Made by a program: the position numbers and the translations under genes. This document shows positions 1-64,000 of a DNA stretch of 64,000 bases, piece by piece (the stretch's first letter is position 1; each line of letters begins with the position of its first letter). Source of the stretch: the human T2T-CHM13v2.0 reference genome, Homo sapiens; the NCBI GenBank assembly GCA_009914755.4, contig CP068257.2:29824001-29888000 (forward strand), read 5' to 3'. Under the pieces are notes generated by a model. It was not told where the DNA came from and searched no databases. It saw only the letters and a list, made by a program, of their open reading frames with translations.

Positions 1-1741
1 CGGCTATCTTGAGATTACACAGGAGAATGTTCCTGGTTGTGGGAAGCACACACTGAGAATTCCAGGGTAGCAGAACATCAATATGTCACTACACTCAAGT
101 GGTTCCAGAAGGGGGTTGTTGGAAAAGAAATCTCTTTTGCATTATATTCTTATCTTTCTGTGACTGTTTAAAATTTGTATATTATCTAAAGAATAAAACA
201 TTTGCAAAAAAAGGTAGGCTGGTCCACAGATCATTTCTGGAAGGGTGCAGGAGAGATGGAGGAGGCTCAGGAAGGAAGACTCTCCTATCAGCTCTGCAGG
301 GACACTGTGGCACAGAGAGGGTCATACCTGGCGGAACCCAGGACCAGGTGCGTGAGGATCAGTAGCCTCCCTGCCGCCCTGGCAAGGGTGAGCTTCCTCG
401 AGCTCCTGTTCCCATATCCGCCTGTCACTCAGGGCAAAGGGCCTTTGCCAGGGAAACTGGGAAACGTCTGCTGCATTTGGAAGATTTTTTAAGATAAGAT
501 GAAAAAGTTGGCAAATTTCTCACACTGCTTCTTTCATTATTATTTTAGGCTGCAAAGAGGTTTGTGATGTGCTACAGTTGATCAACTTTCATGTTTTTAA
601 AACTTTTTACTTGGAAATGTTTTATGGTAGGTACATAATCCCCATGTACTCACGATATAGCTTCAACTATTCAATCCTAGTTTGCTATACTCCCCCAACA
701 CTGGCTTATTTATTTTGAAGAAAATAAGCATCCTATTCTATCATCCATTAATACCTCAACACTTATTTCTAAAAGAGAAGGACCTTTTACTTAAACATCA
801 TCCCACCCACCACCCAAAAATCCTTACCACCACCAATTAACCATTCCCTGTTTAAATGTCCCTGATTCTGTCTGCCTCTCTCTCCTTCTCTCACAGTTGT
901 TGTGTTCAAATCAGGATCCATACAAGACCCAACATTGCACTTGGTTGATTTGATTCTTCCACAGATTCCTTCTATTTCTTTTCCTTTTGCAATGTTTTTC
1001 ACAGTTTTCCTTTTCCAGTTCAACATCTTTGCAGTTTAAGATGCTCCTCTCTCCCCCTTTTTACTGACTCCCCATGTCTCCTCCCTGATCATTTTTTTAG
1101 AAAATTTCTTATTAACAAATCTTCCATGAGCCCAGAATACGGGCACTTTATGTTCAGGCTCCGGCAGGGAGCTCAGAGGAGGAGGTAGAGAGCTCTGCTA
1201 ATCCCAGCACGAACTTCACAGAAAACAAAAGTGCAAGTAAATTCCACAGAAACACCCAGACGGTCATTGCTCTACCATTAGCCAAGATTTGGGTGCACCA
1301 CTGTCCCCTTAGCTTCCTCATCTTTAAATTAAAGGCATTGAAAAAGATCATGATAATGACAGCAATGACAACGACATTAACAGGACATTTAATATTTGTC
1401 CAAAGGTCCCTCAAGATTCCTTCCAGTCAAGACTTTCTCTGTGATTTTAACCATCAAACACACTTCAATATATTAGTGAAGAGCAACATTCTGGTTAGGG
1501 GGGAGATATTTCATAAATGACAAATGAAAAGTAAGACAATGATAACAAAGGAACGGAGACCACAAATGTAGATGACAAAAGAAAACTACGGTCATTGTCA
1601 TATCTAAATTTGAATAACATGCTATGTTTCAAAGCACTTTCTTATACATTAGCAAATCTCAGCCACACTAATAGGTAAATGATAAAGAATGGTATAAAAG
1701 GTTAATAATGGTGGAACCTTGGGTATGCAGGTGTTTCACTA

Positions 1742-1990
1742 AGCCAGTGGATCTCAACCAGGGTAATCTTGTGTCCCCCCACCTCCTGCCTCCAGGGGTC
1801 ATTTAGCAATGTCTGGGGACATTTTGGTTGTCCCAGCTAGGAAGGTGTCCTGACCTCTACTGGGCAGAGGCCAAGGCTGCACTGAAATATCCTTCGATAC
1901 TTGGCACAGACTGCACCACAAAGTATCCAGCCCACAATGTCAGTAGTTCAGAAACTGAGAGATCCTGAGATAGGCAAGTCCCCTTGTTAC
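1742..1990 (+). mobile_element. DNA-transposon relic, Tigger/pogo-type MITE (CAGTGG.TCTCAACC... terminus)
   Basis: Starts ccagtggatctcaaccagg...gcaatgtctggggacattttggttgtc...; resembles the Tigger-family MITE consensus from memory; far terminus degraded. Confidence 0.4.
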
Positions 1991-2122
1991 CCAACTAAAA
2001 CTGTACTAGACCAGGGGACTAGGGAGGCTACTGAGGCCTGAAGGCACAGGAAGTCAGACACCTTGTATTACAACCCTCCACACTGTGGGCTACCCTAACA
2101 CATGAGGTTCGATAAAACAATC

Positions 2123-2458
<336 letters not shown>

Positions 2459-3090
2459 TTACCGAGATAGATCACAATATATATTTCTAAGTCTGAACTA
2501 TTCCCTCAATGTATTCTTCTTGGGAAACTGTACTTACCAGACACTGTCCAACTGAAGAATTTACCTGCTTAGCAGACCTGTCTCTGAATGACAGCACCTG
2601 CGCTGATTTAGACAATGGGCACCTGCATCCTTGGGAACCCTTTACTCTAATGGGAGCGACTGACAATGAATACGTCCATGAGAAAGAGTCAGGTGGCCAT
2701 GAGTGCCATGACGAGAACAGAGCCGGAACAGGAAGGGGAGGGGAGGGAGGGGTCTGGGGAGAGGGCTGCTACTTCAGCTTAGGTTCTCAGGGAAGCCTGT
2801 CCGGGGAGGCGATATTTGAGCCAAGACCTGAAGGAAGTGAATGGCTAGCCAGGCAGAGCTTGGAAGGAGAGTATTGGGGGCATGCAGTGGGAAGGCCTGT
2901 AGCAGGGGCACGCTGCGTGTATTCTAGTCCCAGAAGAAAGGCCTCTGAAGTGCCCTAAATGAGGAGGACAGGAGGTGAGAGAGAGGCGGGGCCAAATCCC
3001 TTGAGGCCTCCTAGTCCCAGCAGAAAGTCTAGCTTTCAAACAAACTATAATGGGAAGCCATTGGAAGTTCAACCGGAGGAGTAAGGAGAC

Positions 3091-3121
3091 TTGATTGCTA
3101 TTGATTGATTGATTGATTGAC
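3091..3121. repeat. (TTGA)n microsatellite
   Basis: ttgattgctattgattgattgattgattga. Confidence 0.9.
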
Positions 3122-3328
3122 TGAGACAGGGTCTTGTTCTGTCACCCAGGCTGACTGCAGATCAAAGCTCACTGTGGCCTCAACCTCCCAGGCTCACACG
3201 ATCCTCCCACCTCAGCCTCCTGAGTAACTAGGACTACAGGCACGTGCCACCATGCCCAGTTAATTTTTTTTATTTTTTCATAGAGATTGTCTGGCTATGT
3301 TGCCCAGGCTGGTCTTGAACTTCTGGAT
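3121..3328 (-). mobile_element. Alu SINE, minus, truncated (about 205 bp, lacks 5' part)
   Basis: gagacagggtcttgttctgtcacccaggctg...ctcagcctcctgagtaactaggactacaggc...gttgcccaggctggtcttgaacttctgg. Confidence 0.9.
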
Positions 3329-4328
3329 GCAAACTATTCAGATCCCTCTAGCTATTCTGTGGAGAATGGACATTATGCAGGCAAGAAGGAAGAAGAAAAC
3401 CAACTGAGAGGCAACTGCATTAAGAATTTTACTGAAAATCAAAACCACCCAAAAAGAGAAATATCTGCCATTGATAAAGATATTCCAAAGAAGAATTCAC
3501 TCCTAAAAGCTATTTCAAAAGAAGAGAAAAGGCCCCAGATGTTTAATTATTAGTGGTCTCTTTCCAGTAAGGGTGCTGGGCAGTGTTGCCTCCCCACCCT
3601 AGATGGCGTCCGCAACCAGAAACTCTGGTGTGAAGCTATTAATAACTTTCTCCAACAGGCTGGGACTCTGGGATTTTACCATCAGGGGGTGGTGAAGAGC
3701 ACCCACCACCTGGGAGAAGCCTGGCCAGAGGGAGCAATGCACAAGGAACTTTTGGACCAGAGTAAGAGTGAATATAAGCTCAGATCTGCGTGGTATACTC
3801 TCTCTCATATTTTATTTGTGTTCTTGAGTGTTCTGGTCTCCCAGTCTTCAAAGAGCCAACTGGAGCCGGATGGTGCATGGGAAAAACGGAGGCTGAGACT
3901 CTCAGCCTGAGGTTCCATTATCTTCCCCTCTTTTTCCTCAGGGTGCTTTTCCTCATACTTATTATTCCCAGCCAGCATGGCAACAAGGTCCATGGGGGAC
4001 CCACACCCAGATTACAGTGTGGATCTAGAAAATGCACCAAGGAAGCTCCTCTGCAGGTTTTAAACAAGCCCCAGGTCAGTCTAGCACGTGGTAGACTCCA
4101 ACTCCCCAGGAAGTTAGCCTGAGACCTGAAGCTGAAGCCACTGCCCATTTTAAGGAGTTTGTCCTCTCCTCCCTGACAAACCCCAGGCAGTAGTGGGTGG
4201 GTGGTCAAGCATCAGAGGATGATCCCCTGTCCCTGCCTTTCTTCTACCATCTCCTTCGACCACACACACATAAAGGCAGGTAGCAAAACCCCACAATCTG
4301 TGCACCACTCCGGAAGTGCCACTGTTCA

Positions 4329-4697
<369 letters not shown>

Positions 4698-5186
4698 TTA
4701 AGCTTCACACTTCAAAGACTGTTAATTACACATTATGACACCAATTATATCTGAATGCATTATAAAACAGAATCTTTGGTAAGCTATTTTACTGTTTTAA
4801 TTCTTTTCTTCCACCATTTTTAATAATTAAACTCCTGTTTTTATATTAAGATGCAATTAAAAAAGAAAAGTCCTTTAAATTTTCAATCTATTTCATTTTT
4901 TTTACATAAAGAATTCAATAGCCATCCATTATAATGTAGCACACAATATAGCCAAAGGAAAAATGAATAACTTAGATAAAACAAGATGAATTCCATTTAG
5001 GGGGAAAAAATACAAGTCTACGTATTTTGAAAGCCCTTAGCATGAAATAGTCAATTAAAATATGGGGAACTCCCGACCAAACACAGATAAAACAAACCAC
5101 ATGGTAGCATACTCCTATGAAAGAGAAAGCTTTACTCTGTAAAAGAAGAGGGCACAGCGAATCGGGTCTCAAAATGCTGAATTTGA

Positions 5187-5522
<336 letters not shown>

Positions 5523-5666
5523 TCAATTATCGATGAAGTAAAAGGACACCATTATTTAGTGTGAGCCTACCCATGCTGAATTACATTTCAAATATAAGGA
5601 TAATGTCTCACATGTACAAGAGTAAACAAGGAAAATTAAATAATTTTGATCCTTTTGTGTGTGTGT

Positions 5667-5951
5667 GAGAGACCTGATCTTGCTCTATTGCCCAAGCTGG
5701 AGTGCAGTAGTGTGATCATGGCTCACTGCAGCCTCAACTTCCCAGACTCAGGTGATTTTCCCACCTCAGCCTCCCGGCCAGCTGGGACCACAGGCATGCG
5801 CTACTATGCCTGGCTAATTTTTCTATATTTTTGTAGAGACGGGGTCTCTCCGTGTTGCCCAGGCTGGTCTCGAACTCCTGGGCTCAAGCGATCCTCCCGC
5901 CTCAGCCTCCCAAAGTGCCGGGATTACAGGCATGGGCCACCATGTGCAGCC
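5667..5951 (-). mobile_element. Alu SINE, minus
   Basis: gagagacctgatcttgctctattgcccaagctggagtgcagtag...ctcccaaagtgccgggattacaggcatgggccaccatgtgcagcc. Confidence 0.93.
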
Positions 5952-6480
5952 AGTTTTGATACTTTAAAGCCACAGTTTGTGAGCTACAAACTTCACATTC
6001 ACATGTACTAAGACTGAACAATGTGTCGGGGACGAGAAGTATTCCTGTGTGATCCATCTACTACAGCCTTATTCATCCTTTGTTTCTCTTCTAACCCAAA
6101 GATCAGCAAACTTTTTTTTAAAATAAAGGGCCAAATAGTAACGATCTCAGGCTTTATAGGCCATATTTCACAACTACTCAACTCTGCTGTTGTAACAAGA
6201 AAGCGCAGCTATAAATAACAGGTACACAAAGGAGTATGGCTGTGTTCCAAATAAAACTTTATTTACAAAAACAGGCCCATGGGCTGTGATTTGCTGACCC
6301 CTGTTCTAGTTCTCAGGGTGCTAGAAAGGAGGAGTGAAGCAGAGATACACTTAAGACACTCCTGAAAGAACACAGTAGGAATAAGCAAAGAGATCCAGTT
6401 GATCCTAATGTATCCACCAGGCATAGCCGATTACACCCAGGAGTATTCTTGTAAGACAAAAACCAAGTCGAGAGATATTA

Positions 6481-6553
6481 GGTTGGTGCAAAAGTAACTG
6501 TGGTTTTTGCCCCTGAAAGTAATGGAAAAACTGCAATTACTTCTGCACCAATC
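6481..6553. mobile_element. MADE1 (Hsmar1-derived mariner MITE), about 73 bp palindrome with TA target duplication
   Basis: ggttggtgcaaaagtaactgtggtttttgcc...aaaaactgcaattacttctgcaccaatc; terminal inverted repeats complementary; TA on both flanks. Confidence 0.85.
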
Positions 6554-6686
6554 TAATACCAGGGAGGCATCATTTCTCAACAACCACAACTCTCAAGACA
6601 CGAGGGCCTCTCCCTCACAGAAGCAGCAACATTCCATCATGGGGTTTGTCCCCTGAACTGCATATCCACTGGAGATTCTATAGTGA

Positions 6687-7029
<343 letters not shown>

Positions 7030-7501
7030 AGCCTGCCTCTTCTTATGTCTAGCAGCACACCAGGGCTGGGGACGCAGGCTGTGGTCACCAATTCAAAAGA
7101 GGTAACTGCTCTACCAGGGAGTGACCTTACCCAGGAACTAATCAACAACTCGATGAGAGCTCAAGACATAAGCCTTTCGACTCCAGCTTTGAACTCTTAC
7201 CTGCCGAAGGGCCGAGAAGAGCCCACTGAGCCCAGAGCAGCCGTGATCAACCACTGTCACTTCACAAACCCCAAATACATGGGTTCTTCCTTCTCGTGGA
7301 CACATCTTCCTCTCACACTTCACACTCCGCCCGGAGCAAACCCTGTCAATTCAACCCTCAAAGGGTTCCAGAATCTGCTGCATCTCCATCGCCAGCAGCC
7401 CATTGCCAGTACCAGCTACATCGCCAGCACCCTCATCACTGTCACCTCCTAATTGGTCTCCCTGACTTTGCTCTTGCCTCACTTCCAACAGAATATTGTC
7501 A

Positions 7502-7812
<311 letters not shown>

Positions 7813-8413
7813 AATAGGGGGTGAAAATCAACAAACAGCAGGCACAGATTTGGGGCTAGATAATAGACAAATAAGTGAAAAAGCAAATTTATTCACATAC
7901 CCTTGATGCCCCTAGAAAGTCCTTCAAAGCACATGACAGGGCGTATATGAAAGTGTAAACTGCTCACCATATGACCGTCAGGCTTCTGAAGCTGTTTACA
8001 TCTGGAATGCGACCATCAACCTGGAAGGTAAGAAAAACAAACAAACAAAAAAACTTCTGAGTGACAAACAGCTTCCACAAAGCCCATCCATTTTATTCCA
8101 CAGAAGAAAAAGAAGTGCGTCATTTATAAAACTCTACCAGAGGAGGCAACAGCCATCGCTAATAACAGAGGAAAGAAACAAAGGCCGTAAAATTAGAAGC
8201 AGAGGAGCAGAACCATCCAGGACCTTGAAATAAAGATGGAGTCCACACAGAGTCAACCCCGGCACATCACCCTAACAGCCTTCTACAGTAACAATATTCC
8301 TAGGTCGGCAACACAGGCTCAACCAGGCTCAGAATCCTGTTCAAGGACACAAGATGAGTAATACGTTTTTATTCTATTTTTATTTTTATTTTCTTAAGAT
8401 GGTTAAAATTGCA

Positions 8414-8545
8414 CCAGGCGCAGTGGTTCACACCCTAATCCCAGCATCTTGAGAGGCTGAGGCTGGCAGATCACTTGACCCCAGGAGTTCAAGACCAGTC
8501 TCGGCAACACGGCAAAACGCTGTCTCTACAAAAAATAAAAATACA
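8414..8545 (+). mobile_element. Free left Alu monomer (FLAM-like)
   Basis: caccaggcgcagtggttcacaccctaatcccagcatcttgagaggctgaggctggcagatcacttgacc...ctacaaaaaataaaaatac. Confidence 0.8.
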
Positions 8546-8546
8546 G

Positions 8547-8848
8547 GCCGGGTGCGGTGGCTCACGCCTGTAATCCTAGCACTTTGGAAGGCCGAGGTGG
8601 GTGGATCACTCGAGGTCAGAAGTTCAAGACCAGCCTGGCCAACATGGTGAAACCCTGTCTCTACTAAAGATACAAAAATTAGCCAGGCGTGGGGGCATGC
8701 ACCTGTAATCCCAACTACTTGGGTGGCTGAGGCAGGAGACTCCCTTGAACTCGGGAGGCGGAGATTGCAGTGAGCCAAGATCGAGTCACTGCACTCCAGC
8801 CTGGGTGATAGAGCAAGCTTCCGTCTCGGGAAAAAAAAAAAAAAAAAA
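8547..8848 (+). mobile_element. Alu SINE, full length
   Basis: ggccgggtgcggtggctcacgcctgtaatcctagcactttgg...gagcaagcttccgtctcgggaaaaaaaaaaaaaaaaaa. Confidence 0.95.
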
Positions 8849-9031
8849 GCCAGATGCGGTGGCTCACACCTGTAATCCCAGCACTTTGAGAGGCTGAGAC
8901 ACGAGAATTGATTGAACCCAGGAGGCGGAGGTTGCAATAAGCTGAGATGGCACCGCCGCACTCCAGCTTGGGGGACAGAGTGAGACTCTGCCTAAAAAAA
9001 TAAAAATAAATTTAAAAATAAAAATGAAAAA
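8849..9031 (+). mobile_element. Alu SINE with internal deletion of about 110 bp (left arm joined to end of right arm)
   Basis: gccagatgcggtggctcacacctgtaatcccagcactttgagaggctgagacacgagaattgattgaacccaggaggcggaggttgcaataagctgag... Confidence 0.85.
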
Positions 9032-9035
9032 TATC

Positions 9036-9199
9036 AGCCTGGTGCAGTGGTATGCAACTGTAGTCCCAGCGACTAGGAAGGCTGCGGTGAGAGGATTCCC
9101 TCAACCTGGGAGGTCAAGGCTGCAGTGAACGGTGATTGCGTGATTGCACCACAGCACTCCAGCCTGGGCGACAGAGCAAGAACCTGTCTCAAAAAAAAA
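9036..9199 (+). mobile_element. Alu right-monomer fragment (FRAM-like)
   Basis: cagcctggtgcagtggtatgcaactgtagtcccagcgactaggaaggctgcggtgagaggatt...cactccagcctgggcgacagagcaagaacctgtctcaaaaaaaaa. Confidence 0.8.
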
Positions 9200-9265
9200 T
9201 TTTTCTTTTCAAAGCTAATATATTCTTATTTTATTTTATTATTTTTATTTATTTATTTATTTTTA

Positions 9266-9375
9266 GTGCAGAGTGCAGTGGCAAGATCTGTAGTCTTGAA
9301 CTCCAAAGCTCAAACGATCCTCCCACCGCAGCCTCCCAAGTAGCTGGGACTACAGGCATGTGCCACTATGCTTGG
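9266..9375 (-). mobile_element. Alu fragment, minus (right-monomer portion only)
   Basis: gtgcagagtgcagtggcaagatctgtagtcttgaactccaaagctcaaacgatcctcccaccgcagcctcccaagtagctgggactacaggcatgtgccactatgcttgg. Confidence 0.8.
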
Positions 9376-9457
9376 TTAAAAGCTAATATATTCTCTTAAT
9401 AAGGGAGGGAACAGCTTTCAAAGAAAGACAGAATTAAGATGAATGAGTAAAAGCTGA

Positions 9458-9854
<397 letters not shown>

Positions 9855-9990
9855 TAATTTTTTTGTATTTTTAGTAGAGACGGGGTTTCACCGTGTTGGC
9901 CTGGCTGGACTCGATCTCCTGACCTTGTGATCCGCCCGCCTCGGCCTCCCAAAGTGCTGGGATTACAGGCGTGAGCCACGGCGCCCGGCC
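9855..9990 (-). mobile_element. Partial AluY (left monomer plus linker), minus, directly abutting the previous Alu
   Basis: taatttttttgtatttttagtagagacggggtttcaccgtgttggcctggctggactcgatctcctgaccttgtgatccgcccgcctcggcctcccaaagtgctgggattacaggcgtgagccacggcgcccggcc. Confidence 0.85.
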
Positions 9991-11112
9991 TTCTTACAGG
10001 TCTTGATATTCAGGCGAGGTTGAACTAGAGGTCCTTGAGGATCCCAATCAATTCCAAGGTTTTATGATGGGTCATGTCAAAGCAAAAAATTATTCTGACA
10101 TTTTTTACAAATGGTAAGGCAGACTTTATTTAGGATTACAACAACAGGTGTCAAGGTCATTGCAATAGGGAGAAAGATTGGGCTCAACTCCAAATACAGC
10201 AAAGACGTCTGGAGATCAGTAGCCAATGAGCCGGGGAGGCGTCTGTGGAGGGGAAATTACTAAGAAGAGATATTAAAGTCAGGGGGATTCTTGCTAAATC
10301 AACTTAACAGGATTCCTGCTGAAGGCAGGTTGACTTAGACAACAAGGATAGGGACAAGGAACTTGATCAGGTGTGATCAGATATCCAGAATAAAGGATAT
10401 CTCTCTAAACTCATCTAGCAGCTCTCTAACTTTAGCAGGATTCTTGCTAAAACTAACTGGGAAGGCCTGGAAGGTGGGGGTGGGCTAACGGCCTAGCTGA
10501 GAAGGGGGCTCAGAGAAGCCGGATTCAAGTTTGGTCAAGGAGCAAGTCTTCATCAGTAATAGTAACTCCAGGGAACAGAGGTCCTGATACCTCGAGGTGG
10601 TGCCCAAGGCAACAGGGAAGTACTAGCCAGAGCAAAGAGCAGAATCCAGACGTCCTGGCCCGAAGCTCAGTGGGGTGAGTTGTAGCTGGTGCCCAGTAAT
10701 ACCTGACACCACATAACACCTTCTAGTTTCTCCATTTCTTCCCGCGTATAATTGCGCTTTTTTGCAAAATCTAGAAATGGCCGTTTCTAAACATCAAGCT
10801 ACCGTACAATAAGGGGAAACTACCTTTGCACATAATGCCATGTGAGCAATTTATATACAATTCCCTGTGATATTGAGGCAGATTGATTCATCATCATGAA
10901 GACAATGAGGCTTTTCAAAGTGGCCTTGTAATGACAGGCATATAAATAAAATAGGCCAAAAAAAAAAAAAAACTGAAACTAAAAGACTGGATTTAAAAGC
11001 CTCTGGCAAAAACCAGGAAGCTTGCGATCACTAACAGAATTACTAAACTACCCTAGCAAAGTTAAACAAAGTTCCATAATCCCCAAATCCAAAGGAGAGC
11101 ATTTAAAGCTGA

Positions 11113-11785
<673 letters not shown>

Positions 11786-11786
11786 A

Positions 11787-12085
11787 GGCCAGGTGCGGCA
11801 GCTCATGCCTGTAATCCTAGCACTTTAGGAGGCCAAGGCAGGTGGGGGGATCACGAGGTCAGGAGTTTGAGACCAGCCTGGCCAACATGGTGAAACCCTG
11901 TCTATGCTAAAAATATGAAAATTAGCTGGACGTGGTGGTGGGCACCTGTAATCCCAGCTACTCAGGAGACTGAGGCAGGAGAATTGCTTGAACCTGGGAG
12001 GTGGAGGTTGCAGTGAGCCAGGATCATCACACCATTGCACTCCACCCTGGGCGACAAGAGCGAAACTCTTAAAAAAAAAAAAAAA
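11787..12085 (+). mobile_element. Alu SINE, full length
   Basis: ggccaggtgcggcagctcatgcctgtaatcctagcactttaggaggccaaggcaggtgggggga...gcgacaagagcgaaactcttaaaaaaaaaaaaaaa. Confidence 0.95.
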
Positions 12086-12176
12086 GTAGAAATAAATAAA
12101 ACGACACAGCTGCCTTTCTTGATCTCAAAAGTGCGATCTACTTGCTGGGCAGAGGTTATTTAAGAATCCAGAAGGG

Positions 12177-12799
<623 letters not shown>

Positions 12800-13064
12800 T
12801 CAGATTGCCCTTCAGATGACTTTTCCTCTTTTTCCTCTGGGATCTGTGCCTGGGAGGCTGCCCTTCCACACTTTCTGGCCCTGGGGAGGCACCACGGGCA
12901 GGGATGACTGTCGGAAGAGGGTCAAGACAGTAGGAACACTGACCCCCTGCTTCCTCCCCACAGCAGCACCTGGAGGTCTCTCGATCACAAGTCCCTTTTT
13001 CTCTCAGGCTTCAGTTCTAGGGAACAAAGGGGCTTCCTCCTGCTGCCCCAGTGGAACCAATCCC

Positions 13065-13385
13065 TTTTTTTTTTTTTTTTTTTTTGAGACAGGGTCTCAT
13101 TCTGTCACCCAGGCTGGAGTACAGTGGCACGATCATAGTTCACTGCAGCCTTGAACTCCCGTGCTGAGCTTACATGATCTTGCCCCTCAGCCTCCCAAGT
13201 AGCTGGGACTACAGGCACACGCCACCACACCATACCTGGCTAATCTGGGAAGCAGCAGGGGGGTTGGTAGAGAAAGGGTCTCATTATGTTGCCCAGGCTG
13301 GTCTCAAACTCCAGGGCTCAAGCAATCCTCCTGCCTCAGCCTCCCAAAGTGCTGAGATTAGAGGTGTGAGCCACTGCACCCAGCC
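13065..13385 (-). mobile_element. Alu SINE, minus, full length, about 22-nt poly-T
   Basis: tttttttttttttttttttttgagacagggtctcattctgtcacccaggctggagtacagtggcacgatcatagttcactgcagcc...gtgctgagattagaggtgtgagccactgcacccagcc. Confidence 0.93.
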
Positions 13386-13531
13386 TGTCTGCTTTTCTTA
13401 ACTCCGTGAAAACACTTTCTCTCGTGACTCTCTTCTGTCACCTGTGAGTGTGCGATATACTTTCCTGCCAAGCCTCTGACTGACAACAGTAGAAGAAGAA
13501 GAGGGGCAGAGAATTTAACATTCAATTTTCT

Positions 13532-13849
<318 letters not shown>

Positions 13850-13986
13850 CTATCTTTGCCCTCAATGGAGAGGGAAGAAACAGAGAACCTGATTTTTAAG
13901 CTAGATTTCCAGGCATGGGTAGGGGCAGGTGTGGCGCACTGTCTGAGGAGGCTCCGAGTGTTACGAGTGTCAGTGAAAACCTTGAA

Positions 13987-14288
13987 TTTTTTTTTTTTTT
14001 TTTTCTGAGACACAGTCTGGCTCTGTCACCCAGGCTGGAGTGCAGTGGCGCGATCTCAGCTCACTGCAACCCCTGGCCCCCTAGGTTCAAGTGATTCTCC
14101 TGCCTCAGCCTCTCAAGTAGCTGGGACTACAGGTGTGTGCCACCACACCTGGCCAATTTTTATATTTTTGGTAGAGACAGGGTTTCACCATATTGGCCAG
14201 GCTGGGCTCAAACTCCTAACCTCAGGCGATCTGCCCACCTCAGCCTCCCATAGTGCTGGGATTACAGGTGTGAGCTCCCACGCCAGGC
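13987..14288 (-). mobile_element. Alu SINE, minus, full length
   Basis: poly-T then ctgagacacagtctggctctgtcacccaggctggagtgcagtggcgcgatctcagctcactgcaacc...gtgctgggattacaggtgtgagctcccacgccaggc. Confidence 0.93.
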
Positions 14289-14333
14289 TGAAAACTTCAA
14301 ATGTTATTTATTTATTTACTTATTTATATTTCC

Positions 14334-14616
<283 letters not shown>

Positions 14617-15319
14617 TAAAACCTCGAATTTTCTACACAAAATTGTGTGTATGTGTGCATTTTTCTGAAAAGAGAAATCCAGAAAGGAAAAGGTCAAAAT
14701 GTTTCTATATCCTCAAAAGGTGACCAAAAATTTTAAGAGACAATGCTGCCGGGAAAACCATGTAGAAACAGCCACTGTCTCCCCAGGAGAAGAGAGAGGA
14801 ACCGGCAGGTGGTGGGTACCCAGGTCAGCTCCATGAGCAGGAATGCCACCTCTTCCCTTGCCAAGGGGAGCTGGGCTGGAGGAAGGACCAGCACCACCCC
14901 TCCAGCCGCCACCCACCCCCGAGGGGGCAGCTGGGATGGTGCGTTCCTGCAAATCTCTCACAGCTCCCTCTCAACACTCAGTGACATTTGCAAAGCTCAT
15001 CAGCCCAGCAGGTGTCGGATGCACAAGCAACAGCAAAAGCAGTTCCGGGGCTGGGGAAAATCTCATCGTGTTGTTCTGAAAACCTCCGGGCTGCTGAGAG
15101 TCTCCAGGCAGCAAACCAGGAGGGAAAAAATACTCAGGAGACAAGAGAACAGCAGAGCGGACCACACAGGAAATGCCCAGGTGGGCACAACGAAGCCCGG
15201 AGCTGTCTGCAGATTCCTGCCCCGGTGGGCATCGGTCAGCCCTTCCGGAGCCCAGATCCGCCCCTCAGGAGCTGTGTGGGGAGGATCAGCGGCCCCCTCC
15301 CACTAGGCTCGGTTCCCCC

Positions 15320-15460
15320 CTTTACCACACAGACACGATCATTCAGAATGAACCTCATAGGGCTGTTGTGGGGTCAAGGAGAAAATGTGCTTTGCATGTC
15401 ACCAAGACCCAGTAAATGCCTTCAGATGTGTGTTGGGATTAGTATCAGAGCTCTTCTCTG
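15320..15460 (+). mobile_element. MIR SINE relic
   Basis: gaacctcatagggctgttgtggggtcaaggagaaaatgtgctttgcatgtcaccaagacccagtaaatgccttcagatgtgtgttgggattagtatc matches MIR core/3' region (cctcatagggttgttgtgaggattaaatgag...gcacatagtaagcgctcaataaatg). Confidence 0.55.
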
Positions 15461-46425: not shown

Positions 46426-47100
46426 CTGGAAGCAATTTTAAGAGAGGGCTGACTTCCATGTCCATTACTACCACAACCACCACCATCACCTACCACTTCC
46501 TACCACCCTCCCCCAAATCTGGGTCAGCACCAAGCATGAGGAAAATGGAACTAAGGACAGGATTTCAGCTAGGAAAAAAAGGAGATCACGAAGCCTAGAT
46601 AATGAGTCAGGTGAGAGGAGTTTCTGCTCCATTCAGGACGCTGCCTTAAGATGTATTATGCCTAGATCATCCGTCTTGAGTTTCCTGGTTCACTCCGGAT
46701 TGCACCCTTTAAAGCATTTCGTAGTTTCCCTTTACAATCAGATCCTAATGATTCAAGGATTGCTAATCCAGGTGGCTGTACTCTCCAATTTTGGTTGCCA
46801 GCCATTTCTCTGCTTAGGAGCATCTCATCAAAGGGAGAGCAAAGGAAGTTTAAAGAAAGCCAATCAGTCAAGCAAGGCACCCTCACATTCCAAGCTCTTA
46901 CTTGAGTTAGGATGATGAAATTGACTTGGCAGGGGCCAAATCAAAAATAGAGGAAAAAAAAGGATGGGCGCAGTGGCTCACGCCTGCTGTGAGAGCCACA
47001 CCCTGGGCTCTGATGTATGTTGCAGTGACATGGCTAAATGTACCAAGGTCAAAATTGTCCATAATCCGCTATTGTGTCTCCCTTAGGAAAATGGTGAAGA

Positions 47101-47694
<594 letters not shown>

Positions 47695-49219
47695 TCAGCA
47701 CTCCAAAATACACTTGCTTTTTCTCTGACAAAACCAAGACGGCAGGCTGTAGGGATCCAGCACTGTGCATCCTGCATGAAAACAGTGGCTGACAGTGTCA
47801 GGACCCACAATACCTCTTCATCATCACAGTAAAGTCCGCCCTCAGAAGACTGGAGAGGTTGAAAGACCAGGAGAAACACCACCATTTGAGACATCACTAG
47901 CCTAAAATAAATAGGTTAATTTATGTTTAAAAAAAAAAAGTGAGGACCAGACTATGACCCCTTCCACGTCCAAAATTCTAAGCACGATTTGATAGACTAA
48001 CTATCCTAGGTATTCCAATGGAAGAGTTGGGATCAGCCCATCCACTTTCCCAGAGCAGATCTCTAATGCTTATATGGTATCATTCACAAAGGGATAAAAG
48101 AGTAACTGTCCCTCCTGCCAATCCCTGCCCAACCTTACAGTGAACAAGAGCCTGAATCTTCCAGATGAAGCATGAGCGCTCTCCAAGTTAAGCATGGGCG
48201 TGCAAAGGGCTGGCATGCTGTCTGTCTTGACTTGCTGAGGACTGACAGGTTCCTGCTTGCTGGCATATGTGTTACAAGGCAACCCAGGCCTACAATGAAC
48301 AACAGCCTGAGAGGGGTTGCCTTTGCAGGTAAAAGGGAGATCTGATTTAATCTTCACAGAGATGCAAGGGTGCATCCAGAAGAGGGGGCATGGCCGCTGA
48401 GAAGTGAGGAATCCAACCCTTTGGGGTAATTCATTCCCCGATACTTTTCAAGGATGGGCTGCCACTATGTCAAAAAGAAGGTACAACAAGTTCGCTACCT
48501 GGCAATTTCAGAAGCCACCTTGAGGGCAATGCACCCCTCCTCCAAGTTCAAGAATGCCACTGTAAGAAGCAGAAGCAATATGGGGAGCTGGGATCTAGGT
48601 CGCTCCTCTGTTAGATCTGAAAAGACTAAAACATGAAAACTTCCAAAGCTGGTAAAGCTACTTCCCAGTTAGCTCAACCCAGTGGAACCAAGGGTAGTTC
48701 TCCAGGTCAATGTCTCTGACTGCACCAGGGGCTGATGACTTCTGCAGTGGAGGGGGAAATGCAGAACTCAGTTTGGTTTTTTCTACGTTCAGATCCCAAG
48801 TCATCCCTTTCTTCTTTGGATGTTAAAGTAGTATTCATCGGCCTGCATTTTTTCAGGATCTCATGCTTGCTAATAACCACTGTTACTAAAAAAAAGAAAA
48901 AACTTCTAGAGAAACCTGACCCTTCTCCCAGAAGCTAAGAACTTGACAGCTATGGTCTCCTCCACATAATAGATACTCCTGCCCTGATACTGCAAGACAG
49001 AAATGACCACTTTTAAAGAAATTAGCAAGTACCTTCAACAAATTTGTTATTAGCCTCTGACAGTCCCGCACTGGAGACCTCAGAAACACCAAAAATAAAA
49101 AGATACAATCCCTGTCATAAAGGGACTTAGGACACAGAATGAGTGAGGACCCCATGGGCCTAAAGCAGCATCCCATGGTGTGTAGCTAAGAACAAACCAG
49201 ATTCAATCACAACTCAGCC

Positions 49220-49370
49220 ACTGATTGGCCGGGCGACCACAAGGCCAAGCAAGCTACTTAACCCTCAGTTTCCTCACCTACAAGATAGAGATCGTGAATC
49301 CACCTCACAGTGTTGACATAGGATTCAATGATATAACTCATGCAAAAAAGCTTAGCTCTCTACAGGAGAT
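49220..49370 (+). mobile_element. MIR SINE relic
   Basis: gccaagcaagctacttaaccctcagtttcctcacctacaagatagagatcgtgaatccacctcacagtgttgacataggattcaatgatataactcatgc. Confidence 0.55.
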
Positions 49371-49787
49371 ATTATCATCAGCATGAATAATTAGATTCTA
49401 AGACCAAGAAGTATAAATGTTAAAAGATATGAAAGGTCAAGGAAATTTTAAAACTAGAAGACCTGGAAACTGGATAAACAAAGAGCAAAGAGAGATCAAG
49501 AAAAAAAAAAGTAAATGTATTCTTCTTAAGCCAAGCTCACTGGTGTCATTCACAAACACAGGGAATTCTTGACCAAAAAGATGACTAAGATAACTACTTC
49601 AACCAGCACACTCTGGAGCCCATGGAATTGGAAGAGCACTCATTGAGTGTAGACATTGCAGAGAATTGTGGGGGAAAAAATCAGTGGATCAGCATTACCG
49701 TCTTAGATGTTTAAAGCCTCTGAAGTTTTCTTAGATGGAAAGATCATCAAAGGTTACTATTCCAGCTCATTTTAAAAGCTGATGCCA

Positions 49788-50098
49788 GGCCGGGCACGGC
49801 ATCAGATTTTTTTTGTAATCCTAGCAGTTTGGGAGGCTGAAGCGGGCGGATCACCTGAGGTCGGGAGTTCGAGACGAGCATGGCCAACACAGTGAATGAA
49901 ACCCCGTCTCTACTAAAATTACAAAAATTAGCCGGACGTGGTGGCGGGTGCCTGTAGTCCCAGCTACTTGGGAGGCTGAGGCAGGAAAAATGCTTGAACC
50001 CAGGAGGCGGAGGTTGCACTGAGCCAAGATCTTGGGCCACTGCACTCCAGCCTGGGCGACACGGTGAGACTCTGCCTCAAAAAAAAAAAAAAAAAAAA
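49788..50098 (+). mobile_element. Alu SINE, full length, 5' end carries an extra cggcatcagattttttttg segment, TSD gctgatgc
   Basis: ggccgggcacggcatcagattttttttgtaatcctagcagtttgggaggctgaagcgggcggatcacctgagg...; TSD 49776-49785 and 50100-50109. Confidence 0.92.
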
Positions 50099-50325
50099 GG
50101 CTGATGCGCACAACAGGAAACGACCAACTTGCTCAAGGTCCCACAGCTTGCTGGAGACAAAGCTCTGATTACAACCCAGGCACTGATGGCTGCCCTCATA
50201 GTTTTCTGCCCAGCACGACTCCTCTTCACAGCAGGAAATCAGCCACCTACACAGGCTCCCTCCCCATTTCCATCTCTCTTCCCCTCCCTAATAGCACTCT
50301 CTCTAAACTCACGCACTCTCACACA

Positions 50326-50333
<8 letters not shown>

Positions 50334-50360
<27 letters not shown>

Positions 50361-50363
50361 GCA
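50334..50363. repeat. (CA)n microsatellite, about 14 units
   Basis: acacacacacacacacacacacacacacat. Confidence 0.9.
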
Positions 50364-50392
50364 TCTGCATCTTTTTCCTCCCTTCCATATCT

Positions 50393-51240
50393 TTTTTTAA
50401 GGTATAAGAAATACATATACCATAACATCTATCATCTTAACCCTTCTTAAGTGTACAGTTCAGTGTTATTAAGTACATTCACATTATTGTGCAACTATCA
50501 CCAACATCCATCTTCCGAACTCTTTCCATCTTGCTAAACTGAAAGTCTATACCCGTCCAACACAAACTCCCTTGAATTTCACTACTCTAGGTCCCTCATA
50601 CAAGTGGAATCACATAGTATTTCTCTTTCTGTGTCTGGCTAATTTTACTTAACGTAATGTCTTCAAGATTCATCCATGTTGTAGCATGTGTCAGAATTTC
50701 CTTCCTTTTTGGCCAGGCACAGTGGCTCATGCCTGTAATCCCAGCACTTTGGGAGGCTGAGGCAGTTGAATCACTCAAGGTCAGGAGTTCAAGACCAGCC
50801 TGGGCAACATGGTGAAACCCCATCTCTATTAAAAATACAGAACTTAGCCAGGCATGGTGGCGCAAGCCTGTAATCCTAGCTACCTGGGTGGTTGAGGCAG
50901 GAGAATCACTTTAACCGGGAGGCAGAGGTTGCAGTGAGCCGAGATCGTGCCACTATACTCCAGCCTGGGCGACAGAGGGAGACCCTGTCTCAAACAAACA
51001 AACAAAAAACTCCCTTCTTAAGGCTAAATCATATTCCACTGTACGTATACACATTTTGTTGACCCACTCAATCAACAGACACTTGGGTTGCTTCCTCTTT
51101 TGGCTATTGTGAATAATGCTGTTATGTGCGTGGGTATGCAAATATCTCTCTAAGTGTCTGCTTTCAATTCTTTTGGGTAGAGACCCAGAAGTGAAATTGC
51201 TAGATCATATGGTAATTCTATTTTTAATTTTTTGAGGTGC
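50393..51240 (-). mobile_element. L1 (old L1M/L1PB-type) 3' end, minus, interrupted by Alu at 50709-51009 and truncated by Alu at 51250
   Basis: Reverse complement of the L1 3' region: ...gaagatggatgttggtgatagttgcacaataatgtgaatgtacttaa...; ttcatccatgttgtagcatgtgtcagaatttccttcc...; ...ttgttgacccactcaatcaacagacacttgggttgcttcctcttttggctattgtgaataatgctgttatgtgcgtgggtatgcaaatatctctctaagtgtctgctttcaattcttttgggtagagacccagaagtgaaattgctagatcatatggtaattctatttttaattttttgagg. Confidence 0.85.
50709..51009 (+). mobile_element. Alu SINE, full length, inserted into the L1 fragment, (CAAA)n tail
   Basis: ttggccaggcacagtggctcatgcctgtaatcccagcactttgggaggctgaggcagttgaatcactcaagg...gaccctgtctcaaacaaacaaacaaaaaa. 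Confidence 0.95.
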
Positions 51241-51249
51241 ATGCACCTT

Positions 51250-51252
51250 TTT

Positions 51253-51286
<34 letters not shown>

Positions 51287-51555
51287 AGACAGAGTCTTTC
51301 TCTGTCGCCCAGGATGGAGTGCAGTGCAAGGATCTCAGCTCATGAAACCTCTGCCTCCTGGGTTCAAGCAATTCTCTTGCCTCAGCCTCCTGAGTAGCTG
51401 GGATTACAGGCACCTGCCACCATGCCCCGCTAATTTTTTTGTATTCTTAGTAGAGATGGGGTTTCACCATGTTGGCCAGGCTGGTCTTGAACTCCTGACC
51501 TCAAGTGATCTGCCCACCTCAGCCTCTCAAAGTGCTGGGATTACAGGTGTGAGCC
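51250..51555 (-). mobile_element. Alu SINE, minus, about 35-nt poly-T
   Basis: poly-T then gagacagagtctttctctgtcgcccaggatggagtgcagtgcaaggatctcagctcatgaaacctctgcctcc...gtgctgggattacaggtgtgagcc. Confidence 0.93.
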
Positions 51556-51889
51556 TGTAAAAGGGACCATGTCTGGTCCCTTTTAAAATTATATCACACT
51601 TCTCCATAACTACAACTAATAGCAAAATATGTTTTCTTTTTTATTCAACTAATGTTTATTCAGCACCAATTATATGGTAGGCCTTGGGCTATGTACCTGG
51701 GATACGATCAATCATGACCTAAAGTCATGGTCCCCGTCCTCTTGGGACTCACAGTCTAGCAGGAGGGACAGACAGGAATCAGATCACAGGCAGCTATCTG
51801 GAGCAGACAGACAACAGTGAAACTGACGCAGGCAGCAGTAACTCTGCCATCAATCATATTATGGGAAGGTGTTTTAGGGTGGTAGCCCA

Positions 51890-52345
51890 GGGGTGGGTGT
51901 GTGCTGTGGGTTGAATTGAGTGCCTTAAAAGATATGCTGAAGTCCTACCTGTCCTACCTCCCAGAACCTGTGACTGTGACCCAACTGGAAATAGGGTCTT
52001 CGTAGACATAATCAAGTTAAGATGAAGTCATACTGGCTTAAGGTGGGCCCTATTCTAATGACCAATGTCCTAATAAAAAGAGGGAGACTTGGACACAGAC
52101 AGACATGGGGAAGGAGGACATGGAAGACACAGACAGGGACAGGAAGGACGCAGCTGCACACTGAGGAAGCCACCAGAAGCTGGAAGAGGGAAGGACAGGT
52201 TCTTCCTTAGAGCCTTCAGAGTGAACGTGGCCCTGCTCACACCTCAGTCGTGGACTTCGAGCCTCCTGAACTGTGGGAGACTACATTTGCATTGCTTGAC
52301 GCTTCCCCTCCATGGTACTCTGTTAGCACAGCCCTAGGAAACCCT
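51890..52345 (+). mobile_element. MLT1-type MaLR LTR (older subfamily), near full length
   Basis: gtgccttaaaagatatgctgaagtcctacc...ccagaacctgtgactgtgacccaactggaaatagggtcttcgtagacataatcaagttaagatgaagtcatactggcttaaggtgggccctattctaatgaccaatgtcctaataaaaagagggagacttggacacagacagac...gacttcgagcctcctgaactgtgggagactacatttgcattgcttg...cagccctaggaaaccctacag. Confidence 0.8.
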
Positions 52346-52414
52346 ACAGGGTGGAACGTAGTCCTAGGTTGGATTCTTTTCTACCTTTCCTTGGAGTGGG
52401 GAGGAGAGAGATAG

Positions 52415-52750
<336 letters not shown>

Positions 52751-54094
52751 CTCATCTTGAAATTTCTAACCAACTTTCGATCCTGGCCTGTGGACCTGAG
52801 TCTCAGCTTCTGACTCTGTAGGGTGAGTGTGCCCTTAGACTATATCCGAGATCCTAGCGTTGAAGTGGTCCTAAGGTTCCCACGGAGTCTTTTTCAAGCT
52901 AGCCCACAGGGCAGTTCCTGATCACCCCCATGGGAGACCTATGCGCACACTATTGGTATTAAGATATGACTTGCTGCAGGACATTTAGCAAACTGGGCTG
53001 TGCTACGAACTCACCTGCCCCTCCCCCATGCCTTGTCATGAACAAAAATGCCTCCACCCCTATGTCTAGAGAAGCCAGCAAGAGGTGAGACCCCCTGGAG
53101 GGAATGAGTCTTAAAGCTGGGTCATAGAGCAGGCCACTGATTTTCCATGAGATCTATGTTTGAATACATTTGGAGTATCTGCGTGCCTCCGTGGTGGAGA
53201 TTATGGGGTATGGAGGGCACCCTGCACAATGGTTCTTCAGGACTACCCGACAAACCCTACCTGCTGAGACTGGGAGGTCACCCCAGGGAGACTCACCCAT
53301 TTAGGGAACCACTACTACAGCTGGGAGTGTCTCACCCTGTTGGATGGATCAGGCATGGCATGGGGAAGCCTCCTGAATATGACATGGAAAAAGGAAGCAG
53401 ACATCCCCCGGCAGAGGTGCAAACCCAGCTCTCCTGGAGTCCTGCAAAGCCCCCAGGACCCACTCAAGGGCCATGTGAGCACCAAGTCACCTGCCTGGCA
53501 CAGGCGCCACTTCCCACCCGCTCCTCGGGCACCCAACTGTTCCAGCACTCATCACTGCACCTCCTCCGCCACTGTCAACACAAACACCCACACCCAGGCA
53601 GGAAGTAAAAATAACCAGCCGTTTCATAGCATGTCTCATGCCTCATCTCCTTCCCGAGGCACGCCTCTCTCAGTCCCCTGCAGGCATCAAGGACCCACAG
53701 AGAGGAGAGAGAGGCAGGGAGTTAAGACAGTTCCAATGCCCTGTGCTTTGTCTACACTGTCAGACAGAGATCATCTCTAAAAGGGATAAAAGTCAGAGGC
53801 CCTTCCCTTGCAACAAAGACGGGGCTGCATGTTTCTCTCTCAGGGGCGCCCCCTACCTGGAAGGACAGTTCTTTCTACCAGTAAATTCCACGTGCCTGGA
53901 GAGCCGCAGAACTTCAGGGATGAGTCAGCCAATTACCGCTGGGCCCCTCCCCACCACGAGAGTGTGTTTATCTATCTCAGGCAGAGGTACTAGTGCCCAG
54001 GCAGAAAAGACATGAAAATCACAACCCCAGACCAGAACTAGCATCTTTTATGAGGCACAGCCATCAAAGGACCTCCTGACAGCAAAGCCTGGTG

Positions 54095-54160
54095 CTATGG
54101 TTCTGAAGTGCATCCCCCAAAAAGATATGCTGAAGTCCTAACCCGGGGTACCCGTAAATG
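54095..54160 (+). mobile_element. MLT1-type LTR 5' fragment, +
   Basis: gtgcatcccccaaaaagatatgctgaagtcctaacccggggtacccgtaaatgtaactgc. Confidence 0.55.
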
Positions 54161-54162
54161 TA

Positions 54163-54595
54163 ACTGCATCAGTTTGCTAGGCTTGCCATAACAAAATACC
54201 AGAGTCTAGGTGGTTTGAACAACAGCAACTTATTATCTTACAGTTCTGGAGACTGGAGTCCGCGACCAAAGGGCCAGCAGGGTGGTTTCTCCTGAGGCCT
54301 CTCCTCGGCTGGCAGATGGCTGCCTTCTTTCTCGCTGTGTCCTCACACAGCCTCTCCTCTGTGCGTGCACATCCCTGGTGCCTCTATGACCAAATTTCCT
54401 CTACTCATAAGGACAACGGTCAGATGGATTAGAGCCCACCCTAAGGACCTCATTTGCACTTCATCATCTCTTTAGAAGTCCTGTCTCCAAATACAATCAC
54501 ATTCTGGCGTAATGAGGGTTCGGGATTCAACATATGAAGTTTCAACATAGGAAGTTTTGGGGGAACACATTTCAGCCCATAACAGACCTCATTTG
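54163..54595 (-). mobile_element. MLT1-type MaLR LTR, minus, near full length
   Basis: gtaactgcatcagtttgctaggcttgccataacaaaataccagagtctaggtggtttgaacaacagcaacttattatcttacagttctggagactggagtccgcgaccaaagg...ctcataaggacaacggtcagatggattagagcccaccctaaggacctcatttgcacttcatcatctctttagaagtcctgtctccaaatacaatcacattctgg...ttcagcccataaca. Confidence 0.8.
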
Positions 54596-54604
54596 AAAAC
54601 TGTT

Positions 54605-54894
<290 letters not shown>

Positions 54895-55179
54895 AAACTG
54901 TTTACTTTTTATGATCATGTCTTGCAGATGTAATTCATTAAGATGAGGACATATTGGAGTAGGGTGGTCCCTGAGTTCCTATGACTGGTGTCTTTGCAAG
55001 AAGAAAAAAGACACAAAGATACACACAGTGAAGGTAACCATTTGAAAGCAGAGACACATAGGACAACGCCATGTGGCAACAGAAGAGAGACAAGTCAAAG
55101 AATGCCATAGGTTGCTGGGAAGCACCATAAGTTAGGAAAAGGCAAAGAAGGATTCTACACAGCATCACAGGAGGAACCA

Positions 55180-55310
55180 ATGCCGCGGGCACCCTGAGTC
55201 TGGGCTTGTGCCCTGCAGAACAACGAGAGAATAAACTTGTGTTGTTCTAAGTCACCCTGTTGGTGGCACTTTGTTAGGGCAACCCTAGGACACTCAGCCC
55301 TAGGAAACCA
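55180..55310 (+). mobile_element. MaLR LTR 3'-end fragment
   Basis: gggcttgtgccctgcagaacaacgagagaataaacttgtgttgttctaagtcaccctgttggtggcactttgttagggcaaccctagg resembles an MLT1/MST 3' end (ccagaactgtgagaaataaatgtttgttgtttaagccacccagtctatggtattttgttatagcagcc). Confidence 0.5.
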
Positions 55311-55439
55311 GGGTGAGCAGTTGGCTGGGCACTAAAGGTTCAGACCTCTTGAGGCCGCTTAGCCATACATAGAAAGCCTCCGTCAACACTATTTCCTTCT
55401 AATAAAATTCAATAATTGACTTGCAATACAGCCTAGCAG

Positions 55440-55650
55440 AGGAATTCTTAGTGCGGACTCTGTGGCCAGACTGCCTGGGTTCAGAACCTTGGTCTGTCCC
55501 TTACCAGACATCTGACCTTGGCCAAGACACACCCCCAGGGCCTCAGTTTTCCTCATCTGTAAAAAGGGCATGATAATAATAGTATCTAGCTCATCCTGCT
55601 AGGAAAATCACATGAGGCAATACTTACGCAGCAATCAATGCCTGGCACCG
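55440..55650 (+). mobile_element. MIR SINE relic
   Basis: cagactgcctgggttcagaaccttggtctgtcccttaccagacatctgaccttggccaagacacacccccagggcctcagttttcctcatctgtaaaaagggcatgataataatagtatctagctcatcctgctaggaaaatcacatgaggcaatacttacgcagcaatcaatgcctggcaccgagtcc matches the MIR consensus over about 190 bp. Confidence 0.75.
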
Positions 55651-56164
55651 AGTCCAAGCTATGCATGGGTTTGATAAGTCCTGACAAAGAGTTATGTCAC
55701 CGACGTATGCTTCTCTCAGTTGTATGTGAAATCCCGAAGAATCCTGGGTCGGGCCTCCCCGATCCTGGACTGATCATGTGTAACCTTAAAATTCACCAAA
55801 GTTCCAGGAAGGCACTTTGCAGAAAGGGAAAATGTAATAATACAAAGGAAACATTCCTAAATGATTAAAATGTCCCAAACTTACACCTCGTTGCTAGGGC
55901 AAGGGAAAAATATTATAACAACAAAATTTAATTTGAGAATCTATTTGAAAAATCAGCTGGAAGTGACAGGCAGAAATAGACAAGAGAGACACCATCTCAG
56001 CCATGGGCACGAAGGAGAGTGGCAGGTTAGGGTCAAGTGGCAAACCACAGCCCGTGGCAAACTCCTGGGTATGTCACACACAAAAACGTTGACAAGACAT
56101 TTACCTAAGCTGCCTGGGATGCACTGAATTTCCTTATCCTACTGCAATTTATTTTATTTGTTTA

Positions 56165-56460
56165 TTTTATTTTTTGAGATAGGGTCTCACTCTGTTGCCC
56201 AGGCTGGAGTACAGTGGTACAATCTTGGCTCACTGCAGCCTTGACCTCCTAGGTTGAAGCGATCCTCCCACCTCAGCCTCCCAAGTAGCTGGGACTACAG
56301 GCACATATCACCATGCCCAGCTAATTTTTTTTCACTTTTTGTAGAGGTGGGGCCTCCCCTGTGTTGCCCAGGCTGGTCTCAAACTCCTGGGCTCAAGTCA
56401 TCCACCCGCCTCGGCCTCCCAAAGTGCTGGAATTACAGGTATGAGCCATCTCATCTGGCC
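56165..56460 (-). mobile_element. Alu SINE, minus
   Basis: ttttttgagatagggtctcactctgttgcccaggctggagtacagtggtacaatcttggctcactgcagcc...gtgctggaattacaggtatgagccatctcatctggcc. Confidence 0.92.
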
Positions 56461-56588
56461 ACAATTTTATTTTTACTGTTGTCACAACAGCACTATATAA
56501 ATCAATGAATGGCCTGTGACCCAGTTTGAAAACTACGGACACAGCCCTCTGCAAAATCCTTCCTACTTCATTTTTTCAGAATATTTAA

Positions 56589-57008
<420 letters not shown>

Positions 57009-57264
57009 AAAGACAGTCTTTTCTAACCATAGGGAAAACTATAATGTTCTAAAATAAACAATATGAGACTGGACACTAAAGACTATGAGGAAACAGGCTT
57101 CCAGAGGGCTAACTGCTCTATGCTAAAAATTCAGTGAAGTTTAACATTTACTCTTTTTTAACATAATTCTTAACTTCTAAAGCAATGCTATTTATTTTGT
57201 TTAATAAACATTTTCACACATGCCATATATATATGTTCCATACATATACACGTACCATGTTCCA

Positions 57265-57440
57265 GACACTATTTTAAACCCTTCACAAATATTAACTCAT
57301 TTAATCCTCACAATGACCCTATGAAATAGGTAAACTATATGACACCATTTTACAGGTGGGGAAACTGAGGCCCAGAGAAGCTACCTGCCCAAAGTTAAGA
57401 GCTGGGATTCCAGTCCACTAGTCTGTGCTGCTCTAATTGA
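57265..57440 (-). mobile_element. MIR SINE relic, minus
   Basis: ttaactcatttaatcctcacaatgaccctatgaaataggtaaactatatgacaccattttacaggtggggaaactgaggcccagagaagctacctgcccaaagttaagagctgggattccagtccactagtctgtgctgctc. Confidence 0.75.
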
Positions 57441-57789
57441 TTTCTTCATCAATTTTCTCACTATCTCAGGTGCCCCTGTTCGCTATTAAGCGAACTTCCT
57501 CTTGAGTTTCAATGCTACCATGTTGTGAAATGCAAACTCTTAAACAAACAGCCCTGCCATTCAGGAGGGTGACCCACAAGCTCTCACCCTTTCAGCAGTC
57601 ATCATCCCTTCCATGTTCTTTAGCAGTAGAATCAGACTGTCAAAATTAGCTCCTTAGAAACCAGAATATACCTATATTGAAAGAGCTAACTTCTGGATCT
57701 GTTTTAATGGAAACTCTTGTACAGATACCATGCCCTTCAGTTGTTTTCTTTAGGGTCAATCTAGACCTACTTGTAAAAATAAGGTTCTG

Positions 57790-58086
<297 letters not shown>

Positions 58087-58496
58087 AATAAGGTTCTGGC
58101 ACATCCCCCAAAGGCCTGCGACAGAGGGACATTTCTGGAAGGAAAATTCCCTTGTATTTCAAAAGCGGCTCTGACCCCATCCTCCTGCCTCATCCCACCC
58201 TCAATTGTATTTCATGATCTAAGAGGTGAAATTAAGAACAGACTCCCTGACTTGTAGAATCAAAGATGTTTGCCCCCACACATAATGCAAACCCAAGATT
58301 AAAGAAAGTAAAAACCGTTTAAGACCAAAAAGGCAATTATCCAACCAATCTCGTTTAATGAGAGAATTTACAAATTCTAGGTTCTTCCTTCTAGGGTTCT
58401 AAAGATTAGCCACCAATTGCTCAGGGCCAGCAAAGCAGCTGCCACAAATGTTAAGTTCCTAGCTGGAAAGTTAAAAAAATCATATTGATTTTTGAA

Positions 58497-58769
58497 CTTT
58501 GGGAGGCCAAAATGGGCAGATCACCTGGGGTCAGGAGTTTGAGACCAGCCTGACCAAGATGGTAAAACCCCATCTCTACTAAAAATACAAAAAAAAAAAA
58601 AAAATAGCCAGGTGTGGTGGCAGGCACCACACCTGTAAACCCAGCTACTCAGCAGGCTGAGGCACGAGAATCGCTTAAACCTGGGAGGTGGAGATTGCAG
58701 TGAGCCAAGATTGCACCGCTGTTCTCCAGCCTGGGTGACAAAGTGAGACGCTTATCTCAAAAAAAAAAT
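58497..58769 (+). mobile_element. Alu SINE, 5'-truncated by about 36 nt, TSD atattgat
   Basis: actttgggaggccaaaatgggcagatcacctggggtcaggagtttgagaccagcctgaccaagatgg...; TSD 58483-58490 and 58770-58777. Confidence 0.92.
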
Positions 58770-59374
58770 ATTGATCTGAGTTTTGATACAACCACAGTCC
58801 TCCAAACCTCCAGCGTTCTGAACTGCAGAGTGCACGCCTGGAGGTCTGGAGTGTGGTCCCTGCTGATGCAGCTGCGCTGCCCTCTCTCTGCAAGAAAAAG
58901 GCCTCCTGCAGCCCGCAGCTGGGTGGAACCACGGGACAAAGCAGACTTTGTTCCAGCGGAAAGCCGATGTTAGGAGTTGGGAGAGATGGAAAGCAAGATA
59001 GAGTCACTTTATTTCTTGCTTCCAACTCTCATTATGTCTATTACACAGGCACACGACAGCTGCCAGACCCAGAAGTAGGCAGACGGGCCTTGCCTGGTTC
59101 GGTGACTCTTTTGCCAAAGGACATTGTGGATTTGACTACACTTTTGCAGAAACCCAAGTTTGGCCCTGGACCAAAAACCAGTCCTACCCTTTGTTATCCA
59201 CCTTTTACCTTTCTTCGCTATCGACCCACAGGCCCCAACTCCAAAATCATGACCCACCCTCCCCACGCAGCCCTCATGTGCCTGGAGGGCCCCTTCTTCT
59301 TTTGTCTCTCTAGGAAAATCTCACCATCTTCTAGGTTGAGTTAGATACTCTATCCTCCATCCTATTGCACAGAA

Positions 59375-59530
59375 ATCCTCAAAGTGTGGTCCCTGGACCA
59401 GTGGCATCAATATCAAAATCTGTGCACTGTGCCCCAGATCTACTGAAACAGAAGCTTGGGGTGAACCAGCAACCTGTGCTTTCACAAGCCCTCCGGGGGT
59501 GTTGATGCCCACTCAAGCTTTGCCCACTTC
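59375..59530 (+). mobile_element. Tigger-family MITE fragment (MER44/Tigger7-like)
   Basis: cctcaaagtgtggtccctggaccagtggcatcaatatcaaaatctgtgcactgtgccccagatctactgaaacagaagcttggggtgaaccagcaacctgtgctttcacaagccctccgggggtgttgatgcccactcaagctttg resembles cagtggctctcaaagtgtggtccgcggaccagcagcatc...ctactgaatcagaaactctggggtggggcccagcaatctgtgttttaacaagccctccaggtgattctgatgcacgctaaagtttgagaaccactg from memory. Confidence 0.5.
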
Positions 59531-59853
59531 AACAGCCATAATCACTACTTTACCTCCTCCCTACTTAGCTTAGGACTCTGTCATTGTAAGTCCCTCAGAG
59601 TCTGGCACAAGCTAGGCACCCTATAAACACCCAATTGTTGAATTAAGCTAAATAACCTCTTCTAAAACTTGAAAGGGCAGTGTGAAATCGACAACTTTAC
59701 AGGCTGCTGAACCTCCACCACCATCTTCAGACATGCAGCGCCAGCAACACCCAGGAATCCTGCAGAATAAAATCCTGCAGAATAAAGCCAGACTCGGTCA
59801 GAATTTCCATGGAGCAAGTGATTTGGGAAAAATTAATATGTGGCTCCTGTTCA

Positions 59854-60190
<337 letters not shown>

Positions 60191-60192
60191 TA

Positions 60193-60544
<352 letters not shown>

Positions 60545-60839
60545 TCAAAAGGAGTCTTCACTGGCTCCATCAGGACAGCAGAGTTGAACCACTCCCTAAG
60601 GAAGAGAATTCTCTAAGAGAAATTAACCCACAGTATTTGGTGTAACGTCCTCTTGCCTCATTAGAGCCACTGATTCCAAGCTTCCACCCTGCAAAACTCA
60701 ACACACTATTGGTGCTCACACAACTGGACTTACCCTAAAAAAAAAAAAAAAGAAGGAGAAGAAAAGATAGATAAAAATCAGAATAAAATTGAATAACAGG
60801 GCAGCACAGCACAAAATCCTTAGAAATATAATGAATTCA

Positions 60840-61242
<403 letters not shown>

Positions 61243-61321
61243 CTAAAGGCAGACCACACAAGTGTTCCCTGCTCCATCACACGATCTCAGGAGATCTGTG
61301 TAAAGAGCTTTAAAACAGACT

Positions 61322-61445
61322 GAGGGTCATGGCTCGTGCCTGTAATCCCAGCACTTTAGGAGGCCAGAACAGGAGAATCACTTGAGGCCAGGAGTTCAAG
61401 ACAGCCTGAGCAACATGACGAAACCCCGTCTCTGTAAATAAATAA
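61322..61445 (+). mobile_element. Free left Alu monomer (FLAM-like)
   Basis: gggtcatggctcgtgcctgtaatcccagcactttaggaggccagaacaggagaatcacttgaggccaggagttcaagacagcctgagcaacatgacgaaaccccgtctctgtaaataaataaa. Confidence 0.8.
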
Positions 61446-62338
61446 ATTGTTAAAACTTTAAAACGGTCCTATAATATAAAAATATTAATGGATGATACTA
61501 TTACTATGATTACTCATTGTGGAAGACTAAAACTGTCCCCAAAGTTATCCCCAGGCCCTAAAGAGGGAGGCAGAGGGAGAGTCCACGTAGATCTAAGAGA
61601 AGAAAACACACGCAGAAGAGGAAAAAGCTATGTGACCACAGCGGCAGAGATGGAGCAATACAGTCACAGGCCAAGGAATGCCGGTACCATGGTAGAATAT
61701 GAAACACCCAAATATGCCACTTTGGCTTAAGGAAAGTTTTGAATTAAAGACACTTAAACAACAGATGCAAGAAGGGCACTCTGACCTCCTTTTTCTTCCT
61801 GCAAGCCAGAAATAAAACCATGCAAAAGATGTCCTTCTTGTACCAGGAGGAAGGAAACTTTCTTATCAACAGAGATGGCGAGTCGAGGCCAAGAGAAATC
61901 TGTACAAACAAACCTTGTTAAACTAACCCTTATCTTCCTAGTCACTCCTCCATGATCAACTTCCTTAGCCCAAACCCCTCTGCCTAGCCACGTTTCCACA
62001 GTTTAATGCACTTGGTTCAAACAAGTATATGAGCTCTCAGCCCTCACCGCCCCTTCGAGTCTTCATTTTTCTCATGAACTTGTAAAAATAACTCAATAAA
62101 ATATGCATGCTTTTCTCCCGTTAATCTGTCTTTTGCTAGTCTAACATATAAGGCCTCAGCCAGAAATCCTAAGATGGGTAGAGGAAAAAGATCTCCCTCT
62201 CTCATACCAGAAGCTGGAGAGGCAAGGGTTCTCCCCTGGTGCCTTGGGTATGAGCATAGCCCTGCCAATTACAGTTGGGGCCAGTGGAACTCATTTGGGA
62301 CTTCTGGTCTCAGAACTTAAAAAGAATAAATGAGTGGG

Positions 62339-62652
<314 letters not shown>

Positions 62653-62990
62653 CTAAATGAGTGTTTTTTAAGCTACTGAATTTGTGGCTTAGGAAATGAA
62701 ATACCATCATCAGTCACTTCATCTTTTTCAACAATAATGCAGGCGAGCCAGTATCACCCCCACTGTAAGCACAGGAATGCTTACACTGGGAAGGTGGGGT
62801 GGCAGCTCACATCATGGAGATAGGACAAAGCCAGGTGCAAGCAATAGCAATCTGATCTTCCCAGCATGCCTGGCCGGCTCCAGTGAATCCACATGTTGCT
62901 TTCTGGCCTTTAGGGATAGCCTGGAAAACAATCACCCTGGTAACATTGTTTTTACAGAAAATGTAGTCTGGATTTCAAATAAAAGACAAA

Positions 62991-63596
<606 letters not shown>

Positions 63597-63597
63597 T

Positions 63598-64000
63598 TAA
63601 ACAGAATTACCACATGATCCAACAAATCCACTTCAGAGTAAACACCCAAAAGAAAGCAAGAAATTGAACAGATATTTGTACACCCGTTAACAACAGCCAA
63701 AAGATAGAAGTAACCCAAGCGTGCTTTGACGCATGAACAGATAAGCAAAAGGTGGCATATCCATACAATGGAATACTATTCAGCCTTAAAAGGGAAGGAA
63801 ATTCTGGCACGCACTGCAACACAGAACCCTAAAAACATCATGCTAAGAGAAATAAGCCAAAAAAGACAAATACTGTTAAGATTCCACTTACATGAGGTCC
63901 CTAGAGCAGTCGAATACATAGAGATAGAAAGTAGAATGGCGGTGCCAGGGCCTGGAGGGAGGGTGGAAATGGGAGTTATTGTTGAATGGGTACGGAGTTT
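63598..64000 (+). mobile_element. L1 (old L1M/L1PB-type) ORF2 C-terminus/3'UTR fragment, +, runs off the window
   Basis: aattaccacatgatccaacaaatccacttcagagtaaacacccaaaagaa...cagatatttgtacacccgttaacaacagccaaaag...caaaaggtggcatatccatacaatggaatactattcagccttaaaagggaaggaaattctgg...atgctaagagaaataagccaaaaaagacaaatactgttaagattccacttacatgaggtccctagagcagtcgaatacatagagatagaaagtagaatggcggtgccagggcctggagggagggtggaaatgggagttattgttgaatgggtacggagttt. Confidence 0.9.

What the first reader, a model, noticed from the sequence alone, without database searches (positions are those of the whole stretch)
6479..6555. MADE1 mariner MITE forming a miR-548-like hairpin
This is a 73-bp MADE1 copy bounded by TA/TA. Its two arms are near-perfect inverted complements (ggttggtgcaaaagtaactgtggtttttgcc ... 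gaaaaactgcaattacttctgcaccaatc), so a transcript would fold into a stem of about 30 bp with a small loop. The hsa-mir-548 family is known to derive from MADE1 elements. The 5' arm here (AAAAGUAACUGUGGUUUUUGCC) differs by one base from the miR-548d-5p-type mature sequence as I recall it. The 3' arm (AAAAACUGCAAUUACUUCUGC) resembles the miR-548x/aj-3p type. If the locus is transcribed, for example inside a host-gene intron, this copy could be a miR-548 family precursor or a Drosha/Dicer substrate.
Basis: partly seen in the sequence, partly recalled or inferred. Interest (0 to 1): 0.5.

Follow-up and report, generated by a model that had tools for sequence, protein, structure and literature searches.

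The report
Ordinary MADE1 transposon fossil, miR-548-like hairpin
This is one decayed copy of MADE1, a tiny palindromic mariner transposon present thousands of times in primate genomes; it can fold into a microRNA-like hairpin, as such copies generally can, but nothing here shows that this copy is a working miR-548 gene.

Summary
Window 6478-6556 is a 79-bp MADE1 element with TA target-site duplications at 6476-6477 and 6557-6558. Its 33-nt arms are 85% complementary. RNA from either strand folds into a 32-33 bp stem with a 12-nt loop (-37 to -41 kcal/mol, z about -5).

The + strand 5' arm is 1 nt from hsa-miR-548d-5p with the same seed, and the 3' arm shares the seed of miR-548x/aj/ae/aq-3p. 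The "73 bp" size and the TA boundaries are slightly misplaced.

The miRNA reading is not established:
- The copy scores 69.9 (+) and 62.5 (-) bits against Rfam mir-548, below the gathering score of 90.
- No published mature sequence matches either arm of this hairpin.
- The usual Drosha-enhancing motifs are absent, except one CNNC on the minus strand.
- None of the six arm changes is compensatory.
- No host gene or exon could be found, so transcription is unknown.

Base rates are low: 76 miRBase mir-548 loci against about 7,850 Made1 copies. Both SETMAR-binding cores carry two mismatches at critical positions.

Verdict: an ordinary, already-known kind of repeat and a possible but unproven small-RNA source. 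Low interest.

The parts
6476..6477 (.). Left TA target-site duplication
   Evidence: TA directly abuts the terminal TTAGG of the element. Mariner elements duplicate a TA on insertion (established knowledge).
6478..6556 (.). MADE1 element, 79 bp (a non-autonomous Hsmar1 derivative)
   Evidence: Full-length match to positions 1-84 of the Rfam mir-548 model, a family derived from Made1 (PMC1784062). There are 9 differences in 84 columns, including a 1-nt deletion and both CpGs changed to TpG.
6478..6514 (+). Left terminal inverted repeat (about 37 nt). It contains the SETMAR/Hsmar1 core at 6485-6503, GGTGCAAAAGTAACTGTGG.
   Evidence: Two mismatches to the core, T14C and C17T. Inverted-repeat arm found.
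6512..6523 (.). Apical loop of the predicted hairpin (12 nt)
   Evidence: Minimum-free-energy structures on both strands.
6520..6556 (-). Right terminal inverted repeat. It contains the core at 6531-6549 on the minus strand, GGTGCAGAAGTAATTGCAG.
   Evidence: Two mismatches to the core, A7G and G18A. Inverted-repeat arm found.
6490..6511 (+). Hypothetical + strand 5p product, AAAAGUAACUGUGGUUUUUGCC
   Evidence: Placed by analogy with the family's 5p start after GGUGC. It is 1 nt from hsa-miR-548d-5p. No expression evidence.
6525..6546 (+). Hypothetical + strand 3p product, GAAAAACUGCAAUUACUUCUGC
   Evidence: Its end is set by a 2-nt 3' overhang opposite 6490. The seed AAAAACU is shared with miR-548x/aj/ae/aq-3p. 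The 21-mer also occurs in macaque mir-548l 3p. No expression evidence.
6557..6558 (.). Right TA target-site duplication
   Evidence: TA directly follows the terminal CTAA.

Best explanation
This is a fossil copy of MADE1, the 80-bp miniature inverted-repeat derivative of the Hsmar1 mariner transposon.

Inferred from how mariner elements work: the Hsmar1 transposase bound the two terminal inverted repeats, excised the element, and pasted it into a TA dinucleotide, duplicating the TA on both sides.

Shown here: the copy has since decayed by about 10%, consistent with neutral decay. The changes are 8 substitutions (7 of them transitions, including both CpGs), one 1-bp deletion, and no compensatory pair changes.

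The ability to fold into a 32-33 bp hairpin on either strand follows automatically from the two inverted repeats. It is not evidence of selection for an RNA function.

Most likely the copy is functionally inert today. If a Pol II transcript happens to run through it, it could be a weak Drosha/Dicer substrate. The small RNAs would share seeds with existing miR-548 members and so would be redundant with them. Nothing here shows that this happens.
For: Anatomy of a MADE1 copy:
- 79 bp, with two terminal repeats of about 37 nt around a short spacer, and TA duplications on both sides.
- The Hsmar1 core motif occurs once per strand, only here in 64 kb.
- The match to the Made1-derived Rfam model is full length.

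Decay pattern:
- 9 differences in 84 columns, with both CpGs changed to TpG.
- The six changes in the arms give 2 mismatches, 3 G-U wobbles and 1 bulge. None is compensatory.
- The Jukes-Cantor distance of about 0.10 fits the roughly 50-Myr age of Hsmar1 (PMC9062482 abstract). This is an inference from few sites.

Against a dedicated miRNA gene:
- Rfam scores of 69.9 and 62.5 are below the gathering score of 90.
- Both strands match almost equally well.
- The + strand has no basal UG, no apical UGU, and no CNNC at +16 to +18. The minus strand has only a CNNC at +18.
- Hairpin stability of -37 kcal/mol compares with -66.7 for the family consensus and lies at the weak end of sequenced macaque members, which run from -22 to -58.
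- No published mature sequence matches.

Base rates: 76 miRBase mir-548 precursors (PMC8501715) against 7,850 annotated Made1 copies (PMC1784062). MirGeneDB curators regard mir-548 entries as questionable repeat-derived annotations (bioRxiv 10.1101/2021.12.09.471935).
Against: - The hairpin is thermodynamically competent and within the range of family members supported by small-RNA sequencing.
- The predicted 5p and 3p keep family seeds intact.
- New mir-548 loci have been added with almost every miRBase release (PMC8501715).
- One paper states that about 500 Made1 copies are annotated as miRNA or miRNA-like (PMC6326780).
- Expression was not tested, so 'inert' is a prior-weighted inference and not a measurement.
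Its negative result is weak.
Confidence: 0.8

Rival explanations
1. This copy is a genuine miR-548 family precursor, annotated or not yet annotated. It would be transcribed within a host intron or lncRNA, cropped by Drosha about 14 nt above the base of the stem, and diced. The + strand would yield AAAAGUAACUGUGGUUUUUGCC (5p) and/or GAAAAACUGCAAUUACUUCUGC (3p). The minus strand would yield AGAAGUAAUUGCAGUUUUUCCA and CAAAAACCACAGUUACUUUUGC.
For: - A stable 32-33 bp stem with a 12-nt loop and a lower stem of about 14 bp, on both strands.
- Full-length Rfam mir-548 match with E about 1e-14 locally.
- Family seeds are intact.
- The same 3p 21-mer is a sequenced mature product of a different macaque hairpin, which shows such a 3p can be loaded.
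- 54 of the 76 known members are intronic.
Against: - The score is below the Rfam gathering score.
- No published match to any arm of this hairpin.
- The processing-enhancer motifs are missing on the + strand.
- There is no compensatory change that would preserve the stem.
- The prior is about 1-3% for miRBase annotation.
- No exon, CpG island or host gene is detectable in 64 kb, so transcription is unknown.
Confidence: 0.1
2. The element acts at the DNA level as a binding site for SETMAR (Metnase), the domesticated Hsmar1 transposase fused to a SET methyltransferase. In this reading it recruits H3K36 methylation and modulates a nearby gene.
For: - SETMAR ChIP peaks sit almost exclusively on Hsmar1 and MADE1 terminal repeats (PMC8327481; PMC6326780).
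- Both repeats here retain the 19-nt core within the 3-mismatch definition used in that work.
Against: - Each core has 2 mismatches. They include T14 and C17 on the left and G18 on the right, positions reported as essential.
- Affinity falls as mismatches rise, and only 11.3% of all such repeats are bound (PMC8327481).
- Most bound pairs contain one perfect repeat. This copy has none.
Confidence: 0.05
3. As part of a longer transcript, the element acts as RNA without being diced. It could be a complementary target or decoy site for existing miR-548 family members, or a double-stranded segment recognised by dsRNA-binding or RNA-editing enzymes.
For: - Because the element is near-palindromic, either transcript carries sequence complementary to family 5p and 3p species.
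- Made1 copies in transcripts were proposed as miR-548 target sites (PMC1784062).
- A stem of about 33 bp is long enough for dsRNA-binding proteins (established knowledge).
Against: - Made1-derived target sites are rare in mature mRNAs: 179 genes, with exons avoided (PMC1784062).
- No exon or UTR was found here, so the element would be removed with an intron if it is transcribed at all.
Confidence: 0.05

Closest known systems
MADE1 (Made1), the 80-bp MITE derived from the human mariner Hsmar1
   Same: - Length of 79 versus 80 bp.
- Two inverted repeats of about 37 nt around a short spacer.
- TA target-site duplications.
- The Hsmar1 repeat core on both ends.
- No coding capacity (description in PMC1784062).
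   Different: Only ordinary decay: 8 substitutions and a 1-nt deletion relative to the family consensus.
hsa-mir-548 microRNA family (Rfam RF01061; miRBase mir-548)
   Same: - Same parent element and same hairpin architecture.
- The + strand 5p is 1 nt from miR-548d-5p.
- The + strand 3p shares its seed with miR-548x/aj/ae/aq-3p.
- The minus-strand 3p is 1 nt from miR-548d-3p.
   Different: - Scores 69.9 and 62.5 bits, below the 90-bit gathering score.
- No evidence of transcription or processing.
- Neither arm was found as an annotated mature sequence.
- The hairpin is much weaker than the family consensus, -37 versus -66.7 kcal/mol.
mfa-mir-548l (cynomolgus macaque, small-RNA-seq supported; PMC7357559)
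   Same: - Its 3p product CAAAAACTGCAATTACTTCTGC contains the same 21-mer as the 3' arm here.
- The hairpins are 74/83 identical.
   Different: - It has a different 5' arm (…AAGTATTTGCGGGTTTTGTC…) and therefore is a different locus.
- It folds more stably, at -49 kcal/mol.
SETMAR-bound Hsmar1/MADE1 terminal repeats
   Same: It carries two copies of the 19-nt recognition core within 3 mismatches.
   Different: Both cores are in the 2-mismatch class, with changes at positions reported as critical (T14 and C17; G18). Weak or no binding is predicted (PMC8327481).

Membership tests
MADE1 (Hsmar1-derived MITE) | About 80 bp, made of two terminal inverted repeats of about 37 bp flanking about 6 bp, with no ORF | tested here: met
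   79 bp at 6478-6556. The arms are 85% complementary over 33 nt. The definition is from PMC1784062.
MADE1 (Hsmar1-derived MITE) | TA target-site duplication on both sides | tested here: met
   TA at 6476-6477 and at 6557-6558.
MADE1 (Hsmar1-derived MITE) | The terminal repeats carry the Hsmar1 core GGTGCAAAAGTAATTGCGG, with up to 3 mismatches as used in PMC8327481 | tested here: met
   6485-6503 (+) and 6531-6549 (-) each have 2 mismatches. The chance expectation is 0.01 matches.
Rfam RF01061 mir-548 | Covariance-model score at or above the curated gathering score of 90 bits | tested here: not met
   69.9 bits (+) and 62.5 bits (-). The element is absent from the gathering-threshold scan.
Rfam RF01061 mir-548 | Full-length hairpin homologous to the family model | tested here: met
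   Model positions 1-84 of 84 are matched on both strands, with 75/84 identity to the consensus on the + strand.
Bona fide microRNA gene (miRBase high-confidence or MirGeneDB-type criteria) | An imperfect hairpin with at least 16 paired nucleotides between the two arms | tested here: met
   33 bp (+) and 32 bp (-), with a 12-nt loop.
Bona fide microRNA gene (miRBase high-confidence or MirGeneDB-type criteria) | Small-RNA reads from both arms with homogeneous 5' ends and 2-nt 3' overhangs | not testable with these tools
   No small-RNA read data and no primate genome coordinates are available.
Bona fide microRNA gene (miRBase high-confidence or MirGeneDB-type criteria) | The locus is transcribed (a host intron or its own promoter) | tested here: inconclusive
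   - No CpG island.
- No ORF with coding bias or a Pfam domain.
- No convincing splice-flanked exon.
- Alu orientation of 31 plus to 22 minus is uninformative.
Bona fide microRNA gene (miRBase high-confidence or MirGeneDB-type criteria) | Identity to an annotated mature or precursor sequence | tested here: inconclusive
   - Full-text string searches for all four arms and for shifted cores found only macaque mir-548l 3p, a different hairpin.
- A positive control recovered 4 of 6 recalled family sequences.
- miRBase itself was not searchable.
Bona fide microRNA gene (miRBase high-confidence or MirGeneDB-type criteria) | Microprocessor-enhancing motifs: basal UG at -14, apical UGU/GUG, and CNNC 16-18 nt after the 3' cut. 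These are enhancers, not strict requirements, and the positions are from my knowledge of Auyeung 2013 and Fang & Bartel 2015. | tested here: not met
   - + strand: UA at -14/-13, no UGU/GUG, and CNNC only at +22.
- Minus strand: UA at -14/-13, no UGU/GUG, and CNNC at +18.
SETMAR-bound terminal repeat | High fidelity to the 19-nt core, with critical positions G2, G4, T14, C17, G18 and G19 intact | tested here: not met
   The left core has T14C and C17T. The right core has A7G and G18A. The criteria are from PMC8327481.
SETMAR-bound terminal repeat | ChIP occupancy in cells | not testable with these tools
   No ChIP data are available.

The most novel reading that the evidence does not exclude
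This decayed MADE1 copy could be an unannotated, genuinely processed miR-548 paralogue. Its 5p would carry a C at position 9, distinguishing it from miR-548d-5p while keeping the same seed. It would be expressed from a host transcript that these tools could not identify.
Probability: 0.08. Interest if true: 0.15.

Novelty: already known. Interest (0 to 1): 0.08.

Why it matters
It matters little. That MADE1 elements fold into hairpins and seeded the primate-specific mir-548 family has been known since 2007 (PMC1784062). The human genome holds thousands of such copies. Even if this copy were processed, its products would share seeds with existing family members. They would add one more low-abundance paralogue to a family whose authenticity curators already question (bioRxiv 10.1101/2021.12.09.471935). 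The useful outcome is a clean annotation: a MADE1 repeat and not a gene. There is also a caution for similar scans. Sub-threshold covariance-model hits to transposon-derived miRNA families identify the repeat, not a miRNA locus.

Tried and rejected
1. Annotated miRNA by sequence.
- Three full-text string searches covered all four possible arm products and shifted cores, in RNA and DNA spelling.
- The only hit was macaque mir-548l 3p, a different hairpin.
- A positive control found 4 of 6 recalled family sequences, so the negative result is weak.

2. hsa-mir-548bc (FBXL20 intron, Alu-rich chr17) as a candidate identity.
- The describing paper calls it homologous to mir-548h-1, a type that (as I recall its 5p, AAAAGUAAUCGCGGUUUUUGUC) differs from this copy's 5' arm. 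Its supplements held no sequence.
- Rejected on that basis, but not rigorously.

3. Host-gene identification.
- No ORF of 110 aa or more is non-Alu and convincing.
- Codon-bias ranking of 449 non-repeat ORFs peaked at a log-odds of about 10.
- The top 10 ORFs had no Pfam hit at E up to 0.1.
- A splice-aware exon scan using donor and acceptor matrices written from memory gave nothing convincing.
- No CpG island was found.
- I ran no further search on such weak candidates.

4. Other MADE1 or Hsmar1 pieces in the window: none.

5. Paralogous empty site for the flanks: the flanks are unique in the window.

6. tRNA scan: nothing found.

7. Strand choice. The + strand keeps the two decayed CpG positions as G-U wobbles, whereas the minus strand has C-A mismatches there. 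The differences are small (69.9 versus 62.5 bits; -37.0 versus -35.9 kcal/mol) and do not indicate selection.

Full report
**What is there**

The window reads ...GAGAGA-TA-[TTAGGTTGGTGCAAAAGTAACTGTGGTTTTTGCCCCTGAAAGTAATGGAAAAACTGCAATTACTTCTGCACCAATCTAA]-TA-CCAGGG....

- The bracketed element is 79 bp (6478-6556), flanked by TA at 6476-6477 and 6557-6558.
- The repeat finder reports arms 6476-6508 and 6526-6558, 33 nt long, 85% complementary, 17 nt apart.
Its "73 bp bounded by TA/TA" takes the internal TA of the terminal TTA...TAA for the duplication. The real duplications lie 3 nt further out, and the element is 79 bp.

**Is it more than chance?**

Yes.

- A 111-nt RNA centred on the element folds at -39.9 kcal/mol (+ strand) and -41.4 (- strand). 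Both have z about -5.0, and none of 200 dinucleotide shuffles folds as well.
- The 83-nt hairpin alone gives -37.0 and -35.9 kcal/mol, with 33 and 32 bp and a 12-nt loop.
- The 19-nt Hsmar1 terminal-repeat core GGTGCAAAAGTAATTGCGG occurs twice at up to 3 mismatches, once per strand and only here, against 0.01 expected.
- A 17-nt repeat probe finds no other copy in the 64 kb.

**What it is**

All defining features of MADE1 are met. MADE1 is the 80-bp miniature derivative of the mariner Hsmar1, with two 37-bp inverted repeats around 6 bp (PMC1784062).

- Length and inverted repeats match.
- TA duplications are present on both sides.
- The Hsmar1 core is present on both ends.
- There is no coding capacity.

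Against the consensus of Rfam's Made1-derived mir-548 model there are 9 differences in 84 columns:

- 8 substitutions, 7 of them transitions.
- A 1-nt deletion.
- Both CpGs have become TpG.

The six changes in the arms produce 2 mismatches, 3 G-U wobbles and 1 bulge. None is compensatory, so nothing suggests selection to keep the stem. A distance of about 0.10 is compatible with the roughly 50-Myr age of Hsmar1 (PMC9062482 abstract). That is a rough inference from few sites.

**The miR-548 question**

| Predicted product | Sequence here | Closest published member | Difference | Source |
|---|---|---|---|---|
| + strand 5p | AAAAGUAACUGUGGUUUUUGCC | hsa-miR-548d-5p, AAAAGUAAUUGUGGUUUUUGCC | 1 nt at position 9; same seed | PMC10671384, |
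| + strand 3p | GAAAAACUGCAAUUACUUCUGC | miR-548x/aj/ae/aq-3p | same AAAAACU seed | PMC8722767, |
| - strand 3p | CAAAAACCACAGUUACUUUUGC | miR-548d-3p | 1 nt | |

Membership of the miRNA family is a different matter.

- **Rfam score.** RF01061 matches full length at 69.9 bits (+) and 62.5 bits (-), below the curated 90-bit gathering score. The element is absent from the gathering-threshold scan.
- **What a sub-threshold hit means.** A permissive scan of the whole window shows dozens of Alus giving equivalent sub-threshold hits to the Alu-derived families mir-1268 and mir-3135. Dinucleotide repeats hit mir-297 and mir-1277. Such hits name the parent repeat, not a gene.
- **Literature.** Full-text string searches for all four candidate products and shifted cores found only the 3p of macaque mir-548l. 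That hairpin has a different 5' arm, so it is a different locus. A positive control recovered 4 of 6 recalled family sequences, so this negative is weak.
- **Processing motifs.** The positions used are from my knowledge of the literature, not from a tool. The + strand has UA instead of the basal UG, no apical UGU/GUG, and its only CNNC at +22. The minus strand has only a CNNC at +18.
- **Stability.** At -37 kcal/mol the hairpin is far from the consensus (-66.7). It lies at the weak end of five sequencing-supported macaque members, which range from -22 to -58, though still inside that range.

**Base rates**

- miRBase 22.1 lists 76 hsa-mir-548 precursors, 54 of them intronic (PMC8501715).
- The human genome has 7,850 annotated Made1 sequences (PMC1784062), or 2,679 paired-repeat MADE1 copies by a stricter count (PMC8327481).
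- One paper states that about 500 copies are annotated as miRNA or miRNA-like (PMC6326780).
- MirGeneDB curators treat mir-548 entries as repeat-derived annotations of questionable authenticity (bioRxiv 10.1101/2021.12.09.471935).

The prior that a given copy is a recognised miRNA gene is therefore about 1-3%. The prior for any small-RNA evidence at all is perhaps 5-15%.

**Context**

- The window is primate DNA with 53 Alu-like segments, about 30% of its bases.
- I found no CpG island.
- No ORF had convincing codon bias or a Pfam domain.
- A splice-aware scan found no convincing exon.
- Alu orientation (31 plus, 22 minus) does not indicate a transcription direction.

**Other known role of MADE1**

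SETMAR, the domesticated Hsmar1 transposase, binds these terminal repeats in cells. Affinity falls with each mismatch to the 19-nt core, and G2, G4, T14, C17, G18 and G19 are critical (PMC8327481).

- The left core here has T14C and C17T.
- The right core has A7G and G18A.
- Both are in the 2-mismatch class with critical positions hit, and there is no perfect partner repeat.

Binding is predicted to be weak or absent.

**Verdict**

The MADE1 call is right. The miR-548-precursor reading is a legitimate possibility but unsupported.

The best-supported account is a decaying fossil of Hsmar1-mediated cut-and-paste insertion at a TA, whose hairpin is a by-product of its inverted repeats (confidence about 0.8).

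This is an already-known kind of element, and the phenomenon it illustrates was described in 2007. Interest is low.

The decisive checks all need resources outside this toolset: genome coordinates and annotation, a miRBase BLAST, and uniquely mapping small-RNA reads.

Noticed in passing
window 14500-14616 (-), and about 50 further sites: One Alu left monomer passes Rfam's gathering score for Metazoa_SRP (71.6 bits against 70). This is an Alu/7SL homology false positive, not an SRP RNA gene. Dozens of other Alus score 35-68 bits against the same model.
   Followed up: partly
window-wide, for example 31658-31709 (-), 49929-49980 (+), 17267-17318 (+): Alus give many sub-threshold hits to the Alu-derived miRNA families mir-1268 (up to 72.2 bits against a gathering score of 83) and mir-3135 (up to 49.6 against 80). 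This is the same 'repeat, not gene' situation as the MADE1/mir-548 hit.
   Followed up: partly
window 1-64000: Very Alu-dense primate DNA: 53 Alu-like segments (31 plus, 22 minus), with about 30% of bases self-repeated. It includes head-to-tail Alu pairs at 12202-12768, 43546-44162 and 59889-60492. No CpG island, coding exon or Pfam domain was detected, so the region looks deep-intronic or intergenic.
   Followed up: partly
window 26046-26123 and 36031-36109; 36764-36811: Dinucleotide microsatellites. The first two tracts give sub-threshold hits to mir-297 and mir-1277. The third is a perfect (AC)24. All are simple repeats, not miRNA genes.
   Followed up: no
window 23344-23473; 47421-47686; 33187-33911: Low-complexity tracts: (TGGA)n about 32 copies, then (AGGA)n and (GAGGG)n. 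The 47.3-47.9 kb tracts, and a further stretch at 33.2-33.9 kb that gave no Tandem Repeats Finder row, generate long spurious ORFs on both strands, rich in S/L/P or K/E/R/G.
   Followed up: no
window 6714-7045: A minus-strand Alu lies about 155 bp downstream of the MADE1. Its poly-A tail reads as a T-rich run at 6715-6745. The roughly 155 bp between them and the 226 bp upstream of the MADE1 are unique within the window.
   Followed up: partly
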